Shown piece after piece: positions 1-64,000 of a DNA stretch of 64,000 bases. Within the stretch, counting starts at the first letter, position 1. Each line of letters starts with the position of its first letter. Location of the stretch: positions 1,248,001 to 1,312,000 of the forward strand of contig JBBCJC010000002.1 of the NCBI GenBank assembly GCA_037189525.1, read 5' to 3'. The stretch comes from Gemmatimonadales bacterium. Its GTDB lineage: Bacteria; Gemmatimonadota; Gemmatimonadetes; Gemmatimonadales; GWC2-71-9. The notes beneath the pieces are model-generated. The model was not told where the DNA came from. It did no database searches and saw only the letters and a program-made list of their open reading frames with translations. The position numbers and the translations under genes were made by a program.

Positions 1-819
1 CACGAACGGCATGGTGGGCGGATCACCCGGCTTCCAGCCGGGAACCCACTGTCCTTCTTTGCGTTGATAGTAGACGGCGCCCATGCGTGAGAGCTTGCCG
101 TCCAGCTTGTCGGCCGTTTCCATGTGGTAGCTGTCGACCATGCCGAGCGGCGTGTAGATCTCGTCGCGCAGGAAGACCTCGAGCGGCTTGCCCGATCGGA
201 TCTCGATCAGCGAACCAAGCGTGTTATAGCCCGGATTGTTGTAGGCGTACGAAGTGCCTGGAGCGATGACGGCCCCGACCTCGCCGAAGCGGGCGACTTC
301 CGACTGCAGCGTCCCAACTTTTCCGCCCGCCGGCGGGGCGAGGAAGAGCGTCGGGATCCGGAGACCGCTGGTGTGCGTCAGCAGGTGACGGATCTGAATG
401 AAGCCGCTCCGGTAGTTGTCGAACGACGGGATGTACTGGCGCGCCAGGTCGGTATAGCGGAGCTGGCTCCGATCGGCGAGAATCCCGATGCCGGTGGCGA
501 TGACCGGCTTGGTATTCGACGCCATCTTGAACAGCGTGTTCTTTTCCATCGGCAGGTTGGCTTCCTTGTTCCGGGAGCCGATGGCTTCATGGACGACGAC
601 CTTCCCCTGCCGGGCAATCAGGATGACCGCGCCCACCAGGTCGCCGCGCGCGATGGATTCCCGATACAGCGCCACGGCGCCATCCAGCACTCCCGGCGAC
701 ATGCCGACATCTTCGGGCTTGCCGACCGACAAGGTGCGGTCCTGCGCAACGACGGGGGCCGCGAGAGCCAGGAGCATGGCGGCGAGCATCGCTCGCCGCC
801 GCAACAGATTCCGCATCAT
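1..819 (-). CDS. Secreted serine hydrolase, beta-lactamase/S12 family (3' end runs off the window)
   Basis: Not in the ORF track because there is no stop in the window. Manual translation from ATG 819 gives MMRNLLRRRAMLAAMLLALAAPVVAQDRT..., with SxxK (ASNTK), LLTHTSG, YxN (YNNPGY) and IYTPLGM motifs. Confidence 0.9.
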   Translation of the reverse strand, partial: MMRNLLRRRAMLAAMLLALAAPVVAQDRTLSVGKPEDVGMSPGVLDGAVALYRESIARGDLVGAVILIARQGKVVVHEAIGSRNKEANLPMEKNTLFKMASNTKPVIATGIGILADRSQLRYTDLARQYIPSFDNYRSGFIQIRHLLTHTSGLRIPTLFLAPPAGGKVGTLQSEVARFGEVGAVIAPGTSYAYNNPGYNTLGSLIEIRSGKPLEVFLRDEIYTPLGMVDSYHMETADKLDGKLSRMGAVYYQRKEGQWVPGWKPGDPPTMPFV

Positions 820-852
820 ACTGAACCTCGTGAGATGAGTCACCGTGACCGA

Positions 853-2208
853 TTAGGTCGCCGGCCGTTCGATGGTCGGCAGCGGGATACAGGTGGTCGG
901 CCCATATGGTACGTCTTTGTGGTTGAAACCGTTGGGATGATCGGACCCCGGTTCCCCGAGGAACGGAATCCGGAATTCCGTATCCCGGAACCGAATATGG
1001 TCGTTGAGGCGCTGGCCGCCTTCGATGAACAGCTCGCGACGCCGCTCCTCGATCACCTGGCGGATGACCTCGGCCTGGGTGGCCGTCTCGCCCGCATCGA
1101 AGGGTGGAATCGCGGCCAGGGTATGCCGCTGGTTGATGATCGTGCGCGCCGTCGCGAGATCGCCGCTGCGCGCAGCCGCCTCGGCAATGATCAGTTGCGC
1201 TTCCTTGTACGATGCCACCAGGTGCGGCGCTGCGCGGGAGGTGATCTTGTCGTGCATGTAGTGGATCGTCACGCCGTCGCTCGCCGCCTGATTGGCGGTG
1301 GTCACGTTGACCCGCCGATCGGCTACGCCTTCCCACGTCACGTTCCGGTAGCTTGGCGCGAGCGTTGCGTCCCGCCGAGGCAGCTGGGCGCAGTTCATGG
1401 TTTCGCAGCTTTGGTTGTAGCGCCGGGTCACGGTCGCGTCGCGCGTCGCATTTTTGATGTAGCCGGACGCCACCAGCTCGGCATCGGCACGGGCCCCGGC
1501 AAAATTCCGGAGATTGAGCCGGGCGCGAGCCCGTCCCACCAGCGCCATGTTACGGAAGTCCTGGTTGCCCGCCTGCGTGGCGAGCGTAATCGCTTCGCTG
1601 AAGCGCGACTCCGCTTCCGTCAGGACCTGCCCGGGCTGCAGCAGCGGGCCGCGATCCAGCACCATCGAGCAGAATCCTTCGCCGAGTGCGATGAGCGAGT
1701 AGCCGGCGTAGGCGCGAGTCGTGGCTTTCCAGAGCGTCTTGTTGGGGAAACCGGCATCCGGCAGTGCATCGACGCGCTTGTAGATATCTTCGGCCTGGAA
1801 CCGCGCGATCTGCATCGGTGTGTAGGCGGCCAGCGCAGAGTTGCAGGAGCCTGTCAGGTTGGCATCATCCGCCATGACGCGGCGGGAGCCGAAGTTCCTG
1901 AGGGCCAGGTTGCCGGTGGCCTCGATATACTGGTCCGAGAGCAGCGCCGTCACCGTCACGTAGGTATTCCAGGCGCAGTCGAAATCCGCGACGACGCTCC
2001 GGACCAGCGTTTCCGCCAGGGCGGGATCGTTGAGGGACTCCTCCAGTACTTCGCCCGGCAGCTCGACCTTGAGGAGCTCGTCCAGGCTGCAGGAGGTCAG
2101 GCTCAGGCTGCCGAGCAGCATGGCCGCGGTCAGGCGTGCCGCGCGGCGCGGCGTTCGTCGAATCGTCATGGGAATCGGCCTCGAAGGCAAAGACGATGGG
2201 GTCGTCAT
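853..2208 (-). CDS. RagB/SusD-family outer-membrane lipoprotein
   Basis: Lipobox LTSC; LIIAEAAAR and ERRRELFIEGGQRLNDHIR motifs. ATG at 2208 overlaps the susC stop (TGATG); a later ATG at 2169 is an alternative start. Confidence 0.9.
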   Translation of the reverse strand: MTTPSSLPSRPIPMTIRRTPRRAARLTAAMLLGSLSLTSCSLDELLKVELPGEVLEESLNDPALAETLVRSVVADFDCAWNTYVTVTALLSDQYIEATGNLALRNFGSRRVMADDANLTGSCNSALAAYTPMQIARFQAEDIYKRVDALPDAGFPNKTLWKATTRAYAGYSLIALGEGFCSMVLDRGPLLQPGQVLTEAESRFSEAITLATQAGNQDFRNMALVGRARARLNLRNFAGARADAELVASGYIKNATRDATVTRRYNQSCETMNCAQLPRRDATLAPSYRNVTWEGVADRRVNVTTANQAASDGVTIHYMHDKITSRAAPHLVASYKEAQLIIAEAAARSGDLATARTIINQRHTLAAIPPFDAGETATQAEVIRQVIEERRRELFIEGGQRLNDHIRFRDTEFRIPFLGEPGSDHPNGFNHKDVPYGPTTCIPLPTIERPAT

Positions 2209-5200
2209 CAGAACGTCACCCGGAAGGTGCCGAGGAGCCGGCGGCTCTGTGGCCAGCCCTCTTGGTTGTAAGCGCTGAGCCCGCTGGCGTCGTTGTTGCG
2301 GATCTCGGGATCGATCAGCTCGTGGCCGAAGTCGGTCTTCTGGGCCACCCAGATGGTCCACAAGTTACGAGCCGACAGCGTGAAGGATGCCCGGCTTGCG
2401 CCGATTCGCTGGGCGAGCTGTCGCGGGAAGTTGTAGGTGGCCGAGATGTCGCGCAGCTTCGCGAAGCCGCCGTTCATGATGCCCGGCTGGCGACGGGTGT
2501 CGAGGATGTCGTACGCGAGCAGGATCGGATCGGTTCGCTCGATGATCGCCCGTGTGTTCCGGAACGACATGTGCGCGGCCCGCACGTCGCCGCTCAGGAT
2601 GGTGTGGCCCCCGACGAAATCGACCTGTCCGAAGAGCAGCAGGTTCTGGAACAGGGTGACGGACAGCGCGGCCGCGCCTTCCCAGACGGGTAGAGCATTG
2701 CCCCAGTAGACGGCTGGCGCCTCGAGACAGGGCACGGCGGGGCCGCCACCCATCGAGAAGCCGGGCGTGGTGGGTGTCACCGTTCCCGGAGTGATCGCTC
2801 CGCTTTCGCACATCATATTGGTCGCAACCGGCTGGGTGCCGCTGTCGTCGATGTCGGCCGACAGAACCCGCCGATGGAAGATGCCGGCCATCGGGAAGCC
2901 GGGCACGTGGTACTGCCCGAATCCGGCGCTGTAGACCAGGAACGGATCCTCGCCGACGGTGACGATCTTGTTCTTGTTGCGCGAGAACTTGAGGTTGAAG
3001 TCGACGCCCAGGTTCCGACTCTGGTAGGCGGTGGCATCGAAACCGATCTCGAAGCCGCGGTTCTGGACTTCACCGATGTTGAGGAACTGCGAGCCCGGGA
3101 AGCCGGCCGACGGCGCTGCAGGTATGGCAGCGATGGCATTGGTCGTCTTCTTCGAGTAGTAGGTGAACTCGAAGCTGACCCGATCGTCCAGGATGCTCAT
3201 GTCGAAGCCGGCTTCGATCTCCTCGCCGACTTCGGGTTTGAGGTCGGGATTGCCGACGTTCTGCGGCGTGAGCGTCGGCAACCCGCCGTCGCCCGTCTGC
3301 GGCGCGTAGGTTCGCACGGCGGCAAAGACGTCGGGCTGCTTGCCGGCCTTGCCCCAGGCGGCGCGCAACTTGAGGCTGTTGACGAACCGCTGGGATTGCA
3401 TGAACGGTTCTTCGCTGAGCACCCACGACGCCGCGAGCTTCGGGTAGACCACGAAATCGAAGTTCTGCCCAAACGCGCTGTTATCGTCGCCGCGTACGGC
3501 GCCGGTCAGGAAGACGCGATTCTTCCAGGACAGCTGCTGCTGGACATAGGCGCCGAAGGTTTTGTTCTCGAAGAAGTTCTCGGAGCTGGTCCGGACCGAG
3601 CCGCCGGTGACGGTTTCGAGTGCGCGGACCGGCATGTTGGTGCCCTGCGAGAGCGCGGCGTCCTGCTGCTTGCGGTAGTACTGCAAGCCGGCGGACGTCT
3701 CCGTGCCGAGAGTGTTTTTGATGGTGAAATTGGCGCTTGCCGCGTAGTCGACGCTGGCGTAGGTGGTTCGGGTGTATACCACCGTCTTGGAGCCCTGCGC
3801 CGAGGCGCCTCCGATCAGCTCGCTGCGCCGAAGCAGTTCCGAGAGCCGCTGATTGGTGAAGTCGCCGCCCACCGTGACGCGGTGGGAAAACCACGGCACC
3901 GGTCGATGGCGCGCGGTGGCCGTGAGCGTCCCGCGATCGAGGTCCTCGAAGCCTTCGACGTCGTCGGTGAAGGTTTCGGGCGGCCCGGTCAGGAACCCGC
4001 GGGTTGGGCCGTCGATGCCGTTCGGGAGACCGAGTCCCGGCTCACATCCGGGAGCCGGACATGACCAGAGGATCCGGACGGTCACGGGCTGGATCGCTCC
4101 GGGCGACTGGTACCGGCTCCGGGTGTAGCCCAGGCCGAAGTCGACTCCGAACTTCTCGTTGGGCGTGAAGGTGAGGTTGGCTCGACCACTGAGCCGGTCC
4201 TTCCAGTTGTAGCTGACGATGCCTTCGTCCCGATCCCAGTCGCCCGAGAAGAAGTAGCCGAGTGCGGGAGAACCGCCGCTCACCGTCGCCGCGTATCCCT
4301 GCTGCATACCGGTGCGGAAGAGTGCGGGCCGGGAGATCGTGTCGCCGGGGTACTCGCCCGTCACCCGCTCGCTGCGAAGAATCCGGAACTCACGGATCTC
4401 GCCCGACGCCGCCCGATAGTAGGTGGCGGGGAAGAGGTTTTCGGGATCGGGGATCCAGTTGGCGCCCTGTTTGACGGTGAGATTGACGGTCGCGGCGCCC
4501 TGCTTGCCCTTCTTGGTGATGACGTTGATCACGCCGTTCGAGGCCTCGGTGCCGTAGAGCGTGGCTGCCGCCGGCCCCTTCACGACTTCGATGCTCTCGA
4601 TGTCGTCCGGATTGAGGTCGTTGATGCGTGACGGTGCATACCGCGAATCGACACCGACGCTGCCGCCCATACCGCCCGCGTCTGCCCCGGTGTTGTTGAC
4701 GCGAACGCCGTCGATATAGAGGAGCGGGTCTGCCGCGAGACTCAAGCTGCCGGCACCTCGGATCCGAATGTTGCCGCCGGCGCCCACGTCGCCGCCTGAC
4801 GACATCACCCGGACGCCGGGGACGCCTTTGCTCAGCAGGTCCTGGATGTTCGGCGCCGGTGCGACTTCCTCGATCTGGCTGACCCGGACCCGTCCGACGG
4901 CGGTGCCCAGCGACCGCATCGCCTGCTGCTGCGGTGTTCCGGTGACGACCAGTTCGTCGAGATTCACCGCCATCTCGGTCAGCACGATGCGAATCTCGCT
5001 GTCGCCGGCGCGTACCTGGTGCTGGACGGGCCGGTATCCGATCATCGAGGCGCGCAGCGTGATTTCGCCCTCTCCGACAGCCAGGCGGAACCGTCCGCCT
5101 TCCTCCGTAAGGGCGCTGGTCGTGCCCCCGACGACGGACACCCGCGCGCCGCGGATCGGGACGGCCCGTCCGTCGACCACCGTACCGACGATGGTCCGCT

Positions 5201-5636
5201 GCTGGATCCGTTTCAGGAAGCTCGCATGCAGGAGCGCATTGGCGCGCGTGGTCGAGAGACCGCTGGTTGGTACGTAGGAGTTCCGGAGCACGGGCCGCGG
5301 CACGACGACGATCTGTTCGTCCTGAACCGAGGGAACGAACGGAATCCGGTTGAGCAAGGAGTCCAGGGCTTCACCCACGGTCACCGACTCGCAGCGACAG
5401 TCGACCAGATGACGCTGTGGCAGGAGACTGCGGCTGAAGGCAATGGGGACGCCAGACTGCTTTTGAAGCTCGATCAACGCGTCGGCCACGGGTGTCGCGG
5501 CAACGGTTAGCCGAGCATCCCGGAGCAGGAGGTCCCTGCTCCGGCTCAGGCCTCCCGCATAGACGACCGGTGACTGTGCCGCCAGATCCAGAGCCCCCAT
5601 GGATAAGGCGACGGTCACTGCGAGTACCCCACGCAT
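2208..5636 (-). CDS. SusC/RagA TonB-dependent transporter with N-terminal STN signalling domain
   Basis: Signal peptide, STN-like segment (PVADALIELQKQSGVPIAF...TVGEALDSLL), CarboxypepD_reg domain, plug motif DIESIEVVKGPAAATLYG..ASNGVINVITKKG, terminal Phe. Confidence 0.93.
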   Translation of the reverse strand: MRGVLAVTVALSMGALDLAAQSPVVYAGGLSRSRDLLLRDARLTVAATPVADALIELQKQSGVPIAFSRSLLPQRHLVDCRCESVTVGEALDSLLNRIPFVPSVQDEQIVVVPRPVLRNSYVPTSGLSTTRANALLHASFLKRIQQRTIVGTVVDGRAVPIRGARVSVVGGTTSALTEEGGRFRLAVGEGEITLRASMIGYRPVQHQVRAGDSEIRIVLTEMAVNLDELVVTGTPQQQAMRSLGTAVGRVRVSQIEEVAPAPNIQDLLSKGVPGVRVMSSGGDVGAGGNIRIRGAGSLSLAADPLLYIDGVRVNNTGADAGGMGGSVGVDSRYAPSRINDLNPDDIESIEVVKGPAAATLYGTEASNGVINVITKKGKQGAATVNLTVKQGANWIPDPENLFPATYYRAASGEIREFRILRSERVTGEYPGDTISRPALFRTGMQQGYAATVSGGSPALGYFFSGDWDRDEGIVSYNWKDRLSGRANLTFTPNEKFGVDFGLGYTRSRYQSPGAIQPVTVRILWSCPAPGCEPGLGLPNGIDGPTRGFLTGPPETFTDDVEGFEDLDRGTLTATARHRPVPWFSHRVTVGGDFTNQRLSELLRRSELIGGASAQGSKTVVYTRTTYASVDYAASANFTIKNTLGTETSAGLQYYRKQQDAALSQGTNMPVRALETVTGGSVRTSSENFFENKTFGAYVQQQLSWKNRVFLTGAVRGDDNSAFGQNFDFVVYPKLAASWVLSEEPFMQSQRFVNSLKLRAAWGKAGKQPDVFAAVRTYAPQTGDGGLPTLTPQNVGNPDLKPEVGEEIEAGFDMSILDDRVSFEFTYYSKKTTNAIAAIPAAPSAGFPGSQFLNIGEVQNRGFEIGFDATAYQSRNLGVDFNLKFSRNKNKIVTVGEDPFLVYSAGFGQYHVPGFPMAGIFHRRVLSADIDDSGTQPVATNMMCESGAITPGTVTPTTPGFSMGGGPAVPCLEAPAVYWGNALPVWEGAAALSVTLFQNLLLFGQVDFVGGHTILSGDVRAAHMSFRNTRAIIERTDPILLAYDILDTRRQPGIMNGGFAKLRDISATYNFPRQLAQRIGASRASFTLSARNLWTIWVAQKTDFGHELIDPEIRNNDASGLSAYNQEGWPQSRRLLGTFRVTF

Positions 5637-5686
5637 ACCTGACCCCCCTATCGAGTGTTACGGAAAGCGTGCTGAGACGAGTGTTA

Positions 5687-6646
5687 CTACTGTCGCGGTG
5701 TAACCGTGATCACGCCGCGTGTGATCCCACATTTTGCATCAACGACCTGACAGACGACCGACAGAACCTGCTCGAGCGGCTGGTCGGCGAACGAGGCACT
5801 GACCAGTTGTGATGACAAGGTGGAGTCCGTCAGCACGACCCGGACGCCGAACTGCTCCTCGATTTCGTGCATGACACTGCCGAAGGGCGAGTCCTGGAAG
5901 AGCAGGCTTCGTCCCATCCAGCCGACCAGTCGCCGAGGATGCTCCACTTTGATCACGCTGGCCGGCGCGCGCTCTTCCAGCGTGGTCATCTCTCCGGCGG
6001 AGACTTCGATGCGATCGTTACCGCGATGCACCGCGACTTTGCCCTCGACCACGACGACCCGGATCCGCTCCTCCGTGGTGCGCATTTCGAAGCGGGTGCC
6101 AAGCACCGTCGCACTCCCGTTCGCGCTGTTGACGGTAAAGGTGCTGCCCGGTCGTTTGGCGATCGCGAAGTAACCCGTGCCTTCGAGCCATACTTCGCGT
6201 CGGGAGGTGCCGCCCGTCAGGACCAGCCGGCTTCGCTCGGCCAAGCGGACCACGCTGCCGTCGGGCAGTCGCGCCGTCGTGCTCTCACCATCACCCGTGG
6301 TGATTTCGGCCGGTATCGTTGGATCGGTGGCGTCACTGTTTCGCCAGGAGGCGCCGATGCCCACGGCAAGGATCAGGACGGCTGCCAGCGCCGCCACCTT
6401 GGCCCAGCCGGGAATGCCGCGCCGGCTCGGTGCCGGGAACCGGCGTGCATGGGTCGCGATCAGTTCCTTGGCGCTCGGGCGACCGTGCGTATCCGGCTGA
6501 CGGAGTTGTTCCAGGACGCCGGACAGACGAGCCAGGTTCTGGTATCGTTGCTCGTTGGTATTCGACTCGGCGCGCCAGGCCGCAAGGATCACCGCTTCAT
6601 CGTGCGAGATGTCTCCTTGCAGCGCGCGCAAAATCAGATCATCCAA
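5687..6646 (-). CDS. fecR: FecR-family anti-sigma/transmembrane sensor
   Basis: N-terminal AWRAES..N helix, one TM segment, LPDGSVVRL, VWLEGTGYF, VLGTRFE, VVEGKVAV and C-terminal LLFQDSPF..V..EIE motifs; TTG start. Confidence 0.88.
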   Translation of the reverse strand: MDDLILRALQGDISHDEAVILAAWRAESNTNEQRYQNLARLSGVLEQLRQPDTHGRPSAKELIATHARRFPAPSRRGIPGWAKVAALAAVLILAVGIGASWRNSDATDPTIPAEITTGDGESTTARLPDGSVVRLAERSRLVLTGGTSRREVWLEGTGYFAIAKRPGSTFTVNSANGSATVLGTRFEMRTTEERIRVVVVEGKVAVHRGNDRIEVSAGEMTTLEERAPASVIKVEHPRRLVGWMGRSLLFQDSPFGSVMHEIEEQFGVRVVLTDSTLSSQLVSASFADQPLEQVLSVVCQVVDAKCGITRGVITVTPRQ

Positions 6647-6744
6647 GGAGACCGTCCATGGTCGAATGACGCCGATATGTCATGAGTACTCCGATGTGAT
6701 ACAACGAACGTGATGGCCGATGTTACTTCGGGAAGTATTTGGGG

Positions 6745-7353
6745 CTAGAGCTTTCGGAGGTGACTGCGGATCGGGCGGACCGATCGATCATCGGTGTCAT
6801 CGATGAGTCGCTCGACCGCACGCCAGAGGCGGGTCATGCCCAGACTGAGGAGATTGGAGACCGTACCCGGAGCCAGACCGGTTACGGCCGCGACTTCCGA
6901 TCGGGTCAGACCCTGAATGCGGCTCAGGATCACGATCTCTCGCTCGCGCGCATTGAGCTGATCGAGTGCCTTGTAGACGGCATCGATCAGTTCCGCTTCT
7001 TCGAGGGCCTCGCCGATCGGCGGCGCGGACGATGTGACGGGCAACGAACGGAGGTTGCGTTCGATCGCGGCCGCATGCCGGCGGTGATCGATGGCCAGAT
7101 TTCGGACCATCCGAAACAGAATCGGGCGCGCACCGCTCTGCCCGTCCCATCGCGCGCGATGATCCCAGAGCCGGATGAATGCTTCCTGAACCAGGTCCTG
7201 TGCGATGTCGGGCGTGTCGAGCCACCTGGTGGCGTAGTCGAGCAATGCTCCCCAATGGCGTTCGAGAATGTCCTCGAGCGCTGCTTCATCGCCTGTGGCG
7301 AGGCGAGCCATCAATTGCCGATCGGCGGCCGTTGGGGCCGATGGATCAGTCAT
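6745..7353 (-). CDS. ECF-type RNA polymerase sigma-70 factor (FecI-like)
   Basis: GDEAALE, AQDLVQEAFIRLW, RNLAIDHRR and region 4 HTH (GLTRSEVAAVTGLAPGTV); adjacent to fecR. Start chosen at MTDPS. Confidence 0.9.
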   Translation of the reverse strand: MTDPSAPTAADRQLMARLATGDEAALEDILERHWGALLDYATRWLDTPDIAQDLVQEAFIRLWDHRARWDGQSGARPILFRMVRNLAIDHRRHAAAIERNLRSLPVTSSAPPIGEALEEAELIDAVYKALDQLNAREREIVILSRIQGLTRSEVAAVTGLAPGTVSNLLSLGMTRLWRAVERLIDDTDDRSVRPIRSHLRKL

Positions 7354-7462
7354 GATCAGTTTGTGCGGGAGGAAGGGTGTCGGTAACGGCAAGGCCGTCA
7401 CTCGATCCGTCGAATGTATCGCGCGATCGACGCGGATGCCATATGCGTGTCTCGTCGTTCAC

Positions 7463-7499
7463 GATACTGGTGTCCGAAATCCCTTCGGATCACAGTATC
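7463..7499. terminator. Imperfect hairpin between the ABC operon and the ECF sigma gene
   Basis: GATACTGGTGTCCGAA-ATCCC-TTCGGATCACAGTATC inverted repeat; no U-tract. Confidence 0.4.
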
Positions 7500-7534
7500 T
7501 TCAAATGCGTAGCTGGCGAGATCTGCGCAGAGGC

Positions 7535-8566
7535 TTAGAGCGGGAGGATCGCGGCCTGCTCGAAATCGGCGTGAATCGAGACACGCTGGTTCAGCGCGAG
7601 ATGGACGGATGGTCGGGCGGCACAGCGAAGTTCCGTCCCCGACGCGAGGCGCACATGATAGACTCGGCTTGCACCCCGAAAGGTCTGGCCAAGGATGGTG
7701 CCGATACCGTTGGGGTCGGGTGTGACCGACAGCGCCTGAGGGCGGAGCAGGATCTCGACCGGGCGGCCTATCTCACCGCCGGCCTCGACCGAGAGCACGC
7801 CCAATTCGCAGACCACGCCCTCCGATGACACCGTGCCGCGAAGGAAACTGGCCGGACCAAGAAAGGTGGCGACCGTGCGGGACACCGGGCGATGGTACAC
7901 CTCTTCGACCGGCCCGGCCTGCTCGATCCGCCCCTCATTCATGACGGCAACGCGATCGGCCAGGTCGAACGCTTCCTCCCGATCGTGGGTCACCACGATC
8001 GCGGTCCGCCCGGCCTGTTTGAGGATCCGCCGGATTTCCTGACGCAGTGCGCTCCGGTTTTCGGCGTCGACATTCGACAGCGGTTCGTCGAGCAGGATCA
8101 ATGCGTTGGCTGGTGCAATCGCGCGGGCCAGCGCGACCCGCTGCTGTTCGCCGCCCGAAATCTCGTGCGGATAGCGGTCGCCCAGGCGACCGACGCCGCA
8201 TTGGCGCAGTAGGGACTGGATTTGGTCCGCTCGCTGCGCATTGTGCGTGTTCAGGCCGAAACCCACGTTGGCCGACACGGTCAGATGCGGGAACAGGGCC
8301 AGGTCCTGGAAGACGAAGCCGATGCCACGTCGTTCGGGCGGCACCTTGCCGGCGACGAGGTCGCGGCCGCGCAACAGGATCTGTCCTGCATCGGGCCGTT
8401 CGAATCCCGCGATCAGGCGCAGCGTGGTCGATTTGCCGCAACCGCTCGAACCCAGCAGAACGAGGATTTCCCCCTCGTCCAGCGTGAACGACAGGTCCTG
8501 CACGGCCGGATGCGTCGAGCCGCGATACTGCTTGACCAGGCCGGTGACCGAGAGAAACGGCGGCAT
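7535..8566 (-). CDS. fbpC: Fe3+ ABC transporter ATP-binding protein (FbpC/PotA-like, TOBE domain)
   Basis: GSSGCGKST, VPPERRGIGFVFQD, ISGGEQQRVALAR, LLDEP. Confidence 0.88.
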   Translation of the reverse strand: MPPFLSVTGLVKQYRGSTHPAVQDLSFTLDEGEILVLLGSSGCGKSTTLRLIAGFERPDAGQILLRGRDLVAGKVPPERRGIGFVFQDLALFPHLTVSANVGFGLNTHNAQRADQIQSLLRQCGVGRLGDRYPHEISGGEQQRVALARAIAPANALILLDEPLSNVDAENRSALRQEIRRILKQAGRTAIVVTHDREEAFDLADRVAVMNEGRIEQAGPVEEVYHRPVSRTVATFLGPASFLRGTVSSEGVVCELGVLSVEAGGEIGRPVEILLRPQALSVTPDPNGIGTILGQTFRGASRVYHVRLASGTELRCAARPSVHLALNQRVSIHADFEQAAILPL

Positions 8567-8571
8567 CGTCG

Positions 8572-10203
8572 TCAGACCGTCGGGTGGCGCCGGAGGCGGG
8601 TCAGGAGCGCAACGGGCACCAGGCCGGCAACGACGATCGCGAGCGCCGGCGGTGCCGCTTCGACCCAGAGCGATTCGGTGGTGCGCTGCCAGATCTCGAC
8701 TGCCAGGGTGTCCATGCCGAAAGGTCGAATCAGGAGTGTGGCCGGCATTTCCTTCATCACATCGAGACCCACGAGCACCAGCGCAGTGAGTAGTGACCCT
8801 CGCAGGAGCGGTGCGTGAATCTCCTTGAAGACCCCGTTGGGAGAACGCCCCAGGCCTCGGGCTGCTTCATCGAGACTCGGCCGGATTCGGCCGACCCCGG
8901 CCTCGACCGTTTGAAATCCGGGTGCAAGAAAACGCACCAGGTACGCAAAGAGCAAACTGATCCAGGAGCCGACCAGGAAGATCTCGATGGTGCGGCCCAG
9001 GAGTCGCTGGCTGACTGATGCCGTCGCCTGATCGATTGCTGCAAGCACCAATAAGACGCCGACAGCTGCGACGGAACCGGGAACGGCATAGCCCAGCGTC
9101 GCGACCCGCGCCGCGGCCCGGAGCCCCCAGGTGGGGAAAAGCCGGATACCGTAGACCAGCACGACGGCAGCCAGGACGACGAGCACGGCGGCAACCGTCG
9201 CCAGCCAGATGCTGTTCCATGCGAGGCTGCCGAGATTGTCGGCCACCCGTCCGCTCGCCTGCGCCTCGAGGGTCCAGCGGATCAGGGTGAGGGCTGGCAC
9301 GACGAACCCGGCCAGCAGCACCCCGATGCACGCCAGCGGCGCCAGCCATCGCGCACGGCCGCGTAGGCTCCGGAGGTGCGTCGTCATGGTGCGTCCGTGG
9401 GTCTGGGCAAATCGCGCGCGCCCGCGGGCCAGCCGCTCGGTGAGCAGGACCAGGGCGGCCAGCACGACCAGGACGGCGGCCAGCTGCCCGGCGGCTTCAC
9501 GATCGAACATGCCGAACCAGACCCGATAGATGGCGGTCGTGAAGGTGCGATATCCGAAGGTCGACACGGTCCCGAAGTCGCCCAGCGCCTCGAGCATCGC
9601 GAGCGCGACACCGGCTACGATGGCCGGCCGGGCCAGCGGCAGAGCGACGCGCCGAAATGCGCTCCAGGGACTCGCACCGAGCGCACGAGCCGCTTCCATG
9701 TGGTCGACCGTTTGCTCCGCAAAGGCCGTCCGGGCCAGCAGGTACGGATAGGGATACAGTACCAGCGACATGACGATGACGAGCATCGGCAGGGAGCGCG
9801 GGTCCGGCAGTTGAAAGGTCGGACCGAGGAGTTCGCGGAGACCGGTCTGGATCGGTCCGGCATAGTCGAGCAGCCCGACGACGACGAATCCGACCACGTA
9901 CGCCGGCATGGCCATCGGCAGCAGCAAGGCCCAATCGAAAAAGCGACGACCGGGGAACTCGGTCGTCGCCACCAGCCAGGCAAGGCCGGTCCCGAGGAGC
10001 GCGGTGCCGGCGCCGACGCCGAGCAAGAGCCAGAGCGTGTTGAGCGCCAACTCGCCGAGCACCGTGCTGGCGAGGTGCGCCCAAACGTCCCAGCGGGGTT
10101 CGAGCAGATTGGCGCCGACCGCCACGATCGGAGCCGCGACCACGAGCGCCAGCATGGAGGCCGTGAAGACCCAACCACGCCGGCCGCTCGAGACGCGGAT
10201 CAC
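8572..10203 (-). CDS. fbpB: Fe3+ ABC transporter permease (duplicated TM domain)
   Basis: FPGRRFFDWALLLPMAMPAYV, two EAA loops (EAARALGA, EAARGLG), MKEMPATLLIRPF. Confidence 0.9.
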   Translation of the reverse strand: MIRVSSGRRGWVFTASMLALVVAAPIVAVGANLLEPRWDVWAHLASTVLGELALNTLWLLLGVGAGTALLGTGLAWLVATTEFPGRRFFDWALLLPMAMPAYVVGFVVVGLLDYAGPIQTGLRELLGPTFQLPDPRSLPMLVIVMSLVLYPYPYLLARTAFAEQTVDHMEAARALGASPWSAFRRVALPLARPAIVAGVALAMLEALGDFGTVSTFGYRTFTTAIYRVWFGMFDREAAGQLAAVLVVLAALVLLTERLARGRARFAQTHGRTMTTHLRSLRGRARWLAPLACIGVLLAGFVVPALTLIRWTLEAQASGRVADNLGSLAWNSIWLATVAAVLVVLAAVVLVYGIRLFPTWGLRAAARVATLGYAVPGSVAAVGVLLVLAAIDQATASVSQRLLGRTIEIFLVGSWISLLFAYLVRFLAPGFQTVEAGVGRIRPSLDEAARGLGRSPNGVFKEIHAPLLRGSLLTALVLVGLDVMKEMPATLLIRPFGMDTLAVEIWQRTTESLWVEAAPPALAIVVAGLVPVALLTRLRRHPTV

Positions 10204-10216
10204 GGGTACTTCGGAG

Positions 10217-11224
10217 CTAGCGATACCCCACCCGGTCCGCGAGCCGTACCGCGGCGGCCTGAGATTCCCCGGCCGCGGCCGTGCCGATATCGTCGGCCTT
10301 GAAGGTGCCGAACGTCGCCAGCAGCGCGTGCGGAGCTACCGCCTGGTTGACGGGGTACTCGAAGTTGCCGTCGCCGATGATCCGTTGCGCTTCGGGCGAG
10401 GTCAGGAACTCGAGCAGGGCAACGGCGTGATCGCGGTTCTTGGCGTGTGCCGTGACGCCCGCGCCGGAAATGTTGACGTGGACGCCGCTACCGGCTTGAT
10501 CGGCCCAGAACGGCGCCACCGGGAAGCCCGGCTTCTGATTGATGAGGCGGGCCAGGTAGTAGCTGTTGGTGATGCCGACATCGATCTGTCCCGCCGCAAT
10601 TGCTTCGAGCAACTTGCTGTCGCTGTCGAAGATCACCGGCTGATTGGCAACCCAGCCTTTGACGATCTGTTCGACCTGGGCCTCGCCGCTGCGTTTGATC
10701 CAGGAGGCCAGCAGCGACTGATTATAGATGTTGTTCGAACTGCGGAGACCGAGCCGCCCCTTCCACTTCGGATCGCCTAACGCCGCGTACGTCGACAGCT
10801 CCGCCGGTTTGACCCGCTCCGTGCTGTACATGATCGTGCGGGCGCGGACGGCAATGCCGAACCAGCGGTTTTCCGGATCGCGCAGGTGCGCGGGAACGTT
10901 GGCCGAGAGGGTCCGCGACTGGATCGGGGCCAGCAACCCCGCTCGGGCGGCGTTCCAGAGGTTACCGGCATCGACGGTGATCAGCAGGTCCGCCTTGGTA
11001 CGCGGCCCCTCTGCTCGCAGCCGTTCGAACACCTCGTTGTTGTTGCCCGAGAAAAATTCGACTCGGATTCCGGTCCGCTTGGTAAACTCGGCGAAGACCG
11101 GCTCCGAGCCGTAGTGTGAGCGAGATGAATAGACGTGGACGACCTTGCCCTGTGCGCCAGCCTCGGCGCCGACGGACGACAGGGCCACGACAGAGAGCGC
11201 AGCGAAACGAAGCGGGGCAGACAC
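10217..11224 (-). CDS. Fe3+ ABC substrate-binding protein (FutA/FbpA)
   Basis: VYSSRSHY, ADLLITVDAGNL, RSSNNIYNQSL, NSYY (Tyr ligands), HVNISGAG, NFEYPV; GTG start with a GAGGAG RBS. Confidence 0.9.
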   Translation of the reverse strand: MSAPLRFAALSVVALSSVGAEAGAQGKVVHVYSSRSHYGSEPVFAEFTKRTGIRVEFFSGNNNEVFERLRAEGPRTKADLLITVDAGNLWNAARAGLLAPIQSRTLSANVPAHLRDPENRWFGIAVRARTIMYSTERVKPAELSTYAALGDPKWKGRLGLRSSNNIYNQSLLASWIKRSGEAQVEQIVKGWVANQPVIFDSDSKLLEAIAAGQIDVGITNSYYLARLINQKPGFPVAPFWADQAGSGVHVNISGAGVTAHAKNRDHAVALLEFLTSPEAQRIIGDGNFEYPVNQAVAPHALLATFGTFKADDIGTAAAGESQAAAVRLADRVGYR

Positions 11225-11285
11225 GGGGACTCCTCGACGGTTGGCGAAAGCCACGGAAGTGTGATCGAATCTCGTTTCCATGTAT

Positions 11286-11301
11286 TGAGAATGAGACTCA
11301 T
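11286..11301. promoter_or_regulatory. Fur-box-like operator
   Basis: TGAGAAT-G-AGACTCA resembles the 7-1-7 Fur core and contains the dyad ATGAG-A-CTCAT; about 60 bp upstream of the Fe3+ binding-protein gene. Confidence 0.65.
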
Positions 11302-11508
11302 CTTTTATTGCTCTCGCGCACCATTGTCGCTCTACCCGACTATCCCGTCAAGCTCCCTCCCTTATCGCCCGTGGGTCAGGCCCAGGGCGCTGCTCTACCC
11401 GGTGTCCCGCATTGTTTTATCGGCGGTGGAGAAGACTCTACCGAGGACAGAAGGGGCGATGACGATCTGCGGCTCCTGACGCAGGTCCCGAAGCTTGGCG
11501 GAGCAAGA

Positions 11509-11557
11509 CCCCTTGCACTTCTACAGGGCGACGATACTCTTGTAGAAGTACAAGGGG
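11509..11557. promoter_or_regulatory. Paired palindromic operators upstream of padR
   Basis: CCCCTTGCACTTCTACAGG and CTTGTAGAAGTACAAGGGG are inverted copies of each other; the right arm is itself a CTTGTA-N4-TACAAG dyad abutting the RBS. Confidence 0.7.
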
Positions 11558-11562
11558 ACGTT

Positions 11563-11892
11563 ATGAACGAACGACTCGACCTCCCGCAGGGCACCCTCGA
11601 CCTGCTCATCCTCCGGGTGCTTTCGACCGGTCCGTTACACGGATGGGCGGTGTCCGAGCGGATCAGCCAGGTCTCGCAAGCCGCGCTGCAGATCCCGCAA
11701 GGGTCGCTCTATCCCGCGCTGCATCGGTTGGAACGCCGAGGCTGGATCAGCGCGGAGTGGGGCGCGTCGGAAAACAACCGCAAGGCCAAGTACTACGACC
11801 TGACCCGCTCGGGCCGGTGTCGGCTGGAGGAGGAGGCCCGGGAATGGGCCCGTCTCACCACCGCGGTTTCCCTGGTGCTCGACCTGGCCTGA
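11563..11892 (+). CDS. PadR-family transcriptional regulator (acidobacterial type)
   Basis: QGTLDLLILRVL, PLHGW, QGSLYPALHRLE, WGASENNRKAKYY; true start is ATG 11563 inside the longer ORF. Confidence 0.93.
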   Translation: MNERLDLPQGTLDLLILRVLSTGPLHGWAVSERISQVSQAALQIPQGSLYPALHRLERRGWISAEWGASENNRKAKYYDLTRSGRCRLEEEAREWARLTTAVSLVLDLA

Positions 11893-11908
11893 TCGCCGAG
11901 GTGTCGTC

Positions 11909-14617
11909 ATGCTGAGCGAGTTGTGGAGCGATATCCGGTATCGGTTGCGGGCCGTGTTCCGCCGGCGAGCGGTTGAGCGCGAACTCGACGACGAGGTCGC
12001 CTTCCATTTGGAGCGGGAAACCGAGAAGCTCGTGGCGACGGGGCTATCGCGGGCCGAGGCCTATCGGCATGCGCGGCTTGCGTTCGGCGGCGTCGACCGG
12101 ATCAAGGAAGAGAGTCGCGACGCCCGCGGGATCTCCTGGCTGCAGATGCTCGGTCAGGATCTCCGCTACGCTGTGCGCGGCTTGCGGAACAGTCCCGGGT
12201 TCACGGCGGCGGTCGTTGGTACCCTGGCGCTGGGCATCGGCGCCAACGCCGCGATGTTCGGCATCGTCGATCGGCTCCTTTTCCGTACCCCTGCGTTTCT
12301 CGAAGAGCCAGGCCGGGTGCATCGTGTCTACCTCGAGACGCAGCATCGAGGGCAGGCCATCACCAACAGCAGCATTCCTTATACCCGTTATCTCGACCTC
12401 CAGCGGTGGACCTCGTCGCTGGAGCGGATGGGAGCCGTATTCAGCCTCCGGACCGCGGTGGGCACGGGCGATGATGCCCGCGAAATGTCGGTTCTCGCGA
12501 TGAGCGCGTCGGTCTGGGACTTCTTCGACGGCCCGCCCGTCCTGGGTCGCTATTTCCGCGAAGCCGAAGACGTTCCCCCCGAAGGTGCGCCCGTCGCGGT
12601 TCTGAGTCATGGCCTGTGGCAGTCGCGATACGGCGGCAGGGCGGATGTGTTGGAGACGCAACTTCAGATCGGCGCGTTGAACTACACGATCATCGGTGTT
12701 GCGCCGCCCGGGTTCGACGGCCCGGAGGATGGTCGGGATGGCCGACCGCCGGTGCTCTTCATTCCGATCACCTCGTACGCCGGCACAACAGCTGACCGGA
12801 GCACGTACTATCAGACCTACAGTTGGGATTGGATGGAGTTCCTGGTGCGGCGCAAGCCGGGCATCTCGGCCGCAGCAGCGTCTGCCGAGCTGACGGGAGC
12901 GTTCGAACGGAGCTACGAGGCGGCGCGGACCCGGAGCCCGACGATGACGCCCATCGAGATTGCCCGCCCGCGGGCCGTGCTGGCCCCGATCCAGCCCGAG
13001 CGCGGGCCCAATCAGAGCGCGGTCTCGAAGGTTGCGCGGTGGGTCAGCGGGGTCGCGCTGATCGTGCTGGTCATCGCCTGCGCCAATGTCGCTAACCTGC
13101 TCCTGGCGCGCGCGGCGGGTCGCCGTCGGGAGATCGGCCTTCGTCTGGCGCTCGGGGTGAGCCGGGCTCGGCTTGCCTCCCAGCTGCTCACCGAGAGCCT
13201 GCTGCTGGCCGCGTTAGGCGGCCTCGCGGGCTTCGGCGTCGCTCGGCTCGGGGGAACGGTGCTCGCGCGGCTCTTCCTGCCCGACCTGGGCGGCGCGAGT
13301 TCGGTCACCGACTGGCGGACCGTCGGCTTCGCGTCGCTGGCGACACTCCTCGCCGGTCTCGCGACCGGCCTCGCGCCGATCCTGCAGACCCGTCGTGCCG
13401 GCGTGGCAGACGCTCTCACACTCGGAGCCCGCTCCGGGACCTATCGCCGGTCTCGCGCCCGCGACGCGCTCCTGGTGACGCAAGGTGCGCTCTCGGTGGT
13501 GCTCCTGGTGGGCGCGGGGCTCTTCCTCAGGAGCCTCGACCACGTGCGCTCGCTGCGCCTGGGGTACGACGTCGATCAGGTGATGTTCGTGAACGCCCGG
13601 TTGCGGGGTGTTTCCCTCGATGACGAGCAGGGTGCGGAGCTCAAACGCCGGCTGCACCAGGTTGCGCTCACGGCCATTCCCGAGGTGACGAACGCGGCGC
13701 TCACGGCCTCGGTCCCGTTCTGGATGGGCCGGTCCCGCTCGCTCTTCGTCGAAGGGGTCGACTCGGTCGAGCGGCTGGGCCGCTTCAGCCTGAACGCGGT
13801 ATCGCCTGAATATTTCACGACGATGGGCACCCGGTTGCTGCGCGGCCGCGGCATCAGCCGCGAAGACCGGGCCGACGCGCCACCGGTAATGGTGGTGAGC
13901 GAGCAGATGGCCGCCGCACTCTGGCCGGGCCAGGATCCGATTGGCCACTGCGTCCGGGTCCGATTCGAGACCGAGCCGTGCACCACGGTGATCGGCGTGG
14001 TCGAGGACATCAAGGAAAGCCAGATCAGCACCAACGCCGAGCGCCAATACTACCTCTCGGCGGAGCAGTTCGGGCCGCAACACACGAGTCTCTTCGTGCG
14101 CGTCGGAGGCAAAGCGACCGATCACCTCGAAGCGGTCCGGGCGCGGCTCCAGCAGGAGATGCCTGGAGCAAGTTATGTGACGGTGATGCCGTTCCGAGAT
14201 GTCGTTGGTCCGCAGCTTCGCTCCTGGGAGCTCGGCGCCACCATGTTTCTGGTGTTCGGCGGGCTGGCCGTGCTGCTCGCCGGGATCGGGCTCTACAGTG
14301 TGATTGCCTATCACGTCGTGCAGCGTCGCCGGGAGCTGGGCGTTCGGATCGCGCTGGGCGCGTCGACCGGCAGCATGCTCAGACTGGTGGTGAGCGAGGG
14401 TGTCCGATTCGCGGCCCTGGGCGTGATAATCGGGGCCGTGATTGCGCTTGCTGCGGGTCGATGGGTTGGCCCGCTCTTGTTCGAGCAGTCGCCGCGTGAT
14501 CCCGTGGTGTTCGGCGGGGTGGCCTTGCTCCTCCTCGCGGTTGCGGCAGCGGCAAGCGCGATCCCCGCCCATCGGGCGACACGTCTCGACCCCAATACCG
14601 TGCTTCGGGCCGAATAG
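11909..14617 (+). CDS. ADOP-type duplicated MacB/FtsX ABC permease
   Basis: Permease prefix (ELDDEVAFHLE..ARLAFGG), QDLRYAVRGLR.SPGF, LVIACANVANLLLAR, QRRRELGVRIALGA, terminal LRAE; follows padR. Confidence 0.92.
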   Translation: MLSELWSDIRYRLRAVFRRRAVERELDDEVAFHLERETEKLVATGLSRAEAYRHARLAFGGVDRIKEESRDARGISWLQMLGQDLRYAVRGLRNSPGFTAAVVGTLALGIGANAAMFGIVDRLLFRTPAFLEEPGRVHRVYLETQHRGQAITNSSIPYTRYLDLQRWTSSLERMGAVFSLRTAVGTGDDAREMSVLAMSASVWDFFDGPPVLGRYFREAEDVPPEGAPVAVLSHGLWQSRYGGRADVLETQLQIGALNYTIIGVAPPGFDGPEDGRDGRPPVLFIPITSYAGTTADRSTYYQTYSWDWMEFLVRRKPGISAAAASAELTGAFERSYEAARTRSPTMTPIEIARPRAVLAPIQPERGPNQSAVSKVARWVSGVALIVLVIACANVANLLLARAAGRRREIGLRLALGVSRARLASQLLTESLLLAALGGLAGFGVARLGGTVLARLFLPDLGGASSVTDWRTVGFASLATLLAGLATGLAPILQTRRAGVADALTLGARSGTYRRSRARDALLVTQGALSVVLLVGAGLFLRSLDHVRSLRLGYDVDQVMFVNARLRGVSLDDEQGAELKRRLHQVALTAIPEVTNAALTASVPFWMGRSRSLFVEGVDSVERLGRFSLNAVSPEYFTTMGTRLLRGRGISREDRADAPPVMVVSEQMAAALWPGQDPIGHCVRVRFETEPCTTVIGVVEDIKESQISTNAERQYYLSAEQFGPQHTSLFVRVGGKATDHLEAVRARLQQEMPGASYVTVMPFRDVVGPQLRSWELGATMFLVFGGLAVLLAGIGLYSVIAYHVVQRRRELGVRIALGASTGSMLRLVVSEGVRFAALGVIIGAVIALAAGRWVGPLLFEQSPRDPVVFGGVALLLLAVAAAASAIPAHRATRLDPNTVLRAE

Positions 14618-14646
14618 CGGACCTGTCGCCCTTCGCAGCTTGCGTT

Positions 14647-15729
14647 TCAGCGCCGATAGGTCGAATCCAGCACTGCCAGCGTGCGTAGCGCCCGGGCCGA
14701 CAGGCCACGGGGCAGGGTCGTGTCTTGCGCTGCCACCTCACCGTAGAGCCGCCAGAAGGCGGGCGGATCGCCCACCGTCCGGTTGAGGGCGTCGCGGCCC
14801 CGTCGCTGCTCGATGGCGGAGGCCATGAACGCGCCGAGTATCCGGCCGTTGTCGGGCAGCTCACGATGGAGCCACGGGCCGAGGACGGCGGCGGAATCGG
14901 GGTGCGCACCGATGGTCTCCAGAACCCGCTCGGTCTGTCGCAGTCGATGGTTGCTGCGCTCGTTGTGCTCGATCTGGTAGGTCAGGAAGTATTCCTGGTA
15001 CATCGGCCGCTTATAGCGGCGACGGATCGAATCGGGCGAAAGCTCCGGAACGACCGCTTTGTCGAGCAGACCGGGAATGCCCTCCGTTTCCACGGTCGAG
15101 AGCACCCAGGCCAGCAGATCGTTGCCATAGTTGCGATGTGGCGGTGGCAGCGTGGCACGATAATAGTGATGGAATTCGTGAGCCATGACCTCGATCGGAT
15201 TGGGAAGCTCGAGGAAATAGAGCGGGTCGATCAGCAGGCGCTCCTGATAGCCTCGCGCATCGAGGAAGTACACCAGGGACATATTCGGGATCGGTGCGCG
15301 GCTGACGGTTTCGGGCGGCAGGTACCGTTGCGCCAGGGCCGCTCCCCGGTCCATCGCGCCGCGGTCCAGGCTCGCCACGAAGCGGGACAAGGTATCCCGG
15401 TGCTCGGGGATCCGGCTCATATGGGCAACCGCCCGCGCGAGCCAGTTCTCCTCTCGGAGCGCCGCCTCCTTTTCGGAGCGGAGTGACGGCCGAAACGCCA
15501 GGCGCATCGCCCGGGTCAGCGCGGTGCGGCGCCGTTCGCGGGTCTCCAGCAGCGCGTAGCCAGGGGTTGCCCACAGCGCATTCCAGATGCTGTCGGACGG
15601 CTCACGATCGTCATGCAGGATCTCGTACACCTGCCAGAAGCGGTCGAGCGAGGAGGTGTCGAGTCCCGTTTGAGTCTCCGCGGGATCGCACACCAGGATC
15701 AGGGCCAGCAATACGATGAGGATTGGCAT
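14647..15729 (-). CDS. Secreted putative Zn-dependent peptidase (DUF5700-like)
   Basis: Hydrophobic N-terminus, HExxH (AHEFHHY) with a downstream ETEG third-ligand motif. Confidence 0.65.
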   Translation of the reverse strand: MPILIVLLALILVCDPAETQTGLDTSSLDRFWQVYEILHDDREPSDSIWNALWATPGYALLETRERRRTALTRAMRLAFRPSLRSEKEAALREENWLARAVAHMSRIPEHRDTLSRFVASLDRGAMDRGAALAQRYLPPETVSRAPIPNMSLVYFLDARGYQERLLIDPLYFLELPNPIEVMAHEFHHYYRATLPPPHRNYGNDLLAWVLSTVETEGIPGLLDKAVVPELSPDSIRRRYKRPMYQEYFLTYQIEHNERSNHRLRQTERVLETIGAHPDSAAVLGPWLHRELPDNGRILGAFMASAIEQRRGRDALNRTVGDPPAFWRLYGEVAAQDTTLPRGLSARALRTLAVLDSTYRR

Positions 15730-15775
15730 GGTGGTTCCGGGTGATGGTCACAGATAGACCCGCCATCGCCCGAAA

Positions 15776-15815
15776 GGGTTGCTTTGCCGGCCGAGCGGAC
15801 CGGCAGAGCAGACCC
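15776..15815 (-). terminator. Hairpin downstream of the DUF5916 gene
   Basis: Minus strand GGGTCTGCTCTGCCGGTCCG-CT-CGGCCGGCAAAGCAACCC followed by TTT. Confidence 0.5.
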
Positions 15816-15826
15816 GTACTGCGGCG

Positions 15827-18157
15827 CTACATCCGGAAGAGGTAACTCCCTTTGACGAAGAATCCGTCGCCGGTGCGCTGGAGGTCCGCCAGCTTGAAGC
15901 GGCCGGTGTCGCGATAGCTGCCGCCATAACCCGCAAAGAATACGGTGCCCGGTGTCGGCTGCAGCGAGAAGAGGAAGTCGGCCCGGAGCCCGTTCGATTC
16001 GCGCCGGGTGGCCCGCTGGTAGCCGCCGGCCGCGTTGCGGATCAGGATCGGATCGTCGCTCCGGCCGTCATCGCGCAACGCATCCCGCCGGGCCGCCTGA
16101 TACTCACCGACGACCCGGAGGAAGAGCGCCCGGTTGATCTGATATTCGAGCCGGAGCCGGGGAATGTGGGTGACCGAGACTGTGGTGCCGTCGGTCCGGC
16201 GCTGATAGTCGGACAGGATGTAGGTGCCGTAGACGCGGAGTTGGCTGGTGGGCCGAAACTGGACCGTCGAGTTGATGAAGAAGATCTTGGCCGGTGACCA
16301 CTCGTCGTAGTTGACGTCGTTGCCGTAGTAGCCGCCCAGGCTGCCCTGGAACGGCCCGACCCACGGGGTCACCAGCGTGCCGCTGGTACCGTAGTTGGTG
16401 ATCGTGCCGCTTCCGGGATACGGAGCAATCGTGTCGACGATGCCGCCCCCGAGTTGGCGCTCCACGGCGTAGTCGCGATAGAGGCGGTGATCGTAGCCGA
16501 AGCCTTCGAGCCAGTTGAAGATATCGAGCGCCCAGCCGCCGCGGAACTCGATGTTCCCGGTCACGAAGAACTGCCGGTCGAGCAAACCGCGTCCCGAAAC
16601 GAAGTCGTCATAGATCCAGCGGCCCTGGAACCGGATCGCTCCCGTAGCGCGCCCGATAAACGCCCCCGGCTTGCCGTAGACCGTGTACGATGGCCGGAAA
16701 CCCAGGCTCACGGCGTCGGGCTGACTGATGAATCCGGCCGCGGCGACGAACTCGTCGCTGACCCCCTCGAAGGTGGCATCGAATCCGAAGTTCCGTCCTG
16801 CGCGGCGAACGTCGACCTCCCAGAGCGGCGCCGTCACGCTCTGTCCCAGGCGGGATGTCACGCTGCCCACCAACTGCGCCGAGACAGCCAGCTGGCCGGG
16901 GAGGACGATGCGGGTATCGATGCCGGCCAACTGGCTGCTGTTCTCGGGTTCGAATCGCCCGGTGTATACCACTCCGAGCCGGGATCCCCCGCCCAGATCA
17001 CGCTGCAGCCGGGCGATCGCAAAGAACGGATTGTCCTCGCGGGTCCGCGAGAGTTCGCGTCCGTCGAGCGCCATCATCGTAGCAACCGTGGTGCCGGCAA
17101 CCTTGCCTGTCAGCTTGGTCGCCGCGACAGGAGCCACGATCTGGCGGGAGTAGATCAGCTGATTGGGCGTCGAGAACTGCTCGATCCCCTCCAGGAAGAA
17201 CGGCCGCTTTTCCGCGAAGAACAGGGCGCGGCGAGGGTCGGTGATGATCTGGCTCGCGTCGGCCTCGACCTGGGAAAAATCCGGGTTGTACGTCCCGTTG
17301 AGCGTTAGGTTGGGCGTGATTCCCCAGCGCACGTTGGCGCCGAACTCGGCGGCGTCATCGTAACTCCAACTGCCGGGACGTCCCGGATCGGGAGCGCCGG
17401 TTGCGCGCGCCGTGATGACCGGGTTCAGGTCCATCACCAACCCGCGACGCAGGCCGGTCAGTCCCTGGAGCGTCCCCGACTGTCCCAGAAACGACGGGGC
17501 GGCGCGGACGGCCGGCACCCAGGAGTACTCGTGTCCGGTGGCCTGAACCCTCCGAATGATGTGGAGGCCCCAGTCCTGCGGGTCGTCGGACTGATACCGC
17601 AGGGTCTTGAAGGGAATCCGGATCTCGATCTCGAACCCCTCCGCGGTCAGGCGACCCTGCGAACTGTAGACGTAGTCCGGACTCAGGTCGGTGCCCTCCC
17701 GTCCCCCCGCGTTCTGTCGGCCCTCCTCGGCCATGGCGCCGTCTTGCTGCACACCGAGCGGATTGACTGCGAAGACGAGTGCCTGGTGTCCGTCATTGTA
17801 GGTGCCCAGGTAGAACTCGATCCGGTCCTCTTCGCCCAGGCGGTCGCGGTTGGCCAGGGTGGCGCGGACCGTACCTGGCGCGGCCTTGGCACGGACCCCG
17901 AAATGCAGTGCCGTCGGAGAGTACCAGACCAGGATCTCCGTTTCCTGCTCAGCCGGCCGGCGATCCGCCGGCGCGTACTGGGAGAACCCGGTCAGGCGGG
18001 CCGCCCGCTGCCAGACCGGTTCGGTCAGCACGCCATCGACCTCGATCTCGGCCTCGATCCGGGGCGGTGCAAACCGGACCTGACCTGCGGTGCCGACGTA
18101 GGGTGGCGTGAGGGTATCCGAAACAGCCCCGGTCAGGGCGAGTACGAGTGCGAGCAT
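15827..18157 (-). CDS. CBM9-like N-domain plus DUF5916 outer-membrane protein
   Basis: IEVDGVLTEPVW, FAVNPLGVQQD, IEIRIPFKTLRY, TYNPDFSQVEAD, EKRPFFLEG, C-terminal FFVKGSYLFR. Confidence 0.8.
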   Translation of the reverse strand: MLALVLALTGAVSDTLTPPYVGTAGQVRFAPPRIEAEIEVDGVLTEPVWQRAARLTGFSQYAPADRRPAEQETEILVWYSPTALHFGVRAKAAPGTVRATLANRDRLGEEDRIEFYLGTYNDGHQALVFAVNPLGVQQDGAMAEEGRQNAGGREGTDLSPDYVYSSQGRLTAEGFEIEIRIPFKTLRYQSDDPQDWGLHIIRRVQATGHEYSWVPAVRAAPSFLGQSGTLQGLTGLRRGLVMDLNPVITARATGAPDPGRPGSWSYDDAAEFGANVRWGITPNLTLNGTYNPDFSQVEADASQIITDPRRALFFAEKRPFFLEGIEQFSTPNQLIYSRQIVAPVAATKLTGKVAGTTVATMMALDGRELSRTREDNPFFAIARLQRDLGGGSRLGVVYTGRFEPENSSQLAGIDTRIVLPGQLAVSAQLVGSVTSRLGQSVTAPLWEVDVRRAGRNFGFDATFEGVSDEFVAAAGFISQPDAVSLGFRPSYTVYGKPGAFIGRATGAIRFQGRWIYDDFVSGRGLLDRQFFVTGNIEFRGGWALDIFNWLEGFGYDHRLYRDYAVERQLGGGIVDTIAPYPGSGTITNYGTSGTLVTPWVGPFQGSLGGYYGNDVNYDEWSPAKIFFINSTVQFRPTSQLRVYGTYILSDYQRRTDGTTVSVTHIPRLRLEYQINRALFLRVVGEYQAARRDALRDDGRSDDPILIRNAAGGYQRATRRESNGLRADFLFSLQPTPGTVFFAGYGGSYRDTGRFKLADLQRTGDGFFVKGSYLFRM

Positions 18158-18338
18158 GGCGATCCGACGAAGGAGTTGGGTTCGAGGGCCCAGGTCGAGC
18201 CGGCCCCTAAAAGTACCCATACGGATACCGGGGCCGCTTAGTGCCGAGCGGAGACGGGTGATCTATCTTGTCTGGCTGGGCGTCCCGACGCCCGGATTTC
18301 GGTACCATCCTCCCCGAGACCTTCGACCTGGACTGCCG

Positions 18339-20927
18339 ATGCTCGTCCTCCTGCTCTTTCTGTTTCTGGCGACCCCCGTGGCCGCGCAGCATGCGCTGGC
18401 TCCCGAGGGTGGACGCTATGATCCCGCCGTTCCGACCCCCCGATCGGTTCTGGGGTATGAGGTCGGTGAACGCTTCACGCCTCACCACTTGTTGATGCGG
18501 TACCTGGAGCGGGTGGCGGCGTCGAGCCGGCGCGTCCGTCTCGATACGCTGGCGGTGACCTTCGGCGGCCGGGAAACGGTGATGGCAATCGTGACGAGCG
18601 AAGCCAACCATGCTCGGATGCCGGAGATCCGCGCAGCTGCCGAACGGATCGCCGAGCCGGTTGGCGCCTCGGATGCCGAGCTGGAGTCGACCCTGGGGCG
18701 GCTGCCCGCCATCGTCTTCCTGGCCTACACGGTGCACGGAGGCGAGGCGAGCGGGACCGAGGCGGCCATTGCCACCTTGTATCAGCTGGCGGCTGGGCAG
18801 GATGAAGAAGTCCGCCGTATCCTGGACAACACCGTCGTGCTGATCGATCCGCTCCAGAATCCCGACGGCCACGAACGACATGTCCAGCGCGTCTGGCGTT
18901 CGGCGTCACGGAGCGGACATCCAAACAGTCCGCTCGCCATGATCAACCAGAGCGACTGGCCCGGGCCGCGCACCAGCCACTATCAGTTCGATCTCAACCG
19001 CGACTGGTTCATTCAGTCGCATCCGGAGTCGCGGGGACGTGCCGGTGTGATTCACCGCTGGCGTCCGCACGTGGTGGCCGACCTGCACGAGATGGGCTCC
19101 AGTTCGAGTTACTTCTTTGCGCCGCCGATGGAGCCCGTCAACAAGAACGTGCCGCAGAAAATCAAGGACTGGTGGGACATCATCGCCAAGTCCAACGCGG
19201 CGGCCTTCGATCGATACGGACGGCCGTACTTCACGCGCGAAGGGTACGACGAGTTCTGGCCGGGGTACGGCGTGTCTTATCCGATCCTGACCGGTGCGGT
19301 CGGGATGACCTACGAGCAGGCCTCGAGCAGCGGCGGCCGGATCCGGCGTAATGACGGAACTGATCTGACCCTGCACACCGCGGCGTGGCAGCACTACCTC
19401 ACCTCGATGGCGACCCTGAGGGTCAGCGCCGAGCGTTCGCGTGATCTGGTGCGCGACTACCTGACCTTCCGGCGGACTGCTGTCACGGAATCCGAGCGCG
19501 CGGCGTTCCGGTATGTCGTGTTCGAGCGCGACGGCGAGGGACGCGCCGACTCGCTGGTTGCCTTGCTGGCCCGGAGCAACATCGCGGTGCAGCGGCTGAC
19601 CGGTCCGGTCGATGCGGCGGGCGCGACCCGCTACGGCGAGACCGCCGCGCGCGCTGCGCGGCTGCCGCAGGGGGGCTATGTCGTTGACCTGGCGCAGCCG
19701 CAGGGGCGCCTGGCGCGGGCGCTGCTCGAGCCCGATGCGGTCCTCGATTCCACCTTCATCCATGAGGAACTCGAGCGGCGGCGGACCGGTCAGCCGAGCC
19801 GCTTCTATGACGTCACGGGCTGGTCACTGCCGTTCACGTTCCGGGTCAATGCCTGGGCGCTTCGGGGTCCGTTGACCGAGCTCGAAGCGGCAACGTGGCT
19901 GGCGTCGTCGCCCTCGTCCGCGCGGACGGCGACCTTTGCCTATGCCTTTGCCCCTGGCAGTGAGACCAGCCTCCAGATGCTGGCCGGATTGTTGGCGGAC
20001 GGTGTCCGGGTTCGTTATGCGCGGTGGTCGTTCCGGGTCGGCAGCGATGCGTTTCCCCGCGGGGCCTTTCTCGTCCAGGTGGCGGCCAACGACAGCTCGG
20101 TGCATCAGCACGTTGCCAATCGGGCGGCGCAATCGGGCGCCCAGATCGTCCCGCTGGCGACGGCGCTGGTGGATGAAGGGACCGACCTGGGCAGTAACAG
20201 CGTGATTCCGGTGCGTCCGGTCCGGGTCGGGCTGGTTGGTGGGCAGGGCGTCAATGGTAACTCGTTCGGGTTTACCTGGTTTGCTCTGGATCAGCGGTTA
20301 CGGTATCCGGTCCTGACGGTCGAGGCGCGCCTGCTGCAGGCTGCGCTGGGTGAGCTCGATGTCGTCGTCATCCCCGGTGCGCAGAGCGGTGCGCTCGACG
20401 CCGCCCTGGGTGAAGCCGGGCGTACCGCGCTGGCTGCTTGGGTGCGAAACGGTGGCGTGCTGATCACACTCGAAGGTGCGACGGCGTGGCTGGCCCGCGA
20501 GTCGGTTGGTCTCTCTCGGCTTCGGATCCGCCCCGACTCGTCTGGTGCGGACGGGATGGCGCCGTTGCCCGTCAACGTACCAGGCGCCATCGTTCGCGCG
20601 ACGGCCGATACCCTGAGTCCGCTGCTGGCGGGGCTTGGCCAGACCGAGCTCCCGGTCATGGTGGATGGAAGCCTGGTCTTGACGCTACCGCGGAACCTAC
20701 GCCCTGGGGAGGCCGTCATCCAATACGCAGCTGCCGATAGGCTACGCATGGCGGGCTATCTCTGGCCCGAGGCGCCGGGGCGATTGGCGCGGACTCCGTA
20801 CCTCTGGACGGAGCGGGTGGGTAGCGGGCGGGTGATTGCTTTTGCTGGAGACCCGAACTTCCGCGATCTCTGGCGGGGTTTGCTCCCGATCTTCGGGAAC
20901 GCGGTACTGCTCGGCGGCAGTTACTGA
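18339..20927 (+). CDS. Secreted M14-family zinc carboxypeptidase
   Basis: Signal peptide, VHGGEASG, QNPDGHER, FDLNRDW, DLHEMG; C-terminal GATase-like domain. Confidence 0.9.
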   Translation: MLVLLLFLFLATPVAAQHALAPEGGRYDPAVPTPRSVLGYEVGERFTPHHLLMRYLERVAASSRRVRLDTLAVTFGGRETVMAIVTSEANHARMPEIRAAAERIAEPVGASDAELESTLGRLPAIVFLAYTVHGGEASGTEAAIATLYQLAAGQDEEVRRILDNTVVLIDPLQNPDGHERHVQRVWRSASRSGHPNSPLAMINQSDWPGPRTSHYQFDLNRDWFIQSHPESRGRAGVIHRWRPHVVADLHEMGSSSSYFFAPPMEPVNKNVPQKIKDWWDIIAKSNAAAFDRYGRPYFTREGYDEFWPGYGVSYPILTGAVGMTYEQASSSGGRIRRNDGTDLTLHTAAWQHYLTSMATLRVSAERSRDLVRDYLTFRRTAVTESERAAFRYVVFERDGEGRADSLVALLARSNIAVQRLTGPVDAAGATRYGETAARAARLPQGGYVVDLAQPQGRLARALLEPDAVLDSTFIHEELERRRTGQPSRFYDVTGWSLPFTFRVNAWALRGPLTELEAATWLASSPSSARTATFAYAFAPGSETSLQMLAGLLADGVRVRYARWSFRVGSDAFPRGAFLVQVAANDSSVHQHVANRAAQSGAQIVPLATALVDEGTDLGSNSVIPVRPVRVGLVGGQGVNGNSFGFTWFALDQRLRYPVLTVEARLLQAALGELDVVVIPGAQSGALDAALGEAGRTALAAWVRNGGVLITLEGATAWLARESVGLSRLRIRPDSSGADGMAPLPVNVPGAIVRATADTLSPLLAGLGQTELPVMVDGSLVLTLPRNLRPGEAVIQYAAADRLRMAGYLWPEAPGRLARTPYLWTERVGSGRVIAFAGDPNFRDLWRGLLPIFGNAVLLGGSY

Positions 20928-20947
20928 CGATACCGGTTGGGAAGAGG

Positions 20948-20981
20948 AATCGCCGTCGGCCTGTGCCGGCGGCGATTTTTT
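20948..20981 (+). terminator. Rho-independent terminator
   Basis: AATCGCCGTCGGC-CTGT-GCCGGCGGCGATT followed by a T run. Confidence 0.85.
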
Positions 20982-21085
20982 CATTTCAGAATCGGCCAGC
21001 CGTTTCTCGCCTACCTATTCGCTATCGTAGGGTCAACACGTCGAACGCGATATGTCGAATGAGGTATGACAACGAAGGTGACGGC

Positions 21086-21664
21086 TCATTGCGGAGACCG
21101 CCGAAAGTCGCTGCGGACGAGCTTGTCGAGGAGCAACTGCGCTGCGGGAGCTCGGACTCCGCCCTGGGAATAGAGCGATCTGAGCGCCTGTTCCCCTTCC
21201 GGTCCGGCCATCGTAAGGAGCCCCACGGCTTGTCGCTGCAGGCGGTCGCTCGTACCTCGGGGTACTGGGCCGCTGCCAGTATGAGGTGTCGGGGCCTCAC
21301 GTGCGGCCTCCATGAGGAAGGCGATGGCTTCTGGACGCTCTGCTTGCGTTAGCATCAACCCGAGGGTCGAGAACCGTAGTGATTGATCGTTGGAGCGGAA
21401 GTATATACCCCGTAATCGCGCCACAATACCACGATTGACTGGCGGAGATCCCTCGGTGCGCAGGCCGTAGTCAATCGCGATTTTGATAACTGCTCGCATT
21501 CGCTCGTCCCGACTAACAGTTGAAGTTGCAACGTGATCCAGGCTGTCCAGGCGCCGGATCGCGTCCTTCGTATCCAGTGGCACCTGGCCCTCGAGCTGCC
21601 GGCCATGGCTCGTGATTACCGCAAGAAGCGCGAGACTTATGATGAATTTCTTCAATTGGCGCAT
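21086..21664 (-). CDS. Hypothetical exported protein
   Basis: Fills the gap after glnS; signal-peptide-like start MRQLKKFIISLALLAVI; visibly lower GC than neighbours. Confidence 0.55.
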   Translation of the reverse strand: MRQLKKFIISLALLAVITSHGRQLEGQVPLDTKDAIRRLDSLDHVATSTVSRDERMRAVIKIAIDYGLRTEGSPPVNRGIVARLRGIYFRSNDQSLRFSTLGLMLTQAERPEAIAFLMEAAREAPTPHTGSGPVPRGTSDRLQRQAVGLLTMAGPEGEQALRSLYSQGGVRAPAAQLLLDKLVRSDFRRSPQ

Positions 21665-21787
21665 CGTCGACGCAATCGGGCCGGGTAAACCGGCCCACAA
21701 TCTGTTCATCGAAGGGTCCAACAGCGTCGTCACATTTACGTTCGGGCCAGCACTGAATTCCGGATTGTAGTAGCGATCGGACTCAGG

Positions 21788-23470
21788 TTAGAGACGGTTC
21801 AATTCCTTCTTCCACTGGTCCTTGAGTGTGACCGTGCGGTTGAAGACCAGTTTTGCAGCAGTCGAATCCATCTCGTCCGAGATGAAGTATCCCGTTCTCT
21901 CGAACTGATAGCGGGTGCCGGGCGGGTCGTTGGCCACGCTGGGCTCGATCTTGGCGCCTTCGACCGTGACGAGAGAATTCGGATTGAGCAGGGTGGTAAA
22001 GTCCTGCTCGTCGTCGGCTTCGGGGTCTGCGACCGTGAAGAGCGGCTCGTACAGGCGCAGTTCACAGTCGAGCGCATGTGCAGCAGAGACCCAGTGGATG
22101 GTGCCCTGCACCTTGCGGCCGTCCGGGGCGTTCCCGCCACGGGTTTCCGGGTCGTAGGTGCAATGCAATTCGACCACCTCGCCGGCTGCGTTCTTGATCA
22201 CGTCGGTGCAGGTGATCAGGTAACCGTAGCGGAGCCGCACCTCGCGGCCGGGCGCCAGGCGGAAAAACTTCCGCGGCGGATCCTCCATGAAATCATCGCG
22301 CTCGACGTAGATCTCCCGCGAGAACGGCACCATACGGGTGCCGGTTTTGGGCACGTCGTGCGGGTAGTACGAGGCTTCCAGCTCCTCGCTCTGCCCCGCG
22401 GGGTAGTTAGTGAGCACCACCTTGAGCGGATTGACGACGCAGAGCACCCGCGGTACCCGCATGTTGAGATCGTTCCGTACGGCATGCTCGTACGCGGCCA
22501 GTTCGGTCCGCGCATCCTTCCGGGCGACACCCACGGCCTCACAAAAATCGCGGATCGCCTCGGGGGTCACGCCGCGGCGGCGGATACCTGCCAGGGTGGG
22601 CATCCGGGGATCGTCCCAGCCCGTGACGTGGCCTTCATTGACGAGGCGCAGCAGCTTCCGCTTGCTGACTACGGTGTAGTCGAGCTGGAGCCGTGCAAAC
22701 TCCGTCTGCTCGGGCGGCCGGACGAAATCGAGTTCGCGGAGCAGCCAATCGTAGATCTCCCGGTTGTCCTTGAACTCGAGCGTGCAGAGCGAGTGGGTGA
22801 TGCCCTCGATGGCGTCCGACAGGCCATGCGCGAAGTCGTAGAGCGGGTAGATGCGCCAGGCATCGCCGCGCCGGTAGTGATGCGCGTGGCGGATCCGGAT
22901 CAGCACCGGATCGCGCATGATCATATTGGGGTGCGCCAGATCGATCCGGGCGCGCAGGACATGGGCGCCGTCAGGGAACTCCCCCGCCTTCATGCGCGCC
23001 AGCAGGTCCAGATTCTCTACAACCGACCGATCGCGGAATGGCCCGGGCGTGCCCGGCGTCGTGACCGTGCCCCGGTTGGTCCGGATCTCCTCTTCGGTCT
23101 GGCTGTCGACGTAGGCTTTGCCCTTCTCGATCAGCCGGACGGCGAACTCGTAGAGCTGCTCGAAATAATCGCTCGCGTATCGCTCCTCGTCCCATTCGAA
23201 GCCGAGCCAGCGGACATCCCGTTTGATGGCCTCGACGTAGCGGAGGTCCTCGGTAAACGGATTGGTGTCGTCGAACCGCAGGTTGACGATTCCGCCGAAC
23301 TCGCGGGCAATCCCGAAGTTGAGGCAGATCGACTTGGCGTGCCCGATATGTGGATAGCCGTTCGGCTCGGGCGGGAAGCGGGTCGCGATCCGGCGGCCAA
23401 ATCGATTACTGGCCGCATCGTCGGCAACCATCTCACGAATGAAATCCCGGCGAGGCGATTCCTGGGTCAC
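21788..23470 (-). CDS. glnS: Glutamine--tRNA ligase
   Basis: TRFPPEPNGYPHIGHAKSICLNFG, ITHSLCTLEF, VSKRKL, WDDPRMPT, YQFERTGYF; GTG start assumed at VTQES. Confidence 0.96.
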   Translation of the reverse strand: MTQESPRRDFIREMVADDAASNRFGRRIATRFPPEPNGYPHIGHAKSICLNFGIAREFGGIVNLRFDDTNPFTEDLRYVEAIKRDVRWLGFEWDEERYASDYFEQLYEFAVRLIEKGKAYVDSQTEEEIRTNRGTVTTPGTPGPFRDRSVVENLDLLARMKAGEFPDGAHVLRARIDLAHPNMIMRDPVLIRIRHAHHYRRGDAWRIYPLYDFAHGLSDAIEGITHSLCTLEFKDNREIYDWLLRELDFVRPPEQTEFARLQLDYTVVSKRKLLRLVNEGHVTGWDDPRMPTLAGIRRRGVTPEAIRDFCEAVGVARKDARTELAAYEHAVRNDLNMRVPRVLCVVNPLKVVLTNYPAGQSEELEASYYPHDVPKTGTRMVPFSREIYVERDDFMEDPPRKFFRLAPGREVRLRYGYLITCTDVIKNAAGEVVELHCTYDPETRGGNAPDGRKVQGTIHWVSAAHALDCELRLYEPLFTVADPEADDEQDFTTLLNPNSLVTVEGAKIEPSVANDPPGTRYQFERTGYFISDEMDSTAAKLVFNRTVTLKDQWKKELNRL

Positions 23471-23701
23471 GGGTGTATCCGCATGGGTTGAGGTTCGGTT
23501 GATGAGAGTTCGCAAAATACACCGGTCGGCCGGCTTTTTGTTGCTCGGGCGGACATCGGCTCCAAGCGTAGGGCCTCCCAGGCTCTGCTTCCGGTAACAG
23601 CCTGGTGCGTTGCTTTCGGAAAGGTGGATAGGGTCGGGATAGGAACGGCCGCGAGGCGCAAGCGGATCGGGAGGGCAACGCCGCGAGGTTTCCGGGAGAG
23701 C

Positions 23702-23719
23702 CAATTGTCGCGACAATTG
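23702..23719. promoter_or_regulatory. Perfect 18-bp palindrome, putative operator
   Basis: CAATTGTCGCGACAATTG in the divergent glnS-mscS spacer. Confidence 0.55.
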
Positions 23720-23883
23720 AGTTGGTCCCGGGACACGACGTTTCCACAGCGCTCGGATCGTGAGATGGCATGACGATGTGATCACGACAGCGGTTGCCTG
23801 CCGCAACGGATCGTAGTACCCTGTGCCGAGCTCGAGTTCGGCTCGATCGCTCGGGAGCGATTCGTTGTGAGGGAGCAGATGAT

Positions 23884-25164
23884 ATGATAGCCAAGTTGAT
23901 GCCGTGGATTCACGAATTCCTGGTTCGGATCGGACTGCCGCCGGACATGGTGGCCATCGGAAACACGATTGCCGGTGTTCTCCTGTTGGCCATCCTTGCG
24001 TGGCTTGCGAATCTCGTGGCCAAGAAGGTCATTCTGCGCGTCGTGAGCGCCGTCATCGCCCGGACTCAGTTCCGGTGGGATGATGCGTTGCTCGAGGCCG
24101 GGGTCTTCACCCGGTTGTCGCACTTGGCTCCGGCGATCGTGATCAACGCTTTCGGCAGTGACGTCCTGGGAGCCAGCCCAGAGGTCTTGGCCGGCCTGCG
24201 CAGTGCCGTGACCATCTACCTGACCTTCATCTGGCTTGCGGTAGTCTTCGCGGCGATCGACGCGATGCAGCTGATCGCCAGCCGGTCCGGGCACGCCGAG
24301 CGGGTCCCGGTCAAGGGGTTTGGCCAGGCGATCAAGCTGATCGCGGCACTGGTCGGTGTGATCATCGTGCTGGCCGCGCTGCTCGACAAATCGCCCGTCT
24401 ACCTGCTGTCGGGGCTTGGTGCGCTGACGGCCGTCCTGCTGCTGGTGTTCCGGGACGCCATTCTGGGATTCGTGGCGGGAATTCTTCTGTCGGTCAACCG
24501 GATGGTGCAGGTGGGCGACTGGATCGAGATGCCCAAGGCGGGCGCCGATGGCGATGTCATCGACGTCTCCCTCACGACCGTCAAGGTCCGGAACTGGGAC
24601 AAGACGATCACGACGATCCCCACCTATACCATGATTTCGGACTCGTTCAAGAACTGGCGGGGGATGTTCGAGTCGGGCGGGCGCCGGATCAAGCGGGCGC
24701 TCAATATCGATATGCGCTCGGTGCGCTTCGCGACGAACGAGATGATTACCCGATGGAGCCGGATCGACCTGCTCACGCAGTATCTGGTCGATAAGCAGGG
24801 GGAGATCGAGGAGGAAAACCGCCGACAGGGCACCGATCTGTCGATCCTCGGTAACGGGCGCCGGATTACCAATCTCGGCACCTTCCGCGCCTACTGCATC
24901 GCCTATCTTCGCGCCGATTCACGCATCCATCAGGATATGACGTTTCTCGTTCGCCAGCTTGCGCCCACGGAGCACGGCATTCCCCTCGAGATCTACGTCT
25001 TTACCAACGACACGCGCTGGGCGGTGTACGAGGGGATTCAGGCCGACATCTTCGACCACCTCCTGGCGGTCATTCCCGAATTCGATCTCCACGTCTTTCA
25101 GGACCCGTCCGGACGCGACGTGGGGCAAGGCGTCGAGGAGCTGCGCAGGGCGCCGGCGGTTTGA
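23884..25164 (+). CDS. MscS-family mechanosensitive channel (YbdG/MscM-like)
   Basis: LLLVFRDAILGFVAG, GDWIEMPKAGADGDV, TVKVRNWDKTITTIP, SGGRRIKR, YEGIQADIFDH. Confidence 0.93.
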   Translation: MIAKLMPWIHEFLVRIGLPPDMVAIGNTIAGVLLLAILAWLANLVAKKVILRVVSAVIARTQFRWDDALLEAGVFTRLSHLAPAIVINAFGSDVLGASPEVLAGLRSAVTIYLTFIWLAVVFAAIDAMQLIASRSGHAERVPVKGFGQAIKLIAALVGVIIVLAALLDKSPVYLLSGLGALTAVLLLVFRDAILGFVAGILLSVNRMVQVGDWIEMPKAGADGDVIDVSLTTVKVRNWDKTITTIPTYTMISDSFKNWRGMFESGGRRIKRALNIDMRSVRFATNEMITRWSRIDLLTQYLVDKQGEIEEENRRQGTDLSILGNGRRITNLGTFRAYCIAYLRADSRIHQDMTFLVRQLAPTEHGIPLEIYVFTNDTRWAVYEGIQADIFDHLLAVIPEFDLHVFQDPSGRDVGQGVEELRRAPAV

Positions 25165-25201
25165 CGTTCTTTGCCAGCATCCGCAGCTGAGTCCTCGGCA
25201 C

Positions 25202-25630
25202 TTACCGGATGTCGACAGACGCGGACGGCATCCCCAGGATCTCCGGGCCGTTTGCATCCACCGAAAAGCGGGGCCGGATCCGATAGCTGCCGGCCGTACC
25301 CGGGACGCTGACGGCTCCGGCCAGCGTATTGCCCGCAGCCAGCGGAAGCGGGGTGGTGGGGAGGACGGCAAGGCAGAATCCGCTGGCGTAGGTTTCCCAG
25401 CCGCTGCCGGTCGTGTGCTCGACGACGACGCGTGCCTGATCGCCGCAGGCAGACACGAACACCGGGGCCGCACTGCGGTTGGTGAGCGTGAACGGAATCG
25501 TCATGCTCTGACCGTCTCGCGAGACCGCTGCCTGATCGGGCGTGACCACGAGGGCCGCTTCGGGCGGGGCAATCGGGTCGCTGCAGGCCGTCGCCAGGAA
25601 CAGGAGGCCAACCGTGGGGATCGAACGCAT
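25202..25630 (-). CDS. Hypothetical lipoprotein (Ig-like, two internal Cys)
   Basis: LFLATAC lipobox; beta-rich sequence. Confidence 0.7.
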   Translation of the reverse strand: MRSIPTVGLLFLATACSDPIAPPEAALVVTPDQAAVSRDGQSMTIPFTLTNRSAAPVFVSACGDQARVVVEHTTGSGWETYASGFCLAVLPTTPLPLAAGNTLAGAVSVPGTAGSYRIRPRFSVDANGPEILGMPSASVDIR

Positions 25631-25757
25631 CCGAACCTCCGATCATGGGAGGATATGGTCCCGCCGGGCGTGACGCGAGTGCTCGCCTCTGGGGATCGTC
25701 ACTGATATGGGCCGGCACGCGAGGACGTGCTGCCGATCCGACACGCGCCCGCAGTGA

Positions 25758-26177
25758 TTACCCGGACAGCCTGCCGTCATCGTGGTTGTTGGCTCTCGTT
25801 GCGGGCATTAGTGAGCCTGAGCGGCGCTGCCGCCGGAACACGTACCAGTAGAGGGCCAGGTTGAGCGCCAGCAGAAACACGCCGAGTGCGATCTGAATGG
25901 TGCGGGTCAGGCCGTCGGGGTAGATGAGCGGTGTGAGGTAATGCTCGATGAATCCCCCGCTGTACCCACTCTCACCCGCACGGCGCCGGAAGTAGTTCTC
26001 CAGCGGCGTCAGCGGACAGGTGAAGTTGCCCCACCCGACGATCACGCCCCAGGCCGTCAGCGGGAGATGGAGCCAGGCGAGCCGCGGCCAGCGGAGCAGG
26101 AGCAGCGCGCCCACGCCGACGAAGACAATGAACGCGAGGTGGACGAGCAGGGTCAGGTCGGCCAGGATCCGCATCAT
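25758..26177 (-). CDS. DUF2784 membrane protein
   Basis: LADLTLLVHLAFIVFV, WLHLP, CPLTPLEN, GFIEHYL.PLIYP. Confidence 0.9.
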   Translation of the reverse strand: MMRILADLTLLVHLAFIVFVGVGALLLLRWPRLAWLHLPLTAWGVIVGWGNFTCPLTPLENYFRRRAGESGYSGGFIEHYLTPLIYPDGLTRTIQIALGVFLLALNLALYWYVFRRQRRSGSLMPATRANNHDDGRLSG

Positions 26178-26195
26178 GGGGCGACCGTGCCGGAG

Positions 26196-26996
26196 TCAGG
26201 GTACCTGCGTACCAGGCGGACGATTCAGCTTGAGCTCGAACAGGCGCGGCCACCGCTTGCCCGTGACGTAGAGATGGCCGGTTGCCTCGTCGAATGCGAT
26301 CCCGTTCAGCACGTTGTCGTCGGTATCTCGGGCGCTGAATCCGGAGAGGAGCCGCCCCAGATCGAGGATGTCGGTGACGCGTCCCGAGACCGGGTCGATC
26401 CTGAGGATCCAATCACTCTGATACACATTGGCGAACAACTCGCCGCGGATATACTCGAGTTCGTTGAGCTTGCTCACGGCCTCGCTCGATGCGAAGCGGA
26501 CGGCGACGGTTTTCTGCACGGCAAACGTGGCCGGATCGAGGAACCGGATCGTGTCGCCGCCGTCGGTCATGATGAGCGAGGTGCCATCGGTGGTGAGGCC
26601 CCATCCCTCGCCCGGGTACGCGATCGAGTCGATCAGGCGGAAGGTGGCCTGGTCGTAGACGTACGCGATGTTGGACTGCCAGGTGAGCTGATAGAGCTTG
26701 CCGCCGAGTGCGGTCAGACCCTCGCCGAAACGGTTCGCGGGGAGCGCGATGCGTTCCAGGACCGCGCCGGTCTTCAGGGCGACCTTCCGCAGCTCCGACT
26801 GCCCGTAGACCCCGGTCGACTCGAAGAGCGTGCCGTCTGTGTGGCGGATGAGCCCCTGGGTGTATGCCGTCGTGTCATGGGGGTACTCCGCGACGACGGT
26901 GTACCCCCGCGGCGCGGCTGGCGGGGCAGCCCGTGCGGCGCAACCGTGGAGCGAAACGAATCCCAGAAGTAGCGCGGATAGTCGGATCGGCGGCAT
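26196..26996 (-). CDS. Glutaminyl-peptide cyclotransferase (plant/bacterial beta-propeller type), probable lipoprotein
   Basis: YPHD..AYTQGL, ESTG.YG.S, FGEG, YQLTW, EGWGLT, LNELEY, NVLNGIA, VTGKRWP; lipobox-like SLHGC. Confidence 0.93.
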   Translation of the reverse strand: MPPIRLSALLLGFVSLHGCAARAAPPAAPRGYTVVAEYPHDTTAYTQGLIRHTDGTLFESTGVYGQSELRKVALKTGAVLERIALPANRFGEGLTALGGKLYQLTWQSNIAYVYDQATFRLIDSIAYPGEGWGLTTDGTSLIMTDGGDTIRFLDPATFAVQKTVAVRFASSEAVSKLNELEYIRGELFANVYQSDWILRIDPVSGRVTDILDLGRLLSGFSARDTDDNVLNGIAFDEATGHLYVTGKRWPRLFELKLNRPPGTQVP

Positions 26997-27015
26997 GGCA
27001 GTCTCGGCTAGGCGT

Positions 27016-28470
27016 TCAGGCAGAGGTTGAGAACAGGTCGTGCACCGTCCAGGGAATCACGCGCTGTTCGAGGTTTCGCGCCACCTCGTGGAACGACTTC
27101 TTGAAAGGCGCCGCCGATACGAACAGGAGGAGCGCGTCCTTGGCCAGGGCGTCGCGGGCCCAGGTACGTCCACTATCCGCGAGTCGTCGGAGCGCGTCCA
27201 GATGCTCGAGCAGGACGGTGGCATCGGTCGAACGTCGCTGAAATTTGACCGAGCCGGTCATGACGCGGTCGTTCAGCAGCCGGGCGACGAGATCGATCTC
27301 GGTGTCCCGCCGATTACGATCCTGGCCTTCCCATCGGCCCCAGGCTTCTACGGCGGGGAGGTCCCTGGCTGCGCGATGGCGCCGATAGGCCTGCCGGACG
27401 ACGTCCTCGAACACCTCTTTGCCCACATAGGCCGGAAAGACCTGCTCCGCGAGGCGTTCCCGCCAGACGGTTTCGGCGCCGGCGCTCGCGATGGCGGACT
27501 CGTTAGGCAGGACGAGGCCGACGTGAAAGCGCAGCGCGGGATCGGCGATACGATAGCGCACGGTCTGATTTTGGGGTTCCTCGAAGTTGCGTTCCATCTC
27601 GAGGAAGCCCAGCTCGACCAACTGCGCCACCATCCGCCGCAAGCCGGTGTCGACCGCTTGACCGAGGGTCGCGGCCACCTGGCCGATGCTGCGCCGCTTG
27701 AGGCCGACGGCCGCGAGGATACCCTGATACTGGACGTGATCGCGCAGTCCCTCTTCCTGGCGCAGCACCGTTTCCAGCTGCAAACGAACTTCGCCGTGCT
27801 GGTCGAGCAGCAGGCGCACGATGTTCTCGGCCAGCGGTCGCCGATCGTCGACGGCTCGCAGGTATTTCGGCACACCGCCGAACGCAGCGTAAGTGCGAAT
27901 CTGATCGGCCGGGGTGTAGCCAGGCACCATCCGGCCCGCATCCCAATAGTCGAAGGGGTGGAGTTGCCGGGTCCAGTCGAGCCGTCCATAGAGGGGCGCA
28001 CCGCCGTCGGCCAATGCCTCCAGAGTCCGGACGGCAGATCCCGAAAGGACCAGCAGCACGCCTCCTTGCCGGTTCAGTCGGCCTTCCCAGGCGGCGTTGA
28101 GTTCGGAGGTCACCTCGACGAGGCCAGCCGCGTCGGTTGCCAGGTACTGCAGTTCGTCGATGATGGCGACGAGGTTGCGGTCGGGCGCGAGTTCCAGGAG
28201 TGTCCGGAAGACGGTTCGCCAGGTCGGGTGGTCGTCCGGGCGGAGATCCACGCCCGCCCATCGGCCGGCTTCCTCGATCAAGACCCGCCGATTGATTTCG
28301 GGTGATGTAGCCGACGCCGTGAAGTAAAAGGCCCGATCCGGCGGCCATGCGCTGGTGAGCAGAAAGGTTTTGCCCACTCGGCGGCGGCCGTACAGCAGGG
28401 CCAGTTTCCGGTGACCGGAATCCGCCAGTGCACGGAGCTCGGCTATTTCGGTTTCTCGGTCGATCAGCAT
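27016..28470 (-). CDS. ATPase_2/DUF234-type AAA ATPase with wHTH and a C-terminal restriction-fold-like domain
   Basis: IDRETE, YGRRRVGKT, IIDELQY, LSGS, PLYGR, GGVPKYL, YRIADP..RF, EIDLV. Confidence 0.85.
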   Translation of the reverse strand: MLIDRETEIAELRALADSGHRKLALLYGRRRVGKTFLLTSAWPPDRAFYFTASATSPEINRRVLIEEAGRWAGVDLRPDDHPTWRTVFRTLLELAPDRNLVAIIDELQYLATDAAGLVEVTSELNAAWEGRLNRQGGVLLVLSGSAVRTLEALADGGAPLYGRLDWTRQLHPFDYWDAGRMVPGYTPADQIRTYAAFGGVPKYLRAVDDRRPLAENIVRLLLDQHGEVRLQLETVLRQEEGLRDHVQYQGILAAVGLKRRSIGQVAATLGQAVDTGLRRMVAQLVELGFLEMERNFEEPQNQTVRYRIADPALRFHVGLVLPNESAIASAGAETVWRERLAEQVFPAYVGKEVFEDVVRQAYRRHRAARDLPAVEAWGRWEGQDRNRRDTEIDLVARLLNDRVMTGSVKFQRRSTDATVLLEHLDALRRLADSGRTWARDALAKDALLLFVSAAPFKKSFHEVARNLEQRVIPWTVHDLFSTSA

Positions 28471-28485
28471 ATCTCATCCATTGTT

Positions 28486-28549
28486 TACACATATATTTGT
28501 ATACTAACATATGTGTAGGCTATTATATTTGTATATAAACGTATGTGTA
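28486..28549. repeat. AT-rich direct and inverted repeat array upstream of the ATPase
   Basis: 26-bp direct repeats at 28492-28517 and 28524-28549 (23/26 identical); dyad TACACATAT-N14-ATATGTGTA at 28486-28517. Confidence 0.8.
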
Positions 28550-28632
28550 TGTAATGTCTTTGGCAAGGAACCAGCGCAGCCCTACGGGGCACGGCTATAC
28601 GGCTTTCCCTCGTCTGGCGGGTTGGTGTAGGG

Positions 28633-30252
28633 TTATGGCTGGGGTGCGAGTCTGGCCTGAGCGCGGGCTGCGGAGGCCTTGAACTCGGCTTGGTCGAGTG
28701 ACAGTCCTTGCTCGGCGATAGTGAGCGCTTCTCGGTACTGTCCGGTCGTCATCAGGCACTCGAACAGACGGCTTCTCATCGTAGTCTCTTGCGGATGCCG
28801 GTCGAGGCCGCGACGGAGGATCTCTTCCGCCCTCCGGCAATCGCCCGCGGCCCGGTGGAGCTGGCCCCATTCTTCGAACAGCCGGGGACTGCCCTCGTAC
28901 AGGGCGGCCGCGCGGGCATACATGCTGTCGGCTCGCGCCGGTTCTCCGCGCCGGCTGAGTTCGATCGCATACATCTGAAACCCTCGATAGCTTCGCGGGC
29001 CGTCGATGACCGTCTGTGCAAACGTCGTCGGGCTATCGCGCCAGACGGCCTGGCGGGAATGGCTTCGGGCCGCACCCAATCCGACCAGGAGGCAGGCCAG
29101 CCCGGCCAGTAGCGGCGTCGACCGCGGCAGACGAGTCGCCAGCCAGGTTGCTCCACCGGCCCCGGCCAGGACCGCGCCCACGCTGGGCAGAAACAGCGTG
29201 CGCTCGGCGATGATGATGCCGCTCGGGAAGAGCAGGTTCGAGACGGGCAGGAGGGTGATTCCGATCCAGGTCAGGCCGAGTGTGACGACCGGGGTCGCAT
29301 GGCGGGACCGCATGGCCAGGACGACGACGGCAACGAGCAGTACGCCGCCGAACAGGACTGGAACGATCGATTCGGGTATCGTCCCGTAGGCGGGCGGGCT
29401 GTACTGCGCCTCGAGATGCCGGGGCCAGATCAGCAGCCGGAGCCACTCCGGAACGATCGGCGTCATGACCCGAATGCGCTCGCCGAAGCTCAGGGTGTCG
29501 AGCCCCGCGGCGGCCGAGCCGGCGCCCAGTTTGCCGAGCACTGCGTAGCGACCGAGCAGGAGTGCGACGGCTGCGGCGAGCGTCATCGCCACGGTCGGGC
29601 CTGCGGCGCGAAGACGCGATGCGAAGGTAGCGGTTCGGCCGTCCGTCAGCTCGAGGAGCAGGATCAGGCCGGGCAGCACGAACCCCTGTTCTTTCGCGGT
29701 GGCGGCCAGGATGGTTAGCCCCGCCAAGGCCAGTCGTTGCGAGGTCGTCGGGAGGCTGCCTGACGCGCGAATCCGCAGGTAAGCGAGGCACGCCAGCAGG
29801 GCGAACAGGGTCATCCAGAGTTCGCCCTGCCCGACCAGATTGCCGGTGGCTTCCACATGAACCGGATGGACCGCAAAGAGCGCGGCCGCCATCAGAGCCG
29901 CCGGCCGAGGCAGCCGGTACGCGGCGAGGCGATAGACCGCGACAGTCACCACCACGGTGAGCAGGATGCTCACCAGGTGGAAGACCCAGGGCGCCCCACC
30001 CGCAGCCTGCCATTGCAGAGCGAACATCCAGATCGTCCACGGCCGATAGGCATCTCCGAGGTTCTGGGGAGGCCAATAGCTTTGCTGCGCATACTTCCAG
30101 GGCGCAGCCAGGGTGTGAACCTGGGTGTTTTCGAGGATGATCGGAACGTCGTCGAACGCGAAGCCGTTGAAGAGCGACCGGGCCGTTGCGAACAGAACAA
30201 GGCCGGCGAGGATGAGATAGATCCTGGGTTGCGACCAGGCGCTATCCGCCAT
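28633..30252 (-). CDS. TMTC-like GT-C membrane glycosyltransferase with C-terminal TPRs
   Basis: NGFAFDD..I.EN, YRP, FHLV, LFAVHPVHVEA, KEQG, AERTLFLPS, R..VWRD, then TPR-like helices. Confidence 0.8.
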   Translation of the reverse strand: MADSAWSQPRIYLILAGLVLFATARSLFNGFAFDDVPIILENTQVHTLAAPWKYAQQSYWPPQNLGDAYRPWTIWMFALQWQAAGGAPWVFHLVSILLTVVVTVAVYRLAAYRLPRPAALMAAALFAVHPVHVEATGNLVGQGELWMTLFALLACLAYLRIRASGSLPTTSQRLALAGLTILAATAKEQGFVLPGLILLLELTDGRTATFASRLRAAGPTVAMTLAAAVALLLGRYAVLGKLGAGSAAAGLDTLSFGERIRVMTPIVPEWLRLLIWPRHLEAQYSPPAYGTIPESIVPVLFGGVLLVAVVVLAMRSRHATPVVTLGLTWIGITLLPVSNLLFPSGIIIAERTLFLPSVGAVLAGAGGATWLATRLPRSTPLLAGLACLLVGLGAARSHSRQAVWRDSPTTFAQTVIDGPRSYRGFQMYAIELSRRGEPARADSMYARAAALYEGSPRLFEEWGQLHRAAGDCRRAEEILRRGLDRHPQETTMRSRLFECLMTTGQYREALTIAEQGLSLDQAEFKASAARAQARLAPQP

Positions 30253-31933
30253 TGGATCGACGGTCCATCGGGACCGTGAGCCGAACGGTTCCGGCAGGCG
30301 GCTTTGCGACGACGACGCTGTCCGCTATGCGGAGGAAGTGCCGGAAGGCGCGCGCCTGCGAGGCGCTGAGTGAGTAGGCCGCTCCTTCCCGCGCTTCGTC
30401 TCGCGCCTCCTGGTACCGGCCCAGATACAGCAGGCAGGCGATGAGGCTGGCGCGCCCGACGTCATGCTCCGGCTGGATCACGAGCGCTCGGCTATAGAGC
30501 GTCGCCGCTTCCTCACATTGGCCGGCAATCCGGAGTTTGTCGGCAAACTCGAATGACGCGCCCCATTGTTTCGGATAGAGTGCGACCGTGAGGCGGTACT
30601 CCTGCTCGGCCCACTCGTGTGCTCCGGCGTTGACCAGCAGCTGGGCCAGCGCATGATGGGCCCGGAACGACAGCGGAGCATCGATGGCCGTCTGATACCA
30701 CAGATTGAAGTGATTCTTCCAGACCAGATGTCGGCTAAGGCTCCGCGTCGTGCCCATCACGAGGACTGCACCCACGGCGATCAGGCTCGCAACCTGGATC
30801 GGCCTTTTTGCCCGGCGAAGCCACTCGATGGCCGGCGCTGCCAGGCCGCCAACCACGAGCATCATCCCGATGCTCGGGAGGAACAACGTGCGCTCGGCCA
30901 GCACGATGCCGGTGGGGACGAGCACGTTGCTCACCGGGAAGATGCCGATCGCCGTCCACATCAGGCCGAACGTCACAACCGGGAATCGCTTCCAGCAGAT
31001 CACGGCCAGCCCGAGCGCGAGGACGAGCAGCAGAGCGCCCTGGGTGTGCTCGGCGTCCCAGCTCAGGGCGGCCTCGATTTCCCGGGGTGAATAGTCGGCC
31101 TGGAGGTGGGCCGGCCACAGCAGCAGCCGGAACCAGTGGGGCACCACCGTGACCATCGTCATGGCCCGGCCACCCATCGTCAGGCCCTCGAGCGCCTCGG
31201 CAGTAAAAGTGCCGACCAAGTCGCCGCCCAGGGCGAAGGTCCGGATCGCAAAGAACATCGTGGCGCCGAGCAGCATCACCAGCACCAGGGGGCGGATCTC
31301 GCCCAGGCGGGCACGCAGCGGCCGGGGGTCGCGCACCAGGGTAAGCTCGGCGGCGACGATCAATCCGATGATGACGAGTCCGCTCTCTTTGAACAGCGTC
31401 GCCGCCAGATAGAGACTGAAGAGTGCCAGTCCGTCGACGAACCTGAGGCGGTGTTCCTGGCGGAGCCGGAGATAGAGAAGGATGGTCAGCGCTGCGAACC
31501 ATCCTACCACGAGCTCGGATTGGTTGACTGCGACAGCCACAGCCTCGACATGGACGGGGTGCACCATGAAAAAGGCCGCGACGAGCCAGGCGGCTCCGAA
31601 AGGCAATATGGTCTTTGCCAGGGCGAATACGGCCAGTCCTGCGGCGGCATACAGAAGGGTACTGACCACCCGGAACACCACCGGGCTGCCGTCGCCCAAC
31701 GCCCACTGCACCGCGAACCCGGTGGTGGCGAGCGGCCGATAGAGGGCCGGGGCAAACGGCTTCGGCCAATAGGATTCGGTAAAGAACGACGCGGGGTTCG
31801 CCAGCGTGTGAACCACGGGGTTTTCCCGGATGACCGCGATGTCGTCCTGGGCAAACTGGTTACCCATACCCGACAGGGTCGAAGCAAGGCACAGTCCGAT
31901 GAGGCCGATGACGGCCGTCGTATTCCGCGTCAT
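30242..31933 (-). CDS. TMTC-like GT-C membrane glycosyltransferase with C-terminal TPRs (paralogue)
   Basis: NQFAQDD..I.EN, YRPL, VHPVHVEAV, KESG, LQADYSP, AERTLFLPS, VWKN; start uncertain. Confidence 0.8.
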   Translation of the reverse strand: MTRNTTAVIGLIGLCLASTLSGMGNQFAQDDIAVIRENPVVHTLANPASFFTESYWPKPFAPALYRPLATTGFAVQWALGDGSPVVFRVVSTLLYAAAGLAVFALAKTILPFGAAWLVAAFFMVHPVHVEAVAVAVNQSELVVGWFAALTILLYLRLRQEHRLRFVDGLALFSLYLAATLFKESGLVIIGLIVAAELTLVRDPRPLRARLGEIRPLVLVMLLGATMFFAIRTFALGGDLVGTFTAEALEGLTMGGRAMTMVTVVPHWFRLLLWPAHLQADYSPREIEAALSWDAEHTQGALLLVLALGLAVICWKRFPVVTFGLMWTAIGIFPVSNVLVPTGIVLAERTLFLPSIGMMLVVGGLAAPAIEWLRRAKRPIQVASLIAVGAVLVMGTTRSLSRHLVWKNHFNLWYQTAIDAPLSFRAHHALAQLLVNAGAHEWAEQEYRLTVALYPKQWGASFEFADKLRIAGQCEEAATLYSRALVIQPEHDVGRASLIACLLYLGRYQEARDEAREGAAYSLSASQARAFRHFLRIADSVVVAKPPAGTVRLTVPMDRRSNGG

Positions 31934-32067
31934 AAGGAGAGCCAGTGATGCAAGAACCGGGGAATTGAGGGTTGGAGCCCGAAGCAGGGGGTCGGAGCTG
32001 GCCTTCGGTTGCAAAGTCCAATGGGAATCCGGTGACGAAACCCTGCAGTGAGTCGTGCAACGATATT

Positions 32068-32094
32068 GTAATGCGTTGGGAAACAACTGGTTAC
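32068..32094. promoter_or_regulatory. IHF-like site
   Basis: GTAATGCGTTGGGAAACAACTGGTTAC dyad containing AAACAA-N4-TTA (one mismatch to WATCAA-N4-TTR), just upstream of the sigma54 promoter. Confidence 0.45.
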
Positions 32095-32110
32095 GTTCGT
32101 TCTGATACCC

Positions 32111-32126
32111 TGGCACCAACGTTGCT
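32111..32126 (+). promoter_or_regulatory. sigma54 -24/-12 promoter of the pilin gene
   Basis: TGGCAC-CAACG-TTGCT, an exact match to TGGCAC-N5-TTGCW. Confidence 0.85.
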
Positions 32127-32197
32127 CTTTAGTTTGCCGGGACGAGCGACACCGCTTGGTTCAGGTAACCCCAAACTGTACCCCACTCGGAGGAAGT

Positions 32198-32581
32198 ATG
32201 TTCAATCGCAAGGGTTTCACGCTCATCGAGCTGCTGATCGTGGTTGTGATCATCGGCATCTTGGCCGCCATCGCAATTCCGAAGTTCGCGGCGACCAAAG
32301 ACAAGGCTAAGCTCGCCTCGGTTCGGACCGACCTCCGGAACGTCATGACGGCTCAGGAGGCGTACTTCTCGGATCACGCCACCTACGGCACGTTGGCCCA
32401 GCTGCAGGCCGCGAGCAACTTCACGCTCTCGTCCGGCAACACCGGCGGCGTCACGGGTGCGAGCAACGGCTACACCGCCACGTTCAACAACGCGACCATC
32501 AGCACTGGTATCGACGAGTGCACCGTGCAGGTCGGGGCCGGCGCGGCCAGCACGCTCGACGGCGTGATCGTCTGTTCGTAA
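32198..32581 (+). CDS. pilA: Type IV major pilin
   Basis: RKG|FTLIELLIVVVIIGILAAIAIPKF; GGAGG RBS; two C-terminal Cys. Confidence 0.92.
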   Translation: MFNRKGFTLIELLIVVVIIGILAAIAIPKFAATKDKAKLASVRTDLRNVMTAQEAYFSDHATYGTLAQLQAASNFTLSSGNTGGVTGASNGYTATFNNATISTGIDECTVQVGAGAASTLDGVIVCS

Positions 32582-32593
32582 GGCAGGTATGAC

Positions 32594-32633
32594 GAATCGG
32601 GCGTCCGCCGCACAATGTGGGGGGCGCCCGTTC
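32594..32633 (+). terminator. Hairpin between the pilin genes
   Basis: GAATCGGGCGTCCGCCGCACA-A-TGTGGGGGGCGCCCGTTC imperfect stem; weak U-tract. Confidence 0.55.
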
Positions 32634-32677
32634 TTCACCCACTGGTCACCATCGTCCAACAAGAAAGGAGGCAGGGT

Positions 32678-33064
32678 ATGCTGAGAACCAAACGATCCGG
32701 CTTTACTCTGATCGAACTCCTGATCGTCGTGGTGATCATCGGGATCCTGGCCGGGATTGCCATCCCGAAGTTTGCGGCGACGAAGGACAAATCCAGGCTG
32801 GCGTCGATCCGTTCCGATCTCCGGAACATCATGACGGCGCAGGAAGCCTACTGGGCGTCTCACTCGACCTTTGCGTCGCTCGGCGACTTGCAGGCGTCCA
32901 CCAACTACACGTTCTCGCAGGGAAACGTGGCGACGATTTCCGCCACGGTCTCTGGCTACACCGCGACGATTTCCAATAGCGCGATCACGTCGACGCTCGA
33001 CGAATGCTCCGTCCATGTCGGCGGCGGCGCGGGCACACTCGACAGTCAGATCGTCTGCTCCTAA
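32678..33064 (+). CDS. Second type IV pilin (tandem paralogue)
   Basis: RSG|FTLIELLIVVVIIGILAGIAIPKF; AAGGAGG RBS; colinear with the first pilin. Confidence 0.92.
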   Translation: MLRTKRSGFTLIELLIVVVIIGILAGIAIPKFAATKDKSRLASIRSDLRNIMTAQEAYWASHSTFASLGDLQASTNYTFSQGNVATISATVSGYTATISNSAITSTLDECSVHVGGGAGTLDSQIVCS

Positions 33065-33091
33065 GCACGCGTCGCGCGATCAAGGACTGCC

Positions 33092-34420
33092 ATGCGGGTA
33101 CTGCTGCTCGACGCCGACGAATCACTCAAGCACACCGTTGCTCCGTATCTCGAAGACGTCGGATATGAAGTCGCGTTTCGGCGGGATCCGGACGCCGCCC
33201 TCCTGGAAGCCCAGGCCTGCGGCATTCGGCTGATCCTCTGCGATCTGGCCCTTCCCGGCGATGGCGGCCTGACCTTTCTGCGGCGCTATCGGGCCGGCGG
33301 CGGCACCGGCGTCGTGCTGGTCTCGGGCGGGCCCGGCGAATCGGCCCTGGCAAGCGCGGCCCTGCGGGAAGGCGCGGATGGCTTCCTGCGCAAACCGTCG
33401 CTCCCCGAAGAGGTGCTCCTCGCGCTCCGGCAGACCGAAGAGCGCGACCGGCTCCGACACGAAGTGGCCACCCTGCGCGCCACGATCGGCTCCAAGGGCC
33501 TCGAGCCCATGGTCATCGCCGAGGACGCGCGGATGCGGTCGATTCTGGAGGTCGCTGCGCGGGCCGCGGCGTCGGATCAGGCCGTCCTGATTACGGGCGA
33601 GCGGGGCACCGGCAAAGCGCTGCTGGCGCGGGCGATGCACCGGTTCAGCCGTCGCGGAGACGGTGCCTTCGTCGCCATCGATTGTCCGTCTACGCCCGAT
33701 TTCTTCGGGACCGATGACGCCGGCCTCAACCCCGCCGATCCGCAGAGCGTCTGGCGCTCGGCGAGTCGCGGGACCTTGTTGCTCGAAGAAGTGGAAGGTC
33801 TGTCGCCCGAGAGTCAGCGATCCCTGGTGAGTCGGCTGGGCATCCGGAACGGCCGTAACGGACGCCCCACCGAGCTGGTGGTCGCGTCCGAGAGCGATGT
33901 TCGTCTGATGGCTACGGCCGAGAAGCGGCTCGATCGTCTGGTGCACGAAGGGCTGATCCAGGTCGACCTGGCCGAGCGGATCGGCACCACCACGCTGGAC
34001 ATTCCGGCGCTGCGCGAGCGTCGCGACGACATCCCCGCGCTGGTGACTCACTTCCTGCAGCAGGTTGCGGCCAAGACCGGTCGCCCGATCAGCATCACGC
34101 CCCAGGCCATGGCGGCCCTGGTGTCGTACTCGTGGCCCGGCAATGTCCGGGAGCTCAGGCAGGTGGTCGAACGCGCCGCCGTACTGAGCAGCACGGGCAA
34201 GCTCGATCGGTCGGATTTCCCCGTGCTCGTGAGTACCGGCTCCTCAACCCGCACCGGCGGCACCGAACTGCCCCTCAAGGAGCAGGTCGAAGCGTTCGAA
34301 CGCGAGGTCATTCTCCGGGCCCTGGCCGCTTGTGGCGGGACTCGGCGGGAGGCCGCCAAGATGCTCCAGCTCAGCTTGCGGACCCTGTTCTACAAGCTCA
34401 ATCGGTACGGGCTCGCCTGA
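33092..34420 (+). CDS. NtrC/PilR-like response regulator (REC-AAA-HTH), degenerate
   Basis: REC (LILCDLALP), GERGTGK, PALRERRDDIP, YSWPGNVRELR, Fis HTH; no GAFTGA. Confidence 0.88.
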   Translation: MRVLLLDADESLKHTVAPYLEDVGYEVAFRRDPDAALLEAQACGIRLILCDLALPGDGGLTFLRRYRAGGGTGVVLVSGGPGESALASAALREGADGFLRKPSLPEEVLLALRQTEERDRLRHEVATLRATIGSKGLEPMVIAEDARMRSILEVAARAAASDQAVLITGERGTGKALLARAMHRFSRRGDGAFVAIDCPSTPDFFGTDDAGLNPADPQSVWRSASRGTLLLEEVEGLSPESQRSLVSRLGIRNGRNGRPTELVVASESDVRLMATAEKRLDRLVHEGLIQVDLAERIGTTTLDIPALRERRDDIPALVTHFLQQVAAKTGRPISITPQAMAALVSYSWPGNVRELRQVVERAAVLSSTGKLDRSDFPVLVSTGSSTRTGGTELPLKEQVEAFEREVILRALAACGGTRREAAKMLQLSLRTLFYKLNRYGLA

Positions 34421-34504
34421 GCCTTTCGCTGGTTCGCGTCGATTTCATCCTGATTGCGTCAAAACGGTTAGTGGCCTGACTGGGTCGCGCCGCATCTTGG
34501 CACC

Positions 34505-34873
34505 ATGTCCAAGACGCGCGCAGGGTTCAGCCTCCTCGAAGTGATGACCGCGGTCGCGATGCTCGCCATCGCATCGATCGTGGCGCTCAAAGCATCGGTC
34601 CAAACCGGCCATGCCGTCGCGATCGGCCGGCGCTGGACCGCCATGGCGCGAGCCGTCGACGCCGAGGTGGTTCGGCTGGAGCGCGCCTACCGGATGGCGC
34701 GGCCGAACTGTGTCACGCCTCCCTCCGGTTCCGATTACACGCCCGATGGTGTCGGCCTCGCCTGGTCGGTACGGGGTGACTCGGCGCTGATCGAACTGAC
34801 CATCGAAGCGCGCGCTCGAGCAGCGGGGCGGGTTCTCATCGATACCGCACGTACGACCCTGAGTTGCCGATGA
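34505..34873 (+). CDS. Minor pilin (PilV-like)
   Basis: RAG|FSLLEVMTAVAML class III signal. Confidence 0.75.
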   Translation: MSKTRAGFSLLEVMTAVAMLAIASIVALKASVQTGHAVAIGRRWTAMARAVDAEVVRLERAYRMARPNCVTPPSGSDYTPDGVGLAWSVRGDSALIELTIEARARAAGRVLIDTARTTLSCR

Positions 34874-35700
34874 CCATGAGACGCGGCGTGACGCTGATCG
34901 AGCTCCTCGTGGCGGTGGTCGTCGCGATGGTGCTGCTGACCATGGCAATTCGGGTGCAGGCGACCGTCGAGCGGACCGGGCGGAGCCGGCTGGAACGTCT
35001 CGGAGCCACCGCCTCACTGCGTGCGGCGGCGAAACTGGTCCGTTGGGAGTGGGCCGGTTTCGGATTCGACTCGATGGCCGGCGCTGACTTTGCCGTGACC
35101 GGGGCAGGGCGGGTCAGCTATCGCGGTCAATCCGGTTTGCTGGCCGTCTGTCACGTGAGTGGAGATACGCTGTTCGTCGACCCTGCGCGTCTCGCGGCCT
35201 GGCGGCACCGCCTTCCCATTGCCGGCCGCGACAGTCTCCTCGTGTACCTCCCGGGCGATTCGGCGATCGGAATCGATGCCTGGCTACCGGCGTCGGTGGT
35301 CTCCGGCCCCGACCCTGGTGTCTGCCCGGGAGGCATTGCGGGTATCCGTTATCGGGTTGCCTGGACGGCGTATGCCGGTCCCGTTGCGGAGCAAACGGTC
35401 GCCCGAAGCTACGAGCCGCTCGAGTTGCGCGCCTACAACTCGGCCGGGTCCTGGCAGCTCGGCCAGGTCGGATTGGCGTCGGGAGGTGTGGTGCAGCCGG
35501 CGCTCGGACCGCTGGCGGCCGGCGGATTCGAGATCCTCCCGGTTAACGGAGCCGGCGTCGTCACCGGTGCAACCGGGGCTACGGGGCTCGAAATTCGGCT
35601 CAGGATGCTCACCGGTCGAGAGACCGCCGTCGGTCCCGGTCGGGTGCCTCGCATGGAGGACAGTCTCGGTTTTCGGATGCGGTTGGAGAACGTTCCATGA
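34870..35700 (+). CDS. Minor pilin (PilW-like)
   Basis: RRG|VTLIELLVAVVV; ATGA overlap with the upstream gene; ends MRLEN. Confidence 0.75.
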   Translation: MTMRRGVTLIELLVAVVVAMVLLTMAIRVQATVERTGRSRLERLGATASLRAAAKLVRWEWAGFGFDSMAGADFAVTGAGRVSYRGQSGLLAVCHVSGDTLFVDPARLAAWRHRLPIAGRDSLLVYLPGDSAIGIDAWLPASVVSGPDPGVCPGGIAGIRYRVAWTAYAGPVAEQTVARSYEPLELRAYNSAGSWQLGQVGLASGGVVQPALGPLAAGGFEILPVNGAGVVTGATGATGLEIRLRMLTGRETAVGPGRVPRMEDSLGFRMRLENVP

Positions 35701-36128
35701 TCGTCGTTGCGCTTTCGTTGCTGGCAGGTCTGGCCCTCGTCGTCGGAATCGGGGCGCCGGCTGCATCCGCCGAGCTCCGGGCCGGCAGGATGGCGTTTAC
35801 GGAGCTGGTCGTTCGCCAGGCGGCCGAGGGTGAGTTGGCGCGGTGGTTCGAGGGGGATTGGGCCGCAGCGGCTCCGGCGATGTTACCGGGAGAAGGGCAG
35901 TCGTTTCCGAGTGATTCGGTCGATGCGCGGACGGTGGTCGAACGCCGGCTCGTTCGGGTGTCGCCGACGCTCTGGATGCTGCAGGTTCGGGTGGTTGAGC
36001 GCGACCTGACCGCGCGAGATCTTGCAGCGAGTTACCAGGCCCTCCTGGTCGGGCTCCGGCGGGAGGCCGGCGATTCGGTTCTCACCCGGTATCGAATTGC
36101 CCGTCCCTGGGTCCAGGCGCACCAATAG
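35697..36128 (+). CDS. PilX-like hypothetical protein
   Basis: Hydrophobic N-terminus, AAEG motif, ATGA overlap, position after the PilW-like gene. Confidence 0.55.
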   Translation: MIVVALSLLAGLALVVGIGAPAASAELRAGRMAFTELVVRQAAEGELARWFEGDWAAAAPAMLPGEGQSFPSDSVDARTVVERRLVRVSPTLWMLQVRVVERDLTARDLAASYQALLVGLRREAGDSVLTRYRIARPWVQAHQ

Positions 36129-36277
36129 CGGTTCGCGGCGGCTAGTGGACTTTGCAGTGATTCCCGGCGGTGACCGGAAGTCGTCTCCCATAACCGGCTC
36201 GGCTTCTGACTCGTAACTTGTTGTCGAGAAATGGGATAGTGCGGGACATGCGGAGGATCGCACCGGGCTGCCACGGT

Positions 36278-36293
36278 TGGCATAACGGTTGCC
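36278..36293 (+). promoter_or_regulatory. Putative sigma54 promoter upstream of pilM
   Basis: TGGCAT-AACGG-TTGCC (GG-N10-GC spacing). Confidence 0.6.
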
Positions 36294-36374
36294 CGCCACC
36301 ACATTACTTGTTTACACCAGCGGCTGGATGCCGCCTGATGGTCAAGGGCGGGGGCTCAGGGTGTCTAGTAGCTC

Positions 36375-36387
36375 TAAAGTGTTGATA
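36375..36387 (-). promoter_or_regulatory. IHF-consensus site
   Basis: Minus strand TATCAA-CACT-TTA matches WATCAA-N4-TTR. Confidence 0.5.
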
Positions 36388-36428
36388 AACAAAGACTTGA
36401 GTGACGAGACCGCGATCGGGTCGTCGGC

Positions 36429-36457
36429 TTGACAAAAGTTTGCACTATTCCTAGCGT
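36429..36457 (+). promoter_or_regulatory. sigma70-type promoter of pilM
   Basis: TTGACA-17 bp-TAGCGT. Confidence 0.65.
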
Positions 36458-36489
36458 GACCGTCAACCATCTAGCCACTTGGGCGAGAC

Positions 36490-37533
36490 ATGGCACTGTT
36501 TAACCGCACCCGAACCACGGTCGGTCTCGATATCGGGAGCGGCCTCATCAAGCTCGCGGTGATCTCGCATGGCTCCGGTGAGCCGGTCCTGTCGAAGGTT
36601 GCCATGGCGACAGTCGTGGATGACGCGATCGTCGAAGGCGAAGTGATGGACCCTGGCATCGTGTCGGAGGCCATTCGCAGCCTCTTTGCCGAGGCCGGGA
36701 TCAAGCCGAAGAACGTGGTGACCGCGGTTGGTGGGCGCGACGTGATCATCAAAAAGATCCCGATGGACCGGATGAAGGAGAACGAAGCGCGCGAGCTGAT
36801 CCGCTGGGAAGCGGAGCAGCATGTGCCGTTCGACATGGACAACGTCGAACTCGATTTCCAGATCCTCGATCCGGAGTCGGAAGGTCTGCAGATGTCGGTG
36901 CTGCTGGTTGCCGCCAAACGGGAACTGGTCGAGACCAAGGTCTCGCTGCTCAAAGAAATCGGGGTCGACCCGTCGGTCATCGACGTCGACGCCTTTGCGC
37001 TCCATAACGCGTTCGAGGTCAACTACCCGGATGCGATGAAGGGTGTGGTCGGCCTGGTCAACATCGGCCACGAAGTCACCAACGTCAATATCCTCGACGA
37101 AGGCGTTCCGGTGCTGACGCGCGACCTGCCGATCGGGACTCGGCGGTTCCGCGAAGATCTGCAGCGGGAACGCGGTCTTTCGTCCGATGAAGCTGCCAAG
37201 TTGCTCCAGGGGTTCGAAGTCTCGGATGTGCTGACGCCCTTCCTCCAGAGCCGAGGCGAAGAACTCGCCGTCGGGATCGAGCGGGCCGCCGCCTTTCTGC
37301 AGACGTCCAGCCGTTCCACGGCCGGGTTGAGCCGGCTCTTTCTCTCGGGTGGTGGCGCGCGGATTCCCGGACTCGCCAAAGTCCTGGGCGATCGGCTCAA
37401 GATGCCGGTCCAGCTCGCCAATCCGATCGAACGGATCCAGGTGGCCGACGGAGTGTTCGATCAGTTGAACGTGGACGAAGTCGCCCCGCTGCTCATGCTG
37501 CCGGTGGGCTTGGCGCTGCGGCAGGCAGCCTGA
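36490..37533 (+). CDS. pilM: Type IV pilus assembly protein PilM
   Basis: VGLDIGS..IK, EAEQHVPF, LDFQIL, VLLVAAK, LSGGGA, VGLALR. Confidence 0.95.
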   Translation: MALFNRTRTTVGLDIGSGLIKLAVISHGSGEPVLSKVAMATVVDDAIVEGEVMDPGIVSEAIRSLFAEAGIKPKNVVTAVGGRDVIIKKIPMDRMKENEARELIRWEAEQHVPFDMDNVELDFQILDPESEGLQMSVLLVAAKRELVETKVSLLKEIGVDPSVIDVDAFALHNAFEVNYPDAMKGVVGLVNIGHEVTNVNILDEGVPVLTRDLPIGTRRFREDLQRERGLSSDEAAKLLQGFEVSDVLTPFLQSRGEELAVGIERAAAFLQTSSRSTAGLSRLFLSGGGARIPGLAKVLGDRLKMPVQLANPIERIQVADGVFDQLNVDEVAPLLMLPVGLALRQAA

Positions 37534-37558
37534 TCGTAGAGGAGAGGGTTCGACGACG

Positions 37559-38275
37559 ATGATTGAAATCAATCTCAAACCGGGTGCGAAGCGAGCCCGC
37601 GCGGGGTCGCCCGTTGCGGGCGTACTCGCGCAGCTCAAGAGCGCCGGTCAGAAGATCAAGGATCCCACCCGGCTGGCGGCGCTCGCGTTGAGCGTCGCGT
37701 GGCTCGGCTATGTCGGTGTTGCCCAGCTCACGACGTCGAATGAACTGGCCAACCTCGAACCCAAGCTGGAACAGGCGCGCGCCGAGCATCAGCGGTTCCG
37801 GGCCTTCCTGGGCGAAAAGCGCCGACTCGAGTCCGTGCGTGATTCGATCCAGGCCCAGATCCGGACCATCAACACGGTCGACGGCGACCGCTACATCTGG
37901 CCTCGGATCCTCGACGAAGTGGCGCGCGCGGTTCCTCCGTACACCTGGCTCACCGACGTCCAGACCGTCTCGGTTACCGCGGCGGCGGCGCCGGCCGATA
38001 CCACGGCCCCGATTGTGCCGCCGGTCCAGATCTCCATCAGTGGCCGGACCGTCGATATCCAGGGCTACACGCGGTTGCTGCGCCAGCTCGAAGACTCGCC
38101 TTATCTGAGCGAGGTTACCGCCATCTCGGCCAATACGGTCCTCGAACGGGAGCGGGCGGTTACCGCCTTCGTCCTGCGGGCGACCTACCAGCGCCCCAAT
38201 GCGCCGTCGCGGGCCACCGGACAGGGTGAGGTGAACACTCCGGGCACCACCACCGTCGCGCAGCGGGAGGACTGA
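37559..38275 (+). CDS. pilN: Type IV pilus assembly protein PilN
   Basis: MIEINL motif, TM segment, coiled coil, W..ILDEV...VP..WLT. Confidence 0.9.
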   Translation: MIEINLKPGAKRARAGSPVAGVLAQLKSAGQKIKDPTRLAALALSVAWLGYVGVAQLTTSNELANLEPKLEQARAEHQRFRAFLGEKRRLESVRDSIQAQIRTINTVDGDRYIWPRILDEVARAVPPYTWLTDVQTVSVTAAAAPADTTAPIVPPVQISISGRTVDIQGYTRLLRQLEDSPYLSEVTAISANTVLERERAVTAFVLRATYQRPNAPSRATGQGEVNTPGTTTVAQRED

Positions 38276-38278
38276 GCC

Positions 38279-38917
38279 ATGGCATTACTCGACAATCCCA
38301 AAGCCGCTCCGTTGCTCGGCGTCGTATTTGCCGGCCTGATCGGATACCTCTTCTACTCCGGTGAAGCGGTCAGCGCCATCGGGGTGCAGGGCGTGCCCGC
38401 CAAGCAGGAGCAGGTCAAGATGGTGCAGGATTCGATCACCATGCTCGAGGCCCAGACCGATAGCGTCAAGCGTGATCTGGCCCGCGGCACCATCGAAGAG
38501 CTCAAGACGCGGATCGAATCGAACCGCAACACGCTCTCGCTGCTCCGGCAGCTGGTGCCGGAGCGGAATGAGGTGCCCAACCTGCTCGACGACATCTCGA
38601 CGCGAGCCAAGATTCGGGGCGTCGATCTGGCGCAGGTGGTGCCGCAGCCGGTGGTTGCAGGCCCGGCGCCGTTCGATACCTACAGCTACAACCTTGCGGT
38701 GGTCGGCCGCTATGACCAGATCGGCGAGTTCCTCTCGGATATCGCCAGCTTGCGCCGAATCATCGTGCCGTACGACGTGACCGTTGCTTCGGCGCAGGTC
38801 GCGCATGCCCGCGCGCTTGGTGACACCACCCGCGCGGTGCTCGAGGCTCGGTTTCAGATTCGGACTTACGTGAAGGGCCAGGCGGCGACGCCGGAAGGAG
38901 GCCACAATGGCCACTAA
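38279..38917 (+). CDS. pilO: Type IV pilus assembly protein PilO
   Basis: LVP..NEVPNLLDDIS, VVGRYDQIGEFLSDIASLRRII. Confidence 0.9.
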   Translation: MALLDNPKAAPLLGVVFAGLIGYLFYSGEAVSAIGVQGVPAKQEQVKMVQDSITMLEAQTDSVKRDLARGTIEELKTRIESNRNTLSLLRQLVPERNEVPNLLDDISTRAKIRGVDLAQVVPQPVVAGPAPFDTYSYNLAVVGRYDQIGEFLSDIASLRRIIVPYDVTVASAQVAHARALGDTTRAVLEARFQIRTYVKGQAATPEGGHNGH

Positions 38918-39461
38918 GACCCTGCTCGGCCTGGGAAGCGCGCTTGCGCTGGCCCTGACCGCATGCGGTGGCGATGACGACGGCGATGCCAAGCGGGCGG
39001 CGCTCACCCCTGCCACAGTTGCCGTAGCGGATTCCGCGACCGTTGCGGCCGCGACGCCTCCGGCGCCGGCTGCCGACTCCGCGGCTCTGCCGCTCGATTC
39101 GGCCGGTACGTCGGCCGAGTCCGTCGCGACGAACGAGGAAGAGACGCTCGGACGTGAAAGCTTCTCCTATGGCGGCGGGAGCCGCGACCCGTTCCAGTCG
39201 CTGCTGGCGACCAGCCGGGTTGGACCGGAGCTGCCGGATCTCATCCTCGTCGCGATCTACTACGACACGCGCTCGACCAGCGGCAGTGTGGTCGTGATGC
39301 GCGAAAAGGTCGGCAATCGGAAGTACAATCTCCGTCCCGGCGATCGCCTCGGACGGATGCGGCTTACCAGCGTTCGGCCCAAAGACGTCACCTTCACCAT
39401 CGATGACTTCGGAACGGAGCGTCAGGAAACCGTGTCGCTTCGCAAGCAGGAGGAGAACTAA
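38907..39461 (+). CDS. pilP: PilP-like lipoprotein
   Basis: LTAC lipobox, FSY...RDPF motif, position between pilO and pilQ. Confidence 0.78.
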   Translation: MATKTLLGLGSALALALTACGGDDDGDAKRAALTPATVAVADSATVAAATPPAPAADSAALPLDSAGTSAESVATNEEETLGRESFSYGGGSRDPFQSLLATSRVGPELPDLILVAIYYDTRSTSGSVVVMREKVGNRKYNLRPGDRLGRMRLTSVRPKDVTFTIDDFGTERQETVSLRKQEEN

Positions 39462-41333
39462 ATGAGGTTCAGTTCCTGGTCGGTCATGGCGGCCGCCGTG
39501 TTGACATTGGGCGGCGTACCGACCTCTCGGGCAGCGGTGCCGAGTGGTGAAGTCCGCGCGGTCAGTCTGCGGTCGGTCGAAGGGGGTGCCGAGCTGGCAA
39601 TTCGGATTCAAGGAGCCGTGTCGGTCACCGACATGACCCTCGCGGATCCGGCCCGGATCGTCCTCGATCTTCAGGGCGCCACGCTTCCGTCGGACGTGCG
39701 CGATCAGTACGACGGCGTCAACCGCGCCGGCGTCATCGGCATGCGGGTGCGCCAGTTCAGCGACGAAGTCGTCCGGGTCGTGCTCGTGATGGATCGGATG
39801 AAGCCCTACACGGTCATTCGCGGCGACGACGAGATCCGGGTCGCCTTCGGAGCCGATCAGGCCTTCGTCGCATGGTCCACCGGTTCGCTGATGGCCTCGG
39901 CGCTGCCGCCCGTGGCGGCGACGCCGGCCGTCGGTCGTACGGTTGCCGCGCAGGTCGTCGAGCCGGCCGCTGAAGAAGTTCAGGTGCGTCCCGCCGTCGC
40001 GACTGCCGACGCCCCGGCCGAACGGACCCTGTCGCGCGTGGCGCGGCCGTCGGTCTTCTCGCCGGCGGTGATGCAGCAGGAGCCGCGGCTCACGGTCAGC
40101 TGGGACAACGCCACCATCCAGGACGTCGTCTCGGGCTTCCAGGCCATCAGCGGCCGCTCCATCATCCTCGGTAAGAACATCGACGCGCGGATCACCGCCG
40201 AAATTCGTGATAAGCCGTGGCCCGATGCGTTCAAGGCCATCCTGGGCGCGTACGGTCTGTCGGTGCAGGAAGTCGAAGGTGGCATCCTTCGGGTCGACGC
40301 GCCGGAAACGCTGGCGGCCATCGATTCCCTGGAGCCGCTCGAGACCGCCGTCGTCAAGATCAACTATGCCAGCGCCGGCGAACTGGTCGAGACCGTCAAG
40401 AGCGTGATGCCGATGGGGTCGCGTTCCCGGGTGGTCGCCGATACCGGCAGCAACTCGCTGATCATCACCGGCCCGCGTTCGACCGTGCCTAACGTGCGCG
40501 ACTTCGTGACCGGGCTCGACATTCGCCCGGCCCAGATTGCGATCCAGGCCAAGATCATCTTCGTGGATCGCACCGATGTCGAGCAGCTCGGCTTCAAGTA
40601 CGATCTCGGGTCTGGGTCGCAGTTCTACAACCGGCTGATCCAGCGTCCCGATCCGACCAAGGAAGGCGAGCCGTACGCCTCGGGCGTCAACATCGTCGAC
40701 CTGGGTGGTAACGCCATCTCGGCCATCGGTAATGCCGACGCGACGATCCAGTCGGCGGCGCTCGACCTGACGTACTCGATTGCTCTGGGTGGGTTTACCC
40801 TGACGAGCTTCCTCAACGCGCTCGAGCGGGTCGATCTGACCGACGTGCAGACCGAGCCGATCATCACCACCAAGGACAACAAGAAGGCCACCTTGCTGGT
40901 CGGTGAAGAAATTCCGGTCCGGGTTGTCGACGCGAGTTCGATCGGTGGCGGCGCAGGCCAGGCTCCGCGCGCCACGGTTCAGTGGAAGGAAGTCGGCATC
41001 AAGCTGGACGTCACGCCGCACGTGACCAACAACCGGCAGATCGTCCTCAACATCGAAACCGAACGTTCGGCTGTGAAACCGCTCTCGGCGGCGGACCTCG
41101 GCTTCAGCATCGACAAACAGTTCACCAAGAACGAAATCCTGGTGAGCGATGGCGAAACCGCGGTCATTGGCGGCCTCACGGTCACCACGGTGACCCGCGC
41201 CAAGACGGGGATTCCGCTCCTCTCGAGCCTGCCGCTCCTGGGCAGCTTGTTCAGCTTCACGTCGAACACCGAGAACCGGAAAGACCTGATCATCCTGGTC
41301 ACCCCGCGTATCGTGGACGACCAGGGCCGGTAA
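39462..41333 (+). CDS. pilQ: Type IV pilus secretin with AMIN domain
   Basis: AMIN (LADPARIVLDL, VRVVL), KINYA, QIAIQAKI, GIKLDVTPHV, DGETAVIGG, LIILVTPRIV. Confidence 0.94.
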   Translation: MRFSSWSVMAAAVLTLGGVPTSRAAVPSGEVRAVSLRSVEGGAELAIRIQGAVSVTDMTLADPARIVLDLQGATLPSDVRDQYDGVNRAGVIGMRVRQFSDEVVRVVLVMDRMKPYTVIRGDDEIRVAFGADQAFVAWSTGSLMASALPPVAATPAVGRTVAAQVVEPAAEEVQVRPAVATADAPAERTLSRVARPSVFSPAVMQQEPRLTVSWDNATIQDVVSGFQAISGRSIILGKNIDARITAEIRDKPWPDAFKAILGAYGLSVQEVEGGILRVDAPETLAAIDSLEPLETAVVKINYASAGELVETVKSVMPMGSRSRVVADTGSNSLIITGPRSTVPNVRDFVTGLDIRPAQIAIQAKIIFVDRTDVEQLGFKYDLGSGSQFYNRLIQRPDPTKEGEPYASGVNIVDLGGNAISAIGNADATIQSAALDLTYSIALGGFTLTSFLNALERVDLTDVQTEPIITTKDNKKATLLVGEEIPVRVVDASSIGGGAGQAPRATVQWKEVGIKLDVTPHVTNNRQIVLNIETERSAVKPLSAADLGFSIDKQFTKNEILVSDGETAVIGGLTVTTVTRAKTGIPLLSSLPLLGSLFSFTSNTENRKDLIILVTPRIVDDQGR

Positions 41334-41380
41334 ACGTATCGAGGTTAGTTCCAGGGGATTCGCTCGTCCCGATCCCTAAC

Positions 41381-41422
41381 GACCGCCGGGCCGTTCGTCT
41401 GAACGGTCCGGCGGTCACTTTT
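41381..41422 (+). terminator. Rho-independent terminator of pilMNOPQ
   Basis: GACCGCCGGGCCGTTC-GTCT-GAACGGTCCGGCGGTC-ACTTTT. Confidence 0.85.
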
Positions 41423-41486
41423 GTGGCCTCTCTCGGGGCGAAATCCCGGCGTCTCGGCCGTCCGTACGATTGGTTACTTTTCCGAG

Positions 41487-42686
41487 ATGCATTTTCGTTT
41501 TTCGACAGCAGGGGAATCGCACGGGAAGGCGTTCGTCGCCACCGTCGAAGGGGTGCCCGCCGGGCTCGAGCTCGAGGCGGGGTGGGTCAATCGCGACCTT
41601 GCCCGCCGGATGCAGGGCCATGGCCGCGGCGCCCGGATGAAGATCGAGGCCGACGCGATCGAGTTTCTGGCCGGTGTCAGGGCGGGGCAGACGCTCGGGT
41701 CGCCGATTGCGATGCTGATCCCGAACCGCGATTGGGACAACTGGGTCGATGTGATGGCGGCTGAGGGGACCGGTGAGGTCCGCCGGCGCCGGGTGACCCG
41801 GCCGCGTCCCGGCCATGCGGACCTGGTAGGTGTCCTCAAGTACGATCGGATCGACGCCAGGGACATCCTGGAGCGCGCCAGCGCCCGGGAAACGGTCGCG
41901 CGCGTGGCGGCGGGGGCGGTTGCCAAGCGGCTGCTGGACCAGTGCGGTATCCGGGTCGGCAGCCATGTGGTCTCGCTCGGCGGGATCAGGTGTACCGCGC
42001 CGGAACGGCTGCCCGAGGACCTCAATGCCGCGGCGGATGCTTCCCCGGTGCGGGTGCTCGATTCGGTGGCGGAACGCGAGATCATCGCCCGGATCGACGC
42101 CGCCAAGAAGGCCGGCGACACCTTGGGCGGTGAGGTCGAGGTGGTCGTGACCGGCCTCCCCGTGGGGCTGGGCAGCCACGTAGCCTGGGACCGCAAGCTG
42201 GACGGACGCTTGGCGGGCATTCTGATGGCCATTCCGGCGGTCAAGGGGGTTGAAATCGGGTTGGGCTTCGAAGCCGCCCGTCGGCCGGGTTCCGAGGTCC
42301 ACGACCCGATTGCAGCCCCCGAGCCGCGCCATGTCGATCGTCGCGGCGGATTCACGCGGGCCACGAACCGCGCGGGCGGGCTCGAGGGCGGGATCACCAC
42401 CGGTGAGCCGCTGGTCGTCCGGATTGCCAAGAAGCCGATTGCCACGCTGATGAGTCCGCTTGCTACGGTCGATCTGCTGACCGGCAAGCCGGCGCAGGCC
42501 GCCAGTGAACGTTCGGACGTGACGGCGGTACCGGCGCTCGGGGTCATTGCCGAGAGCATGGTTGCGGTCGTGCTGGCCGACGCGATGCTGGAAAAGTTCG
42601 GGGGCGACTCGATGGGCGAACTGGAACGGAACCTGGAAAGCTACCTGGCCGGGCTGGGCCGCCGCTGGTCGCCGCCGGATTCGTGA
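41487..42686 (+). CDS. aroC: Chorismate synthase
   Basis: TAGESHG, RPRPGHAD, ERASARET, NRAGGLEGGIT, ERSD. Confidence 0.97.
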   Translation: MHFRFSTAGESHGKAFVATVEGVPAGLELEAGWVNRDLARRMQGHGRGARMKIEADAIEFLAGVRAGQTLGSPIAMLIPNRDWDNWVDVMAAEGTGEVRRRRVTRPRPGHADLVGVLKYDRIDARDILERASARETVARVAAGAVAKRLLDQCGIRVGSHVVSLGGIRCTAPERLPEDLNAAADASPVRVLDSVAEREIIARIDAAKKAGDTLGGEVEVVVTGLPVGLGSHVAWDRKLDGRLAGILMAIPAVKGVEIGLGFEAARRPGSEVHDPIAAPEPRHVDRRGGFTRATNRAGGLEGGITTGEPLVVRIAKKPIATLMSPLATVDLLTGKPAQAASERSDVTAVPALGVIAESMVAVVLADAMLEKFGGDSMGELERNLESYLAGLGRRWSPPDS

Positions 42687-42693
42687 GGCCGGT

Positions 42694-43212
42694 GTGGTCC
42701 ACGTGGTGTTGATCGGGTTGCCTGGCGCCGGGAAGTCGACGGTGGGTCGTCTCCTGGCCGACCGGCTCGGTACGCATTGGACCGACATCGATCCGTTGCT
42801 CGAGCTGGCGACCGGACAATCGGTCGGCGAGCTCTTCGCATCCGAAGGCGAGCCGGCCTTCCGGGTCAGAGAGCACCGGGCGGTGATCGAGGCGCTGCGG
42901 CTGCCGCCGCACGTCGTCACCCCGGGCGGCGGGTGGGCAGCTCAGCCCGGGAATCTGGCTTCAGTAGGCGGGCAGGCTTTCGTCGTTCACCTCGCGGTGG
43001 ATCCGGACGAGGCCGCGGCACGCCTGGCCGATGATCGCTCGCGCCCGCTGCTGGCCGGGGGCGACCGCCATGAGCGGCTCGCAGCTCTGGCCCGGCAGCG
43101 GCTGCCCTGGTACCGCCAGGCGGAGGCGGAGGTCGACGTGACCGGCGTCAGCGCGGAGTCGGTAGCGGACACGCTGCTCGGCATGGCCCGGGCGCAGGCG
43201 GGGTGGCCGTGA
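42694..43212 (+). CDS. aroK: Shikimate kinase
   Basis: LIGLPGAGKSTVG, D.D, GEPAFR, GGG, RPLL. Confidence 0.93.
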   Translation: MVHVVLIGLPGAGKSTVGRLLADRLGTHWTDIDPLLELATGQSVGELFASEGEPAFRVREHRAVIEALRLPPHVVTPGGGWAAQPGNLASVGGQAFVVHLAVDPDEAAARLADDRSRPLLAGGDRHERLAALARQRLPWYRQAEAEVDVTGVSAESVADTLLGMARAQAGWP

Positions 43213-44510
43213 GTCTTCGCGCGACGGTCATCGGCGGCGGCCTTGCCGGGTCGGAAGCTGCCTGGGCGCTGGCCGAGCGGGGGGTCGCGGTCACCCTCCA
43301 CGAGATGCGCCCGGCCGTCCCGACTCCTGCGCACCAGACGGGTCGGCTCGCGGAACTGGTCTGCAGCAACTCCTTCAAATCGGTTGAAACGGCCAATGCG
43401 CACGGGCTGCTGAAGGCGGAGCTACGGTCGCTGGGCAGCTTGCTGCTGACCGCAGCCGATCTGGCCCGGGTGCCCGGCGGGGCGGCGCTGGTGGTGGACC
43501 GCGAGATTTTCTCCGGTGAAGTCGACGCGCGGATCCGTGCACATCCCAACATCACCGTTGTTGCCGGCGAAGCAACCGAGTTGCCTCGTCCGGGCATTGT
43601 CGCGACGGGGCCGCTGACCTCCGATCGGCTGGCTACCGCCATTGCTGAGGAACTGGGTACCGGTGCGCTCGCCTTCTACGACGCCATCGCCCCGATCGTC
43701 TCGGCCGAGAGCCTCGATCATGAGATGCTCTACGCCATGTCGCGCTACGGCAAGGGTGACGGCGATGACTATCTCAACGCGCCGATGACCGAGGAACAGT
43801 ATGGCGCGTTCCTCGCCGCGTTGAGTGGCGGCGACCAGTTTACCGCGCACGAATTCGATCAGGTGCCGTACTTCGAAGGGTGCCTGCCGGTGGAAGAGAT
43901 GGCCTCTCGGGGCCCGGAAACGTTGCGGTTCGGACCGATGAAGCCGGTCGGCCTGCGCGATCCGCGAACCGGCAGGATTCCCCACGCCGTGGTGCAACTG
44001 CGCCGGGAGGACCGGGCTGGCCAGATGTGGAATCTGGTCGGCTTTCAGACCCGGCTGCGTATCCCCGAGCAGCAGCGCGTCTTCCGGATGATTCCCGGAC
44101 TCGAGCACGCCGAGTTTCTCCGGTACGGGAGCATCCACCGCAACGCCTATGTCAACAGCCCAGGAGCGCTCGGACCCGGGCTGACCCGTGGTGCGGAGCA
44201 ACCGGTCTTCTTTGCGGGCCAGTTGACCGGGGTCGAGGGCTATACCGAATCGTTGGGCACCGGGATCATGGCGGGAATCAACCTCCACCGGGTCCTGACG
44301 GGGCAGCCGATTGCGGTGCCGCCGCCGACCACGATGTTAGGCGGTCTCTATCGCTACCTGGCCGAGGCGGACCCGAAGCACTTCCAGCCGATGAACGCGA
44401 ACTTCGGGTTGCTCGATCCGCTCGACGGCGCGGTCAAGAAGGCGGACCGCCGGGCGGCGTTGGTGACGCGGGCGGAACGGGATTTTGCCGCCTGGCGGGA
44501 GGCGCTGTGA
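43209..44510 (+). CDS. trmFO: tRNA (uracil-5-)-methyltransferase TrmFO
   Basis: GGGLAGSEAA, ELVCSNS, FEGCLPVE, FGPMKPVGL, NLVGFQT, FAGQLTGVEGY. Confidence 0.96.
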   Translation: MSLRATVIGGGLAGSEAAWALAERGVAVTLHEMRPAVPTPAHQTGRLAELVCSNSFKSVETANAHGLLKAELRSLGSLLLTAADLARVPGGAALVVDREIFSGEVDARIRAHPNITVVAGEATELPRPGIVATGPLTSDRLATAIAEELGTGALAFYDAIAPIVSAESLDHEMLYAMSRYGKGDGDDYLNAPMTEEQYGAFLAALSGGDQFTAHEFDQVPYFEGCLPVEEMASRGPETLRFGPMKPVGLRDPRTGRIPHAVVQLRREDRAGQMWNLVGFQTRLRIPEQQRVFRMIPGLEHAEFLRYGSIHRNAYVNSPGALGPGLTRGAEQPVFFAGQLTGVEGYTESLGTGIMAGINLHRVLTGQPIAVPPPTTMLGGLYRYLAEADPKHFQPMNANFGLLDPLDGAVKKADRRAALVTRAERDFAAWREAL

Positions 44511-45421
44511 GCGACAACGCCACCCTGCTCACCGATTTCCTCGACCACCTGGCGCGAGAGCGCGACCAGTCGCCGCATACGGTTGCTGCGTATCGGCGCG
44601 ACCTGACGGCCTTTGCCAAGTTTGCGGGGCACTACTACGGCGAGTGGACCTGGGCGGCGGTCGATCGGCTCGGTGTGCGCGGCTACCTGGGTGATTTCGA
44701 GCGCCGAGGACTGACCCGCCGGTCCGCGGCGCGGGCGCTCTCCGCCCTGCGCTCGTTTTACACCTTTCTGTCCGTGCATCACGGCATCAGCAACGGCGTG
44801 GCGCGCGCGGCGCGGATCCCCAAGATCGAAAAGCGGCTGCCGACGCACCTGCGGCGCGAGCAGACCGAAGCGGTCTTCGCTGCGGCGGAAACGGGCGGCG
44901 CCGAGGGACGTTTTGGGCCGGTGCGCGACTGGGCCATGCTCGAACTGTTCTACTCGAGCGGATTGCGCCTCTCGGAGCTGGCCGGCGCCGACCTGCGCGA
45001 TCTCGATCTGCTCTCGAATCAGATCCGGGTGCGCGGCAAGGGCCGGAAGGAGCGGATCGTTCCGGTCGGCAGGCAGGCCGAGCGAGCCTTGCGGCAGTAT
45101 CTGGAATTTCGCGAGGCGCTCCTTCGCGAGGTCGCGGGCGATCGCCGCGCGTTATTTCTCTCCCGTCGGGGCACTCGGCTCGCGCCGCGGAGTGTGCAGC
45201 GCCGAATCCATGGCCTCTACCGGGCGGCGGGGGTCGAGGGGCAGCGGGTCCATTCGCTCCGACATACCTTTGCGACGGATCTGATGGATGCGGGGGCAGA
45301 CTTGAGGGCGGTCCAGGAACTGCTCGGCCATGCCTCACTCGGCACCACCCAGATCTACACGCATACCAGTGTCGAGCGGCTCAAAGATGTGTATCGCAAA
45401 GCCCACCCCCGGGCTGGCTAG
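44507..45421 (+). CDS. xerC: Tyrosine recombinase XerC
   Basis: SPHTVAAYRRDL, SGLRLSE, GKGRKER, HSLRHTFAT, LLGHASLGTTQIY, HPRA. Confidence 0.92.
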   Translation: MSDNATLLTDFLDHLARERDQSPHTVAAYRRDLTAFAKFAGHYYGEWTWAAVDRLGVRGYLGDFERRGLTRRSAARALSALRSFYTFLSVHHGISNGVARAARIPKIEKRLPTHLRREQTEAVFAAAETGGAEGRFGPVRDWAMLELFYSSGLRLSELAGADLRDLDLLSNQIRVRGKGRKERIVPVGRQAERALRQYLEFREALLREVAGDRRALFLSRRGTRLAPRSVQRRIHGLYRAAGVEGQRVHSLRHTFATDLMDAGADLRAVQELLGHASLGTTQIYTHTSVERLKDVYRKAHPRAG

Positions 45422-45433
45422 AAGGAATCCAGG

Positions 45434-45988
45434 ATGGGACATCCGATAGAATTTCACGGGACCACGATTGCCTGCGTTCGGAAGGACGGCCGTGTCGCGC
45501 TGGGCGGCGACGGGCAGGTGACGATGGGTGACACGGTCATGAAGGCCACCGCCAACAAGGTGCGCCTGCTCAAGGGCGGCCGGGTCGTAGCCGGTTTTGC
45601 GGGATCGGTGGCCGATGCGTTGACGCTGTTCGAGCGTTTCGAGGAGAAGCTCGATCGCTATCCGGCCAACCTGCCGCGGGCTGCCGTCGAGCTTGCCAAG
45701 GATTGGCGCGGCGACCGGGTCCTCCGCCGCCTCGAAGCATTGCTGCTGGCCGCGGATGTGGAGCACACCTTCCTGTTGAGCGGTTCGGGTGAGGTATTCG
45801 AGGCGGATGATGGCGTGCTCGCGGTCGGGTCCGGCGGCAACTTTGCGCTGGCCGCCGCGCGCGCCCTCCTGCCCGATCCCAGCAAGTCGGCGCGGGAGAT
45901 CGTCGAACGGTCGCTCGAGATCGCGGCGGAAATCTGCATCTATTCCAATCGTAACCTGACGATTCTCGAACTCCCGGTCCGGTCATGA
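45434..45988 (+). CDS. hslV: ATP-dependent protease subunit HslV
   Basis: TTI after a short propeptide, GDGQVT, GFAGS.ADA, AKDWR.DR.LRRLEA, GSGG. Confidence 0.97.
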
Positions 45989-47466
45989 GCGAGTCCCGCA
46001 CCAATCCGCCCGTTGCCGCCGACAACCCCGATGCGCAGCAGCCGCTGCCGTGGCTCGAGGAAATGCCGCCTCGCCAGATCGTGGCCGAGCTGGATCGTTA
46101 TATCGTGGGCCAGCAGGCCGCCAAGCGGGCCATTGCGATCGCGGTTCGGAACCGCTGGCGGCGAAGCCAGGCGCCCGAGGGAATCCGGGACGAGATCACC
46201 CCGTCGAACATCATCCTGATCGGCCCCACCGGCGTCGGAAAAACGGAGATTGCCCGCCGGCTGGCGCGGCTGGCAGGAGCGCCGTTCGTCAAGGTCGAGG
46301 CATCCAAGTTTACCGAAGTCGGCTATGTCGGCCGCGACGTCGAAACCATGGTACGGGATCTGGTCGACGCCGCCATCAACCTGGTGCGGACCGAGCGTGA
46401 AGACGAGGTCTACGATCAGGCGGAGCGTAAAGCCGACGAACGCCTGCTCGACTTGTTGCTGCCTGCCGTACCCGCTCCGCCGCCGCCCGCGGCGACCCAG
46501 CCGTCCGAGACGCCGGGGGTCTTCGTCGTGTCGCCGACCGGATCGGTCTCGAAGGAAGCCGCTGAAGAAGATGACCGGCGGACGCGCTCACGCGAAAAGC
46601 TGCGGCAGCTCCTGATCGACGGCAAACTCGATGATCGCGAAGTCGACATCGAAGTCCAGGCCCAGAATTTCCCCTCGCTCGACATGATGCCCCAACCGCC
46701 TCAGCAGATGGAAGGCACCGACGTCAACTGGGGCGAGTGGCTGCAGGAAATGCTGCCCAAGCGGAAGAAGCGGCGGACGGTGCGGATCCCGGAAGCACGC
46801 CGGATCCTGACCGACGAAGAGCTGCGCCGCATGGTCGACATGGACGACGTAATCAACGAAGCTCTCGACCGGGTCGAGAACCACGGCATCCTGTTCATCG
46901 ACGAGATCGACAAGATCGCGGGCGAGCGCTCACGCGCCGGCGGGCCGGATATCTCACGCGAAGGGGTTCAGCGGGATCTGCTCCCGATCGTCGAAGGTTC
47001 GACGGTCCAGACGCGATACGGGTACGTGCGCACCGATCACGTGCTGTTCATTGCGGCCGGCGCGTTCCATGTATCCAAGCCGTCGGATCTGATTCCCGAA
47101 CTGCAGGGACGCTTCCCGATTCGCGTCGAGCTTACCTCGCTGGCCGAGGAAGATTTCATCCGGATCATGAAGGAGCCGGAGAATGCGCTGACCAAGCAGT
47201 ATCAGGCGCTGGTCGCGTCCGAGGGCGCCACGCTCGAATTTACCGATGACGGTATTGCGGAGATTGCCCGGATTGCGGGGCTGGCTAACGAGCGGATGGA
47301 AAACATCGGGGCTCGGCGGCTGCACACGGTGATGTCCACGCTGATGGACGAAGTGCTCTTCGAGTTGCCGGACTACGCCAGTCCGATCGTGATGACGGCG
47401 GAGAAAGTCAAAGAGCGCCTCGCCAAAGTCGTGGGCGACGATGATTTGCGGCGCTATATCCTGTAG
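45985..47466 (+). CDS. hslU: ATP-dependent protease ATPase HslU
   Basis: [38 protein letters not shown], terminal RYIL. Confidence 0.97.
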
Positions 47467-47481
47467 AGAGTTTGTCCGCGC

Positions 47482-47898
47482 CTAACGTTTGGTGCGGACG
47501 TTGAGCAGATAGGACACGAGCGCCAGCCCGATGGTGATGTGGATGATCCGGATCCACCAGAGCGGGATGTAGTAGGCGCCGATGGCAAAGCCGACCACGA
47601 TCGCGCTGATGGCGATCACTTTGGTCCGGACCGTCATGGCCCGGTTGGCTTCCCAGTCGAGCAGGATGGGACCGAAGGTCCGGTGGCTCATCAACTTGCG
47701 GTGGAGCTTGGTGGAGCCCTTGCCGTAGCACGAGGCGGCCAGGATCAGGAAAATGGTGGTCGGCATGACCGGAAGGAACGCGCCGATGACGCCCAGGGCC
47801 ACAAACGTATGTCCTGCCATGACATACGCCCACCGGCGGCTCTGGCTGGTGGCCAGGGTTTTGTCTTCGGCCAGGTCGCCGGGGCCTGTTCCGTTCAC
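47482..47898 (-). CDS. YbaN/DUF454 membrane protein
   Basis: LGVIGAFLPVMPTTIFLILAA, H..FGP.L.DW; start uncertain. Confidence 0.88.
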   Translation of the reverse strand: MNGTGPGDLAEDKTLATSQSRRWAYVMAGHTFVALGVIGAFLPVMPTTIFLILAASCYGKGSTKLHRKLMSHRTFGPILLDWEANRAMTVRTKVIAISAIVVGFAIGAYYIPLWWIRIIHITIGLALVSYLLNVRTKR

Positions 47899-47992
47899 GT
47901 AACCGCTCCACTCTCGACGCAATCAGCAGTATAATCGAAGGTTGTTCGCCCGGCACGGGTTGTTCATTCGCTTTCTACCCCAGGATATCCGC

Positions 47993-49429
47993 ATGCGTCT
48001 CGTTCCCTCCCTGTTCATTGCCGGCGCCGTGGGCCTGGCCGGCACGACCGCCGTTGCCGCTCAACGGCCGGCGCAGTTCGGTCCCGGCGCGCGCCAATTC
48101 ATTTCGGTCGACGTTCCGGCGGTCGCCTTCACCAACGTCCGGGTCATCGACGGTCTTGGTGGCGCCGCGCGCGACAATCAGACCGTGGTCGTGACGGGAG
48201 GGAAGATCACGGCCATCGGTGCCGCCGGGTCGGTTTCGGTGCCGGCAGGGGCGCGGACCTTCGACGGCAACGGGAAGACTCTGATGCCGGGCATGGTAGG
48301 GCTCCATGACCACAGCTATTACACCACCGCGGCCGGTCGGGCGGTCCAGTCGAACTTTTCCGCACCGCTCCTCTACCTCGCGAGCGGTGTGACGACGATC
48401 CGGACCACCGGCGCCAACAATCCCTACGGCGAACTCAACCTCAAGCGGTCGATCGAGTCGGGCAGCTTCCCGGGGCCGCGTCTCTTCATCACCGGTCCGT
48501 ACCTGACCGGCCAGCGGCTCGGCCTGGGCAGCACGATGATCGCGCTCAACAATGAGGACGAGGCGCGGCGCGTGGTGGCCTACTGGGCGCAGGAGGGCGT
48601 CAGCTGGCTCAAGTTCTACACGGGTGTGAGCCGGGCCGCCATGAAGGCCGCCATCGATGAAGGCCACAAGCATGGCATCAAGTTCACGGGCCACCTCTGC
48701 TCGGTGCCGTACCAGGAGGCCGTGGCACTCGGTATCGACGCGCTCGAGCACGGGTTGTTTGCCAATTCGGACTACGACAAGACCCGGAAGGCCGACGAGT
48801 GCTCGCCGAACCTCAACCAGAGCTTCATCGGACTCGACGTCAACAGCCCCGAGGTCAAGAAAACGTTCCAGACCCTGATCGACCGGCAGGTGCCGATGAC
48901 GTCGACGCTCGTGGTCTACGAGCTGTTCGTGCCGAATCGTCCGCCGCTCGAACAGCGGACCCTCGACGCCATGTCGGCCGATGCGCGTACCGAGTATCTC
49001 ACCTCGCGGGCGCGGATTGCCGAAACCAACGGCGGTATTCCGCTCGAAGTGTTCAAGACGGGGATGAAGTACGAGTATGCCTTTGCCAAGGCGGGTGGTC
49101 TGCTCGGCTCGGGCGTCGACCCGACCGGTAACGGCGGCGCCCTGTTTGGCTATGGCAACCAGCGCAATGTCGAGCTCCTGGTCGAAGCGGGCTTTACCCC
49201 GGTCGAGGCGATTCAGATCGCCACCTCCAACGGGGCCAAGGCACTCGGGATCTTCAAGGAGACCGGCTCGATCGAGGTCGGCAAGAACGCCGATCTGGTG
49301 CTCGTCACGGGCAACCCGGCTCAGAAGGTCTCGGACATCAAGAACGTCGAGATCGTCTTCCGGGACGGGGTAGGCTACGATGTGCCCAAGATGATCGAGG
49401 CGGTCCGCGGCCAGGTCGGCGTCCGGTAA
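47993..49429 (+). CDS. Secreted amidohydrolase-family protein
   Basis: Signal peptide, NVRVIDG, LMPGMVGLHDH, GVTTIRT, GSIEVGKNADLV. Confidence 0.9.
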   Translation: MRLVPSLFIAGAVGLAGTTAVAAQRPAQFGPGARQFISVDVPAVAFTNVRVIDGLGGAARDNQTVVVTGGKITAIGAAGSVSVPAGARTFDGNGKTLMPGMVGLHDHSYYTTAAGRAVQSNFSAPLLYLASGVTTIRTTGANNPYGELNLKRSIESGSFPGPRLFITGPYLTGQRLGLGSTMIALNNEDEARRVVAYWAQEGVSWLKFYTGVSRAAMKAAIDEGHKHGIKFTGHLCSVPYQEAVALGIDALEHGLFANSDYDKTRKADECSPNLNQSFIGLDVNSPEVKKTFQTLIDRQVPMTSTLVVYELFVPNRPPLEQRTLDAMSADARTEYLTSRARIAETNGGIPLEVFKTGMKYEYAFAKAGGLLGSGVDPTGNGGALFGYGNQRNVELLVEAGFTPVEAIQIATSNGAKALGIFKETGSIEVGKNADLVLVTGNPAQKVSDIKNVEIVFRDGVGYDVPKMIEAVRGQVGVR

Positions 49430-49456
49430 CGAGCGTTCGTCTCGGATGCAGATAAT

Positions 49457-49495
49457 ACAGGCGCCCGGTATCCCTGAGGGGAATCGGGCGCCTGT
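49457..49495 (+). terminator. Hairpin after the amidohydrolase gene
   Basis: ACAGGCGCCCGGTATCCC-TGA-GGGGAATCGGGCGCCTGT. Confidence 0.55.
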
Positions 49496-49682
49496 GCTTC
49501 GAGTCCGGTCGGCGAATCCCTGTGAGGTGAGACGATCCGCGCCCTCCGGTATGGCCTGAAACCGAGCGCCACCCCGGATCGTACCGTTGTCCGGTCACCC
49601 CGATACGCAGTCCCCGGCGGTCCATCGCCAGCGAGCCGATGAGAGCAGGCTCGTTTTCCTCGTCCGTTCTCGGAGCGTTCTC

Positions 49683-52600
49683 ATGAAACGTTGGGCCGTT
49701 TTTCTCGGTCTCGTTGTGGCCGCCTGGCTGGTGCCGGCGCGTCTTGCGGCGCAGACCCTCCTGCTTCGCCAGCCGACCGTGAGCGAGCGTCACATCGCGT
49801 TCGCTTACGCCAACAATATCTGGATCGTCGATCGTGCCGGCGGTGATGCGCGGCGACTGACCAGCTTCCAGGGCGCGACCTCGAATCCGCACCTGTCACC
49901 CGACGGCAAACTGGTGGCGTTCACGGGCCAGTACGGCGGCAATCTCGACGTCTACGTCGTGCCGGTCGAAGGCGGCGAGCCGACTCGGCTCACCTGGCAT
50001 CCGATGCCTGACCAGGTGACGGGGTGGAGCCCCGACGGGCGGCGTGTCGTCTTTGCCTCGGGACGGAGTTCGGGGCCGGCCGGCATTTCCAAGTTCTGGA
50101 CCGTGGCGGTCGGCGGTGGTGCGGAGGAAGCGCTGGCCATTCCGCGCGGGTCGGAGGGCAGCTACAGCGCCGATGGTAAGCACTTCGCCTATGTGATGCC
50201 GAATTTCTGGGATCCCGAATGGCGCAACTACCGCGGCGGTCAGACTCGGCCGATCTGGATCTTCGACATGGCCAGCCATGACGTGGTCACGCCGCCCTGG
50301 ACCGATAGCCGCGACGTCAGTCCGGTGTGGGTCGGTGACAAGGTCTTCTTCCTGTCCGACCGCGACTGGGGCATGAACGTCTGGTCCTACGACATGCGCA
50401 GCAAGCAACTGGCGCAGGTCACCAAGTTGTCCGAGTACGACATCAAGACGATGAGCGCCGGGGGCGGCGCGATCGTCTTCGAGTACGGCGGCCGCATCCA
50501 TCTGCTCGATCCGGCCACCGGTCGCCACCAGCCCGTGCCGATCACGGTGCGCGGCGACTTCCCCTGGCTCACTCCGCAGTGGAAACCGGTCCAGAATCTG
50601 ATCTTCAACGCCGCCGTGTCCCCCACCGGCAAGCGGGTCGTCTTCGAAGCGCGGGGCGACATCTTCACGGTACCTGCGGAGAAGGGCGACTGGCGGAACC
50701 TGACCACGACCCCGGGCGTGGCCGATCGCAATCCGGCGTGGTCGCCCGATGGGCGTTGGATCTCGTACTTCAGCGACAAGAGCGGCGAGTATCGTCTGAT
50801 CATTGCGCAGGCCGACGGTACCGCGCCGCCGCGTGAGATCACGCTCCCCAAGCCGACCTTCTACTTCACGCCGGCCTGGTCGCCGGATTCGAAGAAGATC
50901 CTGTTTACCGATACAGGGCTCAACCTCTGGATCGTCGACGTCGCCACGGGCAAGGCCATCGAGGCCGATCGCGACCCGTACATGGTGCCGCAGCGGTCGA
51001 TGAATCCGGTCTGGAGTCCCGATTCGCGCTGGATCGCCTACGCCAAGCGGCTCGATTCGCAGCTGCACGCCATTTACATCTACGAAGTTGCCACCGGCAC
51101 GGTGCGGCAGGTGACGGACGGCATGGCCGATGCGGTCTGGCCAGCCTGGGACGCGTCGGGCAAATATCTCTACTTCCTGGGCTCGACCAACTTCGGTCTC
51201 AACACCGGCTGGCTCGAGATGCAGTCGTACGAACGGCCGGTGACGTGGTCGATCTACCTCGCCGTGCTCAGCAAGGGTGAGGCGTCGCCGCTGCTGCCCG
51301 AGAGCGACGAAGAGACCGTGGTCGACACCACCAAGGCCAAGCCGCCCGCAGCGGCCGGGGCGGTCACGGTCAACATCGACTTCGACGGTCTGGCCGGGCG
51401 GACCGTTGCGCTCGATCTGCCGGCCCGGGGCTACCACACGCTCCGTGCGGGCCCGGCGGGAACGATCTTCTTCCTCGAGCCGCTACCCGTGACCGGTGCC
51501 GCGGCGGGACCGCCTCCGGGCAACGCGCTGCATCGCTATCAGCTGCGCGAGCGTAAAGCCACCCCGTTCGTCTCCGGTGCGCAGACCTTCCAGCTCTCGG
51601 CCGACGGCAAGAAACTGCTCTACCGCACCCCGGGTCAGGCGGGCGGATGGTTCCTGGTCGACGCCGACAAGGCGCCACCGCCGGCCAATACCGGGCGACT
51701 CAACACCGCCGGGATGCGGATGCTGGTCGACGCCAAGGCTGAGTTCAAGCAGATGTTCGACGAGGGATGGCGGTTCCAGCGGGACTTCCTCTACGTGCCC
51801 AATCTGCATGGCGCGGACTACGTCAAGACCAAGGCGCTCTACGCGCCGCTGGCTGAGCATGTCCGGCATCGCGCCGATCTGGTCTATCTCCAGGACGTCC
51901 TGGGCGGTGAGGTCGCGGTCGGCCATTCGTTCGTGTCGCCCGGCGATTTGCCGGAAGTGCCGAATGCCAACACCGGTTTGCTTGGTGCGGACTTCGAGAT
52001 CGCCGGGGGGCGCTATCGGATCGCCAAGATCCTGACCGGCGAAAGCTGGAACGCCGGCCTCCGGTCGCCGCTTCATGCGCCGGGCCTCGATGTCCGGGTC
52101 GGCGACTACATCCTGTCCGTCAATGGTGCCGAGCTGGCGGCTGGTGACAACCTGTTCCGCCTGCTCGAAGGCACCGCCAATCGCCAGACCACGCTCCTCG
52201 TCAACGATCGACCGGTTGCGGACGGCGCTCGGCGGGTGGTCGTCGTCCCGGTGGGGAACGAGGTCGGCTTGCGGCAGTTCGACTGGGTCGAAGCCAATCG
52301 TCGCCGGGTCGATGAGCTGTCGCAGGGCAAGCTGGCCTATGTCTATCTCCCGAACACGGGTGGTGGCGGCTACACCTTCTTCAACCGCTACTTCTTTGCC
52401 CAGCAGCACAAGCAGGGCGTCGTCATTGACGAGCGCTTCAACGGCGGTGGCTCCGCAGCGGACTACATCGTCGACCTGCTGGCGCGCGATTACCACGGCT
52501 ACTTCAACAACCCCGTGGGCGACCGGCGCGTCTTTACGACGCCCCAGGTGGGCATCTGGGGGCCCAAGGTCATGCTGATCAACGAGAGCGCCGGCTCCGG

Positions 52601-52952
52601 CGGCGACCTCTTGCCCTACATGTTCCGCCGGATGAAGATCGGGCCTTTGATCGGCACCAAGACCTGGGGTGGCCTGGTCGGAATCTGGGATTCGCCGCCT
52701 CTGATCGACGGTGGCAACATGCTGGCGCCGCGCGGCGGCTTCTTCGACCGGGATGGTAAGTGGGCGGTCGAGAACGAGGGCGTTGCGCCGGATATCGAGG
52801 TCGAGATGACGCCCAAGGACGTGATTGCCGGGCGGGATCCGCAGCTCGAGCGCGCTGTGGGTGAGGCGCTGCGCATGCTTCGGGAAAACCCGGTGGTACA
52901 CAAGAAGGAACCGCCGCCGCCGGTCCGTTCTCGGCGCCCGGGCAGCCGTTGA
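49683..52952 (+). CDS. Tricorn-like S41 protease (PD40 propellers, PDZ)
   Basis: Repeated WSPDG, YVYLPNT, IDERFNGGG, INESAGSGGD (catalytic Ser), TWGG, ENEGVAPD, DPQLERA. Confidence 0.94.
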   Translation: MKRWAVFLGLVVAAWLVPARLAAQTLLLRQPTVSERHIAFAYANNIWIVDRAGGDARRLTSFQGATSNPHLSPDGKLVAFTGQYGGNLDVYVVPVEGGEPTRLTWHPMPDQVTGWSPDGRRVVFASGRSSGPAGISKFWTVAVGGGAEEALAIPRGSEGSYSADGKHFAYVMPNFWDPEWRNYRGGQTRPIWIFDMASHDVVTPPWTDSRDVSPVWVGDKVFFLSDRDWGMNVWSYDMRSKQLAQVTKLSEYDIKTMSAGGGAIVFEYGGRIHLLDPATGRHQPVPITVRGDFPWLTPQWKPVQNLIFNAAVSPTGKRVVFEARGDIFTVPAEKGDWRNLTTTPGVADRNPAWSPDGRWISYFSDKSGEYRLIIAQADGTAPPREITLPKPTFYFTPAWSPDSKKILFTDTGLNLWIVDVATGKAIEADRDPYMVPQRSMNPVWSPDSRWIAYAKRLDSQLHAIYIYEVATGTVRQVTDGMADAVWPAWDASGKYLYFLGSTNFGLNTGWLEMQSYERPVTWSIYLAVLSKGEASPLLPESDEETVVDTTKAKPPAAAGAVTVNIDFDGLAGRTVALDLPARGYHTLRAGPAGTIFFLEPLPVTGAAAGPPPGNALHRYQLRERKATPFVSGAQTFQLSADGKKLLYRTPGQAGGWFLVDADKAPPPANTGRLNTAGMRMLVDAKAEFKQMFDEGWRFQRDFLYVPNLHGADYVKTKALYAPLAEHVRHRADLVYLQDVLGGEVAVGHSFVSPGDLPEVPNANTGLLGADFEIAGGRYRIAKILTGESWNAGLRSPLHAPGLDVRVGDYILSVNGAELAAGDNLFRLLEGTANRQTTLLVNDRPVADGARRVVVVPVGNEVGLRQFDWVEANRRRVDELSQGKLAYVYLPNTGGGGYTFFNRYFFAQQHKQGVVIDERFNGGGSAADYIVDLLARDYHGYFNNPVGDRRVFTTPQVGIWGPKVMLINESAGSGGDLLPYMFRRMKIGPLIGTKTWGGLVGIWDSPPLIDGGNMLAPRGGFFDRDGKWAVENEGVAPDIEVEMTPKDVIAGRDPQLERAVGEALRMLRENPVVHKKEPPPPVRSRRPGSR

Positions 52953-53028
52953 CCTGCTTCGGATAGTTCGACAGGGCTCAGGGGCAGTCGTTAAACCTGC
53001 TCCGGATACGTTCGACGGCCCCGTCAGG
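52940..53028 (+). repeat. Imperfect tandem duplication of the tricorn 3' end
   Basis: GGGCAGCCGTTGACCTGCTTCGGATAGTTCGAC versus GGGCAGTCGTTAAACCTGCTCCGGATACGTTCGAC, starting at 52940 and 52982. Confidence 0.7.
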
Positions 53029-53085
53029 AGTCTCTCCTGGCGGGGCCGATCGATTTTCGGCTATGAACTTGCCATTCAAGTAGAG

Positions 53086-53112
53086 TTGACTATAGTCAAT
53101 TACTATGGTCAA
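53086..53112. promoter_or_regulatory. TA autoregulatory operator
   Basis: Perfect dyad TTGACTATAGTCAA (53086-53099) plus a degenerate copy TTACTATGGTCAA over the antitoxin ATG. Confidence 0.8.
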
Positions 53113-53359
53113 TACTCCAGATTCAATCTCCATTTCCGAATTCAAAGCAACCTGCCTCGCGGTGCTGGAGCGGGTACGCCGGACGGGGCGTCCGTTGCTC
53201 ATCACCCGCCATGGCGAGCCCATCGCAGAGGTCTATCCCCCATCCCGGGCGGCAGAGAAACGGGGCTGGCTGGGTGCGATGCAGGGCAGTGCCGTCATCA
53301 CCGGAGATCTGGTCGCACCGGCCGGCGAGCCCGGTGAATGGGAGGCGTTGGGCGAATGA
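53105..53359 (+). CDS. Phd/YefM antitoxin
   Basis: ISISEFKATCLAVLERV, LITRHGEPIAEV. Confidence 0.92.
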   Translation: MVNTPDSISISEFKATCLAVLERVRRTGRPLLITRHGEPIAEVYPPSRAAEKRGWLGAMQGSAVITGDLVAPAGEPGEWEALGE

Positions 53360-53751
53360 ACCTCCTGCTCGACACCCATATCTGGATCTGGAGTCAGCTC
53401 GCCCCGGATCGTCTGACCGCTCCGGTCCGGGAGGCCCTCGATCGGCCGGACCATGAACTATGGCTGTCACCCATTTCGATCTGGGAATCGCTGGTCCTGG
53501 TCGAGCGGGGGAGGCTCCAGGTTAGCGGCGATCCCAAGGTGTGGATCAATCAGATGCTCAAGGCCTCGCCGATTCGGGAGGCACCGCTGACCTTCGAAGT
53601 GGCCATCGAAAGCCGCCGAATCGACCTCCCGCATCAGGACCCCGCCGACCGGTTCCTGGCGGCCACCGCGCAGGTTCAGGCGCTCACCCTGGTGACGGCC
53701 GATGAGCGCCTCCTCGCCGGGCGTGGCTATCACGTCCTTCCAAACCGTTAG
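53356..53751 (+). CDS. vapC: VapC PIN-domain toxin
   Basis: LLLDTHIWIW, SPISIWE, HQDPADR, LVTAD; ATGA overlap. Confidence 0.93.
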   Translation: MNLLLDTHIWIWSQLAPDRLTAPVREALDRPDHELWLSPISIWESLVLVERGRLQVSGDPKVWINQMLKASPIREAPLTFEVAIESRRIDLPHQDPADRFLAATAQVQALTLVTADERLLAGRGYHVLPNR

Positions 53752-53815
53752 TTCCTTCCGCGTCGCCGACTCGTCGTGTTATCTGGGGGTGGGTTTGACG
53801 AAACCATCCTGACGA

Positions 53816-53875
53816 TATGTCGTACGACATACCACAAGGTTCACTGTTGACCGAATAAATGCCGAATCGTATCAT
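53816..53875 (+). promoter_or_regulatory. Operator palindrome and sigma70 promoter of the exporter operon
   Basis: TATGTCGTACGACATA (53816-53831); TTGACC-17 bp-TATCAT (53847-53875). Confidence 0.7.
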
Positions 53876-53894
53876 CTAAGCCCCCAAGGGAGCC

Positions 53895-55115
53895 ATGATG
53901 ACGAGTCCGAAGCCCGATTTGAGTCGCCTCAAGATCGACCGTACCCAGCTGCCGCCTGACGATGGTCGGAAGCGCTGGTGGATTGTCGCGATCGTGCTGA
54001 TCGCGCTCTTGGCCGCGGTGTATTTCTTCTTCCGCGGTTCGTCCGCCGTCCAGGTACAGGTCGTTCGCGCCGAGGTGGTGGGCGGGGGAGGCAATGCGGC
54101 CGGGATCACCGCCAACGGGTATGTCGTAGCGCGGACACGGGCGTCGGTTTCGTCCCGAATTTCCGGCCGGCTGGCATCGCTTGGTGTGGAGGAGGGCTCC
54201 CGGGTCCGTCGCGGCCAGATCCTGGCTCGGCTCGAGAACGCCGACTACGAAGCTGCCGTGGCGCAGGCGGCGGCCGATAGCCTGCGGGCGGTTGCCGCAT
54301 TGGAGGAAGCTCAGGTCGCCCGAGATCAGATCGGTCGCGATCTGGCGCGCGCCAAGGAACTGCTGGCCCGGAACCTCGAATCCGCCAGCGCCATCGAGAA
54401 TCTCACTGCGCAACTCGACGGCGCCTCGGCGCGCGTCGGTGTGCAGCAGGCGCAGATCCGTGCTGCGCAGGCAGCGCTGGCCTTTGCCAGGGCCAATCTC
54501 GACAACACTTACATCCGCGCCCCGTTCGACGGCACGGTGCTGCGCAAGGACGCCGAAGTCGGCGAAGTCGTGGCGCCGGTTGCGACCGGAGGCGGCCTGA
54601 CACGCGGGGCCGTGGTGACCATGGCCGATCTCGGAACCCTGGAAGTCGAAGTCGACGTCAACGAGGCGTACATCGCTCAGATCAAGGACGAGCAGCCGGC
54701 CCGCATCACCCTCGATGCCTATCCGTCGGTGAATTTTGCGGGGCGGGTCAGGCAGATCGTGCCGACGGCCGACCGGCAGCGCGCCACGGTGCAGGTCAAG
54801 GTCGCCATTACCGATCACGATCCCCGCATTCTTCCGGAGATGGGCGCGCGGGTCGAGTTCTTCGATTCGACCGCAACCGATGCGGGCGCGCCGAGCCGAG
54901 TCTTCGTACCTGCCGACGCGGTGCGCAGCGATGGGCCGGACACCATCGTCTGGGTCGTCAGGGATGGCGTGGTGCGACGGACCGTGGTGCAGGCCGGGCC
55001 CGTGTCGGGCGGGCGACGTGAAATCCGGAGCGGGCTCTCCGGTGGAGAGAGCCTGGTCAACAAACCACCCGCAGGTCTCGAAGAGGGAGGTCGAGTCGAT
55101 GTCGTCACCCCATAG
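53895..55115 (+). CDS. Periplasmic adaptor (MacA/HlyD family)
   Basis: TM anchor, ANGYVVA, lipoyl halves (VEEGSRV..GQILA, IRAPFDG), alpha hairpin, PTADRQRATV. Confidence 0.92.
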   Translation: MMTSPKPDLSRLKIDRTQLPPDDGRKRWWIVAIVLIALLAAVYFFFRGSSAVQVQVVRAEVVGGGGNAAGITANGYVVARTRASVSSRISGRLASLGVEEGSRVRRGQILARLENADYEAAVAQAAADSLRAVAALEEAQVARDQIGRDLARAKELLARNLESASAIENLTAQLDGASARVGVQQAQIRAAQAALAFARANLDNTYIRAPFDGTVLRKDAEVGEVVAPVATGGGLTRGAVVTMADLGTLEVEVDVNEAYIAQIKDEQPARITLDAYPSVNFAGRVRQIVPTADRQRATVQVKVAITDHDPRILPEMGARVEFFDSTATDAGAPSRVFVPADAVRSDGPDTIVWVVRDGVVRRTVVQAGPVSGGRREIRSGLSGGESLVNKPPAGLEEGGRVDVVTP

Positions 55116-55818
55116 TGCGCCGGTCGATCCTACGCAGGCGAACGGACGGGTCCTGGTCGAGATCCGCGACCTGGCCAAATCGTACCGGCGGGGCAGTGAG
55201 GCCATTCGGGTTTTCCAGGACGTCAACCTCGAGATCCGCGAGGGTGAGTTCCTGGCGCTGATGGGGCCTTCGGGCAGCGGTAAATCGACCCTGCTCAATA
55301 TCCTGGCCGGACTCGACACGCCCACCAGCGGCAGCGTCATGGTCGATGGGCAGGACATCACGCGGATGAACGCGCGCCAGCTCGCGGCATGGCGAGCCAC
55401 CCATGTCGGTTTCATCTTTCAGTTCTACAACCTGCTTCCGGTCCTGACGGCGGCGCAGAACGTCGAGTTGCCACTCCTGCTCACTAACCTGCCGAAGAAG
55501 CAGCGTCACGAGCATGTCATGACCGCGCTGTCCGTGGTAGGTCTTACCGATCGCGCCGAGCATTTTCCTCGGCAGCTTTCGGGCGGGCAACAGCAGCGGG
55601 TCGGCATTGCGCGCGCCATCGTGAGCGACCCCACCATCATCCTGGGCGACGAGCCGACCGGTGACCTCGATGCCGCGTCCGGCAACGAGATCCTGGCGCT
55701 CCTGGAGCGGCTCTCGGGTGAGTATGGCAAAACCATTTTGATGGTGACGCACGATGCGCATGCCGCGAGCCGGGCGCAGGCCACCATGCACATGGACAAG
55801 GGGGTGCTGTCGCGATGA
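55099..55818 (+). CDS. ABC ATPase (LolD/MacB type)
   Basis: GPSGSGKST, GFIFQFYNL, LSGGQQQRV, DEPTGDLD, MVTHD. Confidence 0.94.
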   Translation: MSSPHSAPVDPTQANGRVLVEIRDLAKSYRRGSEAIRVFQDVNLEIREGEFLALMGPSGSGKSTLLNILAGLDTPTSGSVMVDGQDITRMNARQLAAWRATHVGFIFQFYNLLPVLTAAQNVELPLLLTNLPKKQRHEHVMTALSVVGLTDRAEHFPRQLSGGQQQRVGIARAIVSDPTIILGDEPTGDLDAASGNEILALLERLSGEYGKTILMVTHDAHAASRAQATMHMDKGVLSR

Positions 55819-56954
55819 GCCTCCTCCGTCTGGTGTGGGCAAACCTCTTCCGGAACAAGAAGCGGACCTTCCTCACCGTCGCGAGCGTCCTGATCGCGTT
55901 CTTCCTGTTCGGGACGCTCCGGTCGGTCATCACCACGCTCGATGCCGCGGCTGAAGTGGGCAGCGAGGCGCGACTGATCACGTCGAGCGCATCGGGGATC
56001 ACCTTCGTGCTTCCCGAAGCGCACGCCAACCGGCTTCGGGCCGTCGAGGGGGTCAAGGGAGTCAGCTGGGCAAACTGGTTTGGCGGGTACTATCAGGATC
56101 CGCAGGACTTCTTTGCGCAGTTTGCCATCACGGCGGACACCTACTTGCCGATGTACCCGGAGATTCAGATCACGGCCGGAGACGTCGAGGCGTTCAAGCG
56201 GGAGCGTACAGCGGCGCTGGTGGGCGTTGGGCTGATGGAGAAGTATGGCTGGCAGGTGGGACAGACCGTCACGCTCAAGGGCACCATCTTCGCGGGTGAC
56301 TGGGAGTTCGTGATTCGCGCGGTATATACCCCCACGATTCCGAGCTTTGGGGATGAGGTGTTCTACTTTCACTACGCCTATCTCTACGAGCGCAGTAACG
56401 GGCAGATCAGCCCGGGTTGGTTTGCGCTGGAGCTCGATCGGCCGGATATCGCGGCCGACGTGGCGGCCACCATCGACGCGCAGTTCAAGAATTCGACTGC
56501 TCCGACCAAGACCGAAACGGAGCGCGCCTTTCAGGCCGGTTTTGTCACCATGTGGGGCAACATCGGCTTTCTGGTGAGCGCCATCGGCACGGCGGTGTTC
56601 TTTGCGATCCTCTTCGTGGCGGCCAACACCATGATGATGTCGGTGCGTGAACGGGTGGGAGAAGTGGCCGTGCTCAAGACGCTGGGTTTTCAGGAGGGGA
56701 CGCTCTTCGGTCTGGTGCTGGCCGAGTCGATTCTGATCACCTTGCTGGGCGGTGTGCTGGGGTTGGGGCTTGCCAAGCTTGCGTTCATGGGCAACAACCC
56801 GCTCAATGCGTTCTTTCCCGGCTTTGGGGTCACCGGCGGCACCTTCGCGGTCGGCATTGCGATGGCCATTGCTCTTGGGCTGGTCAGCGGAGCCGTCCCG
56901 GCCATCCAGTCCGCCAGGTTGTCGGTCGTCAACGCACTTCGGCGTGTGGCGTGA
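55815..56954 (+). CDS. ABC permease (MacB/FtsX family)
   Basis: NLFRNKKRTFLT, ANTMMMSVRER..EVAVLKTLGF. Confidence 0.92.
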   Translation: MSLLRLVWANLFRNKKRTFLTVASVLIAFFLFGTLRSVITTLDAAAEVGSEARLITSSASGITFVLPEAHANRLRAVEGVKGVSWANWFGGYYQDPQDFFAQFAITADTYLPMYPEIQITAGDVEAFKRERTAALVGVGLMEKYGWQVGQTVTLKGTIFAGDWEFVIRAVYTPTIPSFGDEVFYFHYAYLYERSNGQISPGWFALELDRPDIAADVAATIDAQFKNSTAPTKTETERAFQAGFVTMWGNIGFLVSAIGTAVFFAILFVAANTMMMSVRERVGEVAVLKTLGFQEGTLFGLVLAESILITLLGGVLGLGLAKLAFMGNNPLNAFFPGFGVTGGTFAVGIAMAIALGLVSGAVPAIQSARLSVVNALRRVA

Positions 56955-56964
56955 GGGGGGCATC

Positions 56965-58131
56965 GTGAAGATTCCGATCATCTACAACATCCGGAGCTTG
57001 CGCCAGCGACCCATTTCCACGCTGACGACTGCGTTGGGCATGGCCGTCGTGGTCGCGGTCTTCGTGGCAATGAACGCCATGGCCAACGGTTTCCGCTCGG
57101 CCCTGGTGAGCACCGGTTCGACCGAGAACGTGCTGCTGCTACGGAAAGGGGCAGGCGCCGAGATGAACAGCGGCCTCGGTCGTCAGGTGGCGAGCGTCGT
57201 GTCCGGGCTGCCATTTGTGGCGCAGAATGCGGCGGGTCAGCCGATGGTGAGTCCCGAGACCTTCGTGGTCGTTCCGATGGAGCGGGCGGGCGGGGGCGGG
57301 ATGGCCAACGTCGTGGTTCGCGGGGTCAGCGAACGGGCGCTCGAGGTGCGGAAGAATATCGAAGTCATCGAGGGACGACCGTTCCGCTCGGGTGCGCGTG
57401 AGGTCATCGTCGGTGCGTCCTATGCGAAGCGATTCCCCAATTCAGGGGTGGGCCAGGTCGTTCGGTTTGCCGAGCAGGACTGGACCATCGTGGGGCACTT
57501 TTCGGCTGGCGGCTCGTCGTTCGAATCCGAGATCTGGGGCGAGAACGAGCAGTTCATGCCCGTGTTTCGAGGCCAGGTCTTTCAGTCGATCACCTTTCGG
57601 ATGAAGGACCCGGCGGCGTTCGACGGTATCAAAGAAACGCTCGAAGCCGATGCGCGGCTGGTGGTCGACGCCGAGCGGGAGCTGGCGTTCTATGAGAAGC
57701 AGTCGTCCGGCGTGGCCACGATGCTCAGCTTCATCGCCGTCTTCATCGCATCGATCATGGCGGTGGGCGCGGTCTTCGGGGCGGTCAATACGATGTACGC
57801 GGCGGTCGCGTCCCGCGCGCCGGAGATCGGGGTGCTGCTCACGCTCGGGTTCCAGCCCAGGAGCGTAATGAGTTCGTTCCTGCTGGAGTCCGTTTTCATC
57901 GCTGTGGTGGGCGGGGCCATCGGTTGTCTGTTGGCGCTGCCGATCAACGGGCTCGTAACCAGCACCACGAATTGGGCGTCATTCAGCGAGATTGCGTTCG
58001 CGTTTCGGGTGACACCGGGGTTGTTGCTCAACGGGATGATCTTTGCGCTGGCGATGGGCTTCTTCGGTGGTCTCCTGCCGGCGCGGCGGGCAGCCAAACA
58101 GCAGGTCGTGGACGCACTCAGGGAGGCATGA
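56965..58131 (+). CDS. ABC permease (MacB/FtsX family), second subunit
   Basis: NTMYAAVASR..EIGVL.TLGF, PARRAA; GTG start. Confidence 0.92.
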   Translation: MKIPIIYNIRSLRQRPISTLTTALGMAVVVAVFVAMNAMANGFRSALVSTGSTENVLLLRKGAGAEMNSGLGRQVASVVSGLPFVAQNAAGQPMVSPETFVVVPMERAGGGGMANVVVRGVSERALEVRKNIEVIEGRPFRSGAREVIVGASYAKRFPNSGVGQVVRFAEQDWTIVGHFSAGGSSFESEIWGENEQFMPVFRGQVFQSITFRMKDPAAFDGIKETLEADARLVVDAERELAFYEKQSSGVATMLSFIAVFIASIMAVGAVFGAVNTMYAAVASRAPEIGVLLTLGFQPRSVMSSFLLESVFIAVVGGAIGCLLALPINGLVTSTTNWASFSEIAFAFRVTPGLLLNGMIFALAMGFFGGLLPARRAAKQQVVDALREA

Positions 58132-58178
58132 CGAGGCGAGACACCTGCTCTCGTGCCGATCGATTCCGGAGTTTGCTG

Positions 58179-58946
58179 CTAGCGCTCCCTCGTCCAGAGG
58201 AGCACGACTCCGCACTCGGTGCCCACGGCCTGGTACTCGATCGGCACCATCCCGTTGCTGCGATAGACTTCGATGGCCTCGAGTGAATGCACTTTGAAGT
58301 CGTCGATGTTGGGTGGTTCGGTCCGGCCCGGGGCCCAGATCAGAATGCCGTCGAGGTACACCGTACTGTAGCAACCGATCGGAAAGGGGCACCGCCCCCT
58401 TGGGGGAACATACAGGCTGGAGACACCGCGATTGGTGCCGAGGGCAAAACCGCCGCCGCAACGTTCTGGCCTGCGGATGGTATGAAGGCCGGTGGCGCGG
58501 AGCACGGTGCTCATGAGCGAGTGCTCCTGTTCTGCAAGCTCTGCACGCGTGAGAAACGTACCGATGCCTTTCTCCCGCCGCTCATCGAAGCCCGCCAGCT
58601 TGGCACTCCGTACGGCCGGCGCGTCGACCCGGGTCACGACTGAATCCATGACTTGTGCCATGCGCTGTAGCTCAAACTCGATGTCCACGATTGCCGAGTC
58701 GCGGACCTGGACATTGAGATAAATCGGATGGAACCCGACCGCCCTCGCCAGCACCACGCGGCGGCCGGCCGGCACCGAGAGAGAAAATTCGCCTGCAGCA
58801 TTGGTGCGACTGGAGAGGCGGAATTCTTCGATCAGGACCTCGACATCGCTGAGCGGACGTCCGCGATCTGTCACGATCCCCGTGACGGTACCCTGGGCAG
58901 CGAGGTCGGTTGCGAGCAGGGCGAGAGCGATGAAGAGGCGTGCCAT
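58179..58946 (-). CDS. Exported CarboxypepD_reg plus TonB-plug-like protein (no barrel)
   Basis: Signal peptide, GTVTG.V.D...PL....V, GF.ERR..G.G.FLT, VYLDG, LEAIEVYR, CGVVLLWTR. Confidence 0.75.
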   Translation of the reverse strand: MARLFIALALLATDLAAQGTVTGIVTDRGRPLSDVEVLIEEFRLSSRTNAAGEFSLSVPAGRRVVLARAVGFHPIYLNVQVRDSAIVDIEFELQRMAQVMDSVVTRVDAPAVRSAKLAGFDERREKGIGTFLTRAELAEQEHSLMSTVLRATGLHTIRRPERCGGGFALGTNRGVSSLYVPPRGRCPFPIGCYSTVYLDGILIWAPGRTEPPNIDDFKVHSLEAIEVYRSNGMVPIEYQAVGTECGVVLLWTRER

Positions 58947-59111
58947 CCTCTCTCCGTGGCCACTGGGCAGCGAAGAGCGATTGCTCGGGCTAGTGGCTCT
59001 CTAGAGCAGGCCGTAAGGAGGAAGCCCGCTGCCAGCAACAGGCCGATCCTGCAGGCGGGAACGAGGGCGACAACCATAGCTGCAACCTCGTTCCCCCTTC
59101 TCGTTCCGCAG

Positions 59112-59756
59112 TTACCAGATCAGTGGCGCCGCCGTCGATTCCTCGAGTTGCTCTTTGGTCCAGCCGGGCAGTAGTTCGACCACCCGAAGCCCGTCCGGGG
59201 TCACGTCCAACACGCACCGCTCGGTGATGATCCGGTCGACGCATCCTTCGCCCGTGAGGGGGAGGGTGCAGCGCTCGAGGATCTTCGGACTTCCCTTGGC
59301 GGTGTGCTCCATCACCACGATGACCCGCCGCGCGCCGGCCACCAGGTCCATCGCTCCGCCCATCCCTTTGACCATCTTGCCCGGGATCATCCAGTTGGCC
59401 AGGTCGCCGTTGGAGGCCACTTGCATGGCGCCCAGGAAGCACAGCGCGACATGCCCGCCACGAATCATTCCGAATGAGGTAGCGCTGTCGAAATAGCTGG
59501 TACCCGGCAGCTCGCTGACGGTTTCTTTGCCGGCATTGATCAGATCGGCGTCTTCCTCCCCGTCGAGCGGGTAGGGGCCGACACCGAGCATGCCGTTTTC
59601 CGATTGCAGTACGACCTCGACACCCGGGGGCACGTTGTCGGCAATCATGGTCGGAATGCCGATGCCGAGATTGACGTAAAAGCCGGTACCTTCATCGAGC
59701 GAGAGCAGTTCCTGCGCAGCCCGCTTGACGATGATCTGTCGGATCTCTTCGCTCAT
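59112..59756 (-). CDS. scoB: 3-oxoacid CoA-transferase subunit B
   Basis: [33 protein letters not shown]. Confidence 0.93.
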
Positions 59757-60448
59757 CGGGCCCTCACCGTCCGCCGTTCGATCAGCTTCTCGGTCGTCTT
59801 GCGAAGGAAAATTCGCTGGACGAAGATGGCGGGCGTGTGCACCTGATCGCCGTCGATCTCGCCCGGCTCGACCAGGTTCTCGACTTCCGCGATGGTGATC
59901 CGACCCGCCGTCGCCATCATCGGATTGAAGTTTCGGGACGTCTTGCGGAAGACGAGATTGCCGAAGCGGTCGCCCTTCCAGGCTCGGACCAGGGCAAAAT
60001 CACCGGTGATGCCGCGCTCCATGACGTAGCGGCGGCCGTCGAACTCGCGGACTTCCTTGCCTTCCGCTACCAGGGTGCCCACACCGGTCGGCGTGAAGAA
60101 CGCCGGAATTCCCGCGCCGCCCGCGCGAATCCGTTCGGACAGCGTACCTTGCGGGATCAGTTCGACCTCGAGTTCGCCCGAGAGCATCTGCTGCTCGAAG
60201 ACGGCGTTCTCGCCCACGTAGCTCGCCATCATTTTCCTGATCTGCTTGTTCTTGAGCAGATGGACTAGACCGTGGTGGGTGGTGCCGGCGTTGTTGCTCA
60301 CCACCGTGAGCCCATCGACGCCGAGTTCACGCACGGCGTCGATACACTCCTCGGGAACGCCGCAGAGCCCGAAGCCGCCCACCAGCAGCGTCGAACCGGC
60401 GGGAATGTCGGCGCAGGCTGCCCTGGCGTCGGAATAGACTTTATTCAT
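59753..60448 (-). CDS. scoA: 3-oxoacid CoA-transferase subunit A
   Basis: [39 protein letters not shown]. Confidence 0.93.
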
Positions 60449-60484
60449 GGCTGGTAAGGTAGGTGAATCCCGGATCGATGGTAA

Positions 60485-61315
60485 CTAGCTGATCCAGGGC
60501 CGCACGATGGCCGAGGCCTGTTCCAGGGCCGTCGGGTCGATCCCGGTCGATGCTCCAAATAAAGAGACCAGGGCCTGGGTTGCCACGTTGCCGGTTGCGC
60601 CCGGAGCGAAAGGGCACCCGCCGATCCCGCCCGCACTCGAATCGAACGCCGTGATCCCCATCTGATGAGCCCGCGCCGAGTTGGCGACGGCATGACCGAA
60701 GGTATCGTGGAAGTGCATGGCGAGGCGGTTAGCTCCCACCACGGGGAGCAGCAGGTCGAGCAGCCGGGCCACCTCGTCGGGTACCGCTTTGCCGATAGTA
60801 TCGCCGATCGACAGTTCGGTGCATCCCAGGGCCAACAGCGCCTCGCACACCGGCAGCACGGCCTCCGGCCGGATTGGTCCCTCATAGGGGCAGTGCCAGG
60901 CGGTCGACACGTAGCCCCGTACCGGCACCGGTGAGCGCTCCACCACCGGTCGGAATCGCTCGATCGACTCGGCGATGGTGGCGTTGATGTTCTTGCGGGT
61001 AAAGCTCTCGCTTGCCGCGGTAAAGACGGCAACTTTGTCCACCTGCGCCGCGATGGCCCGCTCCAGTCCCGCCTCGTTAGGCACCAGCGCCATGTACCGG
61101 ACTCCCGGCTTCCGTTCGATCCGGGCAAACACCTCGGCGGCATCGGCAAGCTGGGGCACCCACTTGGGCGAGACGAACGAACTGACTTCGATCTCGTCGA
61201 ACCCGGCGGCCGACAGCGCGTCGACGAAGGCGACCTTCACCTCGGTCGGGATCGTTTTGGCCTCGGTCTGCAGTCCGTCTCGCGGACCCACTTCGATCAG
61301 GCGAACCTGGCTCAT
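60485..61315 (-). CDS. hmgL: Hydroxymethylglutaryl-CoA lyase
   Basis: EVGPRDGLQ, SFVSPKWVPQLAD, GDTIG, HFHDT, GGCPFAPGATGNVAT. Confidence 0.93.
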   Translation of the reverse strand: MSQVRLIEVGPRDGLQTEAKTIPTEVKVAFVDALSAAGFDEIEVSSFVSPKWVPQLADAAEVFARIERKPGVRYMALVPNEAGLERAIAAQVDKVAVFTAASESFTRKNINATIAESIERFRPVVERSPVPVRGYVSTAWHCPYEGPIRPEAVLPVCEALLALGCTELSIGDTIGKAVPDEVARLLDLLLPVVGANRLAMHFHDTFGHAVANSARAHQMGITAFDSSAGGIGGCPFAPGATGNVATQALVSLFGASTGIDPTALEQASAIVRPWIS

Positions 61316-62313
61316 GGCTGGCTTCGGATGGCACGCCGAGCTTCTCGCTCGGCGGCACGGATCCGAGCAATCGCGTTCAGGTGCTCGGCGTAGGTTCTGG
61401 TAAAGACGTGTTTGCCGTCTCGGCCGGCCACGAAGAAGAGGTAGGGTACCGGGGCCGGATCGAGTACCGCTTCGATGCTTTTCACGCTCGGCGCACCAAC
61501 CGGGCTCGGCGGGATCCCCGGAATGAGGTAGGTGTTGAAGGGCGACTGGAACTGATAGTCGCGTTCGAAGAGCCGGTTTTTGCGCTGCCCGGTCGCGAGC
61601 TGGATCGCATACTGGACCGTCGGGTCGGCCTGGAGCGGCATCCCGATCCGCAACCGATTCAAATACACGGCGGCGACCAGGGCGCGATCCTCGTCGACCC
61701 GCGCTTCGCCTTCCACGATCGACGCCATCGTCACCAGGTCGCGGCGCGACAATCCCTTCTCGGCCGCGCGCGCGTCCCATTCCGGACGCCAGGCGCGCTG
61801 GAAATGGGCCGCCATCTCGCGAACCAGATTGCGCCCGGTGATCAGGCGGGAGACGAAGTACGTCTCGGGTAGCAGGTGGCCCTCGAGCGACTCACCGTCG
61901 ACGTTGAACTCGCGGAGCAGGGCGGTATCCTGGGTCGCGGCGCGGATCGAGTCGGCCGGGATGCCGAGCCGCGCTTCCGCAGCAAGCGCAATGTCGGTGA
62001 TGGTAAACCCTTCGGGCACCGTGAACCGCTGGGTTTTTTCGCTGCCCATGGCCAGGGTGCGAAGGATCCGCCAGGCGCTTTCTCCCTGGGGAATCTCGTA
62101 GTACCCGGCTTTGATCTTCCGGTCGTAGCGACCCAGCCGTCCCAGCGTCTTGAACCAGCCCTGGTTGGGAATCAGCCCATGCGCGGCGAGCGTATCGGTC
62201 ACGGCCCGGAAGGTCGAGCCCACCGGAATGAATACCGGTTCCACCGGCGCCCCCGTAGGCGCGCCGCCGCAGCCGGCCAGCAGCAGGGCAATCAACGCGG
62301 CGCGGGATTTCAT
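61312..62313 (-). CDS. mltG: Endolytic transglycosylase MltG
   Basis: TVPEG, LEG.L.PETY, MASIVEGEA, NRL..GMPLQADPTV.Y, SPFNTY...G.PP.P, YLFFV. Confidence 0.94.
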   Translation of the reverse strand: MKSRAALIALLLAGCGGAPTGAPVEPVFIPVGSTFRAVTDTLAAHGLIPNQGWFKTLGRLGRYDRKIKAGYYEIPQGESAWRILRTLAMGSEKTQRFTVPEGFTITDIALAAEARLGIPADSIRAATQDTALLREFNVDGESLEGHLLPETYFVSRLITGRNLVREMAAHFQRAWRPEWDARAAEKGLSRRDLVTMASIVEGEARVDEDRALVAAVYLNRLRIGMPLQADPTVQYAIQLATGQRKNRLFERDYQFQSPFNTYLIPGIPPSPVGAPSVKSIEAVLDPAPVPYLFFVAGRDGKHVFTRTYAEHLNAIARIRAAEREARRAIRSQP

Positions 62314-62804
62314 CGCTGCGCTCGCCGCGCGTCGAGAAAATGCTGGAGGAAGATCGCCGCGGCGAGGGAGTCGACGTCTTCCTTGCGCCCCCGGGTCGAG
62401 CCGCCCTGTTCGCGAATGGCGGCGAGGGCGCGGGCGGTCGACATCCGTTCATCCCAGAGCAGCAGCGGAAGTCCGGTGCGCCGGCCCAGCAGGTCGGCCA
62501 TCTCGCGGGCTTCGAGTGCCGACGCGCCGTCGTTACCCGAGGAATCGAGCGGCAGGCCGATCAGCAGTCCGACCGGTTGCTGGGCATCGAGGTGGATTTG
62601 CAGGGCGGGCATCGGGAACCGCTTTCCGACCCGCCGCGTCAACGTCGCGAGCGGGCTTGCCAGGGTCTGCGTCTCATCCGTGACGGCGAGCCCGATCCGG
62701 CGCTCGCCCCAATCGACCGCCAGGAGGCGGCCGGACGACGGGAGGGTGTCGAGCGCGGGGCCCTCGGTCGGAGGGAACTCCGACCCGTCGGGCGCCAGGC
62801 TCAT
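62310..62804 (-). CDS. ruvX: Pre-16S rRNA nuclease YqgF/RuvX
   Basis: [37 protein letters not shown]. Confidence 0.93.
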
Positions 62805-64000
62805 TGCACCATCGTGGCGAAGAACTCCTTGTTGGTCTTGGTCCGCTTCATCCGTTCGAGGAGGAATTCCATCGCTTCGACCGGCGGCATGTCCGCCAGG
62901 AAGTTGCGGAGCAGGTAGACCCGGTTGAGCTCATCCTTGTCCATCAGGAGCTCTTCCTTACGGGTGCCGGACTTCTGGATGTCGATCGCCGGCCAGATGC
63001 GGCGGTCGGCCAGGCGCCGGTCGAGGACCAGTTCCATGTTACCGGTACCCTTGAACTCTTCGAAGATCACTTCGTCCATCCGCGATCCGGTGTCGATCAG
63101 CGCGGTCGCGATGATGGTGAGCGATCCGCCGCCGTCGATGTTCCGCGCAGCGCCGAAGAACCGCTTCGGCTTCTGGAGTGCGTTGGCGTCGACACCGCCC
63201 GAGAGGATCTTGCCCGAGTGCGGCACCACGACGTTGTGGGCGCGGGCCAGACGGGTAATCGAGTCGAGCAGGATGACCACGTCGCGGCCGTGCTCCACCA
63301 GACGCTTCGACTTTTCGATGACCATGTCGGCCACCTGGACGTGCCGGTCCGCCGGCTCGTCGAAGGTCGACGCAATCACCTCGGCGCGGACATTCTCTTG
63401 CATGTCCGTGACTTCTTCCGGGCGCTCGTCGATCAGCAGGACGATCAGCACCACTTCGGGGTGATTCTCGGTGATCGCGTTGGCCAGCTTCTGCATTAGG
63501 ATCGTCTTACCGGCCTTGGGCTGCGCGACGATCAGGCCGCGCTGTCCCTTGCCGATCGGCGAGAGCAGATCGACCACGCGCATCGAGATGTCGCCCTTCT
63601 TGCTCTCGAGCTTGATCCGCGCGTCGGGATAGCGGGGCCGCAGGTTGTCGAACGCGATCCGGTGCTTGGTCTTTTCGGGTTCTTCGTAGTTGACCCGCTC
63701 GACCTTGAGCAGCGCGAGGTAGCGCTCACCCTCTTTGGGCGGGCGAACCTGACCCATGACGGTGTCGCCGGTGCGGAGATCGAAACGCTTGATCTGGCTC
63801 GGGCTGACGTAGATGTCGTCCGGACCGTAGAGGTAGTTCCAGTCCTGGCTGCGGAGGAAACCATATCCTTCCGGCAGGATCTCGAGCACGCCCTCGCCCC
63901 GGATGACGGTATCCTTGTCGAGCAGCGACTGCTCGATTCGGAAGATCAAATCCTGCTTGCGCAGGCCCGAGTAGTTGGTAATGTTCAACTCTTGGGCCAG
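62801..64000 (-). CDS. rho: Transcription termination factor Rho (5' end outside the window)
   Basis: [52 protein letters not shown]. Confidence 0.98.

What the first reader, a model, noticed from the sequence alone, without database searches (positions are those of the whole stretch)
28633..33064. Tandem TMTC-like GT-C glycosyltransferases back-to-back with two Ser/Thr-rich pilins: candidate new pilin glycosylation system
Seen: two overlapping paralogues with the TMTC signature series (F-x-x-DD-x-x-x-I-x-x-N, YRP, HPxHxEA, KE, AERxxxLPS, W, then TPRs) share a spacer of about 260 bp with two pilin genes. By hand count the mature pilins are about 20% (24/121) and 24% (29/120) Ser+Thr. Both end in Cys-Ser and keep an N-[FY]-T sequon. 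Known: metazoan TMTC1-4 O-mannosylate cadherin beta-strands using a lipid-phosphate-mannose donor and need the DD pair. The pilin glycosylation enzymes I know of are PglL/TfpO oligosaccharyltransferases and TfpW, not TMTC-type. Inference: these two enzymes transfer sugars from a polyprenol-phosphate donor onto pilin, with the TPRs selecting the substrate, giving bacterial TMTC homologues a substrate.
Basis: partly seen in the sequence, partly recalled or inferred. Interest (0 to 1): 0.85.

Follow-up and report, generated by a model that had tools for sequence, protein, structure and literature searches.

The report
TfpW-family pilin glycosyltransferase pair
Two neighbouring genes beside the pilus-subunit genes of this Gemmatimonadota bacterium encode membrane enzymes with a predicted sugar-transferase fold that likely coat the pilus subunits with sugar; they belong to the same protein family as the known Pseudomonas pilin glycosylase TfpW, so this is an untested variant of a known design, not a new kind of system.

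Summary
Two paralogues (38% identical; GT-C membrane domain plus TPRs) lie back-to-back with two type IV pilins and are the genome's only family members. The AlphaFold model is GT-C (AglB Z 21, ArnT 19.8, Pmt 19.4). In 59 of 100 Gemmatimonadota loci the gene lies within 600 bp of a pilin (background under 1%). A Dpm1-like GT2, the candidate donor synthase, sits in the cassette in 40 of those 59; here it lies about 70 kb away with pilSR.

The novelty claim fails. TfpW itself has the DD motif, 11 helices and TPRs. A TfpW orthologue scores 88 bits on our profile (shuffles at most 3.4; HHalign 99.9%) and shares the motif series, so TfpW is TMTC-type and bacterial TMTC-like proteins already have a pilin substrate. 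Ser/Thr richness is only slightly above controls; the sequon and C-terminal Ser are not conserved. Sugar, sites and activity are untested. A complex prediction with pilin gave weak support only (0.41, best control 0.00).

Verdict: a likely pilin O-glycosylation cassette, a new variant of the TfpW kind. The scan noted this design before in at least 11 other genomes.

The parts
28633..30252 (-). gtA: GT-C/TPR glycosyltransferase, 539 aa, DD at D34-D35; Gln in place of the Asp of TMTC motif M5 (QY)
   Evidence: Pfam PMT_2 26.7 bits (cut-off 26.1), TPR_14 and TPR_19; motif columns
30242..31933 (-). gtB: GT-C/TPR glycosyltransferase, 563 aa, DD at D30-D31, DY at motif M5
   Evidence: AlphaFold pLDDT 93.4, pTM 0.91; GT-C fold matches; weak DUF1736 match E 0.021, below cut-off
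30148..30153 (-). gtA DD codons (predicted catalytic pair, first periplasmic loop)
   Evidence: sequence; D in 170 and 166 of 171 Gemmatimonadota homologues
31841..31846 (-). gtB DD codons (predicted catalytic pair)
   Evidence: invariant in alignment A1
31934..32197 (.). 264-nt divergent spacer between gtB and pilA1
32111..32125 (+). sigma-54-type -24/-12 box, likely the pilA promoter
   Evidence: only exact match in the window to the recalled consensus; exact in 8 of 13 related spacers
32198..32581 (+). pilA1: type IVa pilin, 121 aa mature, Cys102-Cys120; likely major pilin and proposed acceptor
   Evidence: N_methyl and TIGR02532; closest solved pilins are Geobacter and Myxococcus-type PilA
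32678..33064 (+). pilA2: second type IVa pilin, 120 aa mature, 64% identical to pilA1; proposed acceptor
33092..34420 (+). NtrC-like regulator without GAFTGA, then minor pilins (34505-36128) and pilMNOPQ: places the pair in the main type IV pilus locus
   Evidence: the pilM-Q names are read from the translations and are recalled

Best explanation
gtA and gtB are GT-C/TPR membrane proteins of the TfpW/TMTC-like family that likely transfer sugar from a polyprenol-phosphate-sugar donor onto Ser/Thr residues of the PilA heads on the periplasmic side of the inner membrane. Shown: fold, motifs, homology to a TfpW orthologue, conserved linkage to pilA, and co-clustering with a Dpm1-like GT2. Inferred: (1) the GT2 at G000:C2:1205695-1206414 loads a sugar onto the lipid carrier; (2) the DD pair acts as in other GT-C enzymes; (3) the TPRs hold the folded pilin head; (4) several Ser/Thr are modified before assembly, with conserved hydroxyl columns such as S72, T45, T76, T87 and T89 as candidates; (5) the sugar is probably not D-arabinofuranose, as no DprE1-like or GtrA gene was found; (6) the benefit is probably phage shielding or pilin stability, as for TfpW.
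For: GT-C fold: AglB Z 21.0 (rmsd 4.5, 335 aligned), STT3 20.1, ArnT 19.8, Pmt 19.4. Only two family members in a 98% complete genome, both beside pilA. 59 of 100 loci, in 56 of 70 genomes, lie within 600 bp of a pilin, in two orientations (47 co-oriented upstream, 11 divergent, 1 downstream). A GT2 lies in 40 of 59 pilin-adjacent vs 8 of 41 other loci, and its 66-79% identical orthologue is in G000; it is contiguous with the pair in 7 of 15 same-genus regions. TfpW orthologue: 88.2 bits on profile A2 vs at most 3.4 for 200 shuffles; its top hit among 42,080 ORFs of G000 is gtA, E 1.9e-8; HHalign 99.92%, E 5.4e-35, 352 columns. TfpW modifies multiple pilin Ser/Thr and needs its DDX motif. Complex gtB + pilA1: 0.41 vs best control 0.00, 'weak support'; runs agree in at least 78% of contacts, partner pLDDT at least 76; the mark was reached by 116 of 157 solved and 2 of 215 mismatched pairs, but at 0.60 or under by only 18 of 157 solved and both passing mismatches.
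Against: No activity, mass spectrometry or mutant data. 41 of 100 loci are not pilin-adjacent (10 of these are cut by a contig end within 1 kb). The family is huge (98,999 clusters at E 1e-10), and 24 of 30 Pseudomonadales loci found with TfpW show no pilin within 1.5 kb, so membership does not fix the substrate. In G000 the donor candidate is about 70 kb away. Ser/Thr excess is small, and absent in Pseudomonadales (0.20-0.26 for 6 GT-adjacent pilins vs median 0.22 for 68 others). gtA lacks the M5 Asp that TMTC models use as a metal ligand.
Confidence: 0.72

Rival explanations
1. The pair is a general periplasmic or surface protein O-glycosylation system; pilin is at most one of many clients and the linkage reflects history or shared regulation.
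For: 41 of 100 loci are not pilin-adjacent, some beside guaA, urocanase or ribosomal genes; very large family; TMTCs serve many cadherins.
Against: Both copies in G000 sit at pilA; adjacency is kept through a change of orientation and across orders; pilin-adjacent clades also occur in Gammaproteobacteria.
Confidence: 0.13
2. The acceptor is a lipid or polysaccharide (ArnT-like, for example lipid A or a surface glycan), not a protein.
For: ArnT is among the tied best fold matches (Z 19.8); GT2, methyltransferase and other GT-C genes in the cassette could build a glycan.
Against: A periplasmic TPR tail is shared with protein-acting TfpW, TMTC and TMEM260; sequence homology is to TfpW; pilA linkage.
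Confidence: 0.06
3. The enzymes N-glycosylate the N68 sequon, like AglB or PglB.
For: Both pilins carry N68-x-T; AglB and STT3 are top fold matches, tied with ArnT and close to Pmt.
Against: A sequon in that region occurs in 27 of 85 related pilins; any sequon in 71% vs 62% of controls; the homologues TfpW and TMTC are O-linking.
Confidence: 0.04
4. Only gtB is catalytic; gtA, or both, act as non-catalytic pilin chaperones or assembly factors.
For: Gln replaces the M5 Asp in 15 of 171 rows, all gtA and its same-genus orthologues; non-catalytic pilin accessory proteins such as TfpY exist.
Against: gtA keeps DD, RP, HPxHxE, KE and ER; the TfpW orthologue also shows no Asp in that column, though the alignment there is uncertain.
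Confidence: 0.05

Closest known systems
TfpW of Pseudomonas aeruginosa group IV / P. paraeruginosa (Pa5196, PA7), pilin D-arabinofuranosyltransferase
   Same: GT-C with DD in loop 1, about 11 helices, C-terminal periplasmic TPRs, encoded next to pilA. Homologous over 352 columns; TfpW's YX6PFX7P motif aligns with W267-x6-P274-x8-P283 of gtB. Shared DD, RP, HP, E130, KE, P274 and ER columns.
   Different: Separate subfamily on a quick tree, about 18% profile identity. Two paralogues, divergent from pilA, against one gene downstream. No tfpX beside it; no DprE1-like (PF04030) or GtrA gene found in G000. A Dpm1-like GT2 travels with it instead, so the sugar probably differs.
Metazoan TMTC1-4 (CAZy GT105) cadherin O-mannosyltransferases
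   Same: 11-helix GT-C plus TPR architecture; DD, YRP, KE and ER motifs (PMC7801869 Table 4); 12 of 51 family members match DUF1736 at E 0.05 or better, best 2.2e-11; Atlas hit to a eukaryotic DUF1736 cluster, 0.91. PMC7801869 already notes uncharacterised full-length prokaryotic homologues.
   Different: SHKS of M2 is missing, RxD is QxE, DW is DY or QY, ERxxY is ERxxF; both window proteins fall below the DUF1736 cut-off; fewer TPRs (recalled); donor and acceptor unproven.
TfpO/PilO, PglL and TfpM O-oligosaccharyltransferases
   Same: Pilin O-glycosylation from a lipid-linked donor; tfpO lies next to pilA.
   Different: Described as unrelated to TfpW; they transfer pre-built oligosaccharides. 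No Wzy_C match in these proteins; G000's two Wzy_C genes lie elsewhere. TfpM is recalled.

Membership tests
GT-C superfamily | Multi-helix membrane fold of PglB/AglB/ArnT/Pmt type | tested here: met
   gtB model pLDDT 93.4; Z 21.0-18.0 to seven GT-C chains over 318-355 residues. gtA was not modelled; it is 38% identical.
GT-C superfamily | Acidic DD/DE pair in the loop after helix 1 | tested here: met
   D34-D35 and D30-D31; 170/171 and 166/171 conserved.
TfpW-like pilin glycosyltransferases | Sequence homology to TfpW over the membrane domain | tested here: met
The named PA7/Pa5196 record itself was not available.
TfpW-like pilin glycosyltransferases | C-terminal periplasmic TPR domain | tested here: met
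   Pfam TPR matches; helical hairpins 408-543 in the model. Periplasmic side is inferred.
TfpW-like pilin glycosyltransferases | Encoded next to pilA | tested here: met
   264 nt from pilA1, though divergent and not downstream; 59 of 100 related loci.
TfpW (strict orthologue) | Literal YX6PFX7P motif | tested here: not met
   gtB has W-x6-P-A-x7-P and gtA W-x6-P-R-x7-P: same register, different letters.
TfpW (strict orthologue) | D-Araf donor pathway (DprE1, DprE2, GtrA) in the genome | tested here: not met
   No PF04030 or PF04138 match in G000, 98.1% complete; the same PF04030 search found DprE1 in G194, but only weakly, E 1.8e-4, so a divergent copy could be missed.
TfpW-like pilin glycosyltransferases | DD-dependent O-glycosylation of pilin Ser/Thr | not testable with these tools
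   Needs mass spectrometry and mutants.
TMTC / GT105 | DUF1736 (PF08409) above the curated cut-off | tested here: inconclusive
   gtB 15.2 bits vs cut-off 27, gtA no match; 12 of 51 relatives match, best E 2.2e-11.
TMTC / GT105 | Motifs M1 DD, YRP of M2, KE of M4, ER of M7 | tested here: met
TMTC / GT105 | Full motifs M2 SHKSYRP, M3 RxD, M5 DW, M6 PxxP, M7 ERxxY | tested here: not met
   No SHKS; QxE; DY (gtB) or QY (gtA); one Pro; ERxxF. Matched by motif order; no metazoan TMTC sequence was aligned.
TMTC / GT105 | Mannose transfer from Dol-P-Man to cadherin beta-strands | not testable with these tools
   Sugar unknown. The linked GT2 matches ArnC (E 1.5e-14) and Dpm synthase (5.5e-14) about equally.

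The most novel reading that the evidence does not exclude
A two-enzyme, TMTC-style pilin glycosylation line: gtB (canonical DY) primes beta-strand Ser/Thr of the folded pilin head with a non-arabinose sugar from the Dpm1-like GT2, while gtA (conserved D-to-Q) extends the glycan or serves the second pilin, with the linked methyltransferase and a third GT-C finishing it. With TfpW shown to be a TMTC-family protein, this would make pilin glycosylation a bacterial model for fold-selective TMTC chemistry.
Probability: 0.2. Interest if true: 0.65.

Novelty: new variant of a known kind. Interest (0 to 1): 0.36.

Why it matters
If true, pilin glycosylation of the TfpW type is common in Gemmatimonadota (family found in 82 of 151 genomes) and runs on a different donor, which bears on phage-host contact in a poorly studied phylum. 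The more useful by-product is the homology: TfpW, a tested bacterial enzyme, belongs to the family of TMTC-like proteins, for which no solved structure turned up in sequence or fold searches. Small bacterial members with a defined pilin acceptor could be tractable models for TMTC mechanism. It is not a new kind of system.

Tried and rejected
Single-sequence fold of the TfpW orthologue failed (pLDDT 42.7) and was not used. RNA runs: small shares, contigs only; near-identical pieces cover pilA1, cover of the GT genes is patchy, so nothing is concluded on expression. No match for the gtB membrane domain in plasmids. PDB sequence searches found only TPR matches or nothing; no TMTC chain appeared in the fold lists, which is inconclusive. 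NCBIfam has no match for TfpW or these proteins beyond TPRs. Azotobacter beijerinckii DSM 378, a species reported to have a TfpW homologue, gave no match with profiles A2 or A3; strain difference or sensitivity, unresolved. Kus 2008 and Harvey 2011 are not held; they are cited through the 2020 preprint. tfpW primers could not be read. The careful tree did not finish: only the quick tree, backbone unresolved, so no claim on orthology or on single versus repeated recruitment to pilA. All-frame clustering of neighbours was noisy and was replaced by gene calling on 20 of 100 loci (80 of their proteins scanned). Rejected as evidence: sequon, Cys-Ser end, and largely the Ser/Thr count. Sigma-70 promoter scan: none.
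Full report
1. Observation. gtA (30252-28633, minus, 539 aa) and gtB (31933-30242, minus, 563 aa) overlap by 11 nt, are 38% identical, and lie 264 nt from pilA1 (32198-32581), followed by pilA2 (32678-33064). Named homologues are from Gemmatimonadota. Downstream lie an NtrC-like regulator, three minor pilin-like genes and the pilM-Q genes (pilM-Q names recalled). A sigma-54 box (recalled consensus) at 32111-32125 is the only exact match in the window and is exact in 8 of 13 related spacers, which fits pilA1 being the major pilin.

2. Fold and family. The gtB model (50-row alignment, pLDDT 93.4, pTM 0.91) matches AglB (Z 21.0, rmsd 4.5, 335 aligned), STT3 (20.1), ArnT (19.8) and Pmt1-Pmt2 (19.4) among 48,161 chains, plus TPR chains for residues about 408-545; Foldseek gave weaker but concordant hits. 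Pfam: gtA PMT_2 just over cut-off, gtB DUF1736 below cut-off; 12 of 51 family members match DUF1736 at E 0.05 or better. The Atlas lists a eukaryotic DUF1736 cluster at 0.91, rank 29 of 30. Against the seven TMTC motifs of PMC7801869 (abstract and passages seen), DD, YRP, KE and ER are kept, while SHKS, RxD, DW, PxxP and the final Tyr differ (171 Gemmatimonadota rows). So these are TMTC-like, not demonstrably GT105 mannosyltransferases. That paper already notes uncharacterised full-length prokaryotic homologues. The family profile finds 98,999 clusters at E 1e-10 among 1.84 billion representatives.

3. Linkage. gtA and gtB are the only members in G000, 98.1% complete. All 21 same-genus genomes have a match. 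In a phylum sample, 82 of 151 genomes match. From the 150 listed matches (28 more were not listed) I fetched 100 of 103 distinct non-G000 loci with 4 kb flanks, leaving out G005, G009 and G139:C144. In 59 of 100 loci (56 of 70 genomes) a pilin lies within 600 bp: 47 co-oriented with the GT upstream, 11 divergent as here, 1 downstream. Of the 41 others, 10 are cut by a contig end within 1 kb. The upper-bound chance level from G000's 12 motif-bearing ORFs is 0.8%. Kin are not independent, so these counts show conservation, not 59 separate events.

4. Donor. A GT2 lies within the fetched flank in 40 of 59 pilin-adjacent and 8 of 41 other loci; the common short type has a 66-79% identical orthologue in G000 at C2:1205695-1206414, in a pilS-pilR-methyltransferase-GT2-(664-aa membrane protein) block about 70 kb from gtA and outside the window. 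In 7 of 15 same-genus regions, and in G023, this block directly abuts the gtA/gtB-pilA unit; in G000 and five others GlnRS lies next to gtA instead. The GT2 resembles ArnC and Dol-P-Man synthase about equally, so it is a likely polyprenol-phosphate sugar synthase of unknown sugar. No GtrA or DprE1-like gene was found in G000.

5. TfpW. The 2020 preprint (whole text read, figures and tables not held) describes TfpW as a 646-aa GT-C with a DDX motif needed for pilin glycosylation, 11 predicted helices, a YX6PFX7P motif and a periplasmic TPR domain, encoded just after pilA, adding D-Araf to several Ser/Thr. A published pilB primer gave 120 Gammaproteobacterial loci, 80 with flanks; the Gemmatimonadota profile found a pilA-side homologue in 7 of them. 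A search of 34 Pseudomonas genomes then gave G194, whose gene lies between pilA and a TfpX/TfpZ-family gene (173.8 bits, cut-off 200, cut by the locus end), carries YX6PFX7P literally, has 11 hydrophobic segments, and shares the genome with a GtrA-DprE1-DprE2 cluster. It scores 88.2 bits on the profile, against at most 3.4 for 200 shuffles and -6.7 reversed. Reciprocally its best hit among 42,080 G000 ORFs is gtA (E 1.9e-8), with gtB second at E 0.81. A profile of 8 TfpW-clade proteins aligns to ours at 99.92%, E 5.4e-35, over 352 columns, placing YX6PFX7P on gtB's W267-P274-P283 in the DUF1736 loop. TfpW even keeps TMTC's RxD. A quick tree of 58 rows puts the TfpW clade, a Gammaproteobacterial 'EHRNY' clade and the Gemmatimonadota clade apart on an unresolved backbone.

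6. Pilins. Head-domain Ser/Thr is 0.24 and 0.29 here; median 0.25 for 85 pilins in GT loci vs 0.20 for 13 pilins of 6 genomes without a gtB-query match (5 rechecked with the profile: 4 none, 1 weak partial hit). The ranges overlap, and in Pseudomonadales there is no clear difference. The sequon type and terminal Ser are not conserved (8 and 10 of 85). Column S72 is Ser/Thr in all 60 aligned pilins, which may be structural. A gtB + pilA1 complex scored 0.41 against a best control of 0.00, 'weak support'; runs agree in at least 78% of contacts, partner pLDDT at least 76; the mark was reached by 116 of 157 solved and 2 of 215 mismatched pairs, but at 0.60 or under by only 18 of 157 solved and both passing mismatches. 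It moves my odds little.

7. Mechanism. Most likely (0.72): the GT2 makes a polyprenol-phosphate sugar; gtA and gtB, with DD loop and TPRs in the periplasm, transfer it to Ser/Thr of membrane-held pilin before assembly; the coat would shield against pilus phages or stabilise the pilin, as shown for TfpW (passages of 10.1101/150227 and PMC12369383). All chemistry is inferred. Rivals: general protein glycosylation (0.13), lipid or glycan acceptor (0.06), a non-catalytic role (0.05), N-linkage (0.04). The conserved Gln of gtA at motif M5 (15 of 171 rows, all gtA-type) hints that the paralogues differ.

8. Novelty. Paper searches: TMTC + pilin + bacterial, 0 papers; TMTC + bacterial homolog + tetratricopeptide + glycosyltransferase, 0; pilA + protein mannosyltransferase + tetratricopeptide + glycosylation, 0; Gemmatimonad + pilin + glycosyl, 6 listings, none on this topic by title and abstract start; TfpW + pilin, 14. 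So neither this cassette nor the TfpW-TMTC homology turned up in the open library; subscription papers, CAZy and bioRxiv supplements were not seen. Passages only were read of PMC11292533, PMC6801728, PMC10214176, PMC11841053, PMC11846832 and PMC2841157. The scan's own notes list 11 like findings in other genomes (8 shown), all filed near TfpW; my TfpW reading was stated before that look-up and was tested here. Verdict: real feature, likely pilin O-glycosylation, new variant of a known kind, interest 0.36.

Noticed in passing
window 33092-34420 (+): The NtrC-like regulator after pilA2 lacks GAFTGA, while the PilR-like gene at G000:C2:1203592-1204974 has GSFTGA; it is conserved beside pilA in the genus.
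   Followed up: partly
G000:C2:1201832-1208405 (L332:7833-14406): pilS-pilR-methyltransferase-Dpm1-like GT2-664-aa membrane protein block, contiguous with the GT-pilA unit in several relatives but about 70 kb away here; the 664-aa protein has no Pfam match and relatives match PMT_2, so it may be a third GT-C.
   Followed up: partly
window 36278-36292 (+): Second sigma-54-like box (1 mismatch) about 200 nt upstream of pilM; one-mismatch hits are at chance level in the window.
   Followed up: no
window 27016-28560: DUF234-type ATPase gene with an AT-rich leader directly after gtA; not found by tblastn in 16 related regions, so possibly a recent insertion.
   Followed up: partly
L317:3279-4190, L318:1368-2279: In two Pseudomonas genomes the pilA-adjacent GT-C/TPR gene ('EHRNY' type) is followed directly by a GT2 that looks Dpm1-like by eye, the same pairing as in Gemmatimonadota.
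   Followed up: no
L146:6956-8443, L117:5808-7289, L110:6402-7964: A further 500-aa membrane protein family without a Pfam match (with other GT-C-like neighbours, in 37 of 59 pilin-adjacent loci) travels with the cassette; no blastp match in G000.
   Followed up: partly
L315 (G211:C7:184975-186175): The pilA-adjacent GT-C gene of this Pseudomonas genome is split into two frames near its start; frameshift or assembly error.
   Followed up: no
G031, G035 (L175-L177, L180-L182): Genomes without this GT family carry many near-identical dispersed pilA copies (13 and 8 matches).
   Followed up: no
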